Sequence record: NC_055708.1
Source of the DNA: Enterobacteria phage ATK47
Length of the DNA stretch: 64,000 nt
Strand: one strand, 5' to 3'
How positions within the stretch are numbered: position 1 is the stretch's first letter; each line of letters opens with the position of its first letter. Made by a program: the position numbers and the translations under genes. The notes under the pieces are model-generated. The model was not told the DNA's origin, ran no database searches, and saw nothing but the letters and a program-made list of their open reading frames with translations. Below, piece after piece: positions 1 through 64,000 of this stretch.

Positions 1-70
1 GTGTGGCCTTGAAGCTCTTCGTGAAGTTCGTGATGGGTATCGTCGTGACATCGAAGAAATGTCAAAATAA

Positions 71-108
71 GTGTACAAACTGATAGGACTATGTTATAGT
101 AGTCCTAT
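71..108 (+). promoter_or_regulatory. Early-type promoter (GTGTAC -35, TATAGT -10) inside an inverted repeat (ataggact/agtcctat)
   Basis: Hexamers 17-18 bp apart; inverted repeat read directly; SD GAGGAG and ATG at 129 follow. Confidence 0.5.
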
Positions 109-128
109 TAAAACATGAGGAGAATATT

Positions 129-434
129 ATGAAATTAGGCGAAACCAACCGAATTGGTCTTTTAACAATATTTGTATCACTTTTTTACGCAGCTCTTTCT
201 GTTGCAGTATTACAAAAGGCTTACAGTATGGATGGTGTTCCTGGTTTTGTATTCTTATCGCCGTTTTTGCTATTCGTTGGAGCATTGTTATTATATGCCA
301 CGACTAGTTTCGACCATAACGTCTGGGTCAATTATAAATGTAAATTGTCTGAAGAAGAACACGCAGAAGCTCGTAAAAAAGCTATTGAATCTACCAATCT
401 AGAAAATTTCATTAAAGAATGTCGAGGAAAATAA
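129..434 (+). CDS. Hypothetical small membrane protein
   Basis: ORF with SD; two hydrophobic segments. Confidence 0.5.
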   Translation: MKLGETNRIGLLTIFVSLFYAALSVAVLQKAYSMDGVPGFVFLSPFLLFVGALLLYATTSFDHNVWVNYKCKLSEEEHAEARKKAIESTNLENFIKECRGK

Positions 435-435
435 T

Positions 436-1122
436 ATGAATAGTTCTAAAGTGTTTAATAGTCAAGCTCGTGCAGTAGGTGGTTTTGCTCATGCGATTAA
501 AAATGACCAGATTAAAAACGAGCCTATGTTCTTTAATTGCGATTTGAATTTTGCTTTTGATAACGGCGGTCCAATTACTCGTAGCTTTATCCAAAATCTC
601 CCTGACGATTGGAAAGACTCGGATGTAGTATTTGATTCACGAGTCCATATGCTGATGCCTGGTTGGTATCCTGCTATTCCTGGTTATCACCATGATGACG
701 TACCACGCCCGGATATTCCGGTTGGTCAACATTTTATTACTGCAGGACAACCTGACTATGACAATCCTCGCTATTTGTCTGAACATATTCTTGGTCTTGT
801 TAACGCTGATGTGTGTCCTACTCATTTTGCAACAGGAACTGCAGAGTTCAGTCAGATTCCTGATGGCGAACTTATCTATCGCCAGTGTCACAAAGAAGTC
901 CTCGAAAAAATTGAAAAAGGTGAACTAGAGAAATGGGAAGCTCCAGATCGTACTCTTCTTCAGTTTGATTGGCAAACATGGCACACTGGTTCTCGTGCAA
1001 TTAGTAATGGATGGCGTTGGTTCGGACGTGTATCTCGTAATACAGACCGAGTTAAAAAGATTACCAATGAAATTCGTGTCAATGCTCAAGTTTATCTGGA
1101 ATTCCCTATGGAAGGCTGGTAA
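436..1122 (+). CDS. Hypothetical protein, 228 aa
   Basis: ORF with SD AGGAAAA; His/Asp-rich segment (GYHHDD...PTHF) hints at a metal-binding fold, unverified. Confidence 0.5.
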   Translation: MNSSKVFNSQARAVGGFAHAIKNDQIKNEPMFFNCDLNFAFDNGGPITRSFIQNLPDDWKDSDVVFDSRVHMLMPGWYPAIPGYHHDDVPRPDIPVGQHFITAGQPDYDNPRYLSEHILGLVNADVCPTHFATGTAEFSQIPDGELIYRQCHKEVLEKIEKGELEKWEAPDRTLLQFDWQTWHTGSRAISNGWRWFGRVSRNTDRVKKITNEIRVNAQVYLEFPMEGW

Positions 1123-1613
1123 TGATTAACAAAACATATTGGTCTAATATAGACGATGGCAACGAAGGTATTTCGTACTATTCAGTGGATTGGACAGGAT
1201 GTCCATCCTACTTAGTGAAACGTATTTGCCAAGAATTTAAAATCGACCAGCCAGCAGGTATTATCGTGAACAGATACATTAATGGATATCAACCTATCGA
1301 TGAAGTAATACGAACAACTCAAGCTGAGCTTGAAAAGTTTTTCAATAAGTGCCAATGGATAACAGGATGGATTATATTTGTACCGTCGGTATGGTTTTTC
1401 AGTACTAAGGTGAGTTCTTTCGGATTTGTTGATATTATTGCTATCTTATTAGCATCTAGTATCGTAAGTGTTGTTGGTGGCATCATTGGCGGCGGTACCG
1501 CCGCCATCATTATTAATCTTATTAAAAGTAGTTTACAAGAACATAAAGACAAGATAAAAGCCAAGAATAATGAAGTTGAACGTTTTATTACCGAATGCAG
1601 GAATTTGAGATGA
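1122..1613 (+). CDS. Hypothetical membrane protein with Gly-rich transmembrane segment
   Basis: ATGA start/stop overlap with upstream ORF. Confidence 0.45.
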   Translation: MINKTYWSNIDDGNEGISYYSVDWTGCPSYLVKRICQEFKIDQPAGIIVNRYINGYQPIDEVIRTTQAELEKFFNKCQWITGWIIFVPSVWFFSTKVSSFGFVDIIAILLASSIVSVVGGIIGGGTAAIIINLIKSSLQEHKDKIKAKNNEVERFITECRNLR

Positions 1614-1846
1614 GTATAGCAATTTACATTAAATCAGAATCATGTGATAGTTATCTGTACACATATGATAAAGATGTGTCAGAAGAAAAAATCAAAGACG
1701 ACCTTAATACGGACCTTGATATGTTCTGTCCTATTGCAGATTACAAACTTGCGGTCTCTAATAGTGAAAGTCCATCTAAAGAAACGCGCATTGAAGAATT
1801 TATGTCTGAATTAATGGCCAAATCATGGGACCGAGATGATGAGTAA
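1610..1846 (+). CDS. Hypothetical acidic protein
   Basis: ATGA overlap start at 1610; ORF. Confidence 0.4.
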   Translation: MSIAIYIKSESCDSYLYTYDKDVSEEKIKDDLNTDLDMFCPIADYKLAVSNSESPSKETRIEEFMSELMAKSWDRDDE

Positions 1847-2294
1847 GAAAAATAAAGTGAAAGAGCTATCAGCCGGTATTATTTTCCTTACCGAAGATAA
1901 AGAGTTATTCATGGGGCGTGTAACTGGTTCTCGTCCTAAAGGTGCATTAACTCATCGGTGGGATATTCCTAAAGGCCGTGTCGAACCTGGCGAATCTCCT
2001 ATTGAAGCCGCTATTCGTGAATGCGAAGAAGAAACTGGGTTTACACAATATGACCCTGCCTTCCTGAAAGACCTAGGTGAACATCATTACTCAGACAATA
2101 AGAATATTCATCTGTTCCTATATACCATCCCTGTAGAGCACGAGCAATTCAGAAACAGTGTTTGTAATTCCTATCATACATTCCAAGACGGACGACAGAT
2201 TCCTGAATTTGATGCATTCGCTTTAATTAAACCTTCTCAATGGGAATATGTAATGGGCAAATCGTTATATAAGGTGCTCACTACCCTCCTATAA
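1836..2294 (+). CDS. nudE: Nudix hydrolase NudE (T4 e.1 homolog)
   Basis: Nudix box GESPIEAAIRECEEETGF; sits immediately upstream of e as in T4. Confidence 0.85.
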   Translation: MMSKKNKVKELSAGIIFLTEDKELFMGRVTGSRPKGALTHRWDIPKGRVEPGESPIEAAIRECEEETGFTQYDPAFLKDLGEHHYSDNKNIHLFLYTIPVEHEQFRNSVCNSYHTFQDGRQIPEFDAFALIKPSQWEYVMGKSLYKVLTTLL

Positions 2295-2300
2295 GTAATA

Positions 2301-2328
2301 AATACCTCCTATAAACGTGGGAGGTATT
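2301..2328 (+). promoter_or_regulatory. Hairpin sequestering the lysozyme SD (arms aatacctcc/ggaggtatt) with TATAAA-like late-promoter motif in the loop
   Basis: Perfect 9-bp inverted repeat read from sequence; 3' arm contains GGAGG just upstream of ATG 2329. Confidence 0.6.
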
Positions 2329-2817
2329 ATGAATATATTTGAAATGCTTCGTAATGACGAAGGTCTTAGACTGACTTTATACAAAGACACTGAAGGCTTT
2401 TGGACGATTGGCATAGGCCATTTAGTAACAAAGAACCCGTCTTTAGCCGTAGCTAAAGCTGAACTTGACAGAATGATCGGCCGTAAATGCAACGGTACAA
2501 TTACCCTTGATGAGGCTGAAAAGCTATTTAATGAAGACGTTGATAAAGCTGTCCGCGGAATCTTGGGTAATGCTAAACTTAAACCGGTATATGATTCTTT
2601 AGATGCAGTTCGTCGGTGTGCATTGGTCAATATGGTCTTCCAAATGGGTGTAGCAGGAGTCGCCGGTTTTACTAATTCTCTTCGTATGCTTAAACAGAAA
2701 CGTTGGGATGAAGCGGCAGTAAATCTAGCTCAATCTAAATGGTATCGTCAGACACCTAATCGCGCGAAACGCGTAATCTCAACATTTAAAACAGGAACTT
2801 GGAAAGCGTATATATGA
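2329..2817 (+). CDS. e: Endolysin (T4 lysozyme, gene e)
   Basis: MNIFEMLR...[22 protein letters not shown] closely matches T4 lysozyme as recalled; the six-frame ORF begins 12 nt upstream. Confidence 0.95.
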
Positions 2818-3095
2818 AAACATATAGTGAATTTTTATCAGAATCTATTCTTAACGAAGCTACTGACACATTTGCAACTAAGCTAGGTGCAGCTTTGGTT
2901 GAAGCTGAAAGTCTATTAGCACGTATTTCTGAACTTGCTAGTAAGATAGATACTCGCAAATTTGAACGTACCAGCGATATCGCTAAGCTTGAAGCCTTGT
3001 TGCGTATGTGCGATAAACCAGAAGAAATCGCTAAGAACGGCTCGCTGATGAAACAACGTCTTGAAAAATATATTTCAGGCGCTTCAGAAAAATAG
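2814..3095 (+). CDS. Internal (capsid-injected) protein with N-terminal capsid targeting sequence
   Basis: Starts [10 protein letters not shown], the T4 IP capsid-targeting sequence pattern with an L-x-E prohead-protease site; ATGA overlap with e stop. Confidence 0.65.
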
Positions 3096-3096
3096 T

Positions 3097-3150
3097 GTTT
3101 ACTTCCTCCAAGGGTTTTGATACTATACATTCATCAACTACTTGGAGGAA
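3097..3150 (+). promoter_or_regulatory. Early promoter (GTTTAC, TACTAT) with inverted repeat cttcctccaag/cttggaggaa covering the denV SD
   Basis: Read directly; 18-bp spacer. Confidence 0.5.
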
Positions 3151-3153
3151 ATT

Positions 3154-3567
3154 ATGACTCGTATCAATTTAACACTTGTTTCTGAACTGTCCGACCAACA
3201 TCTTATGGCTGAGTATCGTGAATTACCACGCGTATTTGGTGCAGTCCGTAAACATGTTCAAAACGGTAAACGTGTAAAGGATTTTAAAATCTCTCCAACA
3301 TTTATCTTAGGCACAGGTCACGTAACATTCTTTTACGACAAACTCGAATTTTTACGTTTACGTCAAATCGAGCTAATCGCTGAATGTTTGAAACGTGGTT
3401 TCAAAATCAAGGACACGACAGTCCAGGATATTTCCGACATCCCTGCCGAATTTCGTAATAATTATGTCCCGTCCGAAGCGTCCATTGCGATAAGTCAAGC
3501 ACGCTTAGATGAAAAAATTGCTCAACGTCCGACTTGGTACAAATACTATGGTAAATCAATTTACTAA
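3154..3567 (+). CDS. denV: Endonuclease V, pyrimidine-dimer DNA glycosylase
   Basis: [12 protein letters not shown]...[16 protein letters not shown] matches T4 endonuclease V as recalled. Confidence 0.95.
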
Positions 3568-3574
3568 GGAAAAA

Positions 3575-3904
3575 ATGAAAACATATCAAGAGTTTATCAC
3601 TGAAGTTACATTATCTGCGGAACAGAAAGCTGCTATCGAAGAAAGTAAAAATCCCAAAGTAACATATAAAGTAAATAGTAAAGGCGTTTTTGATGGCTTG
3701 GTTCAAGACCCTGAATTGAAAAAAGCTCTTTCTAAAACTAATGCGTACTTTGCTCCTAAATTTAACACAGCCGGTGTACTTATTGGATTGGATGTATTCA
3801 ACTCTAAAGGTGTTCTATCTAATGCCTTTGGCTATGCCGCTAACAAAATTACCAAAGCCGCATGGGAATCCAATACCAAACAAGCTCAAAAGCCTAGAGT
3901 ATAA
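3575..3904 (+). CDS. Internal protein (IPII/IPIII-like) with capsid targeting sequence
   Basis: Starts MKTYQEFITE (capsid-targeting sequence); start overlaps denV stop. Confidence 0.7.
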   Translation: MKTYQEFITEVTLSAEQKAAIEESKNPKVTYKVNSKGVFDGLVQDPELKKALSKTNAYFAPKFNTAGVLIGLDVFNSKGVLSNAFGYAANKITKAAWESNTKQAQKPRV

Positions 3905-4076
3905 TTCTTGTCTAATAAAGGGAAACGCAACCTCTCCTTATGAACGTCGAGTCCTCTGAGTGATGTACCTTTTCCAACCTGTAATAAGGTCGAGCGCAAT
4001 GCGGTAATGGGTTTACATAGCGAGTCGAAGGACCTAACATGTGCCACGGAATGGCCCAAACCTTAAGAGAAATAAT

Positions 4077-4616
4077 ATGAGAACATTTTTAACTGGACCT
4101 TATCTATCCCTGATGAATGCTTTTACACACCATTCTGATGCTAGAGTAGAAGAAATTTGTAAGAACGGTTATATCCCACCATTTGAAGACGTACTCAAGC
4201 AGTACTGTACACTTCGTTTAGACGGCGGCAGACAATCAGGTAAATCAATTGCTGTGACTAACTTTGCTGCTAATTGGCTGTACGATGGTGGAACAGTTAT
4301 TATTCTTTCTAATACTTCAGCTTATGCTAAAATTTCTGCTGGCAACATTGAAAAAGAATTTTCTCGTTATTCTAGCGACAATATTCGATTCCGTTTATTT
4401 ACTGATTCTGTCCGTAGTTTTATTGGCAATGAAGGTTCTAAATTCCGTGGATTAACGCTTTCTCGTATTCTGTATATAATTGACGAGCCTATTAAAGCTC
4501 CTGATATGGATAAGATTTACAATGTCCATATTAAAACAGTACAGTACTGCTGCAAAAGCAAATATTGCATCGGCGGTAATTCTCGTCCTCAATTTTTTGT
4601 GATTGGAATGCAATGA
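4077..4616 (+). CDS. Hypothetical protein (positional equivalent of the T4 vs.8-vs.3 block)
   Basis: ORF with SD; start taken at internal ATG 4077. Confidence 0.45.
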   Translation: MRTFLTGPYLSLMNAFTHHSDARVEEICKNGYIPPFEDVLKQYCTLRLDGGRQSGKSIAVTNFAANWLYDGGTVIILSNTSAYAKISAGNIEKEFSRYSSDNIRFRLFTDSVRSFIGNEGSKFRGLTLSRILYIIDEPIKAPDMDKIYNVHIKTVQYCCKSKYCIGGNSRPQFFVIGMQ

Positions 4617-4921
4617 TGACCACTATTGAAGTTTTTGAATATTGTTATAACAGCCCAGTATGCAATAAAAGGGCTCTTGTAGAAAATTATGAGATTTACC
4701 ATTTTAAACCTAAACGATATCGTTTGACTAAAGGCCCGTTCGCAGGGCAGCAGGTTCTTTGTACTGCTCCTAATGCACGGTTGATGACTAGTATTCCGCA
4801 TTTCAAAATGGAATTTATTGATGGGCCATTTAAGGGATTAATCACTCAAAGTTTAATGGCGTTTAATTCCGACCCATTTTTGATTAAAGAAAAATCTTGG
4901 ATAAATTTATTTTCTAATTGA
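4613..4921 (+). CDS. Hypothetical protein
   Basis: ATGA overlap; ORF. Confidence 0.45.
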   Translation: MMTTIEVFEYCYNSPVCNKRALVENYEIYHFKPKRYRLTKGPFAGQQVLCTAPNARLMTSIPHFKMEFIDGPFKGLITQSLMAFNSDPFLIKEKSWINLFSN

Positions 4922-4927
4922 GGTTAT

Positions 4928-5290
4928 ATGAAAGCATATCAAATTCTTGAAGGTGAACATAAAGGCACTATTTATTTTGAAGACTGTACTCAAGCCCGGA
5001 TTATTGTCTCTAAGACTTTTAAAGAAGACGCTATTGTAGATCCAGAAATTTTCTACGGTTTGAATGCTCGTGAAATTGAAATTGAACATCAACCTAAAGT
5101 TAAAATTGAAGGTGGTCAACACCTGAACGTTAACGTTCTGCGTCGCGAAACTCTGGAAGATGCAGTTAAGCATCCAGAAAAATATCCGCAGCTGACCATC
5201 CGTGTATCCGGTTATGCAGTTCGCTTTAACTCTCTGACTCCGGAACAGCAGCGCGACGTTATCGCTCGTACCTTTACCGAGAGTCTATAA
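4928..5290 (+). CDS. grcA: Autonomous glycyl-radical cofactor (GrcA/YfiD-like; T4 Y06I-type)
   Basis: C-terminal RVSGYAVRF glycine-radical motif; C-terminal ~60 aa match E. coli GrcA as I recall it. Confidence 0.9.
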
Positions 5291-5514
5291 TGGCTAAATT
5301 GATTATAGAAGGGTCTGAAGATGTTTTAAAATGTTTTGCCGCCTGGTTTAGTTGCTCAGGCGAGCAATCATTCATTGAAGCATTTAGAATGGGTGATATT
5401 ACTGGAAACTATCCGACAACTGATATCACTGTACGTGGATATGGTATTAATGAGCCTATCCAATTGGTCGAATATGACCTTGCCACAGATGAGGAAATTC
5501 CTTATGTCGATTGA
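5290..5514 (+). CDS. Hypothetical protein, 74 aa
   Basis: TAATG overlap start. Confidence 0.4.
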   Translation: MAKLIIEGSEDVLKCFAAWFSCSGEQSFIEAFRMGDITGNYPTTDITVRGYGINEPIQLVEYDLATDEEIPYVD

Positions 5515-5770
5515 AGATATTAAAGGCTACAAGCCACATACCGACGATAAAATCAGTAAAGTGAACGCTATTAAAGATGCAGAAGTCCGTCTTGGATTGA
5601 TGTTTGATGCTCTGATTGAAGAAGCATATATCTTAAAAGAAAATGAAACAGAGCAACAAACCAAAGAAGATATGGATGCAGTGCAGGCTCTTAAGTATGC
5701 TAAGCAACATCTAAAAGAAGCTAGTATGTGGGCTTGTCGTGCGGTATTTCAACCAGAGGAAAAATACTAA
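5504..5770 (+). CDS. Hypothetical helical protein, 88 aa (sits where T4 vs.4 would be)
   Basis: Internal ATG 5504 with SD GAGGAA; position two genes upstream of regB. Confidence 0.4.
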
Positions 5771-6069
5771 TGGCTCAAATCCTATCAGGCTTTGGAACTC
5801 ATTATGAAGCATCTCGACGCATAACTGAAAGCAATCCTTTTGGCCTTGTTCCGAAGCACAAGAAAATTCAAAGCCTTGATGACTTTGAGAATCGCCTATG
5901 GGCCCTCTTTAATGAGTACAAGGCATATCTGAAAGAAGACGCTGACGATTGTCTTGAAGAAGATGAGATTGCGTATTACGAACAACGCCTTGAACAGCTC
6001 AAGAACTTCCACCAGGTTCGTGACGAAGTATCTAAAGCAGTTAAAAAGTTAATTCCTTTCAAAGAGTAG
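5770..6069 (+). CDS. Hypothetical protein, 99 aa
   Basis: ORF, ATG 5770. Confidence 0.45.
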
Positions 6070-6117
6070 TTTACTTCTCCTCTAGTTGTGTTACTATAGA
6101 CCTGTCAACTAGAGGAG
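6069..6117 (+). promoter_or_regulatory. Early promoter-stem-loop element (GTTTAC, TACTAT; inverted repeat ctcctctagttg/caactagaggag)
   Basis: 12-bp perfect inverted repeat; 3' arm carries the regB SD. Confidence 0.6.
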
Positions 6118-6125
6118 AAATCAAA

Positions 6126-6584
6126 ATGACTATCAATTCAGACGTTTTTATCCGCCGCAATAAACTCCGTCGAATCTTTGAAACGGAGTTCCGCAAAATA
6201 AATGCCAGTATAAAAGATGCTGCAAAGTCTCTTGGACTACCAGGCTTTCATATCAAGTATTCTCAACATCTCTTAGATCGTGCCATCCAGAGAGAAATAG
6301 ATGAGAATTACGTTTTTGAATTATTTCGTAAAGTAAAAAATCATGTTAAAGAAGTTGCAGAATTTTTATCAATGCCGGCACGTCCAGATGTTGATGAAGA
6401 TTTTGTCGAAGGTGTAGAATATCGCCCAGGCCGTTTAGAAATAACTGATGGAAATCTTTGGTTAGGACTTACAGTTTGTCGCGAAAATCCGGCATTCAAA
6501 ATGAAGACTCTTCAATGCAGAATGGCTATTATTAACAATAAACGACTACCAGGAAAAGCTTCTAAAGCAGTGATTAAAATCTAG
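6126..6584 (+). CDS. regB: RegB sequence-specific endoribonuclease
   Basis: Strong match to T4 RegB as recalled (MTIN..VFIRRNKLRR..., YSQHLLDRAIQREIDE). Confidence 0.9.
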   Translation: MTINSDVFIRRNKLRRIFETEFRKINASIKDAAKSLGLPGFHIKYSQHLLDRAIQREIDENYVFELFRKVKNHVKEVAEFLSMPARPDVDEDFVEGVEYRPGRLEITDGNLWLGLTVCRENPAFKMKTLQCRMAIINNKRLPGKASKAVIKI

Positions 6585-6592
6585 AGGTAAAC

Positions 6593-7135
6593 ATGAGAAA
6601 AGCACTACTCGCTGGTCTATTTGCTCTTTCATTATCAGCACATAGCTCCGAGCATACTTTTAGTAATGTCCAACTCGATAACTTGAATTATGCTTATCAG
6701 TTTGGGGAACAGTTTTCTAAGGATGGAAAATTTAAAACGCATGAAAATATGCATAAGAAAGGACTTGGATACATAATGGCCGCAATACTATGGCAGGAAT
6801 CATCTGCTGGTATTAATCTTAAAGATAAGAAAGGTCACCATGCGTATGGAATGTTCCAAAATTATCTACCAACAATGAGGGCAAGAATTAACCAGCTTGG
6901 TTATAATATGACTGATGCCCAAATTAAGAAAATGCTATCTAAGCGGTCTAATTCAACCAGATGGGCTTATATCGAATTTTCTTATTGGTTAAATATACAT
7001 AATGGGGATATAAGAAAAGCTATATCCTCATACAATGCGGGATGGAAGACAAGTGCTGGAAGTAAATATGCTTCTGAAGTCCTAGAAAAGGCTAATTACC
7101 TTAAATCAAATAAACTACTGGAAATAAAAGAATGA
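6593..7135 (+). CDS. Secreted lytic-transglycosylase-like protein (SLT domain)
   Basis: Signal peptide; E-S ... GMFQ ... YNAG motifs typical of lytic transglycosylases. Confidence 0.55.
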   Translation: MRKALLAGLFALSLSAHSSEHTFSNVQLDNLNYAYQFGEQFSKDGKFKTHENMHKKGLGYIMAAILWQESSAGINLKDKKGHHAYGMFQNYLPTMRARINQLGYNMTDAQIKKMLSKRSNSTRWAYIEFSYWLNIHNGDIRKAISSYNAGWKTSAGSKYASEVLEKANYLKSNKLLEIKE

Positions 7136-7479
7136 CCAAAATGTTAGCTTTAATAGTTGGCTTGGTTTCATTTAACGCTCTTGCTAATACTACATATACT
7201 GATGTAACGGAGTATACAAACAGAACGGCGTCTGATTATTGTGGTAAAAGTCAAGAGTGTAAAGTAGATTTTTCACAAAAATTGTTATATGCGTATAAAG
7301 ACGGAGAAAAAGATGGGGCGTCTAGTAGGTTCAAGGCGTCTACCTTAATTAAAAGATACTATAAAAAATGGCAAATATTAGAATGCTCGGTGGCGGAACC
7401 TAAAGATAAGGCAGCATGCAATTCTATGGTGGACCGCCTAGTTGACTCTTATACTAGAGGACTTGCAGCAAGTGATTAA
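7132..7479 (+). CDS. Hypothetical secreted protein, 115 aa
   Basis: N-terminal signal-like segment; ATGA overlap. Confidence 0.45.
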   Translation: MTKMLALIVGLVSFNALANTTYTDVTEYTNRTASDYCGKSQECKVDFSQKLLYAYKDGEKDGASSRFKASTLIKRYYKKWQILECSVAEPKDKAACNSMVDRLVDSYTRGLAASD

Positions 7480-7939
7480 AAACTATATCAAGGGCGATAT
7501 TGTCGCCCTGTTTTCTAAAGGTAATAATATTGCTCATGGGTGTAATTGTTTTCATACAATGGGCGCCGGTGTGGCAGGACAATTAGCAAAGGCTTATCCA
7601 AAAATTCTGGAAGCCGATAAACTTCAAACCGAATTCGGAGACGAGTCTAAACTCGGGACTTATTCGGTTTATGAAAAATATTTTAAGACCCATAAAGCTT
7701 ATTGCTTTAATCTTTATACGCAGTTTGAGCCGGGACCTAATTTTGAGTACTCTGCTTTAATGAATTGTATAATAGAATTAAATGAATTTGGAAAGAATAA
7801 GATAACAAAGCCTGTAATTTATATGCCAAGAATTGGTGCAGGTATTGGTGGTGGAAACTGGGATGTCATCGAAGAGATTTTAGATACGTATTCCACTAAA
7901 CTAGAAATTGTGATTGTTGATTGGGAACCGTTATTATGA
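7472..7939 (+). CDS. Macro-domain protein (ADP-ribose binding/hydrolase fold)
   Basis: Motifs HGCNCFHTMGAGVAGQLAKAYP and IGAGIGGGNW resemble macro-domain signature regions; start uncertain (GTG 7472 overlapping the upstream stop, or TTG 7442). Confidence 0.6.
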   Translation: MIKNYIKGDIVALFSKGNNIAHGCNCFHTMGAGVAGQLAKAYPKILEADKLQTEFGDESKLGTYSVYEKYFKTHKAYCFNLYTQFEPGPNFEYSALMNCIIELNEFGKNKITKPVIYMPRIGAGIGGGNWDVIEEILDTYSTKLEIVIVDWEPLL

Positions 7940-8148
7940 ATATACATTATCCACATCCATATGATCCAAAGAATAAGGCAGTAATTATTCGTCAATGGGA
8001 ACGCATTTGTCGTACTAAATGTCCAATTAATAGTCCACATGATGTAGATAAAGACTACATCGGAACATTCGTTGAATATACCTTTATTGATAAGAAAGGC
8101 CGTAAACAACATGTAGAAGAATATTGCTTAAAGGTGACATGGCTATGA
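7921..8148 (+). CDS. Hypothetical protein, 75 aa
   Basis: ORF. Confidence 0.35.
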   Translation: MGTVIMNIHYPHPYDPKNKAVIIRQWERICRTKCPINSPHDVDKDYIGTFVEYTFIDKKGRKQHVEEYCLKVTWL

Positions 8149-8351
8149 GTCAAACAAAAATTCTTACAGGTGCTAAATGCGAAAAATGCGAATGGCCTGT
8201 AGTTTTTGCTTTATGCAATGACGAAATGGCTTGTGATTTTGATTATTGGTGTTACTGTTCGAACAAAGGTTGTAGCAATCATAAAGGTGAAGGGTTTTAC
8301 TCAGGATTTTACCCTTACCCAGATTTCGTTAAAGAAGGTGAACCTAAATGA
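8145..8351 (+). CDS. Cys-rich small protein (possible zinc binding)
   Basis: CEKCEW...CNDEMACDFDYWCYCSNKGC. Confidence 0.4.
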   Translation: MSQTKILTGAKCEKCEWPVVFALCNDEMACDFDYWCYCSNKGCSNHKGEGFYSGFYPYPDFVKEGEPK

Positions 8352-8530
8352 AATTGACTAAAGAAGAGAAAACTAAACTGTTTGAACTTATCCATGACCT
8401 ATTGGATGAGCAAGCAGCCACCAATGCGTATGATGAATATGCTCCTTTGACGGACGAAGAATATCAAGCATTGTTGGAATCATTTGACAGGAAAGAACAA
8501 GAACTCATTGACTACGTGAATTCGTTATGA
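8348..8530 (+). CDS. Hypothetical acidic protein
   Basis: ORF, ATGA overlap. Confidence 0.4.
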   Translation: MKLTKEEKTKLFELIHDLLDEQAATNAYDEYAPLTDEEYQALLESFDRKEQELIDYVNSL

Positions 8531-8712
8531 TTACTCGCCAACAGAAAGAAGAAATAATTTATTTGTCTAATGAAATACGGTTAGCAGAACAAGCTTATGA
8601 ATGGGAACATTCATCGTATTTCTCGTCTAAACTGGCAAAACAACTTGCAACACAAGAATTGGAAGATGCTCAAAAAGCATTGGATGATTATTTAGAACGA
8701 ATTACCGAATAA
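8527..8712 (+). CDS. Hypothetical protein
   Basis: ORF, ATGA overlap. Confidence 0.4.
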   Translation: MITRQQKEEIIYLSNEIRLAEQAYEWEHSSYFSSKLAKQLATQELEDAQKALDDYLERITE

Positions 8713-8720
8713 GGACTCTT

Positions 8721-9302
8721 ATGGCTAGTTTAATTTTTACATATGCCGCTATGAACGCTGGTAAGTCTGCTTCATTACTTACTGCTGCACATAACTATAA
8801 AGAACGTGGCATGGGTGTATTAGTTCTTAAACCGGCTATTGATACTCGTGATTCAAAAGGTGAAATAGTCTCTCGTATTGGTATTCGTCAGGATGCCAAT
8901 ATAATTACAAAAGACATGGATATCTTTGAATTCTATAAATGGGCTGCAGCACAAAAGGATATTCACTGTGTATTTGTTGACGAAGCTCAGTTCTTAACTA
9001 CTGAAAAGGTGTATCAACTTAGTCGTATTGTTGACGTATACAATGTGCCGGTAATGGCATATGGACTACGAACAGATTTTAAAGGTAATCTATTTGAAGG
9101 TTCTCAAGCATTAATGGCTATTGCCGATAAGCTTGTTGAACTTAAAGGTGTCTGTCATTGCGGTAAAAAGGCCACAATGGTAGCTAGAGTCACGGAAGAC
9201 GGACTTCCAATTACAGATGGCAGTCAAATTGAAATTGGTGATACCGATAGATACGTGTCATTATGCCGGAAGCATTGGAATGATTTGACAGGGTTGTTAT
9301 AA
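8721..9302 (+). CDS. tk: Thymidine kinase
   Basis: P-loop NAGKSASLL; strong similarity to T4 Tk as recalled. Confidence 0.95.
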   Translation: MASLIFTYAAMNAGKSASLLTAAHNYKERGMGVLVLKPAIDTRDSKGEIVSRIGIRQDANIITKDMDIFEFYKWAAAQKDIHCVFVDEAQFLTTEKVYQLSRIVDVYNVPVMAYGLRTDFKGNLFEGSQALMAIADKLVELKGVCHCGKKATMVARVTEDGLPITDGSQIEIGDTDRYVSLCRKHWNDLTGLL

Positions 9303-9329
9303 ATACTAATATCTAACCAAGAGGTATAT

Positions 9330-9542
9330 ATGCAGCAATTAAACGAAAGACAACTTCGTAATCTTACTGTAACCCAATTGGATGAAATCCGAAGAGAATT
9401 AGGACATTCTATTTCTCATTTAAACGAGGATATCCGTCAAACTGGTTCTAAAGCTGATTATACACGCAAGCGCAAGCTGGAAAAATACCTCGCAGATGTT
9501 AAGGCCGTCCAAAGGCGAAAAATAAATACTGGCCAAAATTAA
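9330..9542 (+). CDS. Hypothetical basic protein
   Basis: ORF with SD. Confidence 0.4.
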
Positions 9543-9554
9543 CAGGAGGCCTAT

Positions 9555-9857
9555 ATGGCCTTAAGAGCGATAGCTGTCATGGCGATGCTGGGGTTTTTTG
9601 CAGCAACAACTCCTATCGTTGGTACTGCACATATTGACCCATATTTTGATAACTTTATGGAATCAGGGATTAAAAACGTATATACTTTGTTTGAAATTCA
9701 AAATGTCGAGAATTCTGAAAAATTCTATAAGTATATGGCAAAGCATTACAAAAATAGCCCCTGTGATGATGCATTTGAATGTCATGAACAAGGCATAAAA
9801 ACTGCCAGACAATTTGCTGAGTTCATGAAAATAAAATTAGAGCCTACATCTATCTAA
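9555..9857 (+). CDS. rI: RI antiholin (lysis inhibition)
   Basis: Signal-anchor N-terminus; DPYFDNFMESGI...YTLFE similar to T4 RI as recalled. Confidence 0.8.
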   Translation: MALRAIAVMAMLGFFAATTPIVGTAHIDPYFDNFMESGIKNVYTLFEIQNVENSEKFYKYMAKHYKNSPCDDAFECHEQGIKTARQFAEFMKIKLEPTSI

Positions 9858-9863
9858 TTTACT

Positions 9864-9891
9864 AGCCCCTTCCTTATGGTTGGGGCTTTTT
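9864..9891 (+). terminator. Rho-independent terminator
   Basis: agcccc...ggggct stem followed by T-run. Confidence 0.6.
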
Positions 9892-9902
9892 GGCATTTAA
9901 CA

Positions 9903-9953
9903 GTTTACTTCTCCTTGAGATGTGTTATAGTAGTCCTTACTTACTAGAGGAGA
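9903..9953 (+). promoter_or_regulatory. Early promoter (GTTTAC, TATAGT) with TATAGTAGTCCT box
   Basis: 17-bp spacing. Confidence 0.5.
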
Positions 9954-9958
9954 ACGTT

Positions 9959-10138
9959 ATGACACGTAAAGAAAAGATTTCTAAGTTGATGTTTTTGATT
10001 GAAGAGTACGCTAATGCGGTATCTGATTGGGAAAATGCTCATGGTTGCGAAGATGGAGACATCGACATTAACAGAGCTATGAAAAAGATGGCCGACGCTC
10101 ACACCGAATTGCAAATGTATGTTAACGAGATTATGTGA
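9959..10138 (+). CDS. Hypothetical small protein
   Basis: ATG after SD GAGGAG. Confidence 0.35.
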   Translation: MTRKEKISKLMFLIEEYANAVSDWENAHGCEDGDIDINRAMKKMADAHTELQMYVNEIM

Positions 10139-10145
10139 GGATATT

Positions 10146-10352
10146 ATGCTTTACGATTATACTGGAAAATCTGAAGACGGTGTGCTTGAACTTTTACCTG
10201 AAAGCGCTGAAGATGATGATATGGTGGCAATGTTTTGTAAAAATGGTCCTGGGGATAAGGGATGGATTTATCTTCGCCAAGAAAATGACCTAATTGTTTT
10301 AGACCCAAAACAAGTTGAAGAACTTTATCAACATTTAAAACACAATCGGTAG
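10146..10352 (+). CDS. Hypothetical acidic small protein
   Basis: ORF. Confidence 0.35.
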   Translation: MLYDYTGKSEDGVLELLPESAEDDDMVAMFCKNGPGDKGWIYLRQENDLIVLDPKQVEELYQHLKHNR

Positions 10353-10390
10353 TTTACATCTTGGTAGGACTATGTTATAGTAGTCCTACC
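10352..10390 (+). promoter_or_regulatory. Early promoter-stem-loop (GTTTAC; inverted repeat ggtaggactat/atagtagtcctacc)
   Basis: Read directly. Confidence 0.55.
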
Positions 10391-10516
10391 AAAACAAACG
10401 GAGAACAAAATGAAACTTTTGCTTATCGCTTATGTTGTAGTACAATACAATTATCCGATGTTTACTTATAACATGGTAAACGGCATAGTGAATCTTATTG
10501 AAACGAGTATGGTAAA

Positions 10517-10696
10517 ATGACCCGTGAACAAGCTAATAAATTGATGGACCTTATCCGTGACCTACGTGAAGCCGATTCAGATTTGAATGATGTAGCTTAT
10601 CACGCGGTAAATGATAACGGAGACTTTTATGAAAATCAGGTTGATGCGTGCCAGAATGCTTTGGTGAATTTTGTTGAAACTTTAATTGGTGAATAA
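10517..10696 (+). CDS. Hypothetical small acidic protein
   Basis: 59-aa ORF, ATGA overlap with a 36-aa ORF (10410-10520). Confidence 0.3.
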   Translation: MTREQANKLMDLIRDLREADSDLNDVAYHAVNDNGDFYENQVDACQNALVNFVETLIGE

Positions 10697-10697
10697 T

Positions 10698-11228
10698 ATG
10701 AAAATTGTAATTGAAACAACCGAGTTGTTTGGTGATTTATGTATCGAAAAACGTGGTTATGCTTACGTTCTGACACAAGAAGATGATTCTGTTACTATTC
10801 TTCCTATGGAACTGGACAAGATTTTGAAACTCAATCCGCCAGGCCATGCATCTGTAATTAACATCGATGAAGACCTTCAAGTTCGTTTTTATCACGGTCT
10901 TTATAGTGGGGTTAATATCGAAACAGAAGATGAATGCCTTTCTATCAATAATTGGAAAACATTCGTCACTAAGGTGAAAGAATTAATGGAATCTGAAATA
11001 GCCAAAAAGGCCAAACTTCAATGGGCTAAATGCCGTAATGCTTTTATTACAAATCAGGACCGCCCTGACTATACAACGGTCCTAGGCGTTAATCCTTCTT
11101 ATGAAGATGGCGATGTTGTAGTTATTCGTCAAATTGATGACCTTCGTCAACATATCGTTACATTAGACAAAGATGAAGCAGTTGCTCTTAAAGCTTATCT
11201 CGATTCTATTATCCCAACTTTGAAATAA
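10698..11228 (+). CDS. Hypothetical protein, 176 aa
   Basis: ORF. Confidence 0.45.
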   Translation: MKIVIETTELFGDLCIEKRGYAYVLTQEDDSVTILPMELDKILKLNPPGHASVINIDEDLQVRFYHGLYSGVNIETEDECLSINNWKTFVTKVKELMESEIAKKAKLQWAKCRNAFITNQDRPDYTTVLGVNPSYEDGDVVVIRQIDDLRQHIVTLDKDEAVALKAYLDSIIPTLK

Positions 11229-11237
11229 GGAATTATT

Positions 11238-11711
11238 ATGATTATCAATGAAAACTCTTGGCACTTTAAAATTTATGCCGCGTTCAATAGTACATGGAAT
11301 CGTCCGAAAACGTTGTGTGCTTATTTTTGGAAAACGTTAATCCCGGTATTGGCTGTTTCAATTATTGGATTTGCGATTTTAGCAGCAGTCACAATCATTG
11401 GCCAGGAAATTTTAACTAAATTCTTTGTTTTTAGCAGTCTATGGACATTAGTTCCAGCCTCAATTGGTGTAGGCATTTTAATTGTAGCAGTCATGGCTTT
11501 TATTGCTACCGGGTTAGTAATTGGTCCGTCTTGGTTGTTAGACAAATATAACGACAGAAAATATTATAAAGAAATTGAGCTCATTGCGCAAAACCAAGAA
11601 CGAATTAAAAATGGACTTGAGCCTATTGAACGTAAGAAATCATTAATAGGTGAATACCTTAAAGCTCGTAAAGAAAAAGTCTGTCCTACTCTTGAATATA
11701 AGGCTAAATGA
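11238..11711 (+). CDS. Hypothetical integral membrane protein
   Basis: Multiple hydrophobic helices. Confidence 0.45.
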   Translation: MIINENSWHFKIYAAFNSTWNRPKTLCAYFWKTLIPVLAVSIIGFAILAAVTIIGQEILTKFFVFSSLWTLVPASIGVGILIVAVMAFIATGLVIGPSWLLDKYNDRKYYKEIELIAQNQERIKNGLEPIERKKSLIGEYLKARKEKVCPTLEYKAK

Positions 11712-12697
11712 TGAAAACAATTATGAAAGGCTACTTTGGTAGCCACCTTTATGGAACGTCTACTCCTGAATCTGACGTCGATTTTAAAGAAATTTATGTC
11801 CCTCATGCTCGTGATATTTTGACCGGTAACGTTAAAGAACATATGAGCAAGAACACGAATAACACATCTTCTAAGAACACAAAAGACGACGTAGACCATG
11901 AGTTGTATAGTCTAAAATATTTCTTTAAACTAGCTGCGGATGGTGAAACCGTCGCATTAGATATGCTTCATACTCCACCAAGTCTAGTAGTTAAATCTGA
12001 TTTGCCTGATGTATGGAAGTATATTCAAGATAACAGGTCTCGTTTCTATACCACTAACATGAAATCTTATTTAGGGTACGTCCGTAAGCAAGCTTCTAAA
12101 TACGGTGTCAAGGGTTCTCGACTGGCTGTTCTTCGTCAAGCCCTTAAACGTTCTAATGAATGGGGACAATACTTTGATAATGGTGCAGTAATTCGTTTAT
12201 CACATATGAAGAATGTTCTACCTGTAGGTGAATTTGCTTCATGGGTTGAAACCGAAAACGAGAAAACAGGTAAGCAAACATTCTATAGTCTGTTAGACCG
12301 TAAATTCCAAGACACGTTAACCAATAAAGAGTTCAATGCTATCCTGGTTAAACTGGAAGAGAACTATGGTGAACGTGCTCGTAAAGCAGAAGCTAACGAA
12401 GGTATTGACTGGAAAGCATTGAGTCATGCATGTCGTGGTGGACTTCAATTATTGGAAATTTACAAAACCGGCGACCTGGTTTACCCACTTCAGGATGCTC
12501 CATTTATTCTCGATGTTAAGCTTGGTAAACATACGTTTAAAACTGTACAAGAATTCCTAGAAGATATCGTTGACCAAGTTGAACATGCGTCAGAACAAGC
12601 TGCCAAGAATGGTATGCAACAAAAAGTAGATACGAGTTTCTGGGATGATTTCCTTGAGCAAGTCTATCTCGAAAATCATAATTCTTACTATAAATAA
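11708..12697 (+). CDS. Pol-beta-superfamily nucleotidyltransferase-like protein
   Basis: N-terminal G-S-x-x-Y-G-x(6)-S-D-V-D motif (GSHLYGTSTPESDVDF). Confidence 0.5.
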   Translation: MMKTIMKGYFGSHLYGTSTPESDVDFKEIYVPHARDILTGNVKEHMSKNTNNTSSKNTKDDVDHELYSLKYFFKLAADGETVALDMLHTPPSLVVKSDLPDVWKYIQDNRSRFYTTNMKSYLGYVRKQASKYGVKGSRLAVLRQALKRSNEWGQYFDNGAVIRLSHMKNVLPVGEFASWVETENEKTGKQTFYSLLDRKFQDTLTNKEFNAILVKLEENYGERARKAEANEGIDWKALSHACRGGLQLLEIYKTGDLVYPLQDAPFILDVKLGKHTFKTVQEFLEDIVDQVEHASEQAAKNGMQQKVDTSFWDDFLEQVYLENHNSYYK

Positions 12698-12728
12698 GTA
12701 GATAAATAACCCTTAACTTGAGGTAAAT

Positions 12729-12989
12729 ATGAAAAAATTAGCAATTGGTTTATTCGCAGTAATGATGGCATTCTCTGTTGGTGCTACCACAGGAGCTGGT
12801 GGTAACCAGTCTTCTGGGCCTTCCAACGGTTCGGTAAATGCATCACATTCTCAGGGTATTGAGAATATCAAATCGAGCTATATTAATAGCACTGCCGGAC
12901 AAGCAACTGAAGCATGGTCAAAGGGTCGAGTAGTTACACGCTCCGTATTCTGTGATATGCCTAATTATGTTGCTAAGTGCGATAAGTAA
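12729..12989 (+). CDS. Small secreted protein
   Basis: Signal peptide MKKLAIGLFAVMMAFSVGA. Confidence 0.45.
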   Translation: MKKLAIGLFAVMMAFSVGATTGAGGNQSSGPSNGSVNASHSQGIENIKSSYINSTAGQATEAWSKGRVVTRSVFCDMPNYVAKCDK

Positions 12990-12994
12990 ATGTG

Positions 12995-13014
12995 GGGACC
13001 TTCGGGTCCCTTTA
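12995..13014 (+). terminator. Rho-independent terminator (UUCG tetraloop)
   Basis: gggacc-ttcg-ggtccc + TTT. Confidence 0.7.
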
Positions 13015-13040
13015 GGGGGTCAAAATATTTTTAAAAAGTA

Positions 13041-13069
13041 GTGTACATGCTTTTAGGATATGATACTAT
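13041..13069 (+). promoter_or_regulatory. Early promoter (GTGTAC, TACTAT) with TATAGACCTATC box
   Basis: 17-bp spacing. Confidence 0.5.
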
Positions 13070-13086
13070 AGACCTATCGAAACGAA

Positions 13087-14088
13087 ATGAGTAAATTGGA
13101 GAATAAAATGTTCAACGTTCAAATCAAAAAAGGTATCTATCGTAATAACGAAATCTCTGGTTCTTATGTTGCCACAAAGACATGGTTCCCGGCAAAGCTT
13201 AATCCTGAATGTTCCCACTTAGGTGATGGTAAAATTTTCGTTATGATTGATGGTTCTGAACGTGGAGTATGGGTCTTCAAATCAGACATCGTAATGGAAG
13301 GAGTTGAGACGTCACCAGTTGCAGTTGTTGAAAGCACTGAAGATATGAAAACTCGTATCAACAAACGCTTTAAAGTAATGAACATGATGACGAATGGCAT
13401 TATTGATGGCAAAATTCGTTCACTCATTATTTCAGGTGCAGCTGGTATTGGTAAGACGTATTCTCTGGATAAAGCACTTAATAATGCTAATGATAATGGT
13501 TTCATCAAATACAAAAGCATTAATGGTAAAATCTCCGGTATTGGCCTTTACGAACAACTTTGGCTCAACCGTGATGAAGACAGCGTTCTCTTAATCGATG
13601 ACGTTGACGTATTCTCAGATATGGACATCCTGAACCTTCTTAAAGCAGCATTAGATACCGGAGATAAACGCAAAGTTTGTTGGAGCACTGCGTCATCTTA
13701 TCTCGAGGATAAGGGTATTGATAAAGAATTTGAGTTTGAAGGTACTATCGTTTTCATTACAAACGTTGATATCGATAAAGAGTTAGAACGGGGTTCGAAA
13801 CTTGCTCCACACCTTCAAGCTTTAGTATCTCGTTCAGTGTATCTCGACCTTGGAGTACACTCTAATGAAGAGATTATGGTTCGAGTTGAAGATGTAATAT
13901 TATCTACTGATATGATGCAGAAACGTGGCTTGACTGATGCTGAAACGTATAAAGCATTGTCCTGGATGAAGGCTAATGTATCTCGTCTTCGCAATGTATC
14001 ATTACGTACGGCTCTTTATGTAGCAGATTTTATTTCAACCGATAAAGATGGTTGGGAGGAAATCTCCGAAGTAACTTTACTGAAATAA
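13087..14088 (+). CDS. P-loop NTPase (AAA-like ATPase)
   Basis: Walker A GAAGIGKT and Walker B LLIDDVD. Confidence 0.55.
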   Translation: MSKLENKMFNVQIKKGIYRNNEISGSYVATKTWFPAKLNPECSHLGDGKIFVMIDGSERGVWVFKSDIVMEGVETSPVAVVESTEDMKTRINKRFKVMNMMTNGIIDGKIRSLIISGAAGIGKTYSLDKALNNANDNGFIKYKSINGKISGIGLYEQLWLNRDEDSVLLIDDVDVFSDMDILNLLKAALDTGDKRKVCWSTASSYLEDKGIDKEFEFEGTIVFITNVDIDKELERGSKLAPHLQALVSRSVYLDLGVHSNEEIMVRVEDVILSTDMMQKRGLTDAETYKALSWMKANVSRLRNVSLRTALYVADFISTDKDGWEEISEVTLLK

Positions 14089-14225
14089 GCTTATAGGAAG
14101 TTCTGAGGTAACAAAAGCCATAAAGATGAATAATCATATGGCTTACCTCAAAGAAGGACACCAGGAACCTACTGAGGGCATAGAAATATTTAAAATAATG
14201 ATGTACAAATCAAAGAGGATATGTT

Positions 14226-14513
14226 ATGGATTTTATGCAAAAAATTAAAGCCGCAGTCGAACTCTATGCTCATCGTATGGTTAGTTCTACGATGCAATAT
14301 AGCGAGGAGGTTCGCCAGGACTCTTCCTTGAAAGGAAAAACTAAAGCCTTAATTACCTTAGATCGTTTGCAAAAGAATGCCATAGAGATGCTCCAGTACG
14401 ACAAGGGTGTATATAAGAAAGAACAGGAAGAGAAACTTAAATCTGAAAAATTACAAAAAATCCCGAAGTCGGTTTGGTTCAGTGGAAAAAATACCGAAAA
14501 AAGTTTCTTTTAG
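14226..14513 (+). CDS. Hypothetical protein
   Basis: ORF. Confidence 0.4.
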   Translation: MDFMQKIKAAVELYAHRMVSSTMQYSEEVRQDSSLKGKTKALITLDRLQKNAIEMLQYDKGVYKKEQEEKLKSEKLQKIPKSVWFSGKNTEKSFF

Positions 14514-14515
14514 TT

Positions 14516-14549
14516 GTTTACAAGGTCTATGGTTATGTTATTATAGACC
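14516..14549 (+). promoter_or_regulatory. Early promoter-stem-loop (GTTTAC, TATTAT; inverted repeat aggtctat/atagacct)
   Basis: Read directly. Confidence 0.55.
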
Positions 14550-14571
14550 TATCAACTACTGGAGGTAAAAC

Positions 14572-15099
14572 ATGAACGCTAAAGATATTTTCAACCTGGT
14601 AAATTATAACGACGGTAAATTTAAATCTGAAGCACAAAGCAAGTTCTTTAATGACGTTGCTTATGGTAACGAGATTACCGTAGATGGAGGTCAGATTTTC
14701 AAATCTCGCTGGAATTGGATTGTTATCATCGATTCAGTTGGAATTGTGGAAGTCTACAAAAACACTAACAAAAACCGTACATTATTCTGGTCTCGTGAAA
14801 CTAACGAGCAGTACAAAAAGGATAAAGCATCTCGTTTATCCAAAGTAACCCAGGAAGATATCGAGTTTATTAAGAAAGATATCGAGATGTACGAAAATTT
14901 AATCGCTGAAGACCAGGCAGTACTCGATAAGTTTGATGAAATTAAAGCTTCTCGTGAAATCCCTGACTTCATGAAAGAAACAGTAAACGAACGATACGCT
15001 CTCACTTCAGAACGTATTGCAAACTATACAAAACAGAAAGCAGAACGTATTAGTACTCTTCGGAAATTTGAAGAACGTTTAAAGACGGTTCACGCATAA
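14572..15099 (+). CDS. Hypothetical protein, 175 aa
   Basis: ORF with SD. Confidence 0.45.
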   Translation: MNAKDIFNLVNYNDGKFKSEAQSKFFNDVAYGNEITVDGGQIFKSRWNWIVIIDSVGIVEVYKNTNKNRTLFWSRETNEQYKKDKASRLSKVTQEDIEFIKKDIEMYENLIAEDQAVLDKFDEIKASREIPDFMKETVNERYALTSERIANYTKQKAERISTLRKFEERLKTVHA

Positions 15100-15161
15100 A
15101 CGCTTTACCCAAGGACGGGTTATAATGGTTTTGAGTTCCAATTCAATCTGAGGAAATAGTT

Positions 15162-16157
15162 ATGAGCATTACATCTGATGCGATAAAACATGAAATTAAC
15201 GGTTTATGTGCTTCACAGATTAAAGTGTGGTTTAAAGACCATAATGATCGCAGAGCGCTTAATTATGAACGAATTGCTATCCAAGTTCATCAATTACTGG
15301 TTAGTAAATTTGATTTTCATATGCCGTCTGAAATCTATACTAATCTACCGCGAGCGCTTATTAAAGCGTGTAAAGGCTACGGAAAATCAATGGCTGACGG
15401 AATCTTCAGCGCGCTGAATAAACTTAACGTTCTGTCGATGATTAACTCTAACAATATCCTGCGTAATCTAGGACGTACTGATTTGTTCGGTCGTGAACAG
15501 TGTAAAATGCCTTTGAAACGGATTGTTGCTCATCTTAACGAGAACCAAACACGTTTTATGGCCGTAACAGCACGTTTACAAATGGGCCTAGATCGTCAGA
15601 TGAACTTTAAAACTCATCCACGTTATTCAGGTTCAACAGACTTTTATAAATGTGAGCTTCAAAAGGTTGGTGGTAAAACTGTCTTAGTAGTTCGTGTAAC
15701 GTTTGAAGGACGACGTCAAGGATATTTTGACATAATCGGCTCTGGTCTTAAACATTGTGGATTTATCGACGAAGTTGATATCAAGCGAGACGGCATTGGA
15801 TACCGTATTGGGTATGTTTGTACTCTTAAAGAAGAGATTTCAGGACCAGCTCCAGGACTAAAAGACGTTAGATATAAAGACGAGCTCGTTGAAGAAATAA
15901 AAGAAGTTGAATATGATATCAACCAAGAAGATGCTCTTAAAGACCTTATTGATGAACTGAACCAAGATGTTATTCCTGTTCAGAAATTTGAATCAAAACA
16001 TGCTGAGCAAATCAAATACTTTGAAGCTTTGATTAACGAACTTAATGTAACTATTCAACAGACTGACGATGAAATCTCACGATTAGCAGGCTTAAACGGT
16101 AAAAATAAAACAGAACGAGCTAATCTTATTCAAGTAGTAAAACTTCTTAAGGAATGA
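15162..16157 (+). CDS. Hypothetical protein with C-terminal coiled coil
   Basis: ORF; heptad-like C-terminal ~80 aa. Confidence 0.5.
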   Translation: MSITSDAIKHEINGLCASQIKVWFKDHNDRRALNYERIAIQVHQLLVSKFDFHMPSEIYTNLPRALIKACKGYGKSMADGIFSALNKLNVLSMINSNNILRNLGRTDLFGREQCKMPLKRIVAHLNENQTRFMAVTARLQMGLDRQMNFKTHPRYSGSTDFYKCELQKVGGKTVLVVRVTFEGRRQGYFDIIGSGLKHCGFIDEVDIKRDGIGYRIGYVCTLKEEISGPAPGLKDVRYKDELVEEIKEVEYDINQEDALKDLIDELNQDVIPVQKFESKHAEQIKYFEALINELNVTIQQTDDEISRLAGLNGKNKTERANLIQVVKLLKE

Positions 16158-16186
16158 TGTACAACCAAGGATGGTTGGAGTATAAT
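16157..16186 (+). promoter_or_regulatory. Conserved early promoter copy (aTGTACaaccaaggatggttggagTATAAT)
   Basis: Near-identical 30-bp unit also at 17177, 59176, 59733. Confidence 0.6.
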
Positions 16187-16212
16187 AAATTTTTCAACAT
16201 GAGGAATATAAA

Positions 16213-17172
16213 ATGGCTTTTATTACACGTAGAGAACTTATCAAAGAATTTACCTCGAACGCATATACTCCAGGACCTAATCCTATCCGTATGCCTGTAA
16301 AGACTCCTGAAGAGATTGAGGAAATCTGTTCATATTATGGGATTACTTCTCGTATGTTTACCCAATTTGAATGCGTTACTAACACACCCGTTAAAGAGTT
16401 CATTAAAAATGGTGAGTTCAGCCGTTTATTGGCCAAACAGAAACTTCGTAATTTTTGTATTGGCGGTGAAGGTCAATATTTCGCTAAGCAGTTCCGGAAT
16501 AACCTTAACAATCTGATGGCCATTGCTTCTCGTATTCGTCCTCAAGCAATTAACATGAAACATTTGAAATATACTTACGATAAGTTAGAAATCATGGTTA
16601 TCAGTGAGAACGAGTTCACTCTTACGTATAAACCTAAGAATGATAACGTTGCTCGTGTATTCCACCAAGCGTTGGAAGTTTTAGGTGATAATATCCACCA
16701 GATTAAAGCAATTTATTCTCGTGAGCTTAATATTATCGACCCTATCAAGAATAAGGGCCATATCGCTATCCAGGCTCGTGTATCTATTGGTAAAAAGGTT
16801 CCTGCACCATGGTGGCACAAAGACTCTGAATATTATCAAAATCTTAAAAAGGAAAATGCAACATTTGAAGCGTCAATTACTGCAACCCCAATTGGTAATG
16901 CTGAAGTTCTAGGTTCATATTCTACTTCGGGTAAATCAATGTTTAAAGGTTTGCCAAATGTGTGCAAACTGTCTGCAGTAAAACTAAATGTTTCTAATGA
17001 CCTTCTTCCGGTCGAAGATTACCATTACAATCAAATCAAGGCCACTATGGACCAACTGTCTGTTGAACTTGACAAAGCACAAGCTAAGCTTCGTGATGCT
17101 CAAAGTGTTGTAACGAATCTCCAGTTGCAGTACTCTAAACTTTTTAACGCAATGAATGCATTAAAATCATAA
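16213..17172 (+). CDS. Hypothetical protein with C-terminal coiled coil
   Basis: ORF. Confidence 0.5.
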   Translation: MAFITRRELIKEFTSNAYTPGPNPIRMPVKTPEEIEEICSYYGITSRMFTQFECVTNTPVKEFIKNGEFSRLLAKQKLRNFCIGGEGQYFAKQFRNNLNNLMAIASRIRPQAINMKHLKYTYDKLEIMVISENEFTLTYKPKNDNVARVFHQALEVLGDNIHQIKAIYSRELNIIDPIKNKGHIAIQARVSIGKKVPAPWWHKDSEYYQNLKKENATFEASITATPIGNAEVLGSYSTSGKSMFKGLPNVCKLSAVKLNVSNDLLPVEDYHYNQIKATMDQLSVELDKAQAKLRDAQSVVTNLQLQYSKLFNAMNALKS

Positions 17173-17176
17173 AACG

Positions 17177-17206
17177 GTTTACAACCAAGGACGGTTGGAG
17201 TATAAT
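17177..17206 (+). promoter_or_regulatory. Conserved early promoter copy (GTTTACaaccaaggacggttggagTATAAT)
   Basis: Read directly. Confidence 0.6.
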
Positions 17207-17234
17207 GAATCTATCTTAACGAGAGGAAAATATT

Positions 17235-18185
17235 ATGACACGTTCACATTACATTGAATACTTTGCCGGGCTTATCGCTAACGTTCATGCTCAGCGCGCT
17301 ACTGGTGCACTAGGATTTGATGTTCCACACCGAGATGTAGTAAGTGGTATTCTTCGCGATTTTGGTACATACACAGGCCAAGAAAATCATATCTGTAAAG
17401 ATACTCAAAATGCATATTCTCATTCATTAGGGACGCTGCTTCAATGGTTCAAACGTTCTCGTTTATTATCTTCTACTGTAGCTCGCGATAACATTAAAAA
17501 CTTTATGAAGCCGAGCTTTATTAAATCTGTGACATCTAAAACCGATTTGGTTGAATTCACTATTGTTAATGATGTTAAAAAGACTCATTTGGCTGATTGG
17601 TTATCTACCATTCCTGAAACTAAATTTGCTGATAAATTTGCTTGTGAATTCAATAACCAAGTGAATATGCTTTTTAAACATTCTCGTAAATTATTCACGG
17701 GCGGTGATGGTCGTACAAATAAAGTTCATGTTAAAGATTGGGTTACTGCAGTATTCAAACCGACCGGTAATGGTAACGCATCATTATCAATTGATATCCA
17801 GGTTCCTTATTACTACTCACGTAATCTCGGTACCATGAAAGCCGAAGAAATTAATAAGCACAACAAAACCGTTCGTTCATTGTCTTATAAACTTATTACA
17901 TTGTTAGAGACTATGGATGTTGTTGAAACGTTCGACGAATCCGAAGATAACGGTTCAATGTTATACAGTTCTCGTACCAGAATTAAGCTGAAGAACCCTA
18001 ACGAGTATAAACTTAAGACTATTAAAGAACCTAAAGTAGAAAAAGTTGACAACTTGAGCGAAGAACGTGAATACCTCAAATCTCGTCTGAAAGAAGTCGA
18101 AGCCCAGATTAAAGAACAAACTAAATCGTTAAAAGCTCTTAATGCGAAAGCGGATGGTTTACGAAATGCCATTGAGGTTTTATAA
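17235..18185 (+). CDS. Hypothetical protein with C-terminal coiled coil
   Basis: ORF. Confidence 0.5.
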   Translation: MTRSHYIEYFAGLIANVHAQRATGALGFDVPHRDVVSGILRDFGTYTGQENHICKDTQNAYSHSLGTLLQWFKRSRLLSSTVARDNIKNFMKPSFIKSVTSKTDLVEFTIVNDVKKTHLADWLSTIPETKFADKFACEFNNQVNMLFKHSRKLFTGGDGRTNKVHVKDWVTAVFKPTGNGNASLSIDIQVPYYYSRNLGTMKAEEINKHNKTVRSLSYKLITLLETMDVVETFDESEDNGSMLYSSRTRIKLKNPNEYKLKTIKEPKVEKVDNLSEEREYLKSRLKEVEAQIKEQTKSLKALNAKADGLRNAIEVL

Positions 18186-18490
18186 TGAAACTACGTCTTT
18201 TAGAGGATATTGATATGAACACTAATCACAGCTTGGTTAAGTTTATTGACGATAGTTCAAAGATTGAATTTGTTCAGCGAGATAAAATCCACGGTGAAGA
18301 AGAGTTCGTTCCTCCAGCATGGAACGAAATCATGAAAATGGTTGAACGACGTGAAAATGCTGCCAAATCGGCAGCAAAACACCCATGTCCGGAATGTGGA
18401 ACTATCCAAGTCCAACTGGTTAACTGGACCACTGATAACTTGAAATTGAAATGCCGTAAATGCTTCCACAATTTTGAGAGAACATTATAA
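18185..18490 (+). CDS. Zinc-ribbon protein
   Basis: CPECG...CRKC pairs. Confidence 0.45.
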   Translation: MKLRLLEDIDMNTNHSLVKFIDDSSKIEFVQRDKIHGEEEFVPPAWNEIMKMVERRENAAKSAAKHPCPECGTIQVQLVNWTTDNLKLKCRKCFHNFERTL

Positions 18491-18903
18491 TGAGATATAG
18501 CCTTCGTTGTTTTATCGCAGCTTTAGTTTTTGCTATTATTCCATTCATTTGGAACAGCCAGAATACTTACATGGAAACTAAAGTAATTCCTGTGGAGGTA
18601 GTGGAATTAATCTCAGGACAATCTACAGGAAAATATTCTAAATTGGAATTTATTGCAGTCTATAAAGATGAGCAAGGACGAGTTTTTGACAGGCGTGTAT
18701 CGCCATCGTTTTATACGCTTCTGAATAAAGGTGATACGATAGCTATAGAAATTCGTGAGATGGATATCAAACAAACTACTAAAGATAACTTGATTTGGTT
18801 CTTTGGTACAGTGTTGTTGGTTTCTATCTGTATCACAGGTTTTATTACATGTATTGTATTTGGCGTTGCATATTTAATCGATGAAAGGAAAAATAATGTT
18901 TAA
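18490..18903 (+). CDS. Hypothetical membrane protein
   Basis: Hydrophobic N- and C-terminal helices. Confidence 0.4.
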   Translation: MRYSLRCFIAALVFAIIPFIWNSQNTYMETKVIPVEVVELISGQSTGKYSKLEFIAVYKDEQGRVFDRRVSPSFYTLLNKGDTIAIEIREMDIKQTTKDNLIWFFGTVLLVSICITGFITCIVFGVAYLIDERKNNV

Positions 18904-19159
18904 AGTGTACGGGTACGACTCTACTATTCATAAATGCATTTATTGCGATAATGCGAAACGATTGCTGACTGTTAAGAAACAGCCATTCGAATTCATTAAT
19001 GTTATGCCGGAAAAAGGTGTTTTTGATGATGAGAAAATTGCTGAGCTTCTGGCTAAGCTTGGACGTGAAACACATGTTGGATTGACGATGCCTCAGGTGT
19101 TTGCTCCTGACGGAAGTCACATTGGTGGATTTGACCAACTACGAGAATATTTTAAATGA
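18896..19159 (+). CDS. nrdC: Glutaredoxin/thioredoxin NrdC
   Basis: MFKVYGYDS..HKC.YCDNAKRLL matches T4 NrdC as recalled. Confidence 0.95.
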   Translation: MFKVYGYDSTIHKCIYCDNAKRLLTVKKQPFEFINVMPEKGVFDDEKIAELLAKLGRETHVGLTMPQVFAPDGSHIGGFDQLREYFK

Positions 19160-19452
19160 GTATTGATTTAACTTTCCCTGGCCCTTATGACCAGGGTGAA
19201 TTAGAAGCTTTATTATATCAAGAAATGTGCTCTCGTGCCAAGAACGATATTCAGTATGCTATCGATAATCCATGGGGCGAATTTCGAGTAATGATGGGTA
19301 ATCGAATCATCGGTGTCCAATGGCGATTCGTTGGCCTTGAGCCTGAGGACTATGAAGAAAACGAGCACGGTGACTGGATTCCCGTTGGTGAATATCACTG
19401 GGAATACGGTGGTCCTGATTTTGAAGTCTCTTGTTCATGGGTAGAACAATAA
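19156..19452 (+). CDS. Hypothetical protein
   Basis: ORF. Confidence 0.4.
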   Translation: MSIDLTFPGPYDQGELEALLYQEMCSRAKNDIQYAIDNPWGEFRVMMGNRIIGVQWRFVGLEPEDYEENEHGDWIPVGEYHWEYGGPDFEVSCSWVEQ

Positions 19453-19470
19453 CCTGCGAGAAAATTTTAA

Positions 19471-19827
19471 ATGACATATTCATTAAATCTTAAAGATTTC
19501 CAGGATGTATACGAAGTTTGTGCCAATGAACTTGGTCCTGATGCTCCAACTATTATTGAAGTTTTAAATGTGCTACCTTCAACATTAGCTTACGAAGCCA
19601 AATCATGGGGATGGAACGACACTGTCGTTCGTGATGACCTTTACATCCTGATGAACGATATGATTGTTAAAAAGGCAGAACCGGTTGCACCAATGGTTAC
19701 CATTACCGTTGAAGAATATAATCGCCTGCAAGCCATTGAAGAGCTTCTGTGGAACATTGAATGTGACCTGCCGTCAGGGCTAGAATCCTGGATTGATTAT
19801 GAAGAGCTCAATAAACTCCGGGGTTAA
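19471..19827 (+). CDS. Hypothetical protein
   Basis: ORF. Confidence 0.45.
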   Translation: MTYSLNLKDFQDVYEVCANELGPDAPTIIEVLNVLPSTLAYEAKSWGWNDTVVRDDLYILMNDMIVKKAEPVAPMVTITVEEYNRLQAIEELLWNIECDLPSGLESWIDYEELNKLRG

Positions 19828-19955
19828 ACCGTGGTATTCTGCTCGATGGGAGACTGTCGAGCCAGACGTTGAAACGGTTTACAACGACGAAGAACCATGT
19901 TATGATGAACCTTCAATAAATGAATTAATTGATATGGAAATGGGAAGAGATTATT

Positions 19956-20126
19956 ATGCAAGTTAAATTATTGTACCGTTTATTAAAAAACGGCAAACAT
20001 GATTGGTATTTGCTTATTAAAACCGATCCGAATTTTTTCTCTGGACAACCATTTACAGTTCGTCCTACTAAACGTCAGCTTCGCAAAGCTAAACGTTCTC
20101 ATCGTAACTTTTATAGAGAATATTGA
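19956..20126 (+). CDS. Small basic protein, paralog A
   Basis: C-terminal RPTKRQLRKAKRSHRNFYREY; paralogous to 20551-20730. Confidence 0.35.
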   Translation: MQVKLLYRLLKNGKHDWYLLIKTDPNFFSGQPFTVRPTKRQLRKAKRSHRNFYREY

Positions 20127-20127
20127 T

Positions 20128-20541
20128 ATGAATATTTCTGAAACTCGCGGTAAATGGTTCAAGATTGTTAAAGAAGATGAAGAACTACAAGTCAAGTTTC
20201 CTGAATTAAAGAAAGGAACAATCATCAAGGTAATTGGTACTACTACCGAAGATGGTTATGGCGACCATGGCATTATCGAAGTGATGTTGAACACAGGTGA
20301 GAAACTTTGCATCTATGACCGTGATACTTCTCTTTGGTGCTTCTGGGAATCCCATTCAATAGATGAACTCGAAGAAATTGACCAAGTAGTTTGTGATGGT
20401 GGACTTGGCGAATTCGAAGGTGAACGTATTTCTTATGCTTTAGCTAAATTAGCTGGTCAAGAAAATAATGACGGTTATGAAGGTAATCTGATGCAAGCCG
20501 CAGCGGAATACATTGAATACTTAGAAAGACGTTTAAGTTAA
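20128..20541 (+). CDS. Hypothetical acidic protein, 137 aa
   Basis: ORF. Confidence 0.45.
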   Translation: MNISETRGKWFKIVKEDEELQVKFPELKKGTIIKVIGTTTEDGYGDHGIIEVMLNTGEKLCIYDRDTSLWCFWESHSIDELEEIDQVVCDGGLGEFEGERISYALAKLAGQENNDGYEGNLMQAAAEYIEYLERRLS

Positions 20542-20550
20542 AGGTTTATT

Positions 20551-20730
20551 ATGAAAACTGAACTATTTTATGGTGAAAGAAAAAATGGGCAAAAATCCTG
20601 GAAATTTATTATGATTGGGGCCCCAAACAATCCAAATATGAGGACTTCAATTATTTCAGAAACTCGTCCTACTAAAAGAATGATTCGTCAGTATAAGCGT
20701 TTCCATCGAGACTTTTATAACGTTTACTAA
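20551..20730 (+). CDS. Small basic protein, paralog B
   Basis: C-terminal RPTKRMIRQYKRFHRDFYNVY; 59 aa, not in ORF track. Confidence 0.35.
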   Translation: MKTELFYGERKNGQKSWKFIMIGAPNNPNMRTSIISETRPTKRMIRQYKRFHRDFYNVY

Positions 20731-20732
20731 AT

Positions 20733-20764
20733 TATAAATACCCTTATCTATTTAAGGTAAGGGT
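20733..20764 (+). promoter_or_regulatory. Late-promoter consensus TATAAATA followed by hairpin accctta/taagggt upstream of gene 49
   Basis: Exact TATAAATA at 20733-20740. Confidence 0.5.
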
Positions 20765-20769
20765 TTATC

Positions 20770-21243
20770 ATGTTATTATCAGGCGCAAAATATAAAGAAG
20801 AAAAACAAAAATTTTATGATGCACAGAACGGTAAGTGTCCTATTTGCCACCGTGAATTAGACCCTGATGTTCAAGGTAACCATCTTGACCATGACCACGA
20901 ATTAAAAGGGCCAAAAGCCGGTAGAGTTCGTGGTTTACTATGTAACCTGTGCAATGCAGCAGAAGGTCAAATGAAGCATAAGTTCAACCGTTCCGGTTTG
21001 AAAGGTCAAAACGTTGACTACTTAGAATGGCTTGAAGCTCTTCTTGCTTATTTGAAACAAGATTATTCTGATAATAATATCCATCCTAATTTTGTTCCGG
21101 ATAAAACTAAAGAGTTCTCAAGACTAGGTAAAGAGGAAATGATGACCGAGATGCTTCAAAGAGGATTTGAATATAATGAATCTGATACTAAAACACAATT
21201 AATAGCTTCATTCAAAAAGCAGCTTAGAAAGAGTTTAAAATGA
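20770..21243 (+). CDS. 49: Endonuclease VII (Holliday junction resolvase)
   Basis: Near-identical to T4 gp49 as recalled (CPICHRELDPDVQGNHLDHDHEL...). Confidence 0.95.
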   Translation: MLLSGAKYKEEKQKFYDAQNGKCPICHRELDPDVQGNHLDHDHELKGPKAGRVRGLLCNLCNAAEGQMKHKFNRSGLKGQNVDYLEWLEALLAYLKQDYSDNNIHPNFVPDKTKEFSRLGKEEMMTEMLQRGFEYNESDTKTQLIASFKKQLRKSLK

Positions 21244-23057
21244 AAATTGAAAAAGAAATTGAAGGATTAATTTATAAAACTAATAAAGATCTTTTGAACG
21301 AGAATGCTAATAAAGATTCTCGTGTTTTTCCAACTCAACGGGACCTTATGGCTGGTATTGTGTCTAAGCACATTGCCAAAAATATGGTCCCGTCTTTTAT
21401 TATGAATGCGCATGAAAGCGGAATCATTCATATGCATGATATTGATTATTCTCCTGCTCTTCCATTTACTAATTGCTGTTTAGTCGATTTAAAGGGGATG
21501 CTTGAGAATGGATTTAAATTAGGCAATGCTCAAATTGAAACGCCTAAATCGATTGGTGTTGCTACTGCAATTATGGCACAAATTACTGCACAAGTTGCTT
21601 CCCATCAATACGGCGGAACGACTTTTGCTAATGTAGATAAAGTACTTTCTCCTTATGTTAAACGCACCTATGCAAAACATATTGAGGATGCAGAAAAATG
21701 GCAAATCGCTGATGCGTTGAATTATGCTCAATCCAAAACAGAAAAAGATGTCTATGACGCATTCCAAGCTTATGAATATGAAGTAAATACTCTCTTTAGT
21801 TCAAACGGACAAACGCCTTTTGTAACAATTACATTTGGTACTGGAACTGATTGGACCGAACGAATGATTCAGAAGGCAATTCTTAAAAACCGCATTAAAG
21901 GTCTTGGTCGTGATGGAATAACTCCTATTTTCCCTAAACTTGTTATGTTTGTCGAAGAGGGTGTTAATCTTTATAAAGACGATCCGAACTATGATATTAA
22001 GCAACTCGCTCTAGAGTGTGCAAGCAAAAGAATGTATCCTGACATTATTTCTGTTAAGAATAATAAAGCTATTACCGGTTCTTCAGTTCCAGTTTCTCCA
22101 ATGGGTTGCCGTAGTTTCTTGAGCGTATGGAAAGATTCGACCGGTAATGAAATTCTTGATGGACGTAATAATCTCGGTGTTGTAACACTGAATCTTCCTC
22201 GTATCGCATTAGATTCTTATATTGGAACACAGTTCAATGAACAGAAATTTGTTGAATTATTCAACGAACGAATGGATCTGTGCTTTGAAGCTTTGATGTG
22301 TAGAATTAGTTCCTTAAAAGGAGTTAAAGCGACTGTTGCTCCTATTCTTTACCAAGAAGGTGCATTCGGGGTTCGTCTTAAACCTGACGACGATATAATT
22401 GAGTTATTTAAAAACGGTAGAAGTTCAGTGTCTTTAGGATACATTGGTATTCATGAATTGAATATTCTTGTTGGCCGTGATATTGGACAAGAAATTTTAA
22501 CTAAGATGAATGCTCATCTTAAACAGTGGACTGAAAGAACTGGATTTGCTTTTAGCTTGTATTCTACACCTGCTGAAAACCTTTGTTATCGTTTCTGTAA
22601 ACTCGACACAGAAAAATACGGAAGTGTAAAGGATGTCACTGATAAAGGCTGGTACACTAATAGTTTCCATGTTTCAGTAGAAGAAAATATTACTCCGTTT
22701 GAAAAGATTTCTCGTGAAGCGCCATATCATTTCATTGCGACAGGTGGTCACATTTCTTATGTTGAACTTCCAGATATGAAAAACAATTTAAAGGGACTTG
22801 AGGCTGTCTGGGATTATGCTGCACAACATTTAGATTATTTTGGTGTTAATATGCCAGTAGATAAGTGTTTTACATGCGGAAGCACCCATGAAATGACTCC
22901 TACTGAAAACGGATTTGTTTGTTCAGTTTGCGGAGAAACTGATCCTAAAAAGATGAACACTATAAGAAGGACCTGCGGTTATTTGGGAAATCCGAACGAG
23001 CGCGGATTTAATCTAGGCAAAAATAAAGAAATCATGCATAGGGTTAAACACCAATGA
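21240..23057 (+). CDS. nrdD: Anaerobic ribonucleoside-triphosphate reductase NrdD
   Basis: 605 aa; C-terminal glycyl radical motif RRTCGYLG; uninterrupted (no intron). Confidence 0.95.
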   Translation: MKIEKEIEGLIYKTNKDLLNENANKDSRVFPTQRDLMAGIVSKHIAKNMVPSFIMNAHESGIIHMHDIDYSPALPFTNCCLVDLKGMLENGFKLGNAQIETPKSIGVATAIMAQITAQVASHQYGGTTFANVDKVLSPYVKRTYAKHIEDAEKWQIADALNYAQSKTEKDVYDAFQAYEYEVNTLFSSNGQTPFVTITFGTGTDWTERMIQKAILKNRIKGLGRDGITPIFPKLVMFVEEGVNLYKDDPNYDIKQLALECASKRMYPDIISVKNNKAITGSSVPVSPMGCRSFLSVWKDSTGNEILDGRNNLGVVTLNLPRIALDSYIGTQFNEQKFVELFNERMDLCFEALMCRISSLKGVKATVAPILYQEGAFGVRLKPDDDIIELFKNGRSSVSLGYIGIHELNILVGRDIGQEILTKMNAHLKQWTERTGFAFSLYSTPAENLCYRFCKLDTEKYGSVKDVTDKGWYTNSFHVSVEENITPFEKISREAPYHFIATGGHISYVELPDMKNNLKGLEAVWDYAAQHLDYFGVNMPVDKCFTCGSTHEMTPTENGFVCSVCGETDPKKMNTIRRTCGYLGNPNERGFNLGKNKEIMHRVKHQ

Positions 23058-23524
23058 ATTATGATAGATTTTATCCTTGCGATTTTGTGAATGGCCCTGG
23101 TTGTAGGGTCGTTCTTTTCGTTACAGGGTGTTTGCATAAATGCGAAGGGTGTTATAATAAATCAACATGGAATGCTAGAAATGGTGTTCCATTCACTGGT
23201 GAAACACTAGAACAATTAATTGAATGTTTGAATAATGATTATATAGAAGGATTAACTATAACCGGAGGTGACCCTCTCTATCCTGATAACCGAGATGTTA
23301 TTCATTGCATTGTTCAAACAGTAAAAAATCTTTATCCTAATAAAAGCATTTGGTTGTGGACAGGATATACGTTTGAAGATATTAAACAACTAGAAATGCT
23401 TAAATATGTTGATGTTATTATTGATGGGAAGTATGAGAAAAATCTTCCGACCAAAAAACTGTGGCGAGGATCAGATAATCAGCGACTTTGGTCAAATACC
23501 GATGGGGTGTGGAAACATGATTAA
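23054..23524 (+). CDS. nrdG: Anaerobic RNR activating enzyme NrdG (radical SAM)
   Basis: CxxxCxxC-type cluster (CLHKCEGCYN); follows nrdD. Confidence 0.95.
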   Translation: MNYDRFYPCDFVNGPGCRVVLFVTGCLHKCEGCYNKSTWNARNGVPFTGETLEQLIECLNNDYIEGLTITGGDPLYPDNRDVIHCIVQTVKNLYPNKSIWLWTGYTFEDIKQLEMLKYVDVIIDGKYEKNLPTKKLWRGSDNQRLWSNTDGVWKHD

Positions 23525-23635
23525 ATTGAACTACATTATGGATACTATAAATGATATGATTTTTCATTTTGGTCCAGAATTTTATTCGCAATATGGTTTG
23601 CTTATCAACGCTTGGTTAATTAATTAAGGGTAAAT

Positions 23636-23851
23636 ATGTATAAATTTCGTAAAGGTTTAGCTGATTTTCTTACAACTGTAACATTCTTTCTGTTTATGGC
23701 AGTTGGAGCTATTTTTCTTATTCCTTTTACTGGTGTATTTTTCGTGATTAGTTTAATTTCTCCGGAAAAGGGTTTATCCTCCAGCGAATTCAATGAACGT
23801 TTGGATAAAATTACTAACAAACTGAATTCTGTTCTTGATAAAAAGGCTTAA
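23636..23851 (+). CDS. Small membrane protein
   Basis: Two hydrophobic helices. Confidence 0.4.
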   Translation: MYKFRKGLADFLTTVTFFLFMAVGAIFLIPFTGVFFVISLISPEKGLSSSEFNERLDKITNKLNSVLDKKA

Positions 23852-23853
23852 TT

Positions 23854-24165
23854 ATGATTAGTTTTGAGCGGTACGTGGTAGAGAGTTGGAAGGGTTTTGA
23901 CATGTTCGGTAATGACTATTATTTCTATGAATGTAGTCTGAACCCAAGCTTCTGGGCTGGACGTGAACAAGACCTCGAAGAAATCAACGCTCGTGCCGAT
24001 TTGTTAGGTGAACTGCCTACTACTTATTTCACCTTTGATGAATCCGGCTTCGTTATCCAGGTTTATTTCCCTGAAGAAAATTCTGGTGATGATTCTGTTA
24101 ATCCTCCTTATTGGGCTTACCAAGGAATTATTTCTCGTGGAACAAAACTCGAACTTAAAGAATAA
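23854..24165 (+). CDS. Hypothetical acidic protein
   Basis: ORF. Confidence 0.4.
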   Translation: MISFERYVVESWKGFDMFGNDYYFYECSLNPSFWAGREQDLEEINARADLLGELPTTYFTFDESGFVIQVYFPEENSGDDSVNPPYWAYQGIISRGTKLELKE

Positions 24166-24166
24166 G

Positions 24167-24460
24167 ATTGAAGTCTATGGCATCCCTGAAGAAGTTGGAC
24201 GTTGTCCAGGATGTTATACCGTTACAAAACTTTTAAAGGAGCTCAATGCTCCTTATACATTTTATAAAGTCCTCACTAATAATGGTAAGATTGAATATGA
24301 TCGTCCTTTAATCGTATCTCTTGCTAAACGTGCAGGATTCACTTCACTTAATATTCGTTATCCTGTCATATTTTTAAATGATAAGAAACAAAAGAATATT
24401 GCAGAGTTTAAAAAGTCCTTGATTTCATTAGGATACGACTCTGATATCATAGAAGATTGA
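24167..24460 (+). CDS. Glutaredoxin-like redoxin (NrdH-like), start codon unclear
   Basis: CPGC active-site motif in thioredoxin-fold context; no in-frame ATG/GTG/TTG near the N-terminus. Confidence 0.45.
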   Translation: MEVYGIPEEVGRCPGCYTVTKLLKELNAPYTFYKVLTNNGKIEYDRPLIVSLAKRAGFTSLNIRYPVIFLNDKKQKNIAEFKKSLISLGYDSDIIED

Positions 24461-24484
24461 CCAGGTGCCGCCTGGTCTTCTTTA
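24460..24484 (+). terminator. Rho-independent terminator
   Basis: ccagg-tgccg-cctgg + U-rich tail. Confidence 0.55.
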
Positions 24485-24568
24485 TCCTATTTCTAATATA
24501 ATCCATTAGAATCTTCACTTCACTATCTCCTTGTGCCCCTCTCAAATCAAAAATATTTTCATAAAACA

Positions 24569-24617
24569 GTTTACATCCTCAATAGATGTGTTAAGATTAA
24601 ACCATCTGCTATAGAGG
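24569..24617 (+). promoter_or_regulatory. Early promoter (GTTTAC) with partial inverted repeat over the SD
   Basis: Read directly; -10 weak. Confidence 0.4.
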
Positions 24618-24626
24618 AAAACAAAA

Positions 24627-24808
24627 TGAAAATTGAAGATAAAGAAATTAAGGTTGACCAGTATTATTCTGTCAATGGTAATGCAGTACGGATAACCAGA
24701 ATTTCAAGCCTGGATGTTTGGTATCGTTCAATCAAATATCCAGAAATTGGTGAAATGCTTTGTGACCGTAGTATCTTCTGTTCAATTGCGAAGGAAATTA
24801 AGCCATGA
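24627..24808 (+). CDS. Hypothetical small protein
   Basis: ATG after SD. Confidence 0.3.
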
Positions 24809-25053
24809 TTAGTTTGGATTCAAAGAAGGTTGTTCTAACCCTTAAAGTTAATGATGAGCGACCGGTATTCGTTACCATTTCAGATTTGCATGTTGAAATT
24901 GCTAATGGCGTTCGTACTTATCAAACGTCTAAAACTCAATGGGACTATATCCCAATGTTGACGCTTACTCAGCGTTTAGAATCAATCGGTCTTAAAGACC
25001 TTTCAGTAAGTGAAGTGAATTTTATCAAACGCATTGTATCAATCAACCTCTGA
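24805..25053 (+). CDS. Hypothetical protein
   Basis: ATGA overlap. Confidence 0.4.
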   Translation: MISLDSKKVVLTLKVNDERPVFVTISDLHVEIANGVRTYQTSKTQWDYIPMLTLTQRLESIGLKDLSVSEVNFIKRIVSINL

Positions 25054-25060
25054 GGTACTT

Positions 25061-25354
25061 ATGGGTAAAACATATCGTCGTAAAGATTTGAAAGTTCGCG
25101 ATTACGACTATTTTGGTAAGCGTAAAGCTCCTGACGGTGTTAGCCACAAAGACATGGTTGAAAACATCTTCCGCTCAGATAAATGGAAACGTATGAAAGG
25201 TGTTGATTCTGAAGTCAAGAATGAAATGAATCGACAACTCCGCAAAGAGGTTCGTAAGTTGAAAAAAGATGTTTACAGTAAAGAAGAGTATGATTATAAT
25301 ACTTCTCATACTGAAGCCAAACGTAAAGCTAACGAATGTTATCGTTACAGTTGA
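25061..25354 (+). CDS. Hypothetical highly basic protein
   Basis: ORF. Confidence 0.4.
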   Translation: MGKTYRRKDLKVRDYDYFGKRKAPDGVSHKDMVENIFRSDKWKRMKGVDSEVKNEMNRQLRKEVRKLKKDVYSKEEYDYNTSHTEAKRKANECYRYS

Positions 25355-25492
25355 GGAAATTATGAATATTAAACGAATGCTTTTTAAGCAAGGATTATAT
25401 ACTTTAAATGTTAATCCAAAGGGTGATACAACTAAATGGTCTGTAAATGACTGGATTAAGTTCATCGATGAAAATGGGGCGTGGAATACAAA

Positions 25493-25693
25493 ATGAATCC
25501 TGAATCTATGTTATCGCAAAAGCTTCGTGAAGAACGTGCCGAATTCTTTGCCAATATGAAACTCAACGGCGTTGAGGATGAAGACTTCTTACGCTGGTTC
25601 TGGATTTACAAATACAAAGAATGCCAGCACGCTGTACTATTGACTTGTGCAGCTATGTACGAAGGCTGGAAAGGCGCTAAAAAGTTCGGTTAA
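25493..25693 (+). CDS. Hypothetical protein
   Basis: ATGA overlap with a 44-aa ORF (25362-25496). Confidence 0.35.
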   Translation: MNPESMLSQKLREERAEFFANMKLNGVEDEDFLRWFWIYKYKECQHAVLLTCAAMYEGWKGAKKFG

Positions 25694-25695
25694 CA

Positions 25696-25740
25696 ATGTA
25701 CAACGATAGGAAGACATGTTATTATCTTCCTATCGTCTTA
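25696..25740 (+). promoter_or_regulatory. Early promoter-stem-loop (aTGTAC, TATTAT; inverted repeat gataggaaga/tcttcctatc)
   Basis: 10-bp perfect inverted repeat. Confidence 0.55.
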
Positions 25741-25756
25741 AAATGAGGAAAATATC

Positions 25757-25996
25757 ATGGCCCAAGAATTAGATTTTATCAAATTCAAAAAACACCTCGA
25801 CGTTAAAATTGGGGATTCAATTGTTAGGATTGAGTATGACATTTTAACAGATGCTATTACTGTTAGTTGTGATGGAAATAGTTTCAGCTTCGATACAACC
25901 GAAAACAAATACCCAATCTATAAAGGTATCTTTGATATGGGTGTTGATATTACTCCACGTGATACAAATTACTTACTTTTCATGCTTAAAAAATAA
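25757..25996 (+). CDS. Hypothetical protein
   Basis: ORF. Confidence 0.4.
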   Translation: MAQELDFIKFKKHLDVKIGDSIVRIEYDILTDAITVSCDGNSFSFDTTENKYPIYKGIFDMGVDITPRDTNYLLFMLKK

Positions 25997-26062
25997 TATA
26001 CAAACTCTTGAGAGATGAGTATAATTCTCTCATCGGATAATAAAATAACCGAGGAAAATAAT

Positions 26063-26395
26063 ATGTCTACTAAAATCAAAAACGTAGTTAATTCTTTCGC
26101 TTTCGATAAAGTTGTTGCTCTTCTGGAATCCGGCAATATTGTTACTCCTCAAGTTCTTGACGCATGGGAATTCCGTCTTTATGAAATCATGCAAAAACAC
26201 GACCAGAAAATTGGACGTAATTCTATTCGTGAAATTCTAGTGCAATATATTCTTTCTGAATTTGACGTTGCTGCATTTGGTGTTGAATCTAAAGCTTATC
26301 AGAAACATGAAATCTCTGAAAAGACTATCCGTCGTATGAAAAATCAACGTAAGAAAAAATTCGTTGACCTGAAAATTGTTAAGGCGGTAAAATGA
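26063..26395 (+). CDS. Hypothetical protein
   Basis: ORF; start at internal ATG with SD. Confidence 0.4.
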   Translation: MSTKIKNVVNSFAFDKVVALLESGNIVTPQVLDAWEFRLYEIMQKHDQKIGRNSIREILVQYILSEFDVAAFGVESKAYQKHEISEKTIRRMKNQRKKKFVDLKIVKAVK

Positions 26396-26619
26396 GCGTA
26401 TTAACAGAAACTTTGATTAATGACCTGCGTCTAGCTGGTTACGAAGTTGGTACAAATAGTCTAGGTCTTCCTCAGATTGAAGGGCCTGGATTTATCCTAG
26501 AATATGAATTCAAACAATGGTGGTTATATGCTACGGTTGACGATGCGTTGAATATTGATTTCGTTGACCAATTTGATTCGTTGGATGCTGCTCTTGAAGC
26601 AGCAAAGGAACTAGAATGA
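26392..26619 (+). CDS. Hypothetical acidic protein
   Basis: ORF. Confidence 0.4.
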   Translation: MSVLTETLINDLRLAGYEVGTNSLGLPQIEGPGFILEYEFKQWWLYATVDDALNIDFVDQFDSLDAALEAAKELE

Positions 26620-26885
26620 AATTAACTCGAATCAGTATAACTGAAGAAAAGCTGGGCGAATTTTACATCGACAACTTTATGAAAGTCACGTATTTTCCAT
26701 TCGTTAAAGGTGTTGGTTTTTGGGAAACTCATGTATCTCAATTAAACGAAGGCGACTATAACGAAACACATGAGAACTTTTTAGATTTTCTTTATAACGC
26801 CGGTCTTACTGAGCTTTATATCGATATCCATGAGTTCAAACGTTTAATGGAAAAAGTGTTTCAGGCTTATTGTTTGCTCCGATAG
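26616..26885 (+). CDS. Hypothetical protein
   Basis: ORF. Confidence 0.4.
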   Translation: MKLTRISITEEKLGEFYIDNFMKVTYFPFVKGVGFWETHVSQLNEGDYNETHENFLDFLYNAGLTELYIDIHEFKRLMEKVFQAYCLLR

Positions 26886-26899
26886 TATCTCGTGCTTTA

Positions 26900-26935
26900 A
26901 GATAGGTCTCTAAATATTATGATATAATAGACCTA
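26900..26935 (+). promoter_or_regulatory. Promoter-like element with hairpin ataggtct/agacctat around TATAAT
   Basis: -35 hexamer unclear. Confidence 0.4.
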
Positions 26936-26957
26936 TGAATTGAGCCAAGAGGTACTT

Positions 26958-27515
26958 ATGACTGAACAAAAACCTAAAAATAACTATGTGAATAATAAAG
27001 AGCTTCTCGCTGCTATAATCGAGTGGAAAAAGGAGCTCTTAAATAATAAAGACCCAAACAAAATTATTCGTCAGAATGATACCATCGGTTTAGCAATTAT
27101 GCTTATCGCCGAAGGCCTGTCCAAACGTTTCAACTTTTCAGGATATACCCAGTCTTGGAAGCAGGAGATGATTGCAGATGGGATTGAAGCCTCTATTAAG
27201 GGACTTCATAATTTCGACGAAACTAAGTACAATAACCCACATGCATACATAACTCGAGCTTGTTTTAATGCTTTTGTCCAACGTATCAAAAAAGAACGTA
27301 AGGAAGTTGCAAAGAAATATAGTTACTTCGTTCATAACGTCTACGACAGTCATGACGATGATATGGTAGCGTTGGTAGATGAAACGTTTATTCAAGACAT
27401 CTACGATAAAATGACGCATTATGAAGAATCCGCTTATAAAGCTCCTGGGGCTGAAAAGAAGGAAGTTGTTAGCGATTCGCCTAGTTTGGATTTTTTATAT
27501 GAGGATGACAATTGA
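26958..27515 (+). CDS. 55: Late-transcription sigma factor gp55
   Basis: 185 aa; near-identical to T4 gp55 as recalled (NYVNNKELL...[24 protein letters not shown]). Confidence 0.95.
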
Positions 27516-27714
27516 TATCTCTAACTACTTAGAAGAACCTTTTGACGAAGCAATCCCTTATTTGGTAAAACTGTTGGGCCGAGAATTTAAAATTAATTTT
27601 GACATCGACCCTTTGAACCCACATGACGTGTCATTTTCGATAAATGGGACTCCAGTTGAGTACGAGTTCTGTATTGAAGAGGACGGACGTTTTTATTTTA
27701 ATTTAATGAGATAA
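27505..27714 (+). CDS. Hypothetical small protein
   Basis: ORF; start chosen to avoid overlap with gene 55. Confidence 0.3.
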
Positions 27715-27715
27715 T

Positions 27716-28039
27716 ATGACTACCGAGATTATTGAAAATAAAGAAGCAGAAGATGCAGTAGCTAAAATGCTACAAGAAATCCAAAAGAAAAACGAAGCTG
27801 AAGCACGTAAAAAATCCGAAAAGATTCTTAAAAAGAATCGTTTTGAACTAAACCGTCTTTATGCTCATGCTCAAGAAGCAGCAATTCAAAACAACTTCGA
27901 AGCTTACGAATACGCTATTAAGAAATCTCGGGATATTCTACGACAACCATATAATGACAAGTTAATTAAAATCCAGTGGGTTACTACTCGTCAGGCTATT
28001 GAGGACATCATTAATGGCGCTAGTTCAAACAAAGTTTAA
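27716..28039 (+). CDS. Hypothetical helical protein
   Basis: ORF. Confidence 0.4.
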   Translation: MTTEIIENKEAEDAVAKMLQEIQKKNEAEARKKSEKILKKNRFELNRLYAHAQEAAIQNNFEAYEYAIKKSRDILRQPYNDKLIKIQWVTTRQAIEDIINGASSNKV

Positions 28040-28220
28040 ACGTCTGAAGCTGAACGCAGGGTTCACCGTTAAATTGGGTGGTCCTCTTTGTGTTAAAATT
28101 TCTGAAAAGGAATATCACGACGGTTCTATTACAGAAATTTGTCCGCCTATTGTAAAGGCAGACCCAAAACAACTCGTGTGGGTTGATTCATTTCAAGTTA
28201 AGAAATGGTGGAAACGATGA
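28014..28220 (+). CDS. Hypothetical small protein
   Basis: ORF. Confidence 0.3.
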   Translation: MALVQTKFKRLKLNAGFTVKLGGPLCVKISEKEYHDGSITEICPPIVKADPKQLVWVDSFQVKKWWKR

Positions 28221-28432
28221 GAGAAATCGATTTAGGCATTTTCCGAGAGGTGCTTATGCATGATGAACATCCCGACTTCTGAAAATTTCGATAAAATCCG
28301 TAAAGGCAAAGCAGAAAGAATGAGACGTTTTAAAGAGTCTTATGATAAAGCTAAAGCCGAAGGAACTATTACGTACAAGCCCATTCGATTTAAAAGTCCA
28401 AATGAGCCTCTGTACGGTGTACTATGTGGATA

Positions 28433-28457
28433 GGAACTCTTCGGAGTTCCTTTTTTG
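28433..28457 (+). terminator. Rho-independent terminator (UUCG tetraloop)
   Basis: ggaactc-ttcg-gagttcc + TTTTTT. Confidence 0.75.
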
Positions 28458-28502
28458 CTTTATAAACGGATGATAGAATGAATTAACTAATGAGGAAATA
28501 AT

Positions 28503-29522
28503 ATGAAAATTTTGCACTTAGGAGACTTCCATATCGGAGTCAAACAAGATGACCCATGGGTTCAAGATATTCAACGTGATGGTATTCGTCAAGCAATTGA
28601 ATACTCTAAGAAACACGGGATTAAAACTTGGATTCAGTACGGTGATTGGTTCGACGTCCGTAAAGCAATAACACATCGTACAATGGAATTCAATCGTGAA
28701 ATCGTTGATATGATTTCTAAAGCAGGCATTCACGTTCATGTCACGATAGGAAACCATGACATGGCGTTTAAGAATACAATAACACCTAACACTGTTTCTG
28801 AATTGTTAACTCAATTTGAAAACTTTACTATTTACGAACATCCAACTACTGTAGATTTTGATGGATGTCTGATTGATATCGTTCCATGGATGTGTGAAGA
28901 AAATACAGGTGAAATCTTAGAGCATATCAAGACTTCTTCTGCTGCGTATTGTGTTGGGCACTGGGAACTGAATGGCTTTTATTTCTATAAAGGAATGAAG
29001 TCTCATGGGCTTGAACCTGATTTCTTAAAGACCTATAAACAAGTCTGGTCCGGCCACTTCCACACAATCTCTGAAGCTGCTAACGTCAAATATATTGGGA
29101 CACCATGGACCCTTACTGCAGGTGACGAGAACGACCCACGTGGATTCTGGGTATTTGACACTGATGTTGAACGTATGGAATTTATTCCTAATGAAACGAC
29201 ATGGCATCGACGAATCACTTATCCATTTAAAGGCAAAATCAATTATTCTGATTATACTAATCTAGCCGTACGTGTTATAGTATCAGAAATTGATTCAGAG
29301 TTGACTAAGTTTGAATCTGAACTTGAAAAAGTAGTTCACTCTCTTCGTATGGTTTCTAAAGTTGATAACAGTGTTGAATCTGATGACGACCAGGAAATCG
29401 AGATTAAATCACTTCAAGATATCATTAAAGAATATATTGACGCGATTCCAGATATCTCAGACGAAGACAGAGAAGCGCTGGTCAAATATTCCAACGAACT
29501 TTATATTGAGGCAACACAATGA
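28503..29522 (+). CDS. 47: Recombination nuclease subunit gp47 (Mre11-like)
   Basis: Phosphoesterase motifs (LHLGDFH, GNHD); T4 gp47-like. Confidence 0.95.
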   Translation: MKILHLGDFHIGVKQDDPWVQDIQRDGIRQAIEYSKKHGIKTWIQYGDWFDVRKAITHRTMEFNREIVDMISKAGIHVHVTIGNHDMAFKNTITPNTVSELLTQFENFTIYEHPTTVDFDGCLIDIVPWMCEENTGEILEHIKTSSAAYCVGHWELNGFYFYKGMKSHGLEPDFLKTYKQVWSGHFHTISEAANVKYIGTPWTLTAGDENDPRGFWVFDTDVERMEFIPNETTWHRRITYPFKGKINYSDYTNLAVRVIVSEIDSELTKFESELEKVVHSLRMVSKVDNSVESDDDQEIEIKSLQDIIKEYIDAIPDISDEDREALVKYSNELYIEATQ

Positions 29523-29776
29523 CTTTAGATGAATTTAACAATGCTGGGCTTGGGCTTGAAGTTGAAATAGACGTTAAAGATGATGATGGATTCGAGAACA
29601 CTATCAAGTATTGGATTGAGCCATTACGCGTTGAAGGCAATGAAGTTAAAGCCGTTCATGTCTGTACCGACTGGGCTATTGAATTTAGCTTTAATATAAT
29701 GGACAACGATACTCCTGGCTCTATTCTTAAAATGGCTGAAGCGTGTATTGAGGATGCGTATAATGACGAAGACTGA
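29519..29776 (+). CDS. Hypothetical protein
   Basis: ATGA overlap. Confidence 0.4.
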   Translation: MTLDEFNNAGLGLEVEIDVKDDDGFENTIKYWIEPLRVEGNEVKAVHVCTDWAIEFSFNIMDNDTPGSILKMAEACIEDAYNDED

Positions 29777-30002
29777 CTATGAAATCCATCGTCACGAATT
29801 TAGTATTGGTGACGGTTATATTGGTATCGTTGAATGGACTGAGAATTACGAGGAATCAACTCCTCGTTTCTTTGGAACAATGTATGTTACCTGTGAGTAC
29901 GCACCAGGTGTTGTTATGTATGCAGAACTAGATGAATATTTTGCTGATAGGGATGACATGTTAAAATATGTAGAGGACTTCATTCGAAGAGAATACATAT
30001 GA
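29763..30002 (+). CDS. Hypothetical protein
   Basis: ORF. Confidence 0.4.
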   Translation: MTKTDYEIHRHEFSIGDGYIGIVEWTENYEESTPRFFGTMYVTCEYAPGVVMYAELDEYFADRDDMLKYVEDFIRREYI

Positions 30003-31687
30003 AATCATTTAAATTAAATCGTGTTCGTTATCAAAACATCATGTCGGTAGGTGGGAATCCTATTGATATCCAATTAGATAAAGTCCAAAAGACATTAATC
30101 ACTGGTAAAAATGGTGGTGGTAAATCTACGATGTTAGAAGCCATTACTTTCGGACTTTTCGGTAAACCATTTCGTGATGTTAAGAAAGGACAAATCATTA
30201 ATAGCACGAACAAGAAAGAGCTCTTAGTTGAGCTTTGGATGGAATTCGATGATAAAAAATACTTCATTAAACGAGGCCAAAAGCCCAATATTTTCGAAAT
30301 CTCCGTTGACGGTGTTCGTCTTGATGAATCTGCCAGCAGTCGTGACTTCCAAGAAGAATTTGAACGTAGCATCGGAATGTCATACGCGTCTTTTAAACAG
30401 ATCGTTGTGCTTGGGACGGCAGGGTATACCCCTTTCATGGCTCTTAGCACCCCTGCTCGCAGAAAGCTTGTTGAAGACTTATTAGAAGTTGGAACACTAG
30501 CTGAAATGGATAAAATCAATAAGTCTCAAGTTCGAGAACTTAATTCCCAGGGACAAGTTCTCGATGCCAAGAAAGATGGTATTATCCAACAAATTAAGAT
30601 TTATAACGAGAATATCGAACGTCAAAAGAAATTATCTGGCGATAATGTAGCGCGTCTACAGAATATGTATGACGACCTAGCCAAAGAAGCTCGTTCATTA
30701 AAAGCAGAAATTGAAGAAGCTAACGAGCGTCTACTTAATATCGTTCTTGACGAAGACCCTACTGAGGCATTCAACAAGATCGGACAAGAAGCATTCTTGA
30801 TTAAATCTAAAATTGACTCATATAACAAAGTTATTAAGATGTATCATGATGGCGGTACATGTCCTACTTGCGCATCACAGTTGCACCAGGGTGACCCTAT
30901 TGTCTCTAAGATTACCGATAAGCTTCATGAATGTAATCACTCATTCGAGCAACTTACCTGCCACAGAGATAATCTGAGTGTCCTAGTGGACGAATATCGA
31001 GCTAATGTTAAGACTAAACAGGACCTTGCATCCGATATCCGTACCAAGAAACAAGCAATGATTGCCACTATTGATAAAGCTAAGAAAGTTAAAGCTGCAA
31101 TAGAGCAAGCCTCGGCGGAATTTATCGACCATGCCGATGAGATAGCTTTGCTTCAAAAAGAACTTGATAAAATCATTAAAACAAAATCAGATATCGTTCT
31201 TGAAAAATACCATCGTGGTATTATCACAGATATGTTAAAAGATTCTGGTATTAAAGGTGCTATCATTAAAAAATATGTGCCTCTGTTCAACAAGCAGATT
31301 AACCATTATCTTAAAATCATGGAAGCCGATTACGTGTTTTCTATTGATGAAGAATTCAATGAATCTATAAAATCACGTGGTCGTGAAGATTTTAGTTATG
31401 CTTCATTTAGTCAAGGTGAAAAGGCACGTATCGATATCGCATTGTTGTTTACATGGCGAGATATTGCTGAAAAGGTCTCTGGTGTTAGAATCAATACATT
31501 AATTATGGACGAAGTCATGGATTCCGCGACTGATTCTGAAGGTATTAAAGCTATTTCAACAATTCTTAACTCTCTAACCGATGCAAACGTGTTTATAATT
31601 AGTCACAGAGACCATGACCCACAAGCTTATGGACAACATCTTCAGATGAGTAAAGTTGGACGATTTACTGTAATGTCTGTTTCATAA
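29999..31687 (+). CDS. 46: Recombination ATPase gp46 (Rad50/SbcC-like)
   Basis: Walker A GKNGGGKST, coiled coil, CxxC hook, signature/Walker B region. Confidence 0.95.
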   Translation: MKSFKLNRVRYQNIMSVGGNPIDIQLDKVQKTLITGKNGGGKSTMLEAITFGLFGKPFRDVKKGQIINSTNKKELLVELWMEFDDKKYFIKRGQKPNIFEISVDGVRLDESASSRDFQEEFERSIGMSYASFKQIVVLGTAGYTPFMALSTPARRKLVEDLLEVGTLAEMDKINKSQVRELNSQGQVLDAKKDGIIQQIKIYNENIERQKKLSGDNVARLQNMYDDLAKEARSLKAEIEEANERLLNIVLDEDPTEAFNKIGQEAFLIKSKIDSYNKVIKMYHDGGTCPTCASQLHQGDPIVSKITDKLHECNHSFEQLTCHRDNLSVLVDEYRANVKTKQDLASDIRTKKQAMIATIDKAKKVKAAIEQASAEFIDHADEIALLQKELDKIIKTKSDIVLEKYHRGIITDMLKDSGIKGAIIKKYVPLFNKQINHYLKIMEADYVFSIDEEFNESIKSRGREDFSYASFSQGEKARIDIALLFTWRDIAEKVSGVRINTLIMDEVMDSATDSEGIKAISTILNSLTDANVFIISHRDHDPQAYGQHLQMSKVGRFTVMSVS

Positions 31688-31690
31688 ACG

Positions 31691-31722
31691 CTTTAACACG
31701 ATGTGGTTATAATGACCACATC
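31691..31722 (+). promoter_or_regulatory. Promoter with hairpin gatgtggt/accacatc flanking TATAAT
   Basis: Read directly. Confidence 0.45.
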
Positions 31723-31741
31723 AAATTAAATGGAGAACAAC

Positions 31742-31930
31742 ATGGAGTATTCAACCGGTCAACATCTTCTCGTTGTCCCTGAAATTAAAAAATATGTTTT
31801 GACCAATACGTTTTCAGGTGAAGAACATATTGTTACTGAACAAATGCTCAAATCTGCTTTTAAAGATGAGTATAATAAAATAATGTCTAATCGCAATTCC
31901 GCATGGACAGTTACTGACTTCTACGAATAA
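31742..31930 (+). CDS. Hypothetical small protein
   Basis: ORF with SD GGAGA. Confidence 0.35.
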   Translation: MEYSTGQHLLVVPEIKKYVLTNTFSGEEHIVTEQMLKSAFKDEYNKIMSNRNSAWTVTDFYE

Positions 31931-31942
31931 GAGAGAAATAAT

Positions 31943-32359
31943 ATGTTTACTACTGCTAAAGGTTTCACTGCTGCTGATCTGAAAGTTACTTCTATCCGTA
32001 CTGACGCTAACCCACATAACCATAATCGTGTTCGTAAAGCATGGGTCCTGCATTGTGATGACGCAAGTGCTAAAAAGCTTCAATCTTTGCCACAAGAAAC
32101 TCGTTTTATGATTTATGGTTTTATTGATAACGATGTATCTGATATGTGGATTCATCTGATGCGTAAGCACTATAAAGATTCTATTGAAGCTGGTGGAAAA
32201 ATCGTTCTTGATAAAGATGGTTCTGAGCGTCTGGAAGATTTCTACTGTGTTGATGCCGACGAACAATTAATTGCAGCCGGCGAAATTGTTGCTTCTAAAA
32301 TTCCAGAATATATTGAATCGCTGCCTGAAGCTATTAAAAAGCAGATGGTTGCTGCGTAA
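31943..32359 (+). CDS. Hypothetical protein (sits where T4 rpbA/45.2 would be)
   Basis: Position between 46 and 45 only. Confidence 0.4.
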   Translation: MFTTAKGFTAADLKVTSIRTDANPHNHNRVRKAWVLHCDDASAKKLQSLPQETRFMIYGFIDNDVSDMWIHLMRKHYKDSIEAGGKIVLDKDGSERLEDFYCVDADEQLIAAGEIVASKIPEYIESLPEAIKKQMVAA

Positions 32360-32399
32360 TAAATTTGTTATACTTTGAATTGTCTTGAAAGGAAATAAA

Positions 32400-33086
32400 A
32401 TGAAACTGTCTAAAGATACTATCGCTATTCTGAAAAACTTTGCCTCTATTAACTCCGGTATTCTGCTGAGTCAAGGTAAATTTATTATGACCCGTGCAGT
32501 TAATGGCACCACTTATGCGGAAGCAAATATCTCTGATGAAATTGATTTTGACGTAGCACTTTATGATTTGAATAGCTTCTTAAGCATTTTGAGTCTAGTG
32601 TCTGATGATGCTGAAATTTCAATGCACACTGATGGCAATATTAAAATTGCAGATACACGTTCCACAGTTTATTGGCCTGCTGCCGACAAGAGCACCATTG
32701 TTTTTCCTAATAAGCCAATTCAATTCCCAGTGGCTTCTGTGATTACTGAAATTAAAGCTGAAGACCTTCAACAATTGCTTCGAGTTTCACGTGGTCTCCA
32801 GATTGATACAATTGCTATTACAAATAAAGATGGTAAAATTGTTATCAATGGTTACAATAAAGTTGAAGATTCTGGCTTGACTCGTCCTAAGTATTCTTTG
32901 ACTCTTACCGATTATGATGGTTCTAACAACTTTAACTTCGTAATCAATATGGCTAATATGAAAATCCAGCCAGGTAACTATAAAGTAATGTTGTGGGGAG
33001 CTGGTGATAAAGTTGCAGCCAAGTTTGAAAGCTCTCAAGTAAGTTATGTTATTGCAATGGAAGCCGATTCTACTCACGACTTCTAA
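32400..33086 (+). CDS. 45: Sliding clamp gp45
   Basis: 228 aa; near-identical to T4 gp45 as recalled. Confidence 0.97.
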   Translation: MKLSKDTIAILKNFASINSGILLSQGKFIMTRAVNGTTYAEANISDEIDFDVALYDLNSFLSILSLVSDDAEISMHTDGNIKIADTRSTVYWPAADKSTIVFPNKPIQFPVASVITEIKAEDLQQLLRVSRGLQIDTIAITNKDGKIVINGYNKVEDSGLTRPKYSLTLTDYDGSNNFNFVINMANMKIQPGNYKVMLWGAGDKVAAKFESSQVSYVIAMEADSTHDF

Positions 33087-33119
33087 GTCAAAGCTTTACG
33101 TTTAATGTAGTACGATTAT

Positions 33120-33135
33120 GGAGGAGAAATCCTCC
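33120..33135 (+). promoter_or_regulatory. Stable hairpin ggagga-GAAA-tcctcc upstream of gene 44
   Basis: Perfect 6-bp stem with GNRA loop, no T-run. Confidence 0.4.
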
Positions 33136-33161
33136 AGATTAATGATAATGAGGAAAATTAC

Positions 33162-34124
33162 ATGATTACTATCAATTCCAAAGAACACATTCTAGAACAG
33201 AAATATCGTCCTTCTTCCATCGACGAATGTATTCTGCCTGCGTATGACCATGAAACATTCAAGTCTTTAGTATCTAAAGGAAAACTTCCTCATATTATTT
33301 TGCACTCTCCTTCTCCTGGTACAGGTAAAACAACCGTAGCAAAAGCATTATGTAATGATATCAATGCCGAAATGATGTTCGTCAACGGTTCTGATTGTAA
33401 GATTGATTTTGTGCGTGGTCCGTTAACTGCATTCGCTCGTTCAGTCTCAATGGAAGGCAAGCCTAAAGTTATTGTTATTGATGAATTTGACCGTAGTGGC
33501 CTCGCCGAATCACAACGTCACCTTCGTACGTTTATGGAAGAATTCTCTAGTAACTGCTCTATTATTATCACTGCTAACAATATTGATGGAATTATTGAAC
33601 CATTACGTAGTCGTTGTCGAGTTATCGAATTCGGTCGTCCGACTGAAGAAGATAAAATCTCGATGATGAAGAAAATGATTCATCGTATGGTTGAAATCTG
33701 TAAGAACGAAAATATCGAAATCGCTGATATGAAAGTTGTTGCAGCTCTGGTTAAAAAGAACTTCCCAGACTTTCGTCGTACAATTGGCCAATTAGACCAG
33801 TACTCGTCTAAAGGTGTTCTTGATGCAGGTATTCTGTCTATCGTAACTAATGACCGTGGCACAGTCTCTGATGTTATCGAAGCAATGAAGAACAAAGATA
33901 TCAAACAACTTCGTGCATTAGCTCCAAAATATGCTGCAGATTATTCATGGTTCATCGATAAATTAGTTTCAGAATGTTACGACCAAGTTGCACCTGGTAA
34001 AAGTATTATTTCGCTTTACGAAATTGCAGGCGAAAATAATAAGTTTCATGGACTAGCAAGTAATATTGAATTACATGTTATGTATATGCTTCTTCAACTG
34101 ACCTGTGAACTGACTTGGAAATAA
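33162..34124 (+). CDS. 44: Clamp loader large subunit gp44
   Basis: Walker [11 protein letters not shown]; T4 gp44-like. Confidence 0.95.
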
Positions 34125-34125
34125 T

Positions 34126-34689
34126 ATGAACTTATTCGATGATGACGTCCAGCTTAACGAGCACCAAATTGCATGGAAGTCTAATGACGCTGATGCGATT
34201 CAAAAATGTGCTGATATGTTTAAAGAAAAACCTGAGAATGAATTCTTTAAAATCATTAATGCTATTAATGAAAAGAAATCTATGTCAATTGCTCAGGTCG
34301 ACTACTCAAAATTTATGGTTGAGAACTCATTATCCCAGTTCCCAGAATGTATGCCAGCCGTTTACATGATGAACTTAGTCGGTTCTGAATTAAGTGATGA
34401 AGCGCACTTCAACTATATGATGGCGGCAATTCCACGTGGTCGTCGATTCTCTAAATGGGCTAAACTAGTCGAAGACACTTCAGAGTTACTAGTTATCAAA
34501 CTGTTGATGAAACATTACACAATCAACATGAACGATGCTACCGAGTATAAGCGGCTCCTTGAAAAAAATAACAAGTTGCCAATAGTCCTTAAAGAACTGA
34601 AGGCCATGGTCACTGATGAATTTCTCAAAGAAGTTACTAAAAACGTAAAAGAACAAAAACAATTTAAAAAATTAGCATTGGAATGGTAA
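34126..34689 (+). CDS. 62: Clamp loader small subunit gp62
   Basis: 187 aa; position and similarity to T4 gp62. Confidence 0.9.
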
Positions 34690-34691
34690 AA

Positions 34692-35060
34692 ATGATTGAA
34701 ATTAAATTGAAGAACCCTGAAGATTTTCTTAAAGTCAAAGAGACTTTGACCCGTATGGGCATCGCTAATAACAAAGATAAAGTCCTTTACCAGTCTTGTC
34801 ATATCCTCCAAAAGCAAGGTAAGTACTATATTGTCCACTTTAAAGAAATGTTGCGTATGGACGGACGTCAGGTTGATATTGATGGTGAAGACTATCAGCG
34901 ACGTGATTCGATTGCTCAGTTGCTTGAAGACTGGGGATTGATTGTTATTGAAGACTCTGCTCGTGAAGATCTGTTTGGCCTGACTAATAACTTCCGTGTT
35001 ATCTCTTTTAAACAGAAAGATGACTGGACTTTGAAAGCAAAATATACAATTGGTAATTAA
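34692..35060 (+). CDS. regA: Translational repressor RegA
   Basis: 122 aa; near-identical to T4 RegA as recalled. Confidence 0.95.
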   Translation: MIEIKLKNPEDFLKVKETLTRMGIANNKDKVLYQSCHILQKQGKYYIVHFKEMLRMDGRQVDIDGEDYQRRDSIAQLLEDWGLIVIEDSAREDLFGLTNNFRVISFKQKDDWTLKAKYTIGN

Positions 35061-35065
35061 AGCAA

Positions 35066-35094
35066 TGGGACTTCGGTCCCATTTGGAGTATAAT
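35066..35094 (+). terminator. Terminator hairpin (tgggac-ttcg-gtccca + TTT) immediately followed by a TATAAT -10 element
   Basis: Read directly; -10 at 35089-35094. Confidence 0.6.
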
Positions 35095-35141
35095 AAGTTC
35101 ATCAACAAACAAAAGACAATAACTCGTCTAAAGGAAATTAA

Positions 35142-37853
35142 ATGAAAGAATTTTACTTAACGGTTGAACAGATTGGTGATTCAATTTTTGAACGTTACAT
35201 CGATTCTAATGGCCGTGAACGTACTCGTGAAGTAGAATATAAACCATCACTGTTTGCTCATTGTCCAGAAAGTCAGGCTACTAAATATTTCGATATCTAC
35301 GGTAAACCTTGTACTCGTAAGTTGTTCGCTAATATGCGTGATGCCTCCCAATGGATTAAACGCATGGAAGATATCGGACTTGAAGCACTTGGCATGGACG
35401 ATTTCAAATTGGCGTATTTGTCTGACACTTATAACTATGAAATCAAATATGACCATACAAAAATTCGTGTGGCTAACTTCGACATCGAAGTAACATCCCC
35501 GGATGGGTTCCCTGAGCCGTCACAAGCAAAACATCCGATTGATGCTATCACCCATTATGACTCAATTGACGACAGGTTCTACGTATTTGATCTATTGAAT
35601 TCTCCATATGGCAATGTAGAAGAATGGTCTATCGAAATTGCGGCTAAGCTTCAAGAACAAGGTGGTGATGAAGTTCCATCTGAAATTATCGATAAAATCA
35701 TTTATATGCCGTTTGATAATGAAAAAGAATTATTGATGGAATATCTCAACTTCTGGCAACAGAAAACTCCTGTCATTTTGACTGGATGGAACGTTGAGTC
35801 ATTTGATATTCCATATGTGTATAATCGAATCAAGAATATTTTTGGTGAATCCACAGCAAAACGGTTGTCGCCACATCGTAAAACTCGTGTTAAAGTTATC
35901 GAAAACATGTATGGTTCTCGTGAAATCATTACATTGTTCGGTATCTCTGTTCTTGATTACATTGACCTTTACAAAAAATTCTCTTTCACAAACCAACCGT
36001 CGTATTCTCTGGATTACATTTCAGAATTTGAATTGAACGTTGGTAAACTGAAATATGACGGCCCTATTTCTAAGCTTCGTGAAAGCAATCACCAACGATA
36101 TATTTCTTATAACATTATCGACGTATATCGTGTATTGCAAATTGATGCTAAACGCCAGTTCATTAACTTGAGCTTGGACATGGGTTATTATGCTAAGATA
36201 CAGATTCAATCTGTGTTTAGCCCAATTAAAACATGGGATGCTATTATTTTTAATAGCCTTAAAGAGCAGAACAAGGTGATTCCACAAGGTCGTTCTCACC
36301 CGGTTCAACCTTATCCTGGCGCTTTTGTTAAGGAACCTATTCCAAATCGATACAAATATGTAATGAGTTTCGACCTTACATCTCTGTATCCAAGTATTAT
36401 TCGCCAAGTGAATATTAGCCCAGAAACAATAGCAGGAACGTTTAAAGTAGCTCCATTGCATGATTATATTAACGCAATCGCTGAACGTCCTTCAGATGTG
36501 TACAGTTGCTCTCCTAACGGCATGATGTATTATAAAGACCGTGACGGTGTAGTTCCAACTGAAATCACTAAGGTCTTTAATCAACGTAAAGAACATAAAG
36601 GTTATATGCTTGCGGCTCAACGTAATGGTGAAATAATTAAAGAGGCGTTGCATAATCCTAATCTTTCTGTTGACGAACCATTAGATGTTGATTATCGTTT
36701 CGACTTCACTGACGAGATTAAAGAAAAGATTAAAAAGTTGTCTGCTAAATCTCTTAATGAAATGTTGTTTAGAGCTCAACGTACTGAAGTTGCAGGTATG
36801 ACTGCACAAATTAACCGTAAATTGCTTATCAACTCGCTTTATGGTGCACTTGGTAACGTATGGTTCCGTTATTACGATTTGCGTAATGCTACTGCAATCA
36901 CAACATTCGGGCAAATGGCTTTACAGTGGATTGAACGTAAAGTTAATGAATATCTGAATGAAGTTTGTGGTACAGAAGGTGAAGCTTTCGTTCTTTATGG
37001 TGATACAGACTCTATTTACGTATCTGCTGATAAAATTATCGATAAGGTTGGTGAATCTAAATTCCGTGATACCAACCATTGGGTAGACTTCTTAGATAAG
37101 TTTGCACGTGAACGTATGGAACCAGCTATTGATAAAGGTTTCCGTGAAATGTGTGAATACATGAACAATAAACAACACTTAATGTTCATGGACCGAGAAG
37201 CTATCGCTGGTCCTCCGCTCGGTTCTAAAGGTATTGGTGGATTCTGGACCGGTAAGAAACGTTATGCATTAAACGTGTGGGATATGGAAGGAACTAGATA
37301 CGCTGAGCCTAAACTCAAAATCATGGGTCTCGAAACACAGAAATCTTCGACCCCTAAAGCAGTACAGAAAGCTCTTAAAGAATGTATTCGTCGTATGCTT
37401 CAAGAAGGTGAAGAATCATTACAAGAATATTTTAAAGAGTTTGAAAAAGAATTCCGTCAATTGAATTATATTAGCATCGCGTCAGTATCTTCTGCGAATA
37501 ACATTGCTAAATATGACGTTGGTGGATTCCCTGGTCCTAAATGCCCGTTCCATATTCGTGGAATTCTGACATATAACAGAGCTATCAAAGGTAATATTGA
37601 TGCTCCACAAGTTGTAGAAGGTGAAAAAGTATATGTTCTGCCTTTACGTGAAGGAAACCCATTCGGTGATAAATGTATCGCATGGCCTTCTGGTACTGAA
37701 ATCACAGATTTAATTAAAGACGACGTACTTCATTGGATGGACTACACTGTTCTCCTTGAGAAGACATTTATTAAACCACTTGAAGGATTCACATCAGCAG
37801 CGAAACTCGATTACGAGAAGAAAGCATCTCTGTTCGATATGTTCGATTTTTGA
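35142..37853 (+). CDS. 43: DNA polymerase gp43
   Basis: 903 aa; N-terminus matches RB69 gp43 as recalled; exo and pol motifs (FDIE, YGDTDS). Confidence 0.98.
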   Translation: MKEFYLTVEQIGDSIFERYIDSNGRERTREVEYKPSLFAHCPESQATKYFDIYGKPCTRKLFANMRDASQWIKRMEDIGLEALGMDDFKLAYLSDTYNYEIKYDHTKIRVANFDIEVTSPDGFPEPSQAKHPIDAITHYDSIDDRFYVFDLLNSPYGNVEEWSIEIAAKLQEQGGDEVPSEIIDKIIYMPFDNEKELLMEYLNFWQQKTPVILTGWNVESFDIPYVYNRIKNIFGESTAKRLSPHRKTRVKVIENMYGSREIITLFGISVLDYIDLYKKFSFTNQPSYSLDYISEFELNVGKLKYDGPISKLRESNHQRYISYNIIDVYRVLQIDAKRQFINLSLDMGYYAKIQIQSVFSPIKTWDAIIFNSLKEQNKVIPQGRSHPVQPYPGAFVKEPIPNRYKYVMSFDLTSLYPSIIRQVNISPETIAGTFKVAPLHDYINAIAERPSDVYSCSPNGMMYYKDRDGVVPTEITKVFNQRKEHKGYMLAAQRNGEIIKEALHNPNLSVDEPLDVDYRFDFTDEIKEKIKKLSAKSLNEMLFRAQRTEVAGMTAQINRKLLINSLYGALGNVWFRYYDLRNATAITTFGQMALQWIERKVNEYLNEVCGTEGEAFVLYGDTDSIYVSADKIIDKVGESKFRDTNHWVDFLDKFARERMEPAIDKGFREMCEYMNNKQHLMFMDREAIAGPPLGSKGIGGFWTGKKRYALNVWDMEGTRYAEPKLKIMGLETQKSSTPKAVQKALKECIRRMLQEGEESLQEYFKEFEKEFRQLNYISIASVSSANNIAKYDVGGFPGPKCPFHIRGILTYNRAIKGNIDAPQVVEGEKVYVLPLREGNPFGDKCIAWPSGTEITDLIKDDVLHWMDYTVLLEKTFIKPLEGFTSAAKLDYEKKASLFDMFDF

Positions 37854-37893
37854 TATAATGCCATGGACGGTAAACTAATTAAATGAGAGAAAT

Positions 37894-38529
37894 ATGAAAA
37901 CTACACCAATCACTATCGCTATTGACGCAATCGTAAAACAAGCTTCTTCTTTGGCTACTATGGCCAAAGTAATTAGTCAAAACCCTGCTCGTTATAATGC
38001 TATTCTAGAAACTCTTCGACGCCCAGGACTTAGTAATTATGAAAGCCGAGTAATTATTACAGGTGTTGGTAAGAATGCTAATATTGCAACTAAAGCTTCT
38101 GAGACATTTGCTTCACTCGGTATCCCAAGTATGTACTTGAACACCGGGCATTATTCTCACGGTGATGCAGGATTCATTGCGCCTAATGATGTGTTGATTC
38201 ATATTAGTCGTTCTGGTAAGACTGAAGAAATGATAGGTGTTGCTAAACATCTTCGTATGATTCGTCCTCAGGTTAAACAGATTCTGTTACATTGTAACCC
38301 TGACATTCCACAAGAATACGAAGCTCTTTTTGATTATACGTTCTGTACCGGTATCGCGGTAGAAGTTGACGAGAACTCTTTAGCTCCGACAATGTCCACT
38401 ACATTGTTGTTAGCGCTTATCGATACGTTCGCTATCAACCTTTCGTCTGAACGCGGATTTACCTCTAATGACTTCCTTAAGTTCCACCCTGGTGGTGCAC
38501 TAGGTGCCATGTTACGAGGCGAGCAATGA
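37894..38529 (+). CDS. SIS-domain sugar-phosphate isomerase (KdsD/GutQ-like arabinose-5-phosphate isomerase candidate)
   Basis: VIITGVGKNANIATKASETF...HISRSGKTEE SIS-type phosphosugar-binding motifs. Confidence 0.65.
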   Translation: MKTTPITIAIDAIVKQASSLATMAKVISQNPARYNAILETLRRPGLSNYESRVIITGVGKNANIATKASETFASLGIPSMYLNTGHYSHGDAGFIAPNDVLIHISRSGKTEEMIGVAKHLRMIRPQVKQILLHCNPDIPQEYEALFDYTFCTGIAVEVDENSLAPTMSTTLLLALIDTFAINLSSERGFTSNDFLKFHPGGALGAMLRGEQ

Positions 38530-38669
38530 AAGCAATAACAATAGGACTTTTACTATTGATGCTTGTCATGACTATCTACTGGAGCTTAACGGCTCCAGTA
38601 ATGATTCCGACTCTTATAATCGGATGGATTATGATTGGACTACAAGCAAAGTATGAATGCTTTAACTAG
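38526..38669 (+). CDS. Small hydrophobic protein, 47 aa
   Basis: ATGA overlap; single transmembrane-like segment; not in ORF track. Confidence 0.3.
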   Translation: MKAITIGLLLLMLVMTIYWSLTAPVMIPTLIIGWIMIGLQAKYECFN

Positions 38670-38710
38670 AATAGTGTACAATACACCTACTTACCAATGA
38701 GGACCACAAC

Positions 38711-40396
38711 ATGAAAAAAGCTGTTATTCTTGGTGCTGGACTGGCAACTCGTTTGTATCCAATAACGCATCATATTCCTAAGGTGCTTGTTAACTATAAA
38801 CAAGACACTATTCTGAGCAATTTGTATACAATTTATTCTGACCTTGGCGCAGATGAAATTATTGTAGTAGTTCATTCAAAATTTGCTGAAACTGTTCGAG
38901 CTTATTGCGAGCAAGAAGGGTTCAATGCGACTATTCGTACAGTTGATGAAGCGTATGGTTCTGCTTATGCTCTTGCTAAATTATACAAAGATTTAGATGG
39001 CCATAATGTAATTGTTAACTGGTGTGATATTATTCCTGATTTTGGTTCATGGTCTTGGAATGTTAACGCAATCTATGTTAAGGGTGATGAATGTCGATAT
39101 AATTTCGATGGTGAAAATATCACTAACGTAGGTTCAACAGGCGGTAATGTTGTAGGAATTTATCAGTTCAAAGACTGGGAATTCTACATGGGTTCTACTG
39201 ATGAGGAAATTCACGAATACTGCAAAGGACGTGATTTCGTAGAATTCCTTTACGGCAGTGCATTCAATAAATCAGAGCTTATGAATCTAATTGATTTAGG
39301 TGATATGCCTAAACTTGAAAAAGCTCATGAAGTTCGTGAACTTAATCGTAGTTTTAATGCAGTTGAAATTGGCGAAGAAACTGTAACTAAATTCGCGTTA
39401 ACCGAACAAGGTCGAGCTCTTCAGAAAGATGAGATTTCATGGTATTTGAAAGTGAAATCAGATTCAGTCCCTCAGTTAGTTTCTGTTAATGAAAATAACT
39501 TTGAAATGGAACGTATTAAAGGTAAGCCGGCATTTGAATATATTAAATCCAAATCAAGTCTTGCTCGTCCACAAATTGTTGATGCAATTTTAGATGCACT
39601 GAAATTCAGCACAGACACTTATTTTGTAAGTCCTGAAACTGTTCGCCGTGATTTCACTAAAGAGTTCTATACGAAAGTTATTGATCGTTGTGAAAGCATT
39701 CAGCCATTGATTGATTCATTTGGTAAAATCACACACGTGAACTACACTAAGATTGGACGTCTGAAGCCAATGTTGAAACAAGCTTTAGAACATCTTATTC
39801 GTTATCATAACCGTTCTCAGGGACAGTACTCTGTTATTCACGGTGATCCGAACTTCAGTAATACTATGATTACTGATAACGGCGAAGTCAAGTTTATCGA
39901 CCCTCGTGGATATTTTGGTGAAACCAAGATTTACGGACCAAAATTGTATGATGAAGCTAAAGTGCTTTATGCTGTTTCAGGTTATGATGAATTCAACGCT
40001 AATCCGACCTGGGGCCAGTTTATTATTGATGAAACAACTTGTAATGTGACTATTAACATCAATCCATTAGTTTACAAATATGGAAAGATGAGTTCGTTTA
40101 ACGAGTATCATCATTTGGCAGTAGCAATTATCTGGATTGCATTAGGTGGTTATTTCAAGAATAATCCACTTAAAGCGGTAGCCGCATATTATAAAGGTAT
40201 GGAACTTCTGACTAAGCAATTACGTAACATGGGCCGTGTACTTCAAGATGGCTCTATTAGTTATGACGTAGCAGAACCTGTAACGGCTACTCTGATTACA
40301 AAAAATCCTGGTAAATGGGTACTAACTGATAAAGAAACTGGTGTTTCCTATCGTCCAATCGGTGGCGATATCACTCATCAATGGGAACGAATCTAA
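38711..40396 (+). CDS. Bifunctional sugar-1-phosphate nucleotidyltransferase / APH-fold sugar kinase
   Basis: N-terminal ILGAGLATRLYPIT (RmlA/GlmU-type motif); C-terminal HGDPNFSNTMI...IDPRG (Brenner-type kinase motif). Confidence 0.65.
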   Translation: MKKAVILGAGLATRLYPITHHIPKVLVNYKQDTILSNLYTIYSDLGADEIIVVVHSKFAETVRAYCEQEGFNATIRTVDEAYGSAYALAKLYKDLDGHNVIVNWCDIIPDFGSWSWNVNAIYVKGDECRYNFDGENITNVGSTGGNVVGIYQFKDWEFYMGSTDEEIHEYCKGRDFVEFLYGSAFNKSELMNLIDLGDMPKLEKAHEVRELNRSFNAVEIGEETVTKFALTEQGRALQKDEISWYLKVKSDSVPQLVSVNENNFEMERIKGKPAFEYIKSKSSLARPQIVDAILDALKFSTDTYFVSPETVRRDFTKEFYTKVIDRCESIQPLIDSFGKITHVNYTKIGRLKPMLKQALEHLIRYHNRSQGQYSVIHGDPNFSNTMITDNGEVKFIDPRGYFGETKIYGPKLYDEAKVLYAVSGYDEFNANPTWGQFIIDETTCNVTININPLVYKYGKMSSFNEYHHLAVAIIWIALGGYFKNNPLKAVAAYYKGMELLTKQLRNMGRVLQDGSISYDVAEPVTATLITKNPGKWVLTDKETGVSYRPIGGDITHQWERI

Positions 40397-40782
40397 TGCA
40401 CCGTGTAGAAAACATGCTTAATCTTTGTTTTGATGTCGATGATTGTATAACAGAGTGGAATAACAATCGTGATTATGTGAACTTCAAACCAGACGTCGAA
40501 ATGGTGACCGCCATTAATGCCCTGTATGATGCAGGGCATACCATAACGCTTTACACTGCTCGTGGTATGAAGTCGGTAGGTCCTGGTCGTATAGCAATTG
40601 ACATTCTCCCAAGTCTGATTCAGAACTTGGAAAACATTGGTTTGAAGTACCATAATTTGCTAACACATAAACCAGTATATGATTGGATTATCGACGACAA
40701 AGCTATGCGTCCTGACGAATTCAAAGCTCTTATGAATAAAGGCGAATTCGAAACATTTAAATCGTATAAACCGAATCTATAA
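40396..40782 (+). CDS. HAD-like phosphatase candidate
   Basis: N-terminal FDVDDCIT (DxD motif); TAATG overlap with upstream gene. Confidence 0.45.
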   Translation: MHRVENMLNLCFDVDDCITEWNNNRDYVNFKPDVEMVTAINALYDAGHTITLYTARGMKSVGPGRIAIDILPSLIQNLENIGLKYHNLLTHKPVYDWIIDDKAMRPDEFKALMNKGEFETFKSYKPNL

Positions 40783-40833
40783 TAATTTAAGTAAGACCTG
40801 CAAAAAAAAACCCATCGCATCAATTAACGCGAG

Positions 40834-42003
40834 ATGCAAAAAATGAATACTTTTAAAATCGGAACGAATTTTGATTTAGCTCTTCTTGATAAAATCGTAG
40901 AGCTCAATAAAACTTATCCTAATAGCTTGATAAATGAAGTATACGGCTCTACAAGAGAAATGGCTTTTGTAGCAGCCAGACCTGATTTTAGGCTTCCTGA
41001 CGTTGACAAAAAGATGTTAGAAGACTACGTTAAACGTTGTAACGAATTAGGTATTTGCTTTAACTATACACTCAACACGATAAATCCTGGTTCAAAAAGA
41101 GAACTAGTTGAGTGGAAGAAGAAAGCTATTCAGGATTATGTTCAGTATCTTTGGTCAATAGGCGTATGGCGTATTACTATCGCTAACCCTGTTGTTATGG
41201 AAATTGTTCGTGAAGTCAATAAAGACATTGAGATTGAAGTTTCAACAATTCTACATGTTGATGCTGTAACTCAAATCAAATACTTGCACGACCAATATAA
41301 CATCAAAAAAGTCTGTTGCGGAATTCATAAGAACCGTTCAGTTTCTTTCCTGAAGCGTGCAGCAGAGTTTTGCAATAAGAACAATATAATATTTGAAGTT
41401 CTTGTAAATGAGTTCTGTTCTAATGCTGGTAAAGGGTATACAACACATTGTAGCTATCGTGACTCTTGCTATATTTTCCATAGTACTGATGTTACCGCTG
41501 ATGATGCTAAATCCTTAAATGGATATCCTATGCAGCACTGTATTAAAGCTCGTGATACAGACCCATTTAACTGGCTGAGAACTCGTTTTGTTCGTCCTCA
41601 AGATTTGAAACTTTATAATGATATTGGTATCACTCAATTCAAAGTTTCAGGACGTACAGGTAGCACAGACTACATTTTGAAAGTTCTTGAAGCATACGCT
41701 TCTGAAAAGTTTGAAGGTAATTTGTTAGAACTGTGGAAGCCTTTAGAGACTATTTTCACTCTTGAAAATGAGACTGAGTTTTCACATACAGTAAATATTG
41801 AAACCTCATTGTTAGACGGTTTTTTAGAAAAAAGGTGGTTCAGACATCCAGATTTCGATTGTGCTAATGAAATCTGCGGGACGACGTGTACATATTGTGA
41901 AAGATATTATAAACGTCAGTTATCTAAAAATGGGTTATCAGAAAACTCTATATCTATTATTGATATAACTAACTCTGATGACGCTTTGAGGTACCCGGAA
42001 TGA
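40834..42003 (+). CDS. U32-family (collagenase-like) protein, possible Fe-S enzyme
   Basis: Block similarity to U32 proteins (ANPVVMEIVREV..IEIEVS; FEVLVNEFCSNAGKGYTTHCSY); Cys cluster. Confidence 0.45.
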   Translation: MQKMNTFKIGTNFDLALLDKIVELNKTYPNSLINEVYGSTREMAFVAARPDFRLPDVDKKMLEDYVKRCNELGICFNYTLNTINPGSKRELVEWKKKAIQDYVQYLWSIGVWRITIANPVVMEIVREVNKDIEIEVSTILHVDAVTQIKYLHDQYNIKKVCCGIHKNRSVSFLKRAAEFCNKNNIIFEVLVNEFCSNAGKGYTTHCSYRDSCYIFHSTDVTADDAKSLNGYPMQHCIKARDTDPFNWLRTRFVRPQDLKLYNDIGITQFKVSGRTGSTDYILKVLEAYASEKFEGNLLELWKPLETIFTLENETEFSHTVNIETSLLDGFLEKRWFRHPDFDCANEICGTTCTYCERYYKRQLSKNGLSENSISIIDITNSDDALRYPE

Positions 42004-42239
42004 TTTCTAGAAAAACTTTTAACCACCAACTTAATGAAGAGATTTTGACTATAAAACTGAACACTAACGAACAAATTCTTAAAAAGGCCCTTATGGGCCT
42101 GTTTGAAACCAAAGCGGCTAAAGTGATTAAAGAACCTGTTCAATTGGAATACTACACTGATGCATTCCTTCATAGTGTTCTTGGAAGTATAGATTCTGAA
42201 GCTTTACGTTATATCAACATTGCCAAGAAATTCAAATAA
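42000..42239 (+). CDS. Hypothetical protein
   Basis: ATGA overlap. Confidence 0.35.
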   Translation: MISRKTFNHQLNEEILTIKLNTNEQILKKALMGLFETKAAKVIKEPVQLEYYTDAFLHSVLGSIDSEALRYINIAKKFK

Positions 42240-42281
42240 GCTTTACGAATTGAGTATATAATAAATTGTATTGAGGTAAAC

Positions 42282-42998
42282 ATGGGAAAACATAACACAA
42301 TGAAATATATCAAAGCCGCAGATTTTCAAGCCGCATTTAAAGCAGTCAATCGTGAAATTTTAGAAAATCCTGAATTCGTAACTGATTCTCGTATTGGACG
42401 TTGTAATGAAATCGGGTCCATGACAGTAGTTGTTGACAATCCATCATCATTCAAAATGACCGACCCACGTATTAACCGCATCTCTTATGAATATGCCGAA
42501 GACTTCTGGAAGTTTATGATTTCTGGTGGTACTGATGCAGAAGAAGCGTTTAAGGCATATCCTAATGTCGCTAAATTTATTTCTAAACCTAAATCAGACG
42601 CTTTGCCGGCGAACTTCAACACTTTCTATGGTCCTCGCATTGCGGCCCAATTACCAGCTCTTCTAAAAGAACTTAAAGAGAAACCTAACTCTCGAAGAGT
42701 TGTGTTCCAAATTCTAGAAAGTTCTGATCAGGCTTTGCTTGATTCGGACGAAACACTTGAATATCCATGTACTGACTCAGTGACTTATTATATTCGCGAT
42801 GGTAAGCTTTATACCCACTGTCATATGCGTTCTCAGAACTGTGCTGTTGTTATGCAGTTGGATTTTTATCTCCAAGGAAAATTACTTCATTATATCGCTA
42901 ACGAATGCGGCGTAGAAGTTGGTGATTATACTCATACCATGGTAAGTGCCCATGTGTTTGAACGTGATTTTGATTATGTTAAAGGATTCCTTGACTAA
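42282..42998 (+). CDS. 42: Thymidylate-synthase-fold pyrimidine hydroxymethylase (gp42-like dCMP hydroxymethylase, divergent)
   Basis: YPCTDSVTYYIRDGKLYTHCHMRSQNCAVVMQLDF resembles the catalytic Cys region of the TS/dCMP-hydroxymethylase family; position between 43 and uvsX. Confidence 0.6.
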   Translation: MGKHNTMKYIKAADFQAAFKAVNREILENPEFVTDSRIGRCNEIGSMTVVVDNPSSFKMTDPRINRISYEYAEDFWKFMISGGTDAEEAFKAYPNVAKFISKPKSDALPANFNTFYGPRIAAQLPALLKELKEKPNSRRVVFQILESSDQALLDSDETLEYPCTDSVTYYIRDGKLYTHCHMRSQNCAVVMQLDFYLQGKLLHYIANECGVEVGDYTHTMVSAHVFERDFDYVKGFLD

Positions 42999-43897
42999 TG
43001 GCTATTTTCCGCGTACCAATCTTGAGTATGCGGTCTTATGAAACTGGACAGTATGCTATCCTTAAGGATGGCAACTTCCAACTTCATTTGCACCGTGCTA
43101 ATCCAGGTGATGTGATTACATATCCACGTAATGCATCTGATATTAAAGAATGTGAACGTCTTTTCCCGGAATTTAAGTTTGTTCCATTATGGTATAAAGA
43201 TAACGCGTATAACACTCGTAAATATTTCTGGTCTGAAAATGAATTTGTGGTTGATTCATTAATTGCTTATTATGATTGTGATTTTCTAATAACAGATATC
43301 ACTGGATATGACGGCGCTTTTGATGTAGAATTCAATTTCAATATCACTGCAGACCCTAATAAACCACGTTTTTATATTGATGAATTCTTAAAAACCGATA
43401 TGTTGTCGGTTAATCGTTCACTTCAAACTACTGTGTTGAATGAACGTCAAAAAGAAGTGCTGGTTAACGCCGGTGCAGATGGTAATAAGATTATCGTAAC
43501 GCAGAAAGTTATACGTCCTTCCATCATGCAGCGTCTTGTAGGTGATTTGGCTCCTATTCATGTAGATGGTATTTTTCATCCATTTCGAATTAGTGATCCG
43601 TGTTATCATTTTGAACAAGTGGTTGAATGTGCAATTCAATTAGGTCAACCGCTTTATATAACTGATCCAAATAATAGCTTTGACAGAAATAAGTATCCTG
43701 AAGAAGCGCTGATTCGAATTTTTAAACCAACTAAAACTGAGTACTATCAAATTCTTAAAGGACGTCCGAAGATTCAATATTTCGAAAATCCTGAAGAAGT
43801 ATTCCATCCAGGTCTTGGTGAGTTCATCTACTTTAATGCTTTAATTTCTTCGCCGTATAATATACCTAAATACGAAGATGTCGTAATCGAGGAATAA
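42998..43897 (+). CDS. Hypothetical protein, 299 aa (occupies the T4 beta-gt position)
   Basis: ATGA overlap with the gp42-like gene; no recognisable motif. Confidence 0.4.
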   Translation: MAIFRVPILSMRSYETGQYAILKDGNFQLHLHRANPGDVITYPRNASDIKECERLFPEFKFVPLWYKDNAYNTRKYFWSENEFVVDSLIAYYDCDFLITDITGYDGAFDVEFNFNITADPNKPRFYIDEFLKTDMLSVNRSLQTTVLNERQKEVLVNAGADGNKIIVTQKVIRPSIMQRLVGDLAPIHVDGIFHPFRISDPCYHFEQVVECAIQLGQPLYITDPNNSFDRNKYPEEALIRIFKPTKTEYYQILKGRPKIQYFENPEEVFHPGLGEFIYFNALISSPYNIPKYEDVVIEE

Positions 43898-43898
43898 A

Positions 43899-44447
43899 AT
43901 GGCTAAAATTATTTTAGTAGATGGCCCAGATAATGCTGGTAAAACAACTTTCATTAATGACATAATGGAAATTAGTGAAAGATATGTAAAGATTGATTTC
44001 CCTAAACGAACAGTTGATGGACGTTTCGATGTTAAGTCTCGAAATGAAGTTGGCTGTTTCGAAACGATGTTGAATTATTTAGACCCTACTAAGATTTATC
44101 TGTTAGACCGTGGATATATTAGTAACTGGGTTTATGGACGTATTCGACAAGATGCGGACTCGGTTCTTGACGTTTATGAACAGGACTATGTTCGTCTTTG
44201 CCAAAACCATGATGTGTTCACAATTATTTTAACACGTAACGAAATGACTGAAAGTTTTGAAGACGACCTTATTACTTTGTCTTCATTCGGTTTTAATACA
44301 GTCATTTCACATTTTGAAGAGTTTGCAATTCATAACAAAATCCAAACGTATCAATTACTTAATCATGATGGTGCTAACAAAGTTATAGGATTTAATGCAA
44401 GCGAACGTAATTATTTGATTACAGAAATTATCAAATGGGCTCGTTAA
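43899..44447 (+). CDS. P-loop nucleotide/nucleoside kinase-like protein
   Basis: Walker A GPDNAGKTT; DRGY motif. Confidence 0.5.
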   Translation: MAKIILVDGPDNAGKTTFINDIMEISERYVKIDFPKRTVDGRFDVKSRNEVGCFETMLNYLDPTKIYLLDRGYISNWVYGRIRQDADSVLDVYEQDYVRLCQNHDVFTIILTRNEMTESFEDDLITLSSFGFNTVISHFEEFAIHNKIQTYQLLNHDGANKVIGFNASERNYLITEIIKWAR

Positions 44448-44545
44448 GAGCCATTTAAAGTTTTAAATGCTGTATAACCATTAGTATATAATTGTCTTAT
44501 CTTTTAAACATGAGTAAAATATAATGATGCCTATGGAAAAATACA

Positions 44546-45718
44546 ATGTCTGATTTAAAATCTCGTCTGATTAAAGCTTCTACTTCTAAAATGACTGCCG
44601 ACTTGACCAAGTCTAAGCTCTTTAATAATCGTGATGAAGTCCCTACTCGTATTCCGATGTTGAATATTGCACTAGGTGGTGCTCTGAATGCAGGATTGCA
44701 ATCAGGCTTGACTATTTTTGCTGCACCTTCTAAACACTTTAAAACATTGTTTGGGCTGACTATGGTTGCAGCGTATATGAAGAAATATAAAGATGCAATC
44801 TGTTTGTTTTATGACTCGGAATTTGGTGCTTCAGAATCTTATTTTCGTTCAATGGGTGTTGATTTAGACCGTGTAGTTCACACACCAATTCAGTCCGTCG
44901 AACAACTTAAAGTTGATATGACTAATCAGCTTGACGCTATTGAACGCGGTGATAAAGTTATTATCTTTATCGATTCAATCGGTAATACTGCATCTAAGAA
45001 AGAAACCGAAGATGCATTGAACGAGAAAGTTGTAGGTGATATGTCTCGTGCTAAGGCACTTAAATCTCTGTTCCGTATTGTGACTCCTTATCTGACTATT
45101 AAAGATATTCCGTGTGTTGCAATCAACCATACAGCAATGGAAATCGGCGGACTATATCCTAAAGAGATTATGGGCGGTGGTACAGGTATTCTTTACTCTG
45201 CTAACACTGTATTCTTTATCTCTAAACGTCAGGTTAAAGAAGGTACAGAATTGACAGGTTATGACTTCACGTTGAAAGCAGAAAAATCTCGTACTGTTAA
45301 AGAAAAATCTACTTTCCCGATCACGGTTAATTTTGATGGCGGTATTGATCCATTCAGTGGCTTGTTAGAAATGGCAACTGAAATTGGATTTGTTGTTAAG
45401 CCTAAAGCTGGTTGGTATGCTCGTGAATTCCTTGACGAAGAAACAGGCGAAATGATTCGTGAAGAAAAATCATGGCGTGCTAAAGCTACTGATTGTGTAG
45501 AATTCTGGGGGCCGTTGTTTAAACACAAACCTTTCCGAGATGCAATTGAAACTAAATATAAACTAGGTGCTATCTCTTCTATTAAAGAAGTTGATGACGC
45601 TGTTAACGACCTTATTAATTGCAAAGCAACAACTAAAGTTCCGGTTAAAGCTTCTGATGCTCCGTCTGCAGCAGATATAGAAAACGACCTTGACGAAATG
45701 GAAGATTTCGATGAATAA
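44546..45718 (+). CDS. uvsX: Recombinase UvsX (RecA-like)
   Basis: 390 aa; near-identical to T4 UvsX as recalled. Confidence 0.97.
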   Translation: MSDLKSRLIKASTSKMTADLTKSKLFNNRDEVPTRIPMLNIALGGALNAGLQSGLTIFAAPSKHFKTLFGLTMVAAYMKKYKDAICLFYDSEFGASESYFRSMGVDLDRVVHTPIQSVEQLKVDMTNQLDAIERGDKVIIFIDSIGNTASKKETEDALNEKVVGDMSRAKALKSLFRIVTPYLTIKDIPCVAINHTAMEIGGLYPKEIMGGGTGILYSANTVFFISKRQVKEGTELTGYDFTLKAEKSRTVKEKSTFPITVNFDGGIDPFSGLLEMATEIGFVVKPKAGWYAREFLDEETGEMIREEKSWRAKATDCVEFWGPLFKHKPFRDAIETKYKLGAISSIKEVDDAVNDLINCKATTKVPVKASDAPSAADIENDLDEMEDFDE

Positions 45719-46052
45719 TCTTGATGATTTAAATCTAGAAATCGTTGATGAATCCCCTTCTTCGGAAGGGGAAGACATTCGCAAAGAACGAGTGTTTAAT
45801 GAATCTCTTAAAATTATCCGTTCAGCAATGGAAAATGTCATTCAAGAGATTCTGATTACACTTGAAGACGGTTCTCATCATATAGTCTATATTACAAAAC
45901 TAGACTGGGTTGATGGTAAAATCGTAATGGACTTTGCAGTTCTTGACCAGGACAGAAAAGCAGAACTTGCACCGCATGTTGAAAAATGTGTTACAATGCA
46001 GGTACAACAAGCTTTTAATGAACGAACCAAGAAAAAATTTAAATTCTTTTAA
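45711..46052 (+). CDS. 40: gp40-like protein (positional)
   Basis: 113 aa ORF between uvsX and 41. Confidence 0.55.
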   Translation: MNNLDDLNLEIVDESPSSEGEDIRKERVFNESLKIIRSAMENVIQEILITLEDGSHHIVYITKLDWVDGKIVMDFAVLDQDRKAELAPHVEKCVTMQVQQAFNERTKKKFKFF

Positions 46053-46061
46053 GGAGTTATC

Positions 46062-47504
46062 GTGGTAGAAATTATTTTGTCTCATCTAGTATATGACCAG
46101 GCTTATTTTTCTAAGGTCTGGCCTTATATGGATTCTGAGTATTTTGAGCGTGGACCGGCAAAAAACGTCTTTAAAATTATAAAGAACCACGTTAACGAAT
46201 ATAATGCAATGCCATCTATCAATGCATTAAAGGTGGCTTTAGATAACAGTTCTTTAACTGAAGCCGAATATAAAGGAACTTCAGACCTAATTGAAAAATT
46301 GGCTGACACTCCTGAAGACCACGAATGGTTGGTTAAAGAAACTGAGAAATATGTCCAGCAAAAAGCGATGTATAATGCTACGTCCAAAATCATTGAGATT
46401 CAGACTAATGCTGAACTACCTCCAGAACAACGTAACAAGAAAATGCCTGACGTAGGAGCTATTCCTGATATTATGCGTCAAGCACTTTCAATTTCGTTTG
46501 ATAGTTATGTTGGTCATGACTGGATGGAAGACTATGAAGCACGCTGGCTTTCTTATCTAAATAAAGCACGTAAGGTCCCGTTCAAATTAAACATTCTGAA
46601 TAAAATCACCAAAGGTGGTGCAGAAACAGGTACACTGAACGTTTTAATGGCCGGTGTTAACGTTGGTAAATCTTTAGGCCTTTGTTCACTTGCTGCAGAT
46701 TATCTTCAAACAGGACATAATGTTCTTTATATTTCCATGGAAATGGCTGAAGAAGTTTGTGCTAAGCGTATAGACGCAAACATGCTTGACGTATCACTCG
46801 ATGATATCGACGATGGTAACGTATCTTATGCTGAATATAAAGCCAAGATGGAAAAATGGCGTTCAAAAACAACATTAGGACGTTTAGTAGTTAAACAGTA
46901 TCCTACTGGTGGAGCTAATGCTAATACATTTCGTGCATTGCTTAATGAGTTAAAACTTAAGAAGAACTTTGTGCCATCTGTAATCATGGTTGATTACTTA
47001 GGTATTTGTGGGTCTTGTCGTATCAGAGTTTACACTGAAAATAGCTACACATTAGTTAAAGCTATCGCAGAAGAACTTCGTGCATTAGCAGTAGAATCTG
47101 AAACAGTTCTATGGACTGCAGCTCAAGTAGGACGTGCAGCCTGGGATGCTTCAGACATGAACATGAGTGATATCGCAGAATCAGCAGGTTTACCAGCAAC
47201 AGCAGATTTCATGTTGGCCGTAATTGAAACCGAAGAACTTGCACAAGCTGAACAACAACTTATCAAACAAATCAAATCACGATACGGTGATAAGAATAAG
47301 TGGAATAAATTCCTGATGGGTGTACGTAAAGGCAATCAGAAATGGGTTGAGATTGAGCAAGAAGGCATGAACACACCTAACACAGTAAATGAAAACGCAG
47401 GTGCTCAGATGCGTCAGGCAGAGGTGAATCGCACGGAACGCGTAGGTAAAGCCAAAGCAACACGTGCTGACCTAGATAGCTTAGCCAATGAGTTAAAATT
47501 TTAA
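46062..47504 (+). CDS. 41: Replicative DNA helicase gp41
   Basis: 480 aa; near-identical to T4 gp41 as recalled; GTG start. Confidence 0.97.
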   Translation: MVEIILSHLVYDQAYFSKVWPYMDSEYFERGPAKNVFKIIKNHVNEYNAMPSINALKVALDNSSLTEAEYKGTSDLIEKLADTPEDHEWLVKETEKYVQQKAMYNATSKIIEIQTNAELPPEQRNKKMPDVGAIPDIMRQALSISFDSYVGHDWMEDYEARWLSYLNKARKVPFKLNILNKITKGGAETGTLNVLMAGVNVGKSLGLCSLAADYLQTGHNVLYISMEMAEEVCAKRIDANMLDVSLDDIDDGNVSYAEYKAKMEKWRSKTTLGRLVVKQYPTGGANANTFRALLNELKLKKNFVPSVIMVDYLGICGSCRIRVYTENSYTLVKAIAEELRALAVESETVLWTAAQVGRAAWDASDMNMSDIAESAGLPATADFMLAVIETEELAQAEQQLIKQIKSRYGDKNKWNKFLMGVRKGNQKWVEIEQEGMNTPNTVNENAGAQMRQAEVNRTERVGKAKATRADLDSLANELKF

Positions 47505-47511
47505 TAAAAAA

Positions 47512-47531
47512 GGAGACTTCGGTCTCCTTTC
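47512..47531 (+). terminator. Rho-independent terminator (UUCG tetraloop)
   Basis: ggagac-ttcg-gtctcc + TTT. Confidence 0.75.
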
Positions 47532-47534
47532 GGG

Positions 47535-47564
47535 GTTTACATCTTCCTCTAGGCATGATATGAT
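47535..47564 (+). promoter_or_regulatory. Early promoter (GTTTAC, TATGAT)
   Basis: 18-bp spacing. Confidence 0.45.
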
Positions 47565-47593
47565 GTACTTACACCAACCAAGAGGAAAACATT

Positions 47594-47968
47594 ATGAATA
47601 TGTCTCAAGCAATTTTTACTGCAATCACCGAAAACACAACTGTTGAAGTAGTTTCTCCGCTGGCAACCTACGTTATTCTTGCTCCTAAATCTATTGTATC
47701 TCGTATGGAAAACATGGGCAAACGTATCGTACAAATCGTTGGAGCCGGAAATCAAAAACTTGATTATCTGCGAACCATCAAAGCTTATGAACATTTCCAA
47801 CTCGAAAAAGGTTCTCCTATCCAGGTAGAACTCGTAAATGGTGATATCGTTCGAGCAATGTTCCATCATTTCTATGCATTGAATGACCCATCTAAAGCGG
47901 TTCGTTTAATTGCATACGACGCAAACCAAAACGAAATCAACGCAGATATATCTAAATTACGTTTTTAA
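47594..47968 (+). CDS. Hypothetical protein
   Basis: ORF with SD. Confidence 0.45.
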   Translation: MNMSQAIFTAITENTTVEVVSPLATYVILAPKSIVSRMENMGKRIVQIVGAGNQKLDYLRTIKAYEHFQLEKGSPIQVELVNGDIVRAMFHHFYALNDPSKAVRLIAYDANQNEINADISKLRF

Positions 47969-48017
47969 GTTTACTTCTCCAGTAGTTGTGTTATTATAGA
48001 CCTATCAACTACTGGAG
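47969..48017 (+). promoter_or_regulatory. Early promoter-stem-loop (GTTTAC, TATTAT; inverted repeat ctccagtagttg/caactactggag)
   Basis: 12-bp perfect inverted repeat; 3' arm includes SD. Confidence 0.6.
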
Positions 48018-48023
48018 AACAAA

Positions 48024-48341
48024 ATGAAAACCATCGATTGTAAAGCAGAATTTAAGATTTTTTATCACGGTTCAAGTAGTTCAGCTAACATCGAAAACAT
48101 GCTTTGTCCTCCTGAAGAAACAGGAGTTCTGTCTGAAACTGGACGTAAGAAAAACTTGAATCGTGTATTCTTTACTGAAGATATCGGTTTAGCAAAGATT
48201 TATGCAGGACGAGCAGCACGCTCTTATGGAGGTGAACCACGTCTCTATCGAGTAATTTCTCCGGTAGACGTAGTTCAAATGAATAATACTAAAGGTGCTA
48301 CAGTTTATCACGCTGAATGGGCATTTTGCGAGGAAATATGA
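48024..48341 (+). CDS. Hypothetical protein
   Basis: ORF. Confidence 0.4.
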   Translation: MKTIDCKAEFKIFYHGSSSSANIENMLCPPEETGVLSETGRKKNLNRVFFTEDIGLAKIYAGRAARSYGGEPRLYRVISPVDVVQMNNTKGATVYHAEWAFCEEI

Positions 48342-48526
48342 GCAAATTAACTAAAGTTACTTTTATCGGTTGGTTTAAAAGCGGCGAGATGTTCACTAAA
48401 GATATCATGCTATCAGGTGATCGCGAAGAAATCGAGTGGGTTACGGTACAACTTGCTGAAGTGAACAATGCATTAGTTAAAGCATTTATTAATGACGAGA
48501 AAGTTTTCGAAGCAGATTTTCGATAA
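48338..48526 (+). CDS. Hypothetical small protein
   Basis: ATGA overlap. Confidence 0.35.
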   Translation: MSKLTKVTFIGWFKSGEMFTKDIMLSGDREEIEWVTVQLAEVNNALVKAFINDEKVFEADFR

Positions 48527-48539
48527 TTTTAAAATAACT

Positions 48540-48569
48540 GTTTACAAGCACCACATACTGTGTTACTAT
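48540..48569 (+). promoter_or_regulatory. Early promoter (GTTTAC, TACTAT)
   Basis: 18-bp spacing. Confidence 0.5.
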
Positions 48570-48597
48570 CTTTCTATCAACTACAGAGGAAATTGAA

Positions 48598-48966
48598 ATG
48601 AAAAAATTAATCGCTTTAGCAATGGTATTTGGATTAACCGGATGTGGTGCCCATGGCTTTATCCCTAATAACGTCGGCCAATTGATTTACAATCCGAATG
48701 TTAAACAGTACGACCAACCTAAAGTTGAAGTGGAAGACCCGGTTACTGTAGGTAATCGAATGATTCAAGCTGATGCCCATGCTCAACGTTATCGTGATTC
48801 TGATACTGTAGCATTGTCAAAAGAACAACGCGTTAAAGAACATTGCTTACAGGCTACTGAAATCGCATTCATTCGCTATGTTGAAACAACTGGTAAAGAG
48901 CCTTCCCAGAAACAAATCGCGAATAACTACGTCCAGTGTATTGAACGTTTAAACAAATTTAATTAA
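48598..48966 (+). CDS. Lipoprotein
   Basis: Lipobox LTGC after signal peptide. Confidence 0.5.
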   Translation: MKKLIALAMVFGLTGCGAHGFIPNNVGQLIYNPNVKQYDQPKVEVEDPVTVGNRMIQADAHAQRYRDSDTVALSKEQRVKEHCLQATEIAFIRYVETTGKEPSQKQIANNYVQCIERLNKFN

Positions 48967-48969
48967 TTG

Positions 48970-48999
48970 GTTTACACCAAAGTTAAAATAAGATACTAT
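48970..48999 (+). promoter_or_regulatory. Early promoter (GTTTAC, TACTAT)
   Basis: 18-bp spacing. Confidence 0.5.
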
Positions 49000-49027
49000 A
49001 AACATAACAAATCAAGAGGAAATTAAC

Positions 49028-49276
49028 ATGGAATTATTCGTAGCTAGTTCAGTAGCAGTTTTAATCGCAGGTATTGGTTCAATCATCATTTACATGTTGC
49101 CTTGGGTAATCGCACTTATTCGTGGCACAAAAAGCACAACAGCAATCTTCTTTGTATCTTTGCTCTTTAACTGGACGATGGTTGGTTGGATTGGAACTTT
49201 AATTTGGTCTATCGTTGCCGAAAAGAAATCTGCTCAGCAGCCTCAACAAGTAATTATTATTCGCGAAAAAGAATAA
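49028..49276 (+). CDS. Small two-helix membrane protein
   Basis: Two transmembrane segments. Confidence 0.45.
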   Translation: MELFVASSVAVLIAGIGSIIIYMLPWVIALIRGTKSTTAIFFVSLLFNWTMVGWIGTLIWSIVAEKKSAQQPQQVIIIREKE

Positions 49277-49280
49277 ACTT

Positions 49281-49318
49281 GTTTACATTATAGATGGACT
49301 ATAGTATAGTAGTCCTAT
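49281..49318 (+). promoter_or_regulatory. Early promoter-stem-loop (GTTTAC, TATAGT doubled; TATAGTAGTCCTATC box)
   Basis: Read directly. Confidence 0.5.
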
Positions 49319-49339
49319 CAAATCAACTAAGGAGTTAAA

Positions 49340-49633
49340 ATGAAAAAGTTATCATTGGCAGCAATCTTACTCGCAGTATCATGTGCACCAGCTCCAGTTA
49401 CAGCAGGTTATGATAAAGACCTCTGTGAGTGGTCAATGACTGCAAATCAAGAAGATGTTGAACATCAAATCTTCGCTGATATCATGAACATTACTAAACG
49501 AGACCGTCCTAATATGGTTAATAAAGTTGTTGAACAACTTAAGTCTGGCGGTATCATGCAGTACAACTATGTTTTGTATTGTGACCCTAATTTCGATAAC
49601 AAAGATATCGTAACCGAAATCACAGGTGAATAA
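49340..49633 (+). CDS. sp: Spackle (Sp) periplasmic protein
   Basis: 97 aa; signal peptide; GYDKDLCEWSMTA...IMQYNYVLYCD matches T4 Sp as recalled. Confidence 0.85.
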   Translation: MKKLSLAAILLAVSCAPAPVTAGYDKDLCEWSMTANQEDVEHQIFADIMNITKRDRPNMVNKVVEQLKSGGIMQYNYVLYCDPNFDNKDIVTEITGE

Positions 49634-50285
49634 TATGATTTATTACATGCACAAAAACGCGCCATTTAAATATGGTAAATTTCCTAATGCACAATGTTAT
49701 AATATAACGCCGAATGAAAATAATAATGGATACCATATTGGTGTAATTTTTGTAATTGTTAAAGATAACGAAATCGTTGCATGGGCAGATTTTAAAGGTA
49801 CAACGTATGACGTTAATCCAGTTCCGTTCACATATTATAATTTAATGGATTTAGCATACGACTATAATTGGTTTACTCATGATACTCTAGCACATGTTGA
49901 AGGCGTAGGATTTGACATCTCTTATTCTAGTTATTCATTATGTCCTATGAGCCGAGCTCACGGTAAAGATGTATCATATCTTTCAATTCGGAAACGTGTA
50001 AACTTTAAACGTAGTACAGAGTATGTTGGTGGACTCTTTGTTAAAGATAATAAAATAACTCGTATTAGTTATCCTTTAAGTGTAGGTCAAAAAGATGTTG
50101 ATGTTGATTTAGACTTAACTGAAAGTAACATTAATCGTATTGCTTCTGTATATTTTGATATCGATGAAAAAATTGTAGTGTGTGGATACGAATTACCACC
50201 TGAAGAAAAGGCTGAAACAATTGAAGTCGAATTAGAAATTTCTGTTGATGACCAAATATTTAATGCATTTATGAATCGAGGTTAA
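49626..50285 (+). CDS. Hypothetical protein, 219 aa (61.x region)
   Basis: ORF. Confidence 0.45.
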   Translation: MNNMIYYMHKNAPFKYGKFPNAQCYNITPNENNNGYHIGVIFVIVKDNEIVAWADFKGTTYDVNPVPFTYYNLMDLAYDYNWFTHDTLAHVEGVGFDISYSSYSLCPMSRAHGKDVSYLSIRKRVNFKRSTEYVGGLFVKDNKITRISYPLSVGQKDVDVDLDLTESNINRIASVYFDIDEKIVVCGYELPPEEKAETIEVELEISVDDQIFNAFMNRG

Positions 50286-50286
50286 A

Positions 50287-50484
50287 ATGACTACTGCAAT
50301 TTGCACTGGTTCTAAAATTAGTGTTTTTACAAGTTTTGAAGATTATGAAGTTGTTTCAAAACACCAATGCCATATTAGCGTAAAAGCTAATGATGGCGTA
50401 ATTTGGAATATTCCACACTATGAAGACACTACATATGAAGTCACAGATGCGAACGGTGATAAAGCGATCTTTGTGATTGATTAA
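50287..50484 (+). CDS. Hypothetical small protein
   Basis: ORF. Confidence 0.35.
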   Translation: MTTAICTGSKISVFTSFEDYEVVSKHQCHISVKANDGVIWNIPHYEDTTYEVTDANGDKAIFVID

Positions 50485-50503
50485 ATATACTCAGGAGGTA
50501 CCT

Positions 50504-50971
50504 ATGGGTATTATTAACACTGCAATAGATTCAGTTTATGCATATAAGTTTATTCGACTAATGCAAAAACCTTTTACCGAATGGAAAGCGTACGAAGCCA
50601 AAATCATCGACGAACGTGGAAGTGTTCTTAAACGTCCTTCCACTCCTGAAGAGAAAGCGGCTTATACACCTTTTCATGCTTCAGTTCGTTCAATGAAGCG
50701 AATGATGAGCACTGTTCCGGGTCTTAATGGAATGGCCTCAATGATGTCTGCCTGGAGTGCTGTAGCATCCCGCTATAACATTACAGAAGAACAACAGAAA
50801 GAAATATTTAAAGAACTCCCTTTATTTGAGGATATGGTTGCTGGTGATTCAGGTGGCAGCCCTCAAGCTATTGCATCAGGAACAACTACAGGTGCAGTCG
50901 TAAATAAAGGTCCAGAACAAATTCCTTCCAAGAAAAGAAAGCGAATTAAAGTAAATATTAATAAGTTGTGA
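50504..50971 (+). CDS. Hypothetical protein
   Basis: ATG after SD AGGAGG. Confidence 0.4.
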   Translation: MGIINTAIDSVYAYKFIRLMQKPFTEWKAYEAKIIDERGSVLKRPSTPEEKAAYTPFHASVRSMKRMMSTVPGLNGMASMMSAWSAVASRYNITEEQQKEIFKELPLFEDMVAGDSGGSPQAIASGTTTGAVVNKGPEQIPSKKRKRIKVNINKL

Positions 50972-51010
50972 TATGATGGCCTTATTAATTTAAGGCCTCT
51001 GGAGAATACT

Positions 51011-52033
51011 ATGGCTGAATGGATAGATAATGAATTTGCTTATCGTGCGTTTTCTCACCTCCCTCGTTTTAGACAAATCAATAATTCAAGCACATTTAAA
51101 TTAACGTTTCGTTGTCCAGTTTGTGGCGACTCTCAGACAGATGCAATGAAAGCCCGCGGATGGTATTATGGTGGTACTCCAGGTAATGTGCATTGCTATA
51201 ACTGTCAGTATCATAATACAATTTCCGGATACTTAAAAGAGTATGATGAAGAGCTTTATCGCGAGTATCTAATGGAAGTTCGTAAAGAAAAAGTTAGAAT
51301 GGAACCAAAGATTGAAAAGGTTCCTGAACATAAACCAGAACCGGAGAAAAAGACTATAAATTCTTTGCCGTCTTGTTCTCGTCTGGACAAGCTGCCTGAA
51401 GAGCATCCTATTGTGAAATATGTTAAGTCTCGGTGTATTCCTAAAGAATCGTGGAACAGATTATGGTTCACATTAGAATGGCCTAAATTGGTCAACAAGA
51501 TTCAACCTGGTACGTATAAGAAAGAGATTCCCGAGCCACGTTTAGTGATTCCTATTTTTAATAAAGATGGGAAGGCCGAGTCATTCCAAGGACGTGCACT
51601 TCGTAAAGATGCTCCTCAGAAATATATCACTATTAAAGCGTTTGAGTCTGCAACAAAAATTTATGGTGTTGAACGTGTTAAGGAAGGAGACGTCTGGGTA
51701 ATGGAAGGCCCTATTGATAGTTTATTCATACCCAATGCAATCGCTATTACAGGCGGCTCAATAGATTTAGATGTGGTACCATTTAAAGAACGTCGGGTAT
51801 GGGTAATGGATAATGAACCTAGGCATCCAGATACTATAGCTCGCATGAAGCGATTAGTTGATGCAGGCGAACGTGTCATGTTCTGGGACCGAGCTCCGTG
51901 GAGTTCAAAGGATGTGAATGATATGGTAATGAAAGAAAATGCAACACCACAAGAAATTTTAGAATATATGAAACAGAATATTTCAAGTGGGTTGCATGCT
52001 AAAATGAGATTATCTCGTTATTCGAAGATTTAA
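51011..52033 (+). CDS. 61: DNA primase gp61
   Basis: Zinc ribbon CPVCGDS...CYNC; strong similarity to T4 gp61 as recalled. Confidence 0.95.
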   Translation: MAEWIDNEFAYRAFSHLPRFRQINNSSTFKLTFRCPVCGDSQTDAMKARGWYYGGTPGNVHCYNCQYHNTISGYLKEYDEELYREYLMEVRKEKVRMEPKIEKVPEHKPEPEKKTINSLPSCSRLDKLPEEHPIVKYVKSRCIPKESWNRLWFTLEWPKLVNKIQPGTYKKEIPEPRLVIPIFNKDGKAESFQGRALRKDAPQKYITIKAFESATKIYGVERVKEGDVWVMEGPIDSLFIPNAIAITGGSIDLDVVPFKERRVWVMDNEPRHPDTIARMKRLVDAGERVMFWDRAPWSSKDVNDMVMKENATPQEILEYMKQNISSGLHAKMRLSRYSKI

Positions 52034-52227
52034 ACAAGCCCTATAATAGCAAAGGCCAAATCAACTACAGTATCCAACGGAACAGAAGGAACTATAATAC
52101 CATGGGCAACTAACAACGGTGCAATCCCGAAGTTCCATGAAATAATGCCACCTACAACTATTGCGGCGATAGCAGTTTTCTTTTTATTGCCTTTAATAGC
52201 GTTGATTAACGATGGAAGTTTAAACAT
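52030..52227 (-). CDS. Small membrane protein on the minus strand
   Basis: Minus-strand ORF preceded by AAGGAG 7 nt before its ATG; hydrophobic; convergent with gene 61. Confidence 0.4.
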   Translation of the reverse strand: MFKLPSLINAIKGNKKKTAIAAIVVGGIISWNFGIAPLLVAHGIIVPSVPLDTVVDLAFAIIGLV

Positions 52228-52315
52228 AATATCTCCTTGGTTACCTATTATTTATTACGCTTTATAAAATTAATGTTAGAATTAACTCTCTTATACTGAA
52301 TTGAAAGGAAAAATA

Positions 52316-52837
52316 ATGGCACACTTTAATGAATGTTCACAACTTATTTCTGGTGTTGATAAAGCAGAAGAAGCTTATTTTAATGCTCTGATTCACGAAG
52401 ATAAAGACCCACTGCAGGTAATGCTTGATATGCAGAAATCTTTACAGGTTCGTCTGGCAAATGACAAGCCTGAACATAACAAACATCCTGATGAATTGGC
52501 CACTGCTGGTGATGTTGTTGATTGGCTGCGTAATCAGAAAGATTATATTGATGATGAATTCCGTGAACTGTTGACTTCACTTGGTGGTATGAGCAATGGT
52601 GAAAAAGCCGCCAGCAGTGTATGGAAGCCATGGAAAGCACAACATGCTGAATATCGAAATCGTCGTATCGATGAACTGTCTCCTGAAGACCAGCTTGAAA
52701 TTAAATTTGAAATGATTGATATTCTGCATTTCGTTCTAAATATGTTCCAAGGTCTAGGTCTTTCGGCTGAAGAAATCTTTAAACTTTACTACTTGAAAAA
52801 CCAACACAACTTTGAACGTCAGGATAATGGTTACTAA
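52316..52837 (+). CDS. 56: dCTPase-dUTPase gp56 (MazG-like)
   Basis: MAHFNEC...DPLQVMLDMQ...ETAGDVV.WLR matches T4 gp56 as recalled. Confidence 0.95.
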   Translation: MAHFNECSQLISGVDKAEEAYFNALIHEDKDPLQVMLDMQKSLQVRLANDKPEHNKHPDELATAGDVVDWLRNQKDYIDDEFRELLTSLGGMSNGEKAASSVWKPWKAQHAEYRNRRIDELSPEDQLEIKFEMIDILHFVLNMFQGLGLSAEEIFKLYYLKNQHNFERQDNGY

Positions 52838-52843
52838 TTAAGT

Positions 52844-52851
52844 TATAAATA
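52844..52851 (+). promoter_or_regulatory. Late promoter TATAAATA upstream of soc
   Basis: Exact consensus octamer about 30 nt upstream of the soc ATG. Confidence 0.6.
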
Positions 52852-52882
52852 CACCTGTAATTAAACAACAAAGGAGTTAATT

Positions 52883-53119
52883 ATGGGTGGTTATGTAAAC
52901 ATCAAAACCTTTACGCATCCTGCTGGTGAAGGCAAAGAAGTTAAAGGTATGGAAGTTTCTGTTCCGTTTGAGATTTATTCAAACGAACATCGGATTGCAG
53001 ATTCTCATTACCAAATCTTTCCATCAGAAAAGGCAGCTTATTCTGATGTCGTTTCTGATGCAGCAACTTGGAAAACTAAGAACGCTGCAATGTTTACCCC
53101 TACGCCAGTAAGTGGTTAA
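52883..53119 (+). CDS. soc: Small outer capsid protein Soc
   Basis: YVNIKTF...HYQIFPSEKAAYS matches T4 Soc as recalled. Confidence 0.9.
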   Translation: MGGYVNIKTFTHPAGEGKEVKGMEVSVPFEIYSNEHRIADSHYQIFPSEKAAYSDVVSDAATWKTKNAAMFTPTPVSG

Positions 53120-53128
53120 ATAATTTAA

Positions 53129-53152
53129 GGAATCCTTCGGGATTCCTTTTTT
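53129..53152 (+). terminator. Rho-independent terminator (UUCG tetraloop)
   Basis: ggaatcc-ttcg-ggattcc + TTTTTT. Confidence 0.8.
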
Positions 53153-53162
53153 CGTTTCTAGA

Positions 53163-53192
53163 GTTTACATCCACTAAAAACTATGTTAAGAT
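53163..53192 (+). promoter_or_regulatory. Early promoter (GTTTAC, TAAGAT)
   Basis: Read directly. Confidence 0.4.
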
Positions 53193-53220
53193 ATTCTTAC
53201 TTACTCAAGAGGAGAACAAT

Positions 53221-53448
53221 ATGTTAAATCGTTGGATTAAACCTAATAACACATTAGGTGCTTTGATTGCTCAAGAAGTTTCGTTGAAATACGGTCTTGG
53301 ATATTACGATGATGTAGTCGTACACTCATTCATGATGGATGGTGAAGACGTCAAATTTAATGCCGAAATCCGCTGGGATGATGGTGGCGTTCGTTTTGTT
53401 CGAGGAACAATTAATGCTTACGATGCTAAAGAAGTTATTTGCTGTTAA
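53221..53448 (+). CDS. Hypothetical protein
   Basis: ORF with SD. Confidence 0.4.
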   Translation: MLNRWIKPNNTLGALIAQEVSLKYGLGYYDDVVVHSFMMDGEDVKFNAEIRWDDGGVRFVRGTINAYDAKEVICC

Positions 53449-53658
53449 ACCAGGCGAAGGTATGATGCCTATTCCTGATACACACGAAAAAAGTTGGGAA
53501 TATATCGGTGACGGAATGATGGAAGAAGTTGTTCGTCCAAAAACAAAACAGGTTAATGCTTCAAGCTCTTCAAGTTATAATCATTCATACGTATCGTCTT
53601 GGCCTGGTGATTCCGGGTCAAGTTATTCTGATTGTGGTTCAAGCTCAGGGAGCTGCGA

Positions 53659-53838
53659 ATGAACAAGATAGTTAAATGGTTTAAAAGCTGGGACGATGGT
53701 GTCGGTCCAGAAGATTGGCTGGATGTTCTTGAAGAGAATATGGCTAAAGAATTCCAGAAACATGAAGAAAAGCTCGTCGAAGATGAAGGCGAACGTATTG
53801 TAAAACTTTATATGGGTGAACCATCGAGGAAATTATAA
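53659..53838 (+). CDS. Hypothetical small protein
   Basis: ORF. Confidence 0.3.
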   Translation: MNKIVKWFKSWDDGVGPEDWLDVLEENMAKEFQKHEEKLVEDEGERIVKLYMGEPSRKL

Positions 53839-54302
53839 TGGATGCTATGTTATTTAAAATGTATTTGCTTGAAGCCAAGTCATTTAAACATATACCAGTA
53901 GAAGATAAGACTCCACTAGAAATAGCTATTCTCATTAACAAAAGTCTAAATAATCCGCAATATATCGTAGAAGAATTCTGTAAATTGCAGATTCCTAAAG
54001 GTTACAAAATTCGTGTAGAACGAGTTGGAGCTATTACTCATTCTAAAAATTCTCCGTTTAGTCTTGAAGAAGGCATAAAGGATTTAGGGTACGAATCTAC
54101 AGAAAATGCTGTTTATTTGAATCCTGAAAAGCGTTTAGACTTGTTTGAAAAGCGAGACCATACGTATTTTGCCAAAAAATACTTTATTACATCATTAGCA
54201 GATTTAATCCATTTGCAACGAGCTATTTGGAAATTTTTTAAGACAAAAGGTGTAGCACTAGAAACATTTTCTGAACCGGCTAGTTTTTATCTCGGTGAAT
54301 AA
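53838..54302 (+). CDS. Hypothetical protein, 154 aa
   Basis: ORF. Confidence 0.4.
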   Translation: MDAMLFKMYLLEAKSFKHIPVEDKTPLEIAILINKSLNNPQYIVEEFCKLQIPKGYKIRVERVGAITHSKNSPFSLEEGIKDLGYESTENAVYLNPEKRLDLFEKRDHTYFAKKYFITSLADLIHLQRAIWKFFKTKGVALETFSEPASFYLGE

Positions 54303-54303
54303 T

Positions 54304-54483
54304 ATGGACTTGATGAGTATGTTTGATGAGCCTGAAGTTGAGGCTCCTAAAGTTCATCGTAGTGAACTTGTTGATGAACTAGATAGTATTATACAACGAC
54401 ACGGCTTTAGTTTACCTGTCGAAGCCCTGAAAGACCTTGCCTCTTATTATGACGACCCACCACCATGGAGTCCTTGGAAATGA
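54304..54483 (+). CDS. Hypothetical small acidic protein
   Basis: ORF. Confidence 0.3.
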   Translation: MDLMSMFDEPEVEAPKVHRSELVDELDSIIQRHGFSLPVEALKDLASYYDDPPPWSPWK

Positions 54484-54656
54484 AAGAGAAATTTAAAGAG
54501 AAATTCTTACTAGAAATCAAGGAAAAAGACTTTGAGACATGGTATCGAATGGTGAAAGGGTTGACATTGCTTTTTAAAGCGTCCTTATTCATGTTAGGAC
54601 AACCTGGCCCAGATGGTCCTTTAGTAGGAAAGCTTAAAAATAGTTTACAAAAGTAG
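54480..54656 (+). CDS. Hypothetical small protein
   Basis: ORF. Confidence 0.3.
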   Translation: MKEKFKEKFLLEIKEKDFETWYRMVKGLTLLFKASLFMLGQPGPDGPLVGKLKNSLQK

Positions 54657-54684
54657 TTTACATTCCCTCCTCTCGTGTTATGAT
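54656..54684 (+). promoter_or_regulatory. Early promoter (tandem GTTTAC hexamers, TATGAT)
   Basis: Two GTTTAC copies 12 bp apart. Confidence 0.45.
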
Positions 54685-54711
54685 AGGCTTATCTTTAAAT
54701 GGAGGTCTATC

Positions 54712-55293
54712 ATGACATGTCAATCTGAACTTCAAGAACGCGAATACCTAACAAATCTGATTGATAGCAAATTCACCCGCCAAGAACAAAACATTCTCTG
54801 GGCTTGCACCGATTCTAAGGAAGACCCAGATTTCCACTATGAATTAGACCGTCTTGTTCGTAAGCATATGACTTCTACAGTACCAGTAGAACTCTACCGT
54901 GGTGTAACTCCAGAAGAAGTAGAACGTCTTTCCCTTCTTTCTGTTGGATGCCATTGGTCTCCTGGACGAGTAACATCGTTCACAACTGATTTCGGTACAG
55001 CTCGTCAATTCTCTGGGAGATGGGAATATCAGACGTACACTATTCTTAGTCTCAGGAATGCTCCATTCATTTTTGATTACTACCAAAACATGGTTAACAT
55101 TGTACTTGCCGGAAAGAATCCTAAGCATGTTATGGAAGAAACGCGTGTTGACGTCCTAGATATGATTGAATCTGAACAAGAATACATGGTCTCAGGTATC
55201 TCTAGATTTGAGATTGTGGAAATTGAAGACTTAGAATATGACCCTTTATCTCGACTATACAAAATCATTCATTTAAAAATGTTGAATTTTTAG
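54712..55293 (+). CDS. modB: ADP-ribosyltransferase, ModB-like
   Basis: YRG (Arg), S-x-T region and E-Q-E motif; paralog of next gene; position soc-side of dda. Confidence 0.65.
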   Translation: MTCQSELQEREYLTNLIDSKFTRQEQNILWACTDSKEDPDFHYELDRLVRKHMTSTVPVELYRGVTPEEVERLSLLSVGCHWSPGRVTSFTTDFGTARQFSGRWEYQTYTILSLRNAPFIFDYYQNMVNIVLAGKNPKHVMEETRVDVLDMIESEQEYMVSGISRFEIVEIEDLEYDPLSRLYKIIHLKMLNF

Positions 55294-55322
55294 TGTACAA
55301 ACTCTACCGACGATGATACTAT
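55294..55322 (+). promoter_or_regulatory. Early promoter (GTGTAC, TACTAT)
   Basis: 17-bp spacing. Confidence 0.5.
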
Positions 55323-55350
55323 ACCTTTATCAACCACAGGAGAAACCTAA

Positions 55351-55959
55351 ATGTTTATGCCGTATAATGAATGTGAAATTGAGGAAATGGTTCGCCGTGC
55401 CCAATGCCCTGAATATCAAGATGAATTGCAGTACGAAATTGATAGTCAATTCAACGATAATGAACAAAGCATCCTTTGGCAGTGTATGGAAAACAAGCCA
55501 GACTGTATTCAACAGGAGTTAAGTTCAATCGTTCGTAGAAATTGGACGTCTTCAGTTCCTGAGACAATGTATCGTGGAATCTCTAAGAAAACTATGGCCA
55601 CACTCGATGATAAAGGCATTGGTAGTATTATTAAATTTGACAGAGTAATGAGCTTTAGTCCGGTGTTTGGTGTAGCACGTAACTTCGCTTCATATAATTT
55701 TTATGGAACATTTAATATGTTCTGCATCAAAGATGCACCATTTGCTTTCAACTTCCGTGAACATATGCTTAACATGATTCTGGCTGCGCCATCTTGTGAG
55801 TTCAATGGAGCTTTCCCTGAAGCGACAAGACGGTCTAATGCTAGACTTATATCTGACGAATGTGAATTTATGCTCCCTATAGGGACTACACTGCGTGTAG
55901 ATTCTATTATTCAAGATGGACGTTATACAATCTGGAATCTGTCTATTGTCGGTTACTGA
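55351..55959 (+). CDS. modA: ADP-ribosyltransferase, ModA-like
   Basis: YRG, MSFSP, E-C-E motifs; paralog of upstream gene. Confidence 0.65.
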   Translation: MFMPYNECEIEEMVRRAQCPEYQDELQYEIDSQFNDNEQSILWQCMENKPDCIQQELSSIVRRNWTSSVPETMYRGISKKTMATLDDKGIGSIIKFDRVMSFSPVFGVARNFASYNFYGTFNMFCIKDAPFAFNFREHMLNMILAAPSCEFNGAFPEATRRSNARLISDECEFMLPIGTTLRVDSIIQDGRYTIWNLSIVGY

Positions 55960-56033
55960 CTGGATTGGAATAACCAGATGGAACTCAGAACCATTATAAC
56001 ACATAAAAAATTAAAGCATTTTATGAAAAAAGA

Positions 56034-56062
56034 GTGTACACTACCTGAGGGCATGATATTAT
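56034..56062 (+). promoter_or_regulatory. Early promoter (GTGTAC, TATTAT)
   Basis: 17-bp spacing. Confidence 0.5.
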
Positions 56063-56112
56063 AAGCTTATCAGCTAAATGACCTTAACGTCCGTAAGACA
56101 GAGGAAAATATT

Positions 56113-56859
56113 ATGTTATCAAATAATAAAATTAACAAAATCAATCGTCGTCTTGACCACACTAGAGCTTCTGCGAAGAGACGCTCTAAGGATTTTAACT
56201 TAGACTTTAATTACCTTAAAAACGTTCTTGATCAAAAGGTCTGCGCTTACTCAGGTGAATCTTTCAATAACTCTGTTGAAGGTGAGAAATTATCCTTAGA
56301 ACGTTTTAATAACGATATAGGCTACATTAAAGGTAATGTTATCCCAGTTAAGAAAAAATATAACACGGCTCGTTCTGATTTAACATTAGAAGAACTTATT
56401 GAGAAACGTGATGCCATTGCAAGACGTATCGCTAATCCTTCTGTCCGTAAAGTAGAGAAACTTAATCTCGACGAGAAGAAATGGGCCCAAATCAAAAAGG
56501 TTTATGATACTATTTTAAAAATCCGAGCAAAACGTGAAAATCGTGTTAAGCATATGGCGAACATGATGAAAAATCAACCTTTATCTAACGAATCTAAACT
56601 TAGAATTGTTGCTTTGAAAGCACGCATTAATGGCTCACACCAAGCAGAAGGCCATGAACTTACTAAACTCAACGTTCTTCTTAAAGGCTCTGACTGGAAA
56701 ACTAAAACTAAATTAACTGATGCTGAATCGCTTTTCGATACATATGATAAAGTTATCCAAGGTCTGCGACGTTTTGAAAAGATTGGTTTCATTGGTAAAT
56801 TAAAATTGAAACGTGGCCTACCACTTAGCGCATCATTATTCCAACTGATTAAAGGTTAA
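56113..56859 (+). CDS. Hypothetical basic protein (sits where T4 srd would be)
   Basis: 248 aa ORF between modA-like and dda.1-like. Confidence 0.4.
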   Translation: MLSNNKINKINRRLDHTRASAKRRSKDFNLDFNYLKNVLDQKVCAYSGESFNNSVEGEKLSLERFNNDIGYIKGNVIPVKKKYNTARSDLTLEELIEKRDAIARRIANPSVRKVEKLNLDEKKWAQIKKVYDTILKIRAKRENRVKHMANMMKNQPLSNESKLRIVALKARINGSHQAEGHELTKLNVLLKGSDWKTKTKLTDAESLFDTYDKVIQGLRRFEKIGFIGKLKLKRGLPLSASLFQLIKG

Positions 56860-56861
56860 TT

Positions 56862-57173
56862 ATGGTTTATGTATATGCAATAGTTTATCGAGATATGGAA
56901 GGATTTACTGTCCCGGTTCCACTTGATGAGCATCGTCCTGCAGTATTTTTTAGAAAGGATATTGCAGATAAAGTTTTCGATACTTTGAAAACACAGTATA
57001 AAACAGATTTAAAAATGGGAGTTCTAAGAATGGTCGAAACTCCGCGTAAGTTCTGGTTTAATAAGCTTGAAATGAAACACGTTAAACTAGATGCGGAGAC
57101 GCAAAGATTGTATCAACGAATTCTGGACACAGGCCGTATTGTTAGTATTCCAATTGCAGGGACTTTACGATGA
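56862..57173 (+). CDS. Hypothetical protein (Dda.1 position)
   Basis: ORF overlapping dda start. Confidence 0.4.
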   Translation: MVYVYAIVYRDMEGFTVPVPLDEHRPAVFFRKDIADKVFDTLKTQYKTDLKMGVLRMVETPRKFWFNKLEMKHVKLDAETQRLYQRILDTGRIVSIPIAGTLR

Positions 57174-58483
57174 CATTTGATGATTTGACTGAAGGCCAGA
57201 AAAACGCCTTCAACGTTGTTATGAAAGCTATTAAAGAAAAGAAACATCACGTAACTATTAATGGGCCTGCTGGTACAGGTAAAACAACCCTTACTAGATT
57301 CATCGTTGAAGCCCTTATTTCTTCTGGAGAATCAGGTATTATTTTAGCAGCCCCTACACATGCTGCTAAAAAGGTTCTAAGCAAACTTGCAGGTCAAGAA
57401 GCATCGACTATTCATAGCATTCTTAAAATCAACCCAACTACATACGAAGAAAACGTATTGTTTGAACAGAAAAAGGTTCCCGACTTAGCCTTGTGTCGTG
57501 TACTGTTATTTGATGAAGCATCAATGTGCGACCGTTCTCTGTTTAAAATAATGTTAGCTAGTATCCCTAAATGGTGTACAGTAATTGGAATTGGTGACCG
57601 ATGTCAGATTCGACCTGTAGACCCAGGCGAATCCACTGCGTATCTAAGTCCTTTCTTCACTCATAAAGACTTCGTGCAATGCAACCTTACAGAAGTTAAA
57701 CGTAGCAATGCACCAATTATTGATGTTGCGACTGATATTCGTAATGGCAAATGGATTTATGATAAAGTAGTTGATGGGCACGGTGTTCATGGATATACAG
57801 ACCTTAAATCATATATGATGAACTATTTTAATGTCGTTAAAACTCCTGAAGACCTTTTCGAAAATCGAATGATGGCATTCACAAATAAGTCGGTGGACAA
57901 GTTAAATTCAATTATTCGCCGAAAACTTCTCGAAACAGAAAAGCCATTTATTAAAGACGAGGTCATTGTTCTACAAGAGCCGTTTACCAAGACGTATAAG
58001 CTAGATGGCAAAAATATGTCTGAAATGCTTTTCAATAACGGGCAATTCGTTCGTATTCGAGATGCCGTAGAAACGTCTACATTTGTTAAAGCACGTGGTG
58101 TTTCAGGCGAATATATGATACGATACTGGAATCTTACAGTAGAAACATATGGCGATGATGAAGAATACGTCCGCGAAGATATAAAGGTTATTTCTTCTGA
58201 AGAAGAGCTTTATAAATTCAATTTGTTTTTGGCTAAGACTGCAGAAACATACAAATTCTGGAATAAAGGTGGTAAAGCTCCATGGAGCGAATTCTGGGAT
58301 GCTAAACGCATGTTCACTAAGGTGAAGGCACTACCAGTATCAACCTTCCATAAGGCCCAGGGCATGTCTGTTGACACAGCCTTTGTTTATACACCGTGTA
58401 TCCATTATGCCGATTCAGAATTAGCTAAACAGTTATTGTATGTCGGCACGACTCGTGGTCGGTTTGACGTCCATTTTATTTGA
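57170..58483 (+). CDS. dda: Dda DNA helicase (SF1)
   Basis: Near-identical N-terminus to T4 Dda as recalled; Walker A GPAGTGKTT. Confidence 0.97.
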   Translation: MTFDDLTEGQKNAFNVVMKAIKEKKHHVTINGPAGTGKTTLTRFIVEALISSGESGIILAAPTHAAKKVLSKLAGQEASTIHSILKINPTTYEENVLFEQKKVPDLALCRVLLFDEASMCDRSLFKIMLASIPKWCTVIGIGDRCQIRPVDPGESTAYLSPFFTHKDFVQCNLTEVKRSNAPIIDVATDIRNGKWIYDKVVDGHGVHGYTDLKSYMMNYFNVVKTPEDLFENRMMAFTNKSVDKLNSIIRRKLLETEKPFIKDEVIVLQEPFTKTYKLDGKNMSEMLFNNGQFVRIRDAVETSTFVKARGVSGEYMIRYWNLTVETYGDDEEYVREDIKVISSEEELYKFNLFLAKTAETYKFWNKGGKAPWSEFWDAKRMFTKVKALPVSTFHKAQGMSVDTAFVYTPCIHYADSELAKQLLYVGTTRGRFDVHFI

Positions 58484-58492
58484 GAGAAAATT

Positions 58493-59170
58493 ATGAGCAC
58501 TGATGTTATTATAGATTTTGAAACATTCGGCAATACGTCAAAAGCTGCTGTTATTGACCTTGCGGTTATTGCATATAATTCGGACCCTGATGTTGTTGAA
58601 ACATTTGAAGAACTTGTTCAACGAGGTAAGCGAATTAAATTTAATTTAGCTTCTCAAAAAGGGAAGCGAGTTTTCGCTAAATCCACTATGAAATGGTGGA
58701 AAGAACAATCAGCAGAAGCACGTAAAAACCTGGCCCCGTCTGAAGACGATGTCACTACGCTTGAAGGCATTAAAATCTTTTTAGATTATTGTCGAGCTAA
58801 TAAAGTTGACCAATGGAAATCACAGATGTGGTGCCGTGGTATGAGCTTTGACTTCCCTATCTTGGTCGATTTGATTCGTGACCTCTATCGTGATGAAGGT
58901 GTTCTTGAACCAGATATTGATACCGATAAATTAGAACCTGTTAAATTCTGGGCTCAACGTGATATTCGTACGGCAATCGAAGCTTACTCGTTGACACGAG
59001 GATTAAGTATGTGTCCATTACCGATGGGTACGCTAAAAGGATTCGTTGCCCATGATAGTATTCACGATTGTGCTAAAGATATTTTGATGTTAAAATATGC
59101 TCAGCGTTATGCGCTTGGCCTTGAAGATGTCCCTGAGAATCCTGACCCGTTAAGTGTAAAACAGCGATAA
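58493..59170 (+). CDS. dexA: Exonuclease A (DnaQ-like 3'-5' exonuclease)
   Basis: IIDFETFGN exo I motif; position next to dda. Confidence 0.85.
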   Translation: MSTDVIIDFETFGNTSKAAVIDLAVIAYNSDPDVVETFEELVQRGKRIKFNLASQKGKRVFAKSTMKWWKEQSAEARKNLAPSEDDVTTLEGIKIFLDYCRANKVDQWKSQMWCRGMSFDFPILVDLIRDLYRDEGVLEPDIDTDKLEPVKFWAQRDIRTAIEAYSLTRGLSMCPLPMGTLKGFVAHDSIHDCAKDILMLKYAQRYALGLEDVPENPDPLSVKQR

Positions 59171-59175
59171 AACCA

Positions 59176-59205
59176 GTTTACAACCAAGGATGGTTGGAGT
59201 ATAAT
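59176..59205 (+). promoter_or_regulatory. Conserved early promoter copy (GTTTACaaccaaggatggttggagTATAAT)
   Basis: Identical to the 16157 copy. Confidence 0.6.
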
Positions 59206-59235
59206 CTTTCTATCTTAACCAAACAGGAAAACATT

Positions 59236-59730
59236 ATGAATATCAATACCACGGCTACTTACATCCTGAAAGATGAAAAACAAATCAACTGGTACGGTGC
59301 TTCAGTGCGAGCTTATGAAAAGTTTTGTGAAATTTTAGGTGCCACTCAAGGTAATAGTTTCACTATTGTTAACTTCATCAAACAAGTTGAAGGCCCTTGG
59401 TTATTCTTAGAAATTAAAAATTCATATGGTACAATTTCTACTACCGCCCTTCCAAGCACCGACTTTGAACTGTTGATTGAAGAAGTAGAACCTGTTAAAG
59501 ACATCTGTATTGATATGGATATCGCTTGTATGTATGGTACTCTGATTAAGCCTATTGAGCCTACTGATTTGTTGTGTAAATATGTTTCAATTCGACGACC
59601 ATTCGCTGGTCCAGTAAATGGATGGGTAACTGATCAGTGGATTGAAGACGGTGTTGAACTTCTGAACGTTGTTCATGCAGGTGATTTTAGTGTAGTTCCA
59701 CGTAGTGCTGTGGTTAATATCCTTAATTAA
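59236..59730 (+). CDS. Paralog family member 1
   Basis: Shares C-terminal W(V/I)EDG..L.N.V..G.F.VV with the next two genes. Confidence 0.45.
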   Translation: MNINTTATYILKDEKQINWYGASVRAYEKFCEILGATQGNSFTIVNFIKQVEGPWLFLEIKNSYGTISTTALPSTDFELLIEEVEPVKDICIDMDIACMYGTLIKPIEPTDLLCKYVSIRRPFAGPVNGWVTDQWIEDGVELLNVVHAGDFSVVPRSAVVNILN

Positions 59731-59732
59731 TG

Positions 59733-59762
59733 TTGTACATCCAAGGACGGATGGAGTATAAT
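59733..59762 (+). promoter_or_regulatory. Conserved early promoter copy (TTGTACatccaaggacggatggagTATAAT)
   Basis: Variant of the 30-bp unit. Confidence 0.55.
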
Positions 59763-59792
59763 GAATTCAACTTAAACAAAGAGAGAGAAATT

Positions 59793-60248
59793 ATGATTAC
59801 TATTGGTGAAATTAAGCGTGTATCGTCTGCATCTCGTTCTAAAGCTGCAGGTCGTCTAGTTGAAGTGGTAGGACTTCGTACTAATGGTACTGGTCGTGTT
59901 AAAGAAGTTAAAGTTCGAATCATTCCTAGTTCTGGAAAAACTGAAACTCAGTACGCTTACGTAAGTCCTAAATTCTTGGAAACTCATGTGAGCGCTCATT
60001 TTGCTTCTACTGAACCCAATGTACAGTTCAAATGGGCCCTTTGCAAAGGTGTTGAATTCCAGACTGATAAAGAATTTGACTTCATCGATGAATACGGTTA
60101 TCCAAACAAAACTGATATTATGTGTGGCTTCATTAGTGACCAATGGGTTGAAGATGGTGAAAAGTTATACAATATCGTATTCTTAGGTGACTTCCGAGTT
60201 GTTAAAGAATCTGAAATCACTCGCTATGTATCTCCTCGTAAAGCTTAA
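59793..60248 (+). CDS. Paralog family member 2
   Basis: SASRSKAAGRLVEV...FISDQWVEDGEKLYNIVFLGDF. Confidence 0.45.
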   Translation: MITIGEIKRVSSASRSKAAGRLVEVVGLRTNGTGRVKEVKVRIIPSSGKTETQYAYVSPKFLETHVSAHFASTEPNVQFKWALCKGVEFQTDKEFDFIDEYGYPNKTDIMCGFISDQWVEDGEKLYNIVFLGDFRVVKESEITRYVSPRKA

Positions 60249-60257
60249 GGAATTATT

Positions 60258-60677
60258 ATGAATATTGTAAATCTCTCTATTGGTGATTACGTACACGTAT
60301 CGGATGCTTCTCGCTCTAAAGTTGCTGGTAAGTTGGTTGAAGTTCTTTATGTAAGTGATCCTGCTTTTGGTCGCAATGAAGTTAAAGTTCGTGATGCTGA
60401 TGGCAACATTGGTTACGTTAAAAGCCAATTCATTGAACCAGAAGAAAAAGCGTTCAAATGGAAACTATGCAGGTCTGTTTTAGTTGTAAAAGACCATGAA
60501 TTTACTATTGATGCTGCAACTGATGGAACGCCATGGAAAACTAAGCAAATAGCCGGATTTATTAGCGACCGTTGGGTAGAAGATGGTGTTAAGCTTTATA
60601 ACATCGTTTTCGCTGGACAGTTCATGGTAGTTCCTGAGTTCCAAATCAAAAAATATTGTCCAGCATCTTTTGCATAA
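60258..60677 (+). CDS. Paralog family member 3
   Basis: ASRSKVAGKLVEV...FISDRWVEDGVKLYNIVFAGQF. Confidence 0.45.
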   Translation: MNIVNLSIGDYVHVSDASRSKVAGKLVEVLYVSDPAFGRNEVKVRDADGNIGYVKSQFIEPEEKAFKWKLCRSVLVVKDHEFTIDAATDGTPWKTKQIAGFISDRWVEDGVKLYNIVFAGQFMVVPEFQIKKYCPASFA

Positions 60678-60681
60678 AGTT

Positions 60682-60730
60682 GTTTACTTCTCCTCTGTTT
60701 TTGATATTATAACCATATCAACCAGAGGAG
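60682..60730 (+). promoter_or_regulatory. Early promoter-stem-loop (GTTTAC, TATTAT; inverted repeat ctcctctg/cagaggag)
   Basis: 3' arm carries the SD. Confidence 0.55.
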
Positions 60731-60736
60731 AATAAT

Positions 60737-61261
60737 ATGTTAGTTTACCGCGTAGAACGTAGTTTTTGCACTCAACGTGAATCTTTACCAGGAGTTGCTA
60801 TCGAAGATGGTAAAGCCGTCAGAATTTGGGAAACCTCTTGGAATAAAGAACCTCGTTCGCCATACGGTTGGTCGGGCACCGACAACTCTGAAGAAACATG
60901 GGAGTTCCTTGATAAGCATGGAATACTCTCAGGTAACTTCTACCATCACGGCGACAACTATAATGTCCCTAATCGTCCTACAGTAAATGAAGACAAACTC
61001 CTTGAACAAAATATCTTAAGATACTATAGAATTGAGCACACATTTGAATTGAACGAAGATTGGGCTCAAGGGTTCTATTTTGGATTTGAAAGTGTTGACG
61101 CGGTTTATGCATGGTTTGATGACCAGGTAGATGTTGAACTCTTGAAAGCTAAAGGATACTACATCGCGGTCTATGAAGCACCTGATTTCATCCTCGGAAG
61201 TTGTCAATTAATGTTCAGACGTTCATTGGCAGAACAAGTTGATTTTATTTTGCTAAAATGA
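60737..61261 (+). CDS. Hypothetical protein, 174 aa
   Basis: ORF. Confidence 0.4.
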   Translation: MLVYRVERSFCTQRESLPGVAIEDGKAVRIWETSWNKEPRSPYGWSGTDNSEETWEFLDKHGILSGNFYHHGDNYNVPNRPTVNEDKLLEQNILRYYRIEHTFELNEDWAQGFYFGFESVDAVYAWFDDQVDVELLKAKGYYIAVYEAPDFILGSCQLMFRRSLAEQVDFILLK

Positions 61262-61290
61262 TGTACAACAACTATGGGCTATGATACTAT
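61261..61290 (+). promoter_or_regulatory. Early promoter (aTGTAC, TACTAT) with TATAGACCTATC box
   Basis: 18-bp spacing. Confidence 0.5.
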
Positions 61291-61318
61291 AGACCTATCA
61301 AAACAAGAGGAGAATATT

Positions 61319-61546
61319 ATGAAACGTCAAATCATTAAAAACGTAACTACTGATTCAAACATCGACGAGTTTGAAGATGTTCTGTTTAATCCTGATTTAG
61401 TTGTTGTACAGAAAAACTGGACCGGATTTTTATGCTACACCGAAGTGGTTTACGTTTACGAAAAACTCGGTGATGAAATGCCTATCTACGGTATCTTCCG
61501 TGAAATCACTGAAAACGGTACAACTTATTGGAAGGAAACTTACTAA
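61319..61546 (+). CDS. Hypothetical small protein
   Basis: ATG after SD GAGGAG. Confidence 0.35.
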
Positions 61547-61956
61547 TGGCTAATAAATTCCGCGTTAACTCATGGTACCAATTTAAAGATAAACGTGCCC
61601 AAGAAGAGTTTATTAAAGACCATACTGATAATGGGATTTATGCACGACGTCTTGGCATGGAACCATTTAAAGTATTAGATGTTGACCATCTTGGACGTCC
61701 TACTAAAATTGTGACATCTACTGGCATGGTTGGATACGCGACAGGTGGTGATATCCTTGATGAAAACTTTATCTGGCTCTCCACGAATGAAGCAGAGTTC
61801 TTTGACGAAGTTGGAAATCCGTATCAAGAGTCTGAAGAGCAAGATTCTAGTGAACTTGACGAATTGTCTGAATTTCCGGTGATGACGATTACTATCAAAA
61901 ATAACGACCAGGCGTGGTCTTTGTATCAAATGTTGAAAGCACATTTTAAGGAATAA
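61546..61956 (+). CDS. Hypothetical acidic protein
   Basis: ORF. Confidence 0.4.
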
Positions 61957-61958
61957 TA

Positions 61959-62138
61959 ATGCCGTTATACGACTATAAATGTCAATCTGAAGATTGTGGT
62001 CATGAATATGAAAAAATTAAAAGGATTTCTGAACGAGAAAACGATGTTTGCCCTGAATGTCATCGTCTGTCTACTCGTCGGGTTTCTGCTCCTAAACATG
62101 TGAATGGTGGTTTTTACGACTTACTTAAGAAGGGATAA
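61959..62138 (+). CDS. Zinc-ribbon small protein
   Basis: CQSEDCGH...CPECH; 59 aa, not in ORF track. Confidence 0.4.
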   Translation: MPLYDYKCQSEDCGHEYEKIKRISERENDVCPECHRLSTRRVSAPKHVNGGFYDLLKKG

Positions 62139-62140
62139 TT

Positions 62141-62563
62141 ATGGCTTTTAAAGGTTTTGAAGTTGGTAAGAAATATCGTATTATCAAAGGTCAAGAAGAT
62201 AATTTCTTGAGAATTCTTAATACAACTGGTAAACGTCTTAACACTACTCTGCATACAGTTTTATTATCAAGAGATTTTATTGTAGAAGAGATGATTGGCT
62301 ACGGTGTTTCAATGATTGCCGCTGAAACCGATGGACCTGGACGTACAATCATTAGTATGCAAGGTGATATTCTGCTTTATGGTGCAGAATTTAAATTCTT
62401 TGAAGAAGTTCAGGAACCAGATACAGCTGTCGATTTCAAAAAAGGCTCTATAGAATTTGTTGATGGTTCGGTGATCGTATCAGGCGATGTGGTCATTACA
62501 GTTAAAAGTGAACAAGGGCGTTTGGCTGCAATTGATGCACTTCAGAAAATTAAATTTAAATAA
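62141..62563 (+). CDS. Hypothetical protein, 140 aa
   Basis: ORF followed by terminator. Confidence 0.45.
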   Translation: MAFKGFEVGKKYRIIKGQEDNFLRILNTTGKRLNTTLHTVLLSRDFIVEEMIGYGVSMIAAETDGPGRTIISMQGDILLYGAEFKFFEEVQEPDTAVDFKKGSIEFVDGSVIVSGDVVITVKSEQGRLAAIDALQKIKFK

Positions 62564-62581
62564 GGGCTTCGGCCCTTTTTG
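62564..62581 (+). terminator. Rho-independent terminator (UUCG tetraloop)
   Basis: gggc-ttcg-gccc + TTTTT. Confidence 0.75.
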
Positions 62582-62626
62582 CTTTAGATTTCGGATGATA
62601 GAATACCTTCATAACGAGGAGACAAC

Positions 62627-64000
62627 ATGATTAAAAATGAAATTAAGGTATTGTCAGATGTAGAACATATTAAGAAACGTAGTGGCATGTATATTGGTTC
62701 TTCTGCTAAAGAAGCCCACGAGCGTTTTTTGTTTGGTAAATATCAACAAGTTGAATATGTTCCTGGTCTGGTTAAATTAATCGATGAGATTATTGACAAC
62801 TCGGTTGATGAAGCTATTCGTACATCATTTAAGTTTGCAAATAAAATTGATGTGCAAATTAAAAATAATCAAGTTTCGGTGGAAGATAACGGACGTGGTA
62901 TTCCTCAAGGTTTAGTTACCGACCAAACGGGTGAACAAATTCCTGGTCCTGTAGCAGCCTGGACTATTCCAAAGGCCGGTGGTAACTTTGGTGATGATTC
63001 TGAACGCAAGACTGGTGGTATGAACGGCGTCGGGAGTAGTTTAACTAATATCTTCTCTACGTTGTTTACAGGCATCACGTCAGATGGCGAAAATGAAATC
63101 ACTGTTAACTGTTCAAACGGAATGGAAAACAAATCATGGTCTTCTAAGAAATCTAAAGGTAAAGGCACTAAAGTAATCTTCACTCCTGATTTCTCTTCAT
63201 TTGAAGAGCATAATTTATCTCAAATTTATTTAGATATTACTTTAGACCGACTTCAAACATTGGCAGTCGTTTATCCTGATATCAAGTTCACATTTAATGG
63301 TAAAAAGGTCGATGGTAATTTTAAACGATTTGCTAAACAATTTGGTGAAGATAACATCATTCAAGAAAATGATAAAGTCTCTATAGCATTCACAACATCA
63401 CCAGATGGCTTCCGTCATTTAACTTATGTGAATAACATCCATACTAAAAATGGTGGTCATCATGTTGAATGTGTAATGGATGATATCTGCGAACATCTTT
63501 TGCCGGGTATTAAAAAGAAATATAAGGGTATTGAAGTCACTAAAGCTCGTGTTAAAGAATGCCTCACAATGTTGATGTTTATTAGAGACATGAGCAACAT
63601 GCGTTTTGATTCTCAGACTAAAGAACGTTTAACGTCAACATATGGTGATATTCGTAATCATATCCAATTAGATGCTAAGAAAATTGCTCAAGCACTTCTT
63701 AAAAACGAAGCCTTGATTATGCCTATTGTTGAAGCAGCATTAGCTCGTAAATTGGCAGCAGAAAAGGCTGCAGAAACTAAAGCAGCTAAAAAGGCAACTA
63801 AAGCTAAGGTTCATAAGCATATTAAAGCTAACCAATGTGGTAAAGATGCAGATACGACATTGTTCTTAACAGAAGGTGATTCGGCAATTGGATATCTCAT
63901 TGATGTTCGTGACCGTGAACTACATGGTGGATTCCCATTACGTGGTAAGGTAATGAATAGCTGGGGTATGTCATATGCCGATATGATGAAGAACAAAGAG
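62627..64000 (+). CDS. 39: DNA topoisomerase II large subunit gp39 (partial, continues beyond the window)
   Basis: MIKNEIKVLSDVEHIKKRSGMYIGS... matches T4 gp39 N-terminus as recalled; GHKL ATPase motifs; no stop in window. Confidence 0.95.
   Translation, partial: MIKNEIKVLSDVEHIKKRSGMYIGSSAKEAHERFLFGKYQQVEYVPGLVKLIDEIIDNSVDEAIRTSFKFANKIDVQIKNNQVSVEDNGRGIPQGLVTDQTGEQIPGPVAAWTIPKAGGNFGDDSERKTGGMNGVGSSLTNIFSTLFTGITSDGENEITVNCSNGMENKSWSSKKSKGKGTKVIFTPDFSSFEEHNLSQIYLDITLDRLQTLAVVYPDIKFTFNGKKVDGNFKRFAKQFGEDNIIQENDKVSIAFTTSPDGFRHLTYVNNIHTKNGGHHVECVMDDICEHLLPGIKKKYKGIEVTKARVKECLTMLMFIRDMSNMRFDSQTKERLTSTYGDIRNHIQLDAKKIAQALLKNEALIMPIVEAALARKLAAEKAAETKAAKKATKAKVHKHIKANQCGKDADTTLFLTEGDSAIGYLIDVRDRELHGGFPLRGKVMNSWGMSYADMMKNKE

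Follow-up and report, generated by a model that had tools for sequence, protein, structure and literature searches.

The 389-residue product of the gene analyzed in this work, the orthologue of RB69 gp50 (ORF050c) and called gp50 in the following, is a member of the U32 family embedded in a DNA-modification cassette, and we propose that it might be an O2-independent, prephenate-dependent C5-hydroxylase of dCMP (or of cytosine in DNA), which would back up the O2-dependent 5-hydroxy-dCMP synthase encoded in the same cassette. This proposal, to which we assign an even chance of being correct, draws on an analogy with characterized U32 proteins and is built on family membership, fold, cysteine conservation, gene linkage, and phylogenetic profile. 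The features discussed are listed in Table 1; the window is the whole 64-kb stretch of phage DNA that was analyzed.

Table 1. gp50 and its surroundings (positions are those of the window).
Feature	Position	Strand	Basis
Arabinose-activation genes upstream of gp50, whole block	37894..40782	+	
SIS arabinose-5-phosphate isomerase	37894..38529	+	Pfam SIS; role from PMC13326640
Bifunctional nucleotidyltransferase/kinase	38711..40396	+	Pfam NTP_transferase; role from PMC13326640
HAD-type phosphatase	40381..40782	+	Role from PMC13326640
U32-family protein gp50, 389 aa, RB69 gp50/ORF050c orthologue	40834..42003	+	ORF, Pfam, structure model, hhalign
Peptidase_U32 Pfam domain, aa 97-289, part of TIM barrel	41122..41700	+	
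Cys-rich segment C195-x10-C206-x5-C212-x23-C236, putative [4Fe-4S] ligands	41416..41541	+	Profile alignment, conservation
C-terminal C343-x4-C348-x3-C352-x2-C355, second putative metal site (Fe-S or Zn), clade-specific	41860..41898	+	
Extreme C-terminal tail of gp50, DDxxRYPE, conserved	41977..42000	+	Alignment of 12 T4-like genera
79-aa ORF, RB69 gp49 orthologue, phrog_8601	42000..42239	+	Start overlaps gp50 stop codon
Thymidylate-synthase homologue, RB69 gp48 orthologue, 5-hydroxy-dCMP synthase	42282..42998	+	Pfam Thymidylat_synt; function from PMC13326640
Arabinosyltransferase 1, RB69 gp46:47	42998..43897	+	ORF; role from PMC13326640 Table 1
Thymidylate-kinase-like nucleotide kinase, RB69 gp45	43899..44447	+	ORF; role from PMC13326640 Table 1

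The assignment to the U32 family had been made in the original prediction from block-wise similarity, and the two blocks then quoted are found in gp50 at residues 117-137 (ANPVVMEIVREV...IEIEVS) and 187-208 (FEVLVNEFCSNAGKGYTTHCSY). The profile search bears the assignment out, since the Pfam model PF01136 matches gp50 significantly (E=7.4e-11) with 42.2 bits, above the curated gathering score of 22.4; the E. coli protein UbiV, a genuine U32 member, is as far from this model, scoring only 38.3 bits. When the profile of the phage gp50 family was aligned with that of E. coli UbiU/UbiV/TrhP/RlhA using hhalign, a probability of 98.5% was obtained (E=2.6e-14), and among the single E. coli paralogues the closest was RlhA (97.6%, E=3.7e-12), followed by TrhP (96.4%, E=1.4e-9). 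The predicted fold of gp50 is the U32 TIM barrel and matches MK0906 (PDB 5d88), the sole U32 protein of known structure to be matched, which has 14% sequence identity to gp50 and consists of a 247-residue core lacking both the Cys-rich insertion and the C-terminal Cys4 region of the phage protein. Since a phmmer search of the sequences in the PDB found no U32 chain (best E ~1, unrelated), the relationship is seen only by profile or fold. The similarity is far above chance, and gp50 is a member of the family; it falls outside the UbiU equivalog (NCBIfam NF047963), with whose model it scores 18.4 bits, the cutoff being 440.

The gene is genuine and evolves under constraint. Protein identity to the orthologues of other genera is 81-89% and nucleotide identity 71-78%, with a dN/dS of 0.03-0.06 for the pairs with unsaturated dS. 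The source phage is a Mosigvirus, and its gene is identical (100%) to that of phage ATK48 and shares 98.3% of its nucleotides with RB69ORF050c; the search of phage records with the gp50 gene returned no match below 80% identity. The DDxxRYPE tail is confined to the T4-like U32 members, the non-T4 homologues (~360 aa) stopping short of it, and its confidence in the structure model is low (pLDDT <50 for residues 385-389).

The four cysteines C195, C206, C212, and C236, which from their conservation and profile alignment are putative ligands of a [4Fe-4S] cluster, are all invariant among 111-121 close homologues. Among 123 distant representatives (27-50% identity), C195 is kept in 99% and both C206 and C236 in 100%, whereas at position 212 Cys (62%) alternates with His (37%). 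The profile alignment pairs C206, C212, and C236 with C169, C176, and C196 of RlhA, and the first two of the gp50 residues align with the cysteines known to be essential in TrhP (C170/C177) and RlhA (C169/C176) (PMC6599085). The U32 signature E-x-F-x2-G-x2-C-x4-G-x-C is found in gp50 with both essential cysteines, their spacing being C-x5-C versus C-x6-C in the signature; candidates for the upstream glutamate, the counterpart of E161/E162, are E188 and E193, each present in ~73-75% of the distant members. Three canonical positions of the U32 four-Cys motif are thus matched, the third canonical cysteine is not kept, and the invariant C195 may act as cluster ligand in its place. The further C-terminal cysteines noticed in the original prediction are four in number, at positions 343, 348, 352, and 355; they are invariant in close homologues and 93-94% conserved in the distant representatives, and no Cys4 motif exists at this position in E. 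coli TrhP, RlhA, UbiU, and UbiV.

Concerning the surroundings of the gene, the original prediction was right in placing it within a DNA-modification cassette, with arabinose-activation genes upstream and the synthase and an arabinosyltransferase downstream. The neighbour it took for a dCMP hydroxymethylase, located two genes downstream, has to be renamed: proteins of the gp48 type are flavin- and O2-dependent 5-hydroxy-dCMP synthases, whose strict use of O2 was demonstrated by 18O2 labelling, and the modified base of RB69-type DNA is arabosyl-5-hydroxycytosine rather than arabinosyl-hmC (PMC13326640). As the neighbouring synthase strictly uses O2, an O2-free alternative has an obvious selective rationale. 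A scan for promoters and terminators around the cassette gave no excess over shuffled sequence (22 found versus 26.7 expected).

A further link concerns prephenate, the product of chorismate mutase. In ten examined phages, belonging to at least seven named T4-like genera and including the unclassified Shewanella phage Thanatos-2, a CM_2 protein (32.8-46.3 bits versus a gathering score of 27) is encoded directly 3' of the U32 gene or after no more than two small ORFs; all the examined non-Mosigvirus phages having a small ORF at that slot (10/10) carry CM_2 there. Thanatos-2 harbors a rearranged cassette, in which the U32-CM pair has been moved off from the synthase, the two genes being still adjacent. 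Among the T4-like IMG/VR loci, chorismate mutase lies beside U32 in 13 out of 15. The phage-type enzyme is present in 51 of 50,697 phage records, all from genera also carrying the U32 gene; wherever a match overlaps an annotated feature, this is the thymidylate-synthase-homologue or the U32 gene of the cassette.

In the Mosigvirus of the window, the unrelated 79-aa ORF has taken the place of the chorismate mutase. The idea that this ORF might be a cryptic chorismate mutase was rejected: it has no Pfam CM_2 match, scores only 0.9 bits with the phage-CM HMM and 0.3% probability with hhalign, and shows no similarity at the nucleotide level to the CM genes carried by the relatives although both flanks align. 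Its single-sequence AF2 model, with three helices, is poor (pLDDT 64). A six-frame search of the window found no chorismate mutase anywhere, and the linkage is therefore borrowed from the relatives.

Outside the T4-like phages, the U32 gene is again linked to the shikimate pathway. In unrelated low-GC phages, the U32 gene has as its immediate neighbour, or at a distance of one gene, a DAHP synthase or a CM-DAHP synthase fusion (four of the 21 dereplicated IMG/VR loci plus locus L020, the loci concerned being L020, L038, L050, L052/053, and L063), so that the association recurs independently in these non-T4 phages (five lineages). Several of the unrelated low-GC phages have a DnaE-type polymerase. 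The other neighbours of U32 in non-T4 phages are genes for dCMP deaminase, dUTPase/MazG, thymidylate-kinase-like, SIS, and nucleotidyltransferase-kinase proteins, a setting that fits a hydroxylase acting at the nucleotide level. No thymidylate-synthase homologue was found within 8-10 kb of U32 in the non-T4 phage loci, and neither this gene nor a phage-type chorismate mutase within the same distance in the metagenomic loci L001-L003 and L019-L021. Hence the original lead towards the O2-independent U32 hydroxylases (RlhA, TrhP, and UbiU/V) gains weight from the presence, in many phages, of chorismate mutase or DAHP synthase beside this clade.

The U32 gene occurs in 220 phage records, all of whose listed hosts belong to enterobacterial genera or to Shewanella. 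Both the enterobacterial genera and Shewanella are facultative anaerobes. The synthase homologue additionally extends to phages of Acinetobacter (57 records) and Rhizobium (20 records); moreover, in the one cassette inspected from an Acinetobacter phage and the one from a Pseudomonas phage, what is missing between the HAD and the synthase genes is precisely the U32 + CM block. Since the Dhakaviruses of E. coli have the synthase but no U32, the host profile holds in one direction only and is no strict correlation.

This distribution bears on the possibility that gp50 is a prephenate-dependent U32 enzyme acting on a target other than cytosine, i.e., arabinose or NDP-arabinose, another small molecule, or as a "sugar or heterocycle reductase", the label it carries in Table 1 of Lee et al. 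2026 (PMC13326640). The position of gp50 between the sugar-activation genes and a base-modifying gene might be read in this sense, as might the epimerase/reductase-like, SIS, and nucleotidyltransferase genes adjoining its non-T4 relatives. However, 5hoC is arabinosylated in Acinetobacter phage DLP3, which has no U32 gene, and the Dhakavirus and Pseudomonas phage cassettes are also devoid of it; that phages make the same arabinosylated base without U32 also disfavors the sugar-modifying role that the original prediction had considered conceivable. Besides, RB69 DNA is not reported to carry any further chemical feature calling for such a step, in two large-phage loci dCMP deaminase is encoded directly upstream of U32 (overlapping its start in one of them), and the reactions known to be tied to U32 proteins hydroxylate aromatic or heteroaromatic carbons, in two cases C5 of a pyrimidine (PMC10990095, PMC6599085). 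We therefore regard a non-cytosine target as unlikely, even if it deserves to be kept in mind.

The comparison with the E. coli enzymes raises the question of whether gp50 might rather modify RNA. RlhA (YdcP) is the prephenate-dependent 5-hydroxycytidine synthase of C2501 in E. coli 23S rRNA, and TrhP (YegQ), a U32 protein also dependent on prephenate, makes tRNA ho5U34 redundantly with the O2-dependent TrhO (PMC6599085). RlhA, the best-scoring paralogue, shares with gp50 the U32 TIM barrel, the three corresponding cysteines, and, as far as our proposal for gp50 is correct, prephenate-dependent, O2-independent hydroxylation of cytosine C5. However, it is a 653-residue protein with a DUF3656 domain acting on the ribosome, has only ~20% sequence identity to the 389-residue gp50, and possesses a Cys192 whose position is not kept in the phage protein, which has instead the extra invariant C195, the C-terminal Cys4, and a deoxynucleotide or DNA as proposed substrate. 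TrhP, in turn, differs from gp50 by its U32_C domain and RNA substrate. A gp50 introducing ho5U34 in tRNA or ho5C in rRNA, and thereby tuning translation, its position in the cassette being accidental, would agree with RlhA and TrhP being its closest E. coli paralogues and would explain the linkage to chorismate mutase equally well. Nevertheless, we consider such an activity decidedly improbable: PF01136 is the only Pfam domain of gp50, which has neither the U32_C domain of TrhP nor the DUF3656 domain of RlhA at its C-terminus, and this favors a non-RNA role; the host already has TrhP, TrhO, and RlhA; the gene always lies in DNA-precursor or sugar modules, in T4-like as well as in unrelated phages; and, among phage records, U32 occurs only where the 5hoC cassette is also present.

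The synthase requires a flavin cofactor (PMC13326640), and gp50 might then be thought of as its accessory redox partner, supplying reduced flavin or electrons via Fe-S rather than hydroxylating; up to two conserved Cys4 sites would suit electron transfer, and the synthase gene lies near U32 in all 15 T4-like IMG/VR loci. Yet the synthase is active in E. coli without gp50 (PMC13326640), many phages have the synthase without gp50, the non-T4 U32 genes have no synthase homologue nearby, the U32-CM pair of Thanatos-2 remains together away from the synthase, and the linkage to chorismate mutase and DAHP synthase would be left unexplained, so that a partner of this kind appears very improbable. A true peptidase or collagenase activity of gp50, which the annotation of most GenBank records suggests ("peptidase", "collagenase-like protease", "putative protease"), is scarcely credible, since this annotation derives solely from the name of the family, U32 "peptidases" have no defined catalytic residues, characterized members are tied to hydroxylation and not to proteolysis (PMC10990095, PMC6599085), conservation centres on Cys clusters, and the gene is surrounded by nucleotide, sugar, and shikimate genes, away from those for head maturation and lysis.

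According to the proposal of an O2-independent hydroxylase, gp50 would be a divergent, virus-specific U32 member, an Fe-S TIM-barrel enzyme that might take an oxygen atom from prephenate, the demonstrated O donor of UbiU/V (PMC10990095), which is required for TrhP and RlhA (PMC6599085) and for which the same donor role has been inferred in these two enzymes. It would convert dCMP to its 5-hydroxy form, cytosine already in DNA being a less likely substrate, and the electrons of the substrate would leave via the putative [4Fe-4S] cluster (C195/C206/C212/C236) to an acceptor, with the second Cys4 site (C343-C355) possibly also on this path. The 5-hydroxy group would offer the attachment point for arabinose when the O2/flavin-dependent synthase cannot work, for instance in the anoxic gut. 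In most related genera prephenate would come from the phage chorismate mutase encoded directly downstream of U32; in the Mosigvirus of the window, as the CM gene has been replaced, it would need to come from host PheA/TyrA. It is from relatives and gene context that we infer the use of prephenate, the hydroxylase activity, the substrate, and the role as anaerobic back-up, and the choice among dCMP, DNA, or another substrate is purely conjectural.

The TrhP/TrhO couple provides the logical template for gp50 and the synthase, the redundancy in the phage being proposed by analogy; the O2-dependent partner is different, namely a flavin-binding thymidylate-synthase homologue in the phage and a rhodanese in the case of TrhO. 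We propose a parallel also with UbiIHF/UbiUV. UbiU and UbiV are U32 Fe-S proteins responsible for O2-independent ubiquinone hydroxylation, a function that a chorismate mutase domain alone is able to restore (PMC10990095); they resemble gp50 in acting on a small molecule and in lacking RNA-binding domains, but they form a heterodimer working with UbiT on another substrate, whereas gp50 consists of one chain carrying two conserved Cys4 sites. Several points count against our proposal: besides the missing chorismate mutase of the window, the Dhakaviruses that have the synthase but no U32, and the third canonical cysteine that is not kept, hydroxylation by a U32 protein still awaits its demonstration in vitro (PMC10990095), and the only function suggested for RB69 gp50 in Lee et al. 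2026 is the reductase label, given without experiments (PMC13326640).

The U32 similarity of gp50 is not new in itself, the Pfam match of RB69ORF050c having been reported in 2006 (PMC1524935), and RB69 gp50 was counted among the presumed arabinosylation genes in a 2021 paper. In the searchable literature, no paper ties phage U32 or RB69 gp50 to prephenate, chorismate mutase, TrhP/RlhA, or anaerobiosis. What is new here is the presence of chorismate mutase next to U32 in T4-like genera and of DAHP synthase or CM-DAHP synthase in unrelated large phages, together with the Acinetobacter and Pseudomonas phage cassettes missing exactly the U32 and chorismate-mutase block. RB69-type phages destroy dCTP and replace all their cytosine. 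If our proposal is correct, these phages would be able to arrive at one DNA hypermodification in two interchangeable ways, with O2 or with prephenate, which would explain how replication in the anoxic gut is possible for them. This would be the third aerobic/anaerobic duplication, after those of tRNA ho5U (TrhO/TrhP) and ubiquinone (UbiIHF/UbiUV), and the first one in a virus and on DNA precursors. Oxygen-dependent differences in host range or fitness might then be expected between Mosigviruses (U32+) and Dhakaviruses (U32-), an issue relevant to phage therapy cocktails. A gp50-type enzyme together with its dedicated chorismate mutase would also make the hypothesis of prephenate as oxygen donor directly testable, and, as the substrate would be a soluble mononucleotide, the clade might represent the first tractable in vitro system for U32/prephenate chemistry.

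We can extend the same reasoning, tentatively and with the balance of probability somewhat against it, to the whole clade, whose members might be virus-specific prephenate-dependent deoxypyrimidine C5-hydroxylases, acting as the anoxic twin of the synthase in T4-like phages of facultative anaerobes and as the sole hydroxylase in large phages without a thymidylate-synthase homologue nearby. Many large phages would thereby be flagged as likely carriers of hydroxy-pyrimidine DNA modifications and, if this reading of the clade holds, would constitute a large, unrecognized reservoir of glycosylated hydroxy-pyrimidine DNA. One large-phage locus contains a GT-B-like QTMAN_N match (20.4 bits) and an epimerase match (15.2 bits), both below the Pfam threshold and to be taken as hints only. 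The clade comprises ~1,200 clusters at 50% identity, and its signature can be written as C-x(3-10)-C-x5-[CH]-x23-C plus C-x4-C-x3-C-x2-C.

The gene considered here encodes an orthologue of gp50 (RB69ORF050c) of phage RB69 and lies, downstream of the DNA polymerase gene gp43, in a block of co-oriented genes (see the table below). Over the gene, this region is 100% identical to Enterobacteria phage ATK48, and the gene is 98.3% identical to that of RB69, which assigns the window to the Mosigviruses, T4-like phages. Both the gene and its similarity to the U32 family are already known: the match was tabulated in 2006 (PMC1524935), and a 2021 survey placed RB69ORF050c among the genes presumed to take part in arabinosylation (PMC8056088). 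A 2026 paper revised the cassette's chemistry, reporting that RB69 DNA contains arabinosylated 5-hydroxycytosine, not hydroxymethylcytosine, and that gp48, a thymidylate-synthase homologue, is a flavin-binding 5-hydroxy-dCMP synthase taking its oxygen from O2 (PMC13326640). Thus, the neighbour that the original prediction called a dCMP hydroxymethylase was mislabelled; it is the orthologue of gp48, and the DNA base is arabinosyl-5-hydroxycytosine rather than arabinosyl-hmC. Chorismate, prephenate and TrhP do not occur in the text of PMC13326640, and neither the mechanistic reading proposed below nor a linkage of phage U32 genes to chorismate mutase (CM) or DAHP synthase was found in the searchable literature.

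Gene block containing the U32 gene in the window
Feature	Coordinates	Strand or arrangement
SIS arabinose-5-phosphate isomerase	37894..38529	co-oriented block
Nucleotidyltransferase/kinase, 561 aa	38711..40396	co-oriented block
HAD-like phosphatase	40381..40782	co-oriented block
U32 gene (gp50), 389 aa	40834..42003	+
79-aa ORF, start overlapping the U32 stop	42000..42239	+
Thymidylate-synthase homologue (gp48)	42282..42998	+
Glycosyltransferase, 299 aa	42998..43897	co-oriented block
Thymidylate-kinase-like kinase	43899..44447	co-oriented block
UvsX		last of the block, after the kinase

The nucleotidyltransferase/kinase and the glycosyltransferase are each a single intact ORF in the window and are split in the RB69 reference (ORF052/053 and ORF046/047, respectively), in line with the published interpretation of these splits as sequencing errors. 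Virsaitis27 (L004 5352-5990) and PEi26 (L016 2352-2990) carry an inserted gene for a Seg-type homing endonuclease between their HAD phosphatase and U32 genes.

The predicted membership of the U32 family was borne out. The protein matches Pfam Peptidase_U32 with E=7.4e-11 and 42.2 bits (gathering score 22.4), a score to be read against the 38.3 bits of authentic E. coli UbiV on the same model, and profile alignment of the phage family with E. coli UbiU, UbiV, TrhP and RlhA gave a probability of 98.5%. The motifs first noticed were recovered (aa 117-137, aa 187-208 and the Cys-rich C-terminus). Purifying selection on the gene is strong (dN/dS 0.03-0.06 versus other genera). A full HMMER scan of 1.84 billion representatives returned 1,185 clusters with E<=1e-3 (114 with E<=1e-30), that is, a sizeable and distinct U32 clade. 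Ten cysteines are kept among close homologues and, in 123 distant representatives (27-50% identity), C195, C206 and C236 are 99-100% conserved and C343/C348/C352/C355 93-94%, while position 212 is Cys (62%) or His (37%), an alternation typical of a metal ligand. In the profile alignment, C206/C212/C236 correspond to RlhA C169/C176/C196, and RlhA C169 and C176 (TrhP C170 and C177) are essential in vivo (PMC6599085). The canonical third Cys of the U32 motif is missing, and C195 may stand in for it; a C-terminal site, C-x4-C-x3-C-x2-C, marks this clade alone. The clade is viral and single-chain, has a distinct Cys pattern and is apparently directed at DNA precursors. The C-terminal tail DDxxRYPE (aa 382-389; window 41977-42000) is conserved in 12 T4-like genera, disordered in the structure model and missing from the ~360-aa non-T4 homologues, perhaps a short motif by which a partner protein docks.

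The comparative analysis of the surroundings revealed a linkage with CM. By tblastn, 220 of 50,697 phage records have the U32 gene, and in two of these the next gene is annotated as CM. Pfam CM_2 matched in all of the ten phages tested (Virsaitis27, KLB31, CIP9, PEi26, PM2, TG1, phiP4-3, PSTRCR_121, P545 and Shewanella phage Thanatos-2) with 32.8-46.3 bits (gathering score 27), the small ORF lying directly 3' of U32 or separated from it by no more than two tiny ORFs; NCBIfam CM models also match these ORFs, with scores under their curated cutoffs. Thanatos-2 has a rearranged cassette in which the U32 gene no longer lies beside the synthase homologue, yet U32 and CM still adjoin, their stop and start codons overlapping. 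The phage-type CM occurs in only 51 phage records; where its matches have annotated features, these are the synthase-homologue or U32 gene of the cassette, and its counts per genus parallel those of U32. Among T4-like IMG/VR loci with U32, CM is present in 13 of 15 and the synthase homologue in all 15. In Klebsiella phage Marfa the U32 gene is followed, after 44 nt, by the synthase homologue without CM (L012 4164-4208); since the related Marfavirus P545 has CM, this represents a second, independent loss.

In the window, the slot of the 79-aa CM of other genera, with the same overlap with the U32 stop, is occupied by the 79-aa orthologue of RB69 gp49 (phrog_8601). This ORF was rejected as a CM, given that it has neither profile similarity nor nucleotide homology to it, though both flanks align; the replacement is thus like for like and confined to Mosigviruses. 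No CM was found elsewhere in the 64-kb window, and host PheA/TyrA would thus have to supply prephenate.

DAHP synthase catalyzes the entry step of the shikimate pathway, and CM forms prephenate. The link between U32 and prephenate supply is an independent recurrence in unrelated phages. Metagenomes abound in U32 homologues of 44-58% identity; the phage contigs that carry them reach 466 kb, many have a low GC content, and several encode a DnaE-type polymerase. Among these U32-bearing loci, L020 has, directly after U32, a type I-beta DAHP synthase (237 bits versus 63 for KDO8P synthase); a DAHP synthase (L038) or a fused DAHP synthase-CM (L063) overlaps the U32 stop codon, and a fused CM-DAHP synthase lies one gene upstream in L050 and L052/053. 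Other non-T4 neighbours include dCMP deaminase (overlapping the U32 start in L001), dUTPase/MazG, thymidylate-kinase-like kinases, UDG, SIS, nucleotidyltransferase-kinase fusions and DnaE polymerase. Prephenate is the oxygen donor for UbiU/V, as shown by 18O labelling, and their function is restored by the PheA CM domain alone (PMC10990095); TrhP (tRNA ho5U34) and RlhA (rRNA ho5C2501) also need prephenate (PMC6599085).

The family, its fold, the conserved cysteines, the gene linkage and the distribution are established; we infer that gp50 would be a prephenate-dependent, O2-independent hydroxylase yielding 5-hydroxy-dCMP (or 5-hydroxycytosine in DNA) under conditions in which gp48, which depends on O2, fails, a pair that would mirror TrhP/TrhO and UbiUV/UbiIHF. 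As a full statement, this is the most economical reading, with about an even chance of being correct. A sugar or another small molecule as the target appears rather unlikely. In its favour, gp50 was listed, in a table entry without experiment, as a "sugar or heterocycle reductase"; against it, Acinetobacter phage DLP3 makes tri-arabinosyl-5-hydroxycytosine with no U32 gene in its cluster (PMC13326640), so that the gene is dispensable for the sugar chemistry. That gp50 hydroxylates RNA is improbable: it lacks the U32_C and DUF3656 domains that the RNA-modifying paralogues have. Of the four E. coli paralogues, the family profile is closest to RlhA, a cytidine C5 hydroxylase (E=3.7e-12), followed by TrhP (1.4e-9) and UbiU (4.5e-7), with no significant match to UbiV; this ranking fits the main reading as well. 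We consider a role as redox helper of its neighbour gp48 still harder to sustain; no synthase homologue was found within 8-10 kb of U32 in the non-T4 loci. That gp50 is a true peptidase, as the family name would have it, hardly deserves consideration.

As regards the hydroxylase reading, all host genera listed for the 220 U32 records are enterobacterial or Shewanella, i.e., facultative anaerobes, and the synthase homologue is present in 372 phage records, 57 of them from Acinetobacter phages and 20 from Rhizobium phages. Acinetobacter phage fHyAci03 and Pseudomonas phage PspYZU05 have the HAD gene directly against the synthase gene; what they lack in between is exactly U32 plus CM. This correlation with the host is one-sided, since E. 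coli Dhakaviruses also lack U32.

The modules of large, low-GC phages (the 466-kb JGI contig L001, L002, L020, L038, L050, L053 and L063) also contain epimerase-like and glycosyltransferase-like genes and look like uncharacterised hydroxy-pyrimidine glycosylation systems. Within 3 kb of U32 in 21 dereplicated non-T4 IMG/VR loci (L038-L066), RimK-type ATP-grasp is the commonest neighbour family (6 of 137 ORFs), also matching 'sugar-transfer associated ATP-grasp', a hint that some of these phages ligate amino acids to the modification. Lastly, in NCBI MAG contig JBINNZ010007339.1 (L021), probably of a T4-like phage, as it encodes a T4-type DsbA protein, U32 comes after genes for an epimerase and a UDP-galactopyranose mutase (GLF), which suggests a variant of the modification that is galactofuranosyl instead of arabinosyl.

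Follow-up and report, generated by a model that had tools for sequence, protein, structure and literature searches.

The 42–44 kb region of phage ATK47 as the probable core of an arabinosyl-5-hydroxycytosine DNA hypermodification cluster

Organization of the locus

The stretch of Enterobacteria phage ATK47 DNA analysed here (NC_055708.1, 64,000 nt, referred to as the window) encodes on its + strand three closely packed open reading frames, 42282-42998 (238 aa), 42998-43897 (299 aa) and 43899-44447 (182 aa). These correspond to a thymidylate synthase (TS) homolog, a putative glycosyltransferase (GT) and a P-loop protein of the thymidylate kinase (TMK) superfamily, respectively. The region is identical to that of phage ATK48 (KT184310.1), a record which lacks annotation for the 299-aa ORF as well as for a 561-aa ORF located upstream (38711-40396). 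Since full-length homologs of the 299-aa protein were detected in 347 phage records and in 137 protein clusters, the ORFs between 42282 and 44447 are considered real genes and not chance reading frames. The TS-GT-kinase triad is conserved in T4-like phages and in unrelated metagenomic phages, and in the window it is localized between the DNA polymerase and uvsX genes, as is the gp42 region in T4.

A previous examination of this DNA from the letters alone (the sequence-only reading) proposed that the TS homolog and the 299-aa gene are coupled by ATGA. The junction is in fact TAATG, with an overlap of 1 nt, and according to the ORF coordinates the ATGA overlap falls one gene upstream (42000-42003). 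The stop codon of the 299-aa gene and the ATG of the kinase gene are 1 nt apart. An exact match to the T4-type middle (MotA) promoter motif, GCTT-N13-TATAAT, is present at 42240-42262 (+), 20 nt upstream of the start of the TS homolog, and a second one, GCTT-N14-TATAAT, at 43838-43861 (+), within the 3'-terminal part of the GT gene, where it precedes the kinase gene. The motif is informative, as it occurs 9 times in the window vs 0.93 expected, and middle promoters are annotated at both corresponding places in phage SA79RD (ahead of the TS gene and at the end of the GT gene). The sigma-70/terminator scan is uninformative: it produced fewer sigma-70 sites in the window (22) than in shuffled controls (27.6) and detected no terminator on the + strand. 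Based on this arrangement, the TS homolog and the GT would be expressed as a translationally coupled pair from a middle promoter, while the kinase would have its own promoter.

The genes upstream of the triad, all of them on the + strand, are orthologs of RB69 genes. The first (37894-38529) encodes a SIS-domain arabinose-5-phosphate isomerase of the RB69 gp55 type (Pfam SIS, E = 4.1e-10; phrog_5670, arabinose 5-phosphate isomerase, 1.5e-116), an enzyme proposed to catalyze the first step toward the arabinose donor (Lee et al., PMC13326640). It is followed by the 561-aa ORF (38711-40396), a bifunctional protein with an N-terminal NTP-transferase (Pfam NTP_transferase, 3.7e-9) and a C-terminal kinase domain (weak kinase-family matches), orthologous to RB69 gp52:53 and HY126 AfhE; the activities of AfhE, which lead to UDP-arabinofuranose, are those given by He et al. 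as cited by Lee et al. (PMC13326640). Next to it are encoded a HAD-type phosphatase (40381-40782; phrog_1238, 5e-43), ortholog of RB69 gp51/HY126 AfhF, with a role assigned in PMC13326640, a U32-family Fe-S protein (40834-42003; Pfam Peptidase_U32, 7.4e-11), ortholog of RB69 gp50, and a 79-aa ORF (42000-42239; phrog_8601) which overlaps the stop of the U32 gene and corresponds to RB69 ORF049c. Further downstream, a dCTPase-type NTP pyrophosphohydrolase of the T4 gp56/RB69p028 type (52301-52837, +; phrog_173, 1.8e-45) may, by analogy with T4 and with Table 1 of PMC13326640, remove dCTP and supply dCMP.

The thymidylate synthase homolog and the modified base

The 238-aa protein belongs to the Pfam family Thymidylat_synt (PF00303, E = 2.4e-15, 56.9 bits vs a cutoff of 24.3) and contains the TS-fold catalytic region YPCTDSVTYYIRDGKLYTHCHMRSQ recognized in the sequence-only reading, which also rightly described the protein as substantially divergent from T4 gp42 (24.8% identity). 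Over all of its 238 residues it shares 99.2% identity with RB69 gp48 and 98.3% with the enzyme of HY126 (PDB 9iqc, E = 2.4e-161; also 9ir2 and 9iqu). The two to four substitutions that separate these proteins spare every residue of the active-site signature E160/C163/N186/D194, which was defined by alignment with T4 gp42 and TS structures, and the gene occupies the same place in the three phages, flanked by the U32/small-ORF pair on one side and by the GT on the other. C163 is the catalytic Cys (C146 in Escherichia coli ThyA), which is thus retained; D194, at the ThyA N177 position, specifies dCMP, and E160 is an acidic residue at the L143 position. At the position of ThyA D169 the protein has Asn186 (MRSQN), whereas T4 gp42 has Asp (MRSND). 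Among the 51 TS homologs encoded in the loci that were fetched with the GT profile, this residue is Asn in 50 and Ser in the remaining one, with no case of Asp. Replacement of ThyA D169 by Asn (D169N) is the diagnostic feature of 5-hydroxy-dCMP synthases (Lee et al., PMC13326640).

The chemistry of the RB69 and HY126 enzymes has been reported in the same study. They convert dCMP to 5-hydroxy-dCMP (5hodCMP) with flavin and O2; FMN is bound, 18O2 is incorporated and gp48, together with a dNMP kinase, gives rise to 5hodC in DNA. RB69 DNA contains β-D-Araf-3-α-D-Araf-5-hydroxy-dC, with a direct ether bond between the arabinose and the oxygen at C5, and NMR/MS showed no methylene (PMC13326640). Judging from its identity to these orthologs, the 238-aa protein is predicted to be a 5-hydroxy-dCMP synthase, that is, an FMN/O2-dependent dCMP C5 hydroxylase, and no functional difference from the RB69 and HY126 enzymes is expected. 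The designation of this protein as a hydroxymethylase in the sequence-only reading therefore has to be abandoned. Since the orthologs produce 5-hydroxy-dCMP and the ThyA D169 position is Asn, the acceptor would be 5-hydroxycytosine. T4 gp42 performs a folate-dependent hydroxymethylation and glucose is then placed on CH2-O, unlike the flavin/O2 hydroxylation and the arabinose on C5-O of the RB69 type; the analogy to the T4 gp42/β-gt pair is positional only.

The arabinosyl-hydroxycytosine pathway was published in 2025-2026, so that the finding is real and already known, and what it offers for the window is chiefly a correction of the annotation: 5-hydroxy-dCMP synthase is the appropriate name for the product of the 238-aa gene, instead of dCMP hydroxymethylase or thymidylate synthase, and putative DNA arabinosyltransferase that for the unannotated 299-aa ORF of ATK48. 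Phage DNA that carries arabinosyl-5-hydroxycytosine is protected against restriction enzymes, CRISPR-Cas and DNA glycosylases, which bears on phage therapy and engineering.

The GT-B protein, the adjacent kinase and the first arabinose

As anticipated in the sequence-only reading, the 299-aa protein (42998-43897) carries no recognizable motif and is not β-gt-like: it had no match in Pfam, NCBIfam or PDB sequences (E ≤ 10) and no BLAST similarity to T4 β-gt, nor did it resemble RB69 gp3. Its family could be approached by fold search and not by sequence searches. The fold is GT-B, with two Rossmann-like domains, and the closest folds, like the sequence, place it outside the β-gt family. The best matches are retaining GT4 enzymes, which fits an α linkage. 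Compared to GT4-type GT-B enzymes such as sucrose-phosphate synthase (6kih), BshA, PimA and MshA, it is 8-12% identical and ~60-100 residues shorter, and, unlike them, its family matches no Pfam GT model and does not conserve the initial Glu in the EX7E motif (E267-x7-E275 in the window protein; in an alignment of 71 sequences Glu predominates at the second of these positions alone). The protein is 98-99% identical to the RB69 gp46:47 fragments placed end to end and to its counterpart in HY126. In the RB69 reference the GT is split in two, a split attributed to a sequencing error (Lee et al., PMC13326640), while the window ORF is intact. RB69 gp46:47, DLP3 gp79 and Thanatos TH1_063 are regarded as the putative first arabinosyltransferase, and their published fold matches (6kih, 3c4q) recur for the 299-aa protein; identity to the Thanatos-2 ortholog is 47.5%. 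Its fold, together with synteny and comparative genomics, suggests that the 299-aa protein is a putative first α-arabinofuranosyltransferase acting on 5-hydroxycytosine. The transferase role suggested for it in the sequence-only reading is consistent with the GT-B fold, although the base would be 5-hydroxycytosine instead of hydroxymethylcytosine (hmC).

The 182-aa protein (43899-44447), correctly noticed before as P-loop kinase-like, is 98.9% identical to RB69 gp45, with 98-99% identity to the HY126 kinase as well, and belongs to a phage family of its own (phrog_761, 2.4e-45) which is always linked to the GT. Profile and motif evidence indicate an NMP kinase of the thymidylate kinase superfamily. 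The profile of its family matched SP-beta YorR (2.3e-9), vaccinia TMK (5.9e-9) and, overall, thymidylate kinases with E-values of 2e-9 to 1e-5, proteins of similar size that share the P-loop GxxxxGK(T/S) and a DR motif followed by S-N-x-V-Y. The corresponding residues (G9..K15-T16-T17 and D70-R71 with S75-N76-x-V78-Y79) are invariant or nearly so in 28 homologs, G9/K15 and D70-R71 being invariant. The similarity is confined to the profile level: the protein scored 16 bits vs a cutoff of 83.25 for dTMP kinase (TIGR00041), and there was no match to Pfam PF02223. From these sequence features, its substrate is probably 5hodCMP or a compound derived from 5hodCMP. In RB69, phosphorylation of 5hodCMP has been demonstrated for gp159 and not for gp45 (PMC13326640).

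Altogether, this evidence makes it likely that the window genes constitute the core of a cluster by which an RB69-like Mosigvirus hypermodifies its DNA with arabinosyl-5-hydroxycytosine, comprising a TS-fold dCMP hydroxylase, a TMK-like kinase and a GT-B first arabinosyltransferase. In the proposed pathway the 238-aa enzyme would hydroxylate C5 of dCMP with flavin and O2, as shown for the 98-99% identical orthologs, and the adjacent kinase, redundant with a gp1-type dNMP kinase, would phosphorylate the product on its way to 5hodCTP, which would be polymerized in place of dCTP, the latter being removed by the gp56-type dCTPase. The upstream isomerase, kinase/uridylyltransferase and phosphatase would supply UDP-arabinofuranose, from which the 299-aa GT-B protein would transfer the first, α-linked arabinose to the 5-hydroxyl. 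A second GT of the RB69 gp3 type (PDB 9iqz), encoded outside the 64-kb window, would add the second arabinose.

Whether the first arabinose is added on the mononucleotide or on DNA could not be told by Lee et al. (PMC13326640), and it can be hypothesized that the GT arabinosylates 5hodCMP, the TMK-like kinase phosphorylates the arabinosyl-5hodCMP and the polymerase incorporates it. The GT gene lies next to the kinase gene in nearly all loci, with a fusion of both into a single protein of 605-606 aa in two of them, a separate kinase (gp159) already handles 5hodCMP, the NMP-binding DR motif is kept in the window kinase and single purified DLP3 GTs did not arabinosylate 5hoC-DNA (PMC13326640). 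The GT is acidic (pI 5.1, compared to 9.05 for T4 β-gt), a weak argument against DNA binding because the DNA-acting gp3-type GT (pI 6.3) is not basic either. Conversely, DNA is the acceptor of the later arabinoses (DLP3 gp76 and gp77 act on RB69 DNA), as it is in the T4 glucosylations, and upon expression of gp48 and gp159 unglycosylated 5hodC nucleotides enter DNA (PMC13326640). Moreover, a gene fusion denotes a shared pathway and not consecutive steps, and the accessible literature contains no report of an arabinosylated nucleotide. Glycosylation at the nucleotide level is considered unlikely, although more probable than the other competing explanations.

An exchange of roles between the two GTs, in which the gp3-type enzyme adds the first arabinose to 5hoC-DNA and the 299-aa protein the second, is improbable. 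The accessible literature reports no transferase activity for the 299-aa family, and the gp3-type GT was the one selected by He et al. for structure determination (HY126, 9iqz). However, it is the 299-aa type that is conserved universally and in tight linkage with the hydroxylase, and the mono-arabinosylated Thanatos has no other GT type (Lee et al., PMC13326640), whereas the gp3 type is absent from the 64-kb window and from the fetched flanks of distant loci that contain just the triad. Also, as summarized in PMC13216743, Bas46 remained viable upon deletion of its arabinosyltransferase Aat, which could be a GT of either type.

Still less probable is that the 299-aa protein transfers nothing to the base and instead forms a UDP-pentose or modifies a UDP-sugar, either as a pyrophosphorylase or as a GT-B protein resembling 2-epimerases. 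This possibility derives from the observations that TH1_063 formed UDP-xylose from UTP and xylose-1-phosphate in vitro (PMC12838424), with the Thanatos-2 ortholog about half identical to the window protein, and that UDP-GlcNAc 2-epimerases were among its top Foldseek matches.

Finally, the model of a divergent dCMP hydroxymethylase followed by a protein that glycosylates hmC in DNA, as in T4, can hardly be maintained in spite of the TS fold, the catalytic Cys, the dCMP-specifying Asp, the T4-like gene position and the initial report of ara-hmC in RB69 (Thomas et al., 2018), since the 5hodCMP product, with its oxygen from O2, and the ether-linked sugar already refuted it for the RB69/HY126 orthologs (PMC13326640), the ara-hmC assignment is now called erroneous (PMC13390438), and residue 186, the low identity to gp42 and the lack of β-gt similarity all speak against it.

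The U32 protein and a possible second route to 5-hydroxycytosine

The U32 protein (40834-42003) scored 42.2 bits vs a cutoff of 22.4 with PF01136, and ten Cys residues are invariant among 23 homologs. It shares the U32 domain with RlhA, TrhP and UbiU/UbiV, and its core and C-terminal invariant cysteines are as in RlhA, a factor required for the C5 hydroxylation of a pyrimidine in rRNA; the substrate of the phage protein would be a deoxynucleotide instead. Hydroxylation by RlhA, TrhP and UbiU/V has not been reconstituted in vitro (PMC10990095). The window protein falls outside every characterized U32 subfamily, with a weak match to UbiU (E = 9e-4). The literature searches returned nothing relevant on a link of U32 or chorismate mutase to the arabinosyl-5-hydroxycytosine modification, and Thomas et al. 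(2018) do not mention ORF045c-050c.

In the fetched parts of distant loci the U32 and TS genes are mutually exclusive, and some non-T4-like phages contain a module of MazG-like pyrophosphatase, kinase, GT and U32 with no TS homolog within the ±6 kb fetched. In LC53, Thanatos-2 and six other loci a chorismate mutase gene is coupled downstream of the U32 gene. We infer from this that the U32 protein may be an O2-independent, prephenate-dependent cytosine C5 hydroxylase. It is tentatively proposed, as a possibility that we would not yet favor, that there are two alternative routes to 5-hydroxycytosine, one through the O2/FMN-dependent TS-like enzyme and the other through an O2-independent prephenate/Fe-S U32 hydroxylase suited to the anoxic gut, the latter being the sole hydroxylase of certain phages outside the T4-like group. 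The GT would constitute one functional unit with the TMK-like kinase, as they are fused in two phages, maybe with the first sugar added at the nucleotide level. If the U32 protein were an anaerobic cytosine hydroxylase, this would explain how a modification pathway that requires O2 works in the gut, and it would represent the first DNA-precursor substrate for prephenate-dependent U32 chemistry.

As to the 79-aa ORF that follows the U32 gene in the window, its positional counterparts in sister phages are chorismate mutases; this identity was rejected for the window ORF at the sequence level, as it matched no Pfam family and no PDB profile and aligned with the chorismate mutase-like class with an hhalign probability of 13%.

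The thymidylate synthase-fold protein and the modified base

Inspection of the open reading frames confirmed three consecutive genes on the + strand, encoding a thymidylate synthase (TS)-like protein of 238 aa (42282-42998), a product of 299 aa (42998-43897) and one of 182 aa (43899-44447). The TS-like motif quoted in the sequence-only reading is present in the 238-aa ORF; the ATGA coupling claimed for its junction with the 299-aa ORF was mistaken, the actual sequence being TAATG with a 1-nt overlap. The 182-aa ORF starts 1 nt from the 299-aa stop. Exact T4-type middle-promoter motifs (GCTT-N13-15-TATAAT, + strand) lie just upstream of the TS gene (42240-42262) and ahead of the 182-aa ORF (43838-43861), and middle promoters are annotated at matching positions in phage SA79RD. 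Nine such motifs occur in the whole window (0.93 expected by chance), 7 of them on the + strand, a pattern that fits MotA-type middle promoters across the replication-gene region.

The TS protein matches Pfam Thymidylat_synt (E=2.4e-15) and, as had been noticed, differs substantially from T4 gp42 (only 24.8% identity). It shares 99.2% identity with RB69 gp48 and 98.3% with the HY126 protein, for which crystal structures exist (9iqc, 9ir2, 9iqu). It was reported that E. coli DNA gains 5-hydroxy-dC from RB69 gp48 plus a dNMP kinase (Lee et al., NAR 2026, PMC13326640), that 18O2 is the source of the hydroxyl oxygen, that the 5-hydroxy-dCMP (5hodCMP) synthase binds FMN and that Asn at the position of E. 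coli ThyA D169 is diagnostic of these synthases (PMC13326640). In RB69 DNA, beta-D-Araf-3-alpha-D-Araf is ether-bonded to 5-hydroxy-dC without a methylene bridge (PMC13326640), and the ara-hmC assignment of Thomas 2018 for this phage has since been called erroneous (PMC13390438). The aligned signature residues are E160/C163/N186/D194 in the TS protein vs D/C/D/D in T4 gp42. Based on these residues and on the biochemistry of the orthologue (PMC13326640), the TS protein is, as judged from sequence, a dCMP 5-hydroxylase rather than a hydroxymethylase; the proposal that it makes hmC is contradicted by the Asn186 signature and the gp48 data, which point to 5hodCMP.

The genes located 5' of the TS gene agree with the published UDP-arabinofuranose route, comprising an isomerase (37894-38529), a 561-aa kinase/uridylyltransferase orthologous to AfhE (38711-40396) and a phosphatase (40381-40782); a gp56-type dCTPase is encoded at 52301-52837. 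The segment 37800-44500 is 100% identical to the Mosigvirus Enterobacteria phage ATK48 (KT184310.1) and 97-98% identical to ~150 further RB69-like phages. The ATK48 record contains no CDS for the 299-aa protein, nor for the 561-aa enzyme, where 'repeat_region' features are given instead. The system is already known from publications of 2025-2026 on phages that are 98-99% identical. Overall, the transferase and the kinase of the sequence-only reading stood and its modification chemistry did not; what may be new concerns the putative first transferase, what the kinase phosphorylates and the hypothesis on U32.

The putative 299-aa glycosyltransferase and its probable acceptor

The 299-aa protein is a predicted GT-B glycosyltransferase (GT). 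In 58 viral loci fetched with its profile, a TS homologue lies directly upstream in nearly all cases, and the diagnostic position of the 51 TS homologues beside the GT is Asn in 50, Ser in one and Asp in none. The GT family thus accompanies solely hydroxylase-type TS enzymes and none of the hydroxymethylase type, which supports 5-hydroxycytosine as the probable acceptor; the candidate transferase suggested by gene position was retained, with 5-hydroxycytosine replacing hmC.

In the mono-arabinosylated phage Thanatos this GT type is the only one (Lee et al., PMC13326640), and its orthologue shows 47.5% identity to the 299-aa protein. No demonstration of GT activity was found in the accessible literature: the DLP3 GTs purified singly did not act on 5hoC-DNA, both nucleotide and DNA were kept as options for the first-sugar target (Lee et al., PMC13326640), and both GTs were still termed "putative" in a June 2026 paper (PMC13390438). 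Formation of UDP-xylose was reported for the Thanatos orthologue (PMC12838424), from which the 299-aa protein could be read as forming a UDP-pentose instead of transferring the sugar; this is a minor alternative, since a dedicated uridylyltransferase, the AfhE orthologue, is already encoded in the cluster and nucleotidyltransferases do not adopt the GT-B fold.

Among the orthologues considered (IME341, LC53, Thanatos-2), some records carry the name 'RNA polymerase binding protein', and 'cysteine desulfurase' is given under a match to the GT family in Kosakonia phage Kc304. Both names conflict with the GT-B fold and look like propagated mis-annotations. Elsewhere in the window, the adjacent paralogous ORFs 54712-55293 and 55351-55959 each hit phrog_832, the family of RNA polymerase ADP-ribosyltransferases, resembling the T4 ModA/ModB pair.

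The 182-aa kinase and the TS-GT-kinase triad

The 182-aa protein is 98.9% identical to RB69 gp45. In a 28-member alignment of its family the P-loop residues G9 and K15 are invariant and a motif D70-R71...S75-N76-x-V78-Y79 is found. The family profile matches SP-beta YorR (2.3e-9), vaccinia thymidylate kinase (5.9e-9) and many cellular thymidylate kinases (TMKs), and the protein scores well under the NCBIfam dTMP-kinase cutoff. By profile it is an NMP kinase of the TMK superfamily, in a family of its own. This agrees with the suggested kinase; the role in 5hodCMP phosphorylation was demonstrated with a different one, gp159 (Lee et al., PMC13326640). In distant metagenomic loci (L033-L046) only the TS-GT-kinase triad is conserved, and the simplest reading is that of a putative dedicated 5hodCMP kinase inherited in this mobile triad. 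Two different metagenomic phages (L061, 5164-6984; L062, 2594-4411) encode a single ORF of 605-606 aa with GT (phrog_3891, residues ~50-380) and TMK-like kinase (phrog_761, residues ~410-603) segments. Such a fusion links the two functions, and addition of the first arabinose to the nucleotide becomes modestly more likely.

The U32 protein

The U32 gene (40834-42003) encodes the orthologue of RB69 gp50, described just as a "sugar or heterocycle reductase" (Lee et al., PMC13326640). The U32 proteins RlhA (ho5C2501, 23S rRNA), TrhP (ho5U, tRNA) and UbiU/V are required for hydroxylations that proceed without O2 and depend on prephenate and on Fe-S clusters; within the UbiU/V pathway prephenate was shown to be the O donor, for RlhA and TrhP this role is a proposal, and in-vitro activity has so far been shown for none of these proteins (PMC5727448, PMC6599085, PMC10990095). 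Ten cysteines are invariant in 23 phage U32 homologues (identity down to 45%), and the U32 stop is overlapped by a translationally coupled gene for a true chorismate mutase of the AroQ type (Pfam CM_2 1.7e-11 and 8.2e-8; profile vs PDB 1ybz 1.3e-15) in LC53, Thanatos-2 and loci L007, L008, L011, L013, L024 and L025. By analogy, these cysteines and the coupled mutase of sister phages suggest that U32 may hydroxylate in the manner of RlhA, TrhP or UbiU/V, depending on prephenate but not on O2.

U32 occurs in 220 phage records, and those listed include Enterobacterales phages and Shewanella phage Thanatos-2; Acinetobacter is absent from the ten most frequent genera, whereas the GT occurs in 57 Acinetobacter phages, and some E. 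coli phages are devoid of U32. DLP3 lacks U32 in the table of Lee et al., yet its modification is built on the same arabinosylated 5-hydroxycytosine base (PMC13326640); U32 is therefore not known to contribute any chemical feature of its own. When the U32 loci L054, L055, L057, L061 and L062 were compared with L032-L053 and L056-L063, the 32 distant loci comprised 26 with TS and no U32, 5 with U32 and no TS, none with both and one truncated, as counted within ±6 kb of the GT-linked module; TS may lie elsewhere on the TS-less contigs. This exclusion gives Fisher p=3e-5, uncorrected for phylogeny, the five U32 loci representing about four lineages. The TS-less order in L054, L055 and L057 is MazG-like pyrophosphatase, TMK-like kinase, GT and U32. 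Since the TS-like enzyme requires O2, it is a coherent and testable hypothesis that U32 would act as a prephenate-dependent backup hydroxylase for anoxic hosts; no such proposal was found in the accessible literature, two key papers lying beyond its reach.

The 79-aa ORF following U32 in the window (42000-42239) has no detectable similarity to chorismate mutase. The LC53 chorismate-mutase-domain protein (L066:6158-6502) starts with MRRINHTMNE, which resembles M..INHKLNEE of the 79-aa ORFs, the mutase forming its C-terminal part; judging by this, the small ORF that follows U32 has apparently undergone remodelling from one lineage to another.

Follow-up and report, generated by a model that had tools for sequence, protein, structure and literature searches.

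A subset of early genes in the analyzed DNA carries its own promoter inside a hairpin whose 3′ arm covers the Shine-Dalgarno sequence (SD), and it is somewhat probable that translation of these genes is thereby tied to the promoter at which their mRNA was started. The geometry of the arms and the statistical excess of the repeats are features of the sequence itself, the pairing is strong in predicted thermodynamics, and compensatory changes conserve it across lineages. The DNA analyzed, hereafter the window, is a stretch of 64,000 nucleotides. All features described below lie on its plus strand, and early promoters were defined by the T4-type motif GTTTAC-N16-18-TAnnnT. A generic sigma-70 and terminator scan was not enriched over shuffles and was uninformative in the window. 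The source DNA is that of phage ATK48 from the RB69 group, given as the early-gene strand.

We analyzed the site that begins at 47969, upstream of an annotated early ORF of 105 aa (48024-48341) that precedes dmd. The first-pass annotation had placed an inverted repeat of 8-12 bp here and had ended the site at 48017; the stem is actually a perfect 14-bp repeat with a loop of 17 nt, and its 3′ arm ends 2 nt further on, at 48019. From 5′ to 3′, the site consists of the −35 hexamer GTTTAC of the embedded early promoter (47969-47974), the 5′ arm TTCTCCAGTAGTTG in the −35/−10 spacer with an anti-SD-like CUCC inside (47975-47988), the trinucleotide TGt, the −10 hexamer TATTAT in the hairpin loop (47992-47997), the segment agacctat, the 3′ arm CAACTACTGGAGAA (48006-48019) with the SD GGAG at 48014-48017, and caaa before the ATG at 48024. 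The promoter corresponds to the predicted RB69 early promoter Pe:20537, mapped through RB69ORF041c, which had been predicted independently in RB69 (Nolan et al. 2006, Additional file 3). Promoter geometry puts the transcription start at 48004, the seventh nucleotide after the −10. Because the 5′ arm sits in the spacer, it is absent from this promoter's own transcript, whatever the exact start.

The energy needed to open positions −14 to +2 was then compared between the promoter's own RNA and read-through RNA. For the start of ORF 48024, it was 3.2 kcal/mol in the own transcript vs 19.3 kcal/mol in read-through. The hairpin was present in the centroid structure of the read-through RNA (z = −3.3), whereas the own transcript was unstructured (z = 0.13). 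The translation start of ORF 48024 is thereby predicted to be masked in read-through RNA. This stem does not have the form of an intrinsic terminator; its loop is 17 nt long, its second arm is followed by CAAAAUG, and the terminator scan had no entry at this position.

A putative source of read-through RNA is the unit of early promoter P47535 and ORF 47594-47968 (RB69ORF041c), which spans 47535-47968 by annotation and promoter motif, and no terminator was found between this unit and 47969. The ORF occurs almost only in the RB69 group, and JS98-like genomes lack it. In these relatives, the gene 41 terminator (47509-47530 in the window, AAAGGAGAC-ttcg-GTCTCCTTT) lies directly before the promoter of the 48024 orthologue. 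That single promoter resembles a fusion of P47535 (5′ half) with P47969 (3′ half), and its match to the SD is reduced to 5-6 bp (TCTCC/GGAGA). The 14-bp stem was found solely in near-identical RB69-group genomes, and it consequently has no covariation of its own. It may have arisen incidentally, when a cassette was inserted between homologous promoter modules. The temporal rationale for masking is also weaker here than at regB, because the sole obvious read-through source, P47535, is itself early.

Such a history is what PeSL-mediated insertion predicts, with a nearly RB69-group-only ORFan upstream and a JS98-like hybrid promoter. Under the PeSL reading (Arbiol 2010; Comeau 2014), the stem is an attenuator or terminator, the module is mainly a site of ORFan-cassette recombination, and the SD coverage is incidental. 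All PeSL parts are present at the window sites: AT-rich DNA upstream, an early promoter of the sigma-70 type, a stem-loop, and the SD and ATG of the next gene. We nevertheless consider this reading unlikely as an account of the SD-covering stems, on the evidence given below.

Masking of the SD in read-through RNA is predicted at four further genes. The regB site (6069-6119; regB is presumably the same gene as orf61.9) has a 14-bp stem with arms at 6075-6088 and 6106-6119, and the denV site (3097-3150) has a 10-bp stem with arms at 3103-3112 and 3141-3150; the 3′ arm contains the SD in both. The motB.2 homologue (60682-60732) has a 10-bp stem with arms at 60688-60697 and 60723-60732, which extends to 13 bp in close relatives. 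A variant was found at modB (54656-54713), where the −10 plus discriminator (54680-54690) forms the 5′ arm and the segment from SD to AUG (54703-54713) forms the 3′ arm, with nine Watson-Crick pairs and two G·U pairs. The opening energies in own vs read-through RNA were 4.9 vs 16.8 kcal/mol at 6069, 2.9 vs 13.5 at 3097, 2.3 vs 17.7 at 60682, and 4.4 vs 15.4 at 54656. Read-through thus added 10.6 to 16.1 kcal/mol at these four sites and 47969, and none of 60 composition-preserving spacer shuffles reached the observed occlusion at any of the five. The RNA folding named as a check in the first-pass annotation therefore agreed with it for the SD-covering subset: read-through locks the SD-AUG region, and the promoter-initiated 5′ UTRs, about 20 nt long, are predicted to be open and unstructured.

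Two weaker sites were also observed. The stem TTCTCCT/AGGAGAA with an imperfect extension at 9903-9954 (arms 9909-9915 and 9948-9954) added 9.0 kcal/mol, but 7 of 60 shuffles reached that value, so it is not significant. An imperfect stem at 24569-24618 (arms 24576-24585 and 24609-24618), which precedes an unannotated ORF starting at 24626, added 8.1 kcal/mol, a value reached by 2 of 60 shuffles. Like the modB site, both had been missing from the original list of sites. Altogether, the SD is occluded at about 5-7 of the 22 promoter-gene pairs of the window. The arrangement is therefore confined to a gene-specific subset and is not generalized to many early genes, as had been suggested.

The 3′ arm had been said to lie over the SD at seven sites. 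This was confirmed at 3097, 6069, 47969 and 60682, but not at 10352, 14516 and 25696, where the 3′ arm, adjacent to the −10 or partly on it, stops short of the predicted start, and the SD stays unpaired further downstream. These three pre-start hairpins are a 12-bp stem around the −10 (10361-10392; arms 10361-10372 and 10381-10392), an 8-bp stem (14523-14550; arms 14523-14530 and 14543-14550), and a 12-bp stem with the −10 in its loop (25703-25736; arms 25703-25714 and 25725-25736). The gene behind 14523-14550, nrdC.8, does have SD-covering stems in its T4-type and JS98-type orthologues. Further hairpins that end before the start and leave the SD free lie at 71, 49281, 17177 and 59176. All seven match published PeSL stem positions, and the loop of 25703-25736 is inverted in relatives, a DNA-level event between the arms; both observations speak for the PeSL reading. 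The stems at 3097, 6069, 47969, 60682 and 54656 do not match those positions, their 3′ arm being in the transcribed leader. The promoters at 48540, 48970 and 55293 abut the upstream ORF with no terminator, yet they have no SD-covering stem, and those at 10352, 25696 and 49281 are similarly placed, with hairpins that leave the SD free. Early promoters therefore do not need insulation as a rule. A strong SD stem was observed at about 5 of 18 genes without an upstream terminator vs 0 of 4 with one, which is the expected direction, in numbers too small to test.

Perfect inverted repeats with loops of 3-35 nt were counted across the window and compared with 40 first-order Markov simulations. The observed vs simulated counts were 8 vs 2.9 for repeats of at least 10 bp, 4 vs 0.28 for at least 12 bp, and 2 vs 0.05 for at least 14 bp. 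All six intergenic repeats of at least 10 bp lie in GTTTAC-N17/18-TAnnnT early-promoter motifs. As a positive control, the opening energies were calculated for 82 genes without a proximal early promoter, and e (17.4), 49 (14.4) and soc (10.4) were among the top read-through values. Values of at least 12.5 kcal/mol were reached by 6 of 22 promoter-proximal genes vs 3 of 82 others (Fisher p = 0.003). A search of the whole window against Rfam at the gathering threshold gave no matches.

These counts bear on whether the stems could have arisen by chance, or by paralogy of one palindromic promoter module, without selected pairing. Several copies in the window share TTCTCC...GTTG and the leader ATCAACTAC...GGAGAA, indicating that they are paralogous, and a pyrimidine-rich spacer will pair with a purine-rich SD in any case, with cross-pairing of −9 to −13 kcal/mol. 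However, the long-repeat counts are far above the simulations, the spacer shuffles never match the observed occlusion, and unrelated stems occur at the same genes across T4-like groups (CCGTTTG/CAAACGG, ATGTCCTCC/GGAGGACAT, TGTAAG/CTTACA and others). We therefore disfavor this explanation as extremely unlikely.

Next, the conservation of the pairing was analyzed across T4-like phages. An SD-covering stem was observed upstream of regB, denV, modB, motB.2 and nrdC.8 in several groups, including T4; its sequence differs among groups, with compensatory changes, G·U pairs and few A·C mismatches. At regB, the arms are TCTAGTTG/CAACTAGA in the RB69 type and TCTTGACTG/CAGTTAAGA plus two G·U pairs in T4, and other T4-like groups have TCTTTATG/CATAAAGA or TGTAAG/CTTACA. 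Of 27 distinct sequences upstream of denV orthologues, 22 gain at least 7 kcal/mol of occlusion. The 3′ arm invariably covers the SD/AUG; the 5′ arm, which in every case precedes the start, sits either in the spacer or over the −10/discriminator. T4 and JS98-like phages have the same arm geometry at modB with another sequence, and the SD-covering stems of modB, motB.2 and nrdC.8 are comparable in ATK48, T4 and JS98-like phages. The IMG/VR loci were few for orthologues of modB, of motB.2 and of 25757, the latter a site with a pre-start hairpin.

MAFFT and RNAalifold applied to the raw regB upstream regions recovered the 6-bp CUCC/GGAG core alone, because indels caused the arms to be misaligned. 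An SD-anchored alignment and an alignment-free swap test were used in their place, on sequences that are phylogenetically related. Cognate vs non-cognate arms gave −15.4 vs −9.5 kcal/mol for denV and −18.2 vs −12.8 kcal/mol for regB, with 0 of 5000 permutations reaching the difference. In the SD-anchored alignment, covariation was 0.413 vs 0.149 after shuffling (0 of 500) and at most 0.12 with the partner slid; pairs 3-9 of alignment A2 are paired by construction, since A2 was anchored and selected on structure. Inside the helices, 22 G·T vs 6 A·C combinations were counted, three of the A·C coming from one helix at a locus (L102) without a recognizable promoter. Such an excess of G·T over A·C is what selection acting on the sense RNA, and not on DNA, would be expected to produce. 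The whole-hairpin energies of sense vs antisense strands did not differ significantly (denV, p = 0.34; regB, p = 0.05).

These results weigh against the PeSL reading of the SD-covering stems. No U-tract was found behind any of them, and A-rich leaders follow instead, which argues against intrinsic termination. The published stems all end before the start and none includes the SD. At regB, denV and modB, the 3′ arm stays with the SD/AUG, and it is the 5′ arm that shifts between the spacer and the −10/discriminator; this fits selection on SD pairing and not on a fixed promoter position. Furthermore, G·U is tolerated and A·C largely is not, pointing to RNA rather than DNA, and occlusion is kept by gene identity between T4 and ATK48, conserved genes included. 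Taken together, the opening energies and the cross-group stems support SD masking well in silico for a gene-specific subset. The mechanism of T4 lysozyme, to which the sites had been likened, is accordingly supported for the SD-covering subset, by the energies, the shuffles, the recovery of e, 49 and soc, and the cross-group stems, and is not supported for the three cited sites whose SD is free.

We propose the following scheme. The 48024 ORF, regB, denV, modB and the motB.2 homologue are each served by a strong sigma-70 early promoter of their own, squeezed in right behind the preceding ORF without an intervening terminator. A stretch before the start can pair with the gene's SD or SD-AUG, and this stretch is either the spacer after the −35, with its anti-SD-like CUCC, or the −10 plus discriminator. 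Polymerase coming from upstream would transcribe both arms, and the hairpin would form in the untranslated intercistronic gap once the 3′ arm emerges, blocking 30S binding. RNA from the embedded promoter would lack the 5′ arm, carry a short open leader and be translated. Protein synthesis would then be set by, and confined to, the burst of the gene's own early promoter, and it would be insulated from transcription entering from inserted cassettes or from genes upstream. In read-through RNA, this pairing should also hide GGAG from the RegB nuclease. The scheme presumes that transcripts start where the promoter geometry places them, that read-through RNA exists and folds in this way in vivo, and that translation would fall as a result. 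For T4-like phages as a whole, we offer only tentatively the view that a conserved device gates translation by promoter in a gene-specific manner, such that an anti-SD right before the start of an early promoter silences the gene on all upstream-derived transcripts and the helix also shields GGAG from RegB.

Protection from nuclease could alternatively be the main role. In that case, the stem would hide GGAG from RegB or other endonucleases in read-through (delayed-early or middle) RNA so that the polycistron stays intact, while promoter-proximal transcripts would expose GGAG and be rapidly inactivated. RegB cuts GGAG in early SDs, its own mRNA included, and is inhibited by secondary structure; late GGAG sites all resist cleavage, as do most of the middle class (PMC3014915, PMC1702504). 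The SDs at 47969 and 10352 (GGAGAACAAAA at both) fit the published RegB consensus GGAGRAYARAA (PMC1702504), the SD at 60682 nearly does, and the best-conserved stem is that of regB itself. However, modB-type stems reach the AUG, some denV stems pair SDs that are called RegB-resistant for sequence reasons (T4 denV; PMC1702504), and denV stems are kept in phages with diverged regB. Shielding as the main role is thus quite unlikely in our judgment; it is also compatible with translational masking, since one helix would do both.

Translational coupling was considered as well. On read-through RNA, the stem would then make translation of the downstream gene reliant on ribosomes that finish at the upstream stop and could open the CUCC:GGAG base of the helix. 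At 3097, 6069, 47969 and 60682, 5-10 nt separate the end of the upstream stop codon from the 5′ arm, and the partner of the SD is the ribosome-proximal end of that arm. A ribosome keeps the mRNA single-stranded up to about position +11, counted from the P site. On a stem of 10-14 bp, a terminating ribosome would therefore open no more than the first 0-3 pairs, and the short distance between stop and arm is explained by the −35 hexamer that lies between them. Coupling of this type appears very unlikely.

If promoter-gated masking is correct, regB, denV, modB, motB.2 and nrdC.8 would be burst-only genes, and the output of defined T4-type early genes would be set by the 5′ end of the mRNA and not by mRNA abundance. 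Early, delayed-early and middle expression and RNA-seq data of T4-type phages would then have to be reread. Masking would also provide a structural explanation that helps to account for why the same GGAG is RegB-sensitive early and resistant in longer or later RNAs. ORFan-plus-promoter cassettes could insert upstream without disturbing resident genes and would be nearly neutral, and PeSL-type modules would gain a role as translational insulators, tying modular shuffling to insulation. The elements, a promoter plus a self-masking leader in about 50 bp, would be compact natural insulator parts that could serve phage or synthetic-operon engineering. Several GenBank "terminators" of this phage would need to be corrected to hairpins sequestering a translation start.

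Like intrinsic terminators, the elements place a stable stem-loop where the preceding gene ends. However, the SD-covering hairpins have no U-tract and have long loops (17-28 nt), whereas the true terminators in the window (47509-47530 and 53127-53148) have tetraloops and T-runs. GenBank labels the related e and 49 hairpins of the phage "terminator". Possible stem-loops before ipIII, ipII, denV and orf61.9 are reportedly mentioned in the abstract of Valerie et al. 1986 (NAR 14:8637), and the T4 stems were probably seen long ago. Our literature search found no paper on SD masking by stems embedded in early promoters. In the RegB system, the masked sequence is the RegB target GGAG, the SD of regB itself is masked, and structure is known to protect. 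RegB specificity has so far been explained by an A-rich 3′ context, to which the early sites may add a promoter-dependent structural switch at GGAG; no description of such a switch was found in the RegB literature searched.

The composite element is already known as the promoter-early stem-loop (PeSL) cassette of T4-like phages (Arbiol et al. 2010, PMC2839356; Comeau et al. 2014, PMC4122927). The published stems occupy five positions, all before the start. Their authors interpret them as attenuators or terminators and as recombination sites, and neither paper mentions ribosomes or translation. PeSLs and the window elements are alike in being repeated across early regions, often beside ORFans and indels. 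The association with an ORFan and indel was tested at 47969 only, where it was found, and it is not general, because regB, denV and modB are conserved genes. The SD-covering stems differ from PeSLs in that they reach the transcribed leader, lack a U-tract and are kept by gene, not just near variable ORFans.

Promoter-in-hairpin control is itself already known for late promoters. In T4 e, soc, 49 and I-TevI, a promoter lies within or beside the hairpin; upstream-initiated transcripts hold the SD/AUG in a helix, and the transcripts of the proximal promoter are open (PMC3014915). The early sites share this logic: only RNA initiated at a more distant promoter includes the 5′ strand of the helix. 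The window also contains the hairpins of e, 49 and soc (at 2301-2328, upstream of 20770 and upstream of 52883, respectively), with predicted occlusion energies equal to or below those of the early-promoter sites. A stable helix on the SD/AUG was observed in silico at 3097, 6069, 47969, 54656 and 60682, and not at 10352, 14516 and 25696. The promoters of the type GTTTAC-N17-TAnnnT would, from their predicted starts, give transcripts without the 5′ strand; the regB promoter of T4 is described in the literature as typical of the early class. The T4 set, however, has embedded promoters of the late (gp55, TATAAATA) or middle class, and translation is delayed, whereas at the early sites the promoter is of the sigma-70 early type, TATAAATA is absent, and the 5′ arm lies in the −35/−10 spacer or over the −10. 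The expected effect may therefore be the mirror image of that in the T4 set, with immediate-early translation from the gene's own promoter, insulated from upstream. Since their embedded promoters are early, the SD-covering sites represent a variant, and not a member, of the described T4 e set.

Perfect inverted repeats with loops of 3-35 nt were counted in the window, and 8 of at least 10 bp, 4 of at least 12 bp and 2 of at least 14 bp were observed, compared with means of 2.9, 0.28 and 0.05, respectively, in 40 first-order Markov simulations. All six intergenic repeats of at least 10 bp sit within T4-type early-promoter motifs, and hairpins at promoters occur beyond chance. The first-pass annotation had described seven such sites, each named by the position where the embedded promoter begins, as hairpins whose 3' arm covers the SD of the downstream gene. 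The hairpins are indeed real and non-random, and this layout was found at 3097 (denV), 6069 (regB), 47969 and 60682 (motB.2 homologue). However, 10352, 14516 and 25696 were mis-described; their 3' arm adjoins or overlaps the -10 and stops before the predicted transcription start, and the SD lies further downstream, unpaired. These pre-start hairpins are ordinary promoter-early stem-loops (PeSLs), and that label, which implies no proven function, still suits them best. A third layout, a small hairpin entirely within the spacer, was seen at 17177 and 59176. SD/AUG-covering cases absent from the original list were 54656 (modB), where the 5' arm consists of the -10 and discriminator and the 3' arm runs from SD to AUG, and 9903 and 24569, whose stems are imperfect.

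The window matches Enterobacteria phage ATK48 (KT184310.1; genus Mosigvirus, in the RB69 group of T4-like phages) at 100% identity over record positions 34525-98524. The flagged promoter-hairpin lies on the + strand, which is the early-gene strand (order e, denV, regB -> 41, 61, modB -> gene 39), between the small ORF 47594-47968 (RB69ORF041c) and ORF 48024-48341, upstream of dmd. The site reads GTTTAC, TTCTCCAGTAGTTG tgt, TATTAT, agacctat, CAACTACTGGAGAA, caaa, ATG and contains a perfect 14-bp inverted repeat (arms 47975-47988 and 48006-48019; loop 17 nt). The 5' arm fills the -35/-10 spacer, the loop holds the -10, and GGAG (48014-48017) is within the 3' arm, 6 nt 5' of ATG. When RB69 predictions were mapped onto the window via RB69ORF041c, early promoter Pe:20537 proved to have been predicted independently at the equivalent of 47969, together with Pe:20971 for the upstream ORF and a terminator after gene 41 (Nolan et al. 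2006). Many ATK48 and T4 early promoters share a leader motif, (T)ATCAAC(TAC), from about +1 (window 3097, 6069, 14516, 47969, 48540, 55293 and 60682, and T4 homologues), present with or without a complementary 5' arm; their spacer often opens with (A/T)TCTCC or TTCCTC. RB69 early promoters prefer C at -3 to -1 (Nolan et al.).

SD accessibility was expressed as the ensemble energy to unpair -14 to +2 of the start codon, and promoter-initiated RNA (start assumed at the 7th nt after the -10) was compared with RNA starting 100 nt further upstream (read-through). Occlusion in read-through RNA was predicted at five sites (13.5-19.3 vs 2.3-4.9 kcal/mol): from 3.2 to 19.3 kcal/mol at 47969, 4.9 to 16.8 at 6069, 2.9 to 13.5 at 3097, 2.3 to 17.7 at 60682 and 4.4 to 15.4 at 54656. 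At each of these, none of 60 shuffles of the spacer only, with composition kept, reached the observed occlusion. The gain was 8-9 kcal/mol at 9903 and 24569, and 0-3 at pre-start-hairpin sites. When 47930-48060 was folded, the MFE and centroid structures alike contained the hairpin (z = -3.3), and the same folding gave no structure for the own-transcript part, 48004-48060 (z = 0.13). Of the 82 genes lacking a proximal early promoter, the positive controls e (17.4), 49 (14.4) and soc (10.4 kcal/mol), which are T4's classical examples of a start region sequestered by a hairpin (PMC3014915), were among those with the top read-through values, and gene 55 was likewise high (16.0 kcal/mol). Values of at least 12.5 kcal/mol occurred in 6/22 promoter-proximal genes vs 3/82 others (p = 0.003).

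For the SD-covering subset, promoter-dependent translation is the best-supported reading; the masked gene would be silent on read-through RNA and open to translation on transcripts of its own promoter. The masking mechanism proposed in the first-pass annotation is partly supported: the in-silico and comparative evidence for it is strong, but for a gene-specific subset only. Intrinsic termination is unlikely, because no U-tract follows any SD-covering or pre-start stem. Translational coupling via terminating ribosomes is possible, although its geometry is marginal. Shielding from RegB by the same helix is plausible alongside translational masking: RegB cuts GGAG of early SDs, its own mRNA's included, and structure blocks it (PMC3014915; PMC1702504). 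The published 11-nt RegB/S1 target consensus, GGAGRAYARAA, is matched exactly by the SD of 47969 and by that of 10352 (GGAGAACAAAA; 48014-48024 and 10405-10409+, respectively) and nearly by that of 60682 (GGAGAATAATA; 60727-60737), so these leaders are likely RegB substrates when single-stranded.

Upstream regions of orthologues were then taken from IMG/VR and T4. At regB, the spacer-SD stem is kept in all groups but the most distant, with different inner sequences: TCTAGTTG/CAACTAGA in the RB69 type, TCTTGACTG/CAGTTAAGA in T4 and close relatives, where two of the pairs are G.U, and elsewhere TCTTTATG/CATAAAGA and TGTAAG/CTTACA; in one lineage the structure has two tiers. At denV, the gain was at least 7 kcal/mol in 22 and at least 4 in 26 of 27 distinct promoter-bearing upstream regions. 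The denV 5' arm lies in the spacer in some and in the -10 and discriminator in others (e.g., ATGATGTCTTCC/GGAGGACATCAT, ATGTCCTCCTA/TAGGAGGACAT), but consistently ahead of the expected start; the 3' arm takes in the SD in every case and often the AUG as well. The modB form, from -10/discriminator to SD-AUG, recurs with a different sequence in each of ATK48, T4 and JS98-like phages, and spacer-to-SD stems are present at motB.2 of both ATK48 and T4. For nrdC.8, the SD is covered by a 15-bp stem with G.U in T4-type phages and by an 11-bp stem in JS98-type phages, whereas ATK48 has a pre-start hairpin; the leader tatcaactactggagg (window 14516-14571 vs L153-L159) is retained despite this, so that the hairpin class can switch at one locus by spacer replacement alone. 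In T4 (0-76 kb), gains of at least 7 kcal/mol were found at 8 of ~24 promoter-gene pairs (gene 1, e.8, denV, regB, nrdC.8, imm.1, modB, motB.2), and pre-start hairpins precede ipI, ipII, ipIII, dmd, mobD.2 and others. Possible stem-loops ahead of T4 ipIII, ipII, denV and orf61.9 (regB) were reportedly noted by Valerie et al. in 1986.

In an alignment-free swap test of pre-start segment pairing, own leaders paired more strongly than those of other genomes at denV (-15.4 vs -9.5 kcal/mol) and regB (-18.2 vs -12.8), and the observed mean was reached by 0/5000 permutations. As the sequences are phylogenetically related, permutation counts in these conservation tests are not exact probabilities. 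An SD-anchored alignment of 23 distinct spacer-type stems gave a covariation score of 0.413 vs 0.149 when shuffled (0/500) and at most 0.12 with the partner slid. Sequences entered this alignment only with an unbroken run of 7 or more pairs starting at the core, which leaves just the pairs from the 10th onwards free of selection bias; these are formed in 19/23 sequences, with 3-4 pair types. Among helix 'mismatches', G.T exceeded A.C by 22 to 6, three of the latter from one helix at L102, a locus without a recognisable promoter. Because G.U pairs form only in sense RNA, selection at the RNA level is favoured over DNA cruciforms; sense and antisense energies of the whole hairpin did not differ significantly.

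The flagged site itself is the least informative for such sequence comparison, its 14-bp stem being restricted to near-identical RB69-group genomes. ORF 47594-47968 is almost confined to that group. In JS98-like phages, the 48024 orthologue directly follows the terminator of gene 41 and a single promoter, and the complementarity there amounts to no more than a TCTCC/GGAGA match of 5-6 bp. This promoter resembles the 5' half of P47535, the early promoter of ORF 47594-47968 in ATK48, joined to the 3' half of P47969, a hybrid appearance that PeSL-mediated cassette insertion predicts. The strong stem therefore coincides with an inserted, unterminated upstream transcription unit, a pattern consistent with insulation, but also with history.

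Several other features were observed. At 25703-25736, the 12-bp hairpin arms are kept in two IMG/VR contigs, L160 (~340-375) and L161 (11 bp in the latter), and the 10-nt loop is inverted (catgttatta vs taataacacg / taataacatg), turning the -10-like TATTAT out of forward orientation. The change resembles an inversion, at the DNA level, of the segment between the arms, and it shows that the hairpin is retained whether or not a forward promoter is present. ORFs without annotation in KT184310 were seen at ~5770-6069, 10410-10520, 24626-24808, 24805-25053 and 53221-53448. Upstream of each of those at 10410, 24626 and 53221 stand an early promoter of the T4 type and a strong SD, and the stop codon of 24626-24808 overlaps the start codon of 24805-25053. 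The first ends exactly at the regB promoter, presumably where T4 has vs.3.

Lysozyme (e) and endonuclease VII (49) carry the classical T4-type hairpins that sequester translation starts. Both are conserved in the window, at 2301-2328 (ATG 2329) and 20741-20768 (ATG 20770), as AATACCTCC-tataaacgtg-GGAGGTATT-ATG. The GenBank record labels both 'terminator determined with ARNold'; they overlap the start codons, and no U-tract follows either. For gene 55 (late sigma factor; ATG 26958), strong SD occlusion is predicted (16 kcal/mol; region 26884-26956), by an outer stem (26884-26891 / 26949-26956) around a nested ATAGGTCT...AGACCTAT hairpin (26902-26909 / 26929-26936) that surrounds a -10-like 'tatgatataat'. 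Gene 55 is not named among genes under such control in a review (PMC3014915).

PeSLs were reported from RB49/phi1, and subsequently from T4/PST and KVP40/nt-1; the published stems occupy five positions, all before the start, and the roles proposed for them were attenuation or termination and recombination (PMC2839356; PMC4122927). A text search of the 2010 paper found neither 'ribosome' nor 'translation' (PMC2839356). With the search terms used, no paper was found stating that stems embedded in early promoters mask the SD of read-through RNA, or showing that such stems covary across genera. At denV loci of ~350-kb jumbo phages (L093, L095, L099, L101), a canonical terminator hairpin stands ~60-30 nt before ATG, e.g., GGGTTGAC-ttcg-GTCAGCCC and a T-run, with -35 TTGAC in the 5' arm and TATAAT following. 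This terminator-promoter overlap is as in the RB49 PeSL type and unlike the SD-masking stems. T4 e, soc, 49 and I-TevI are established cases of promoter-in-hairpin translational control, and their promoters are late or middle (PMC3014915).
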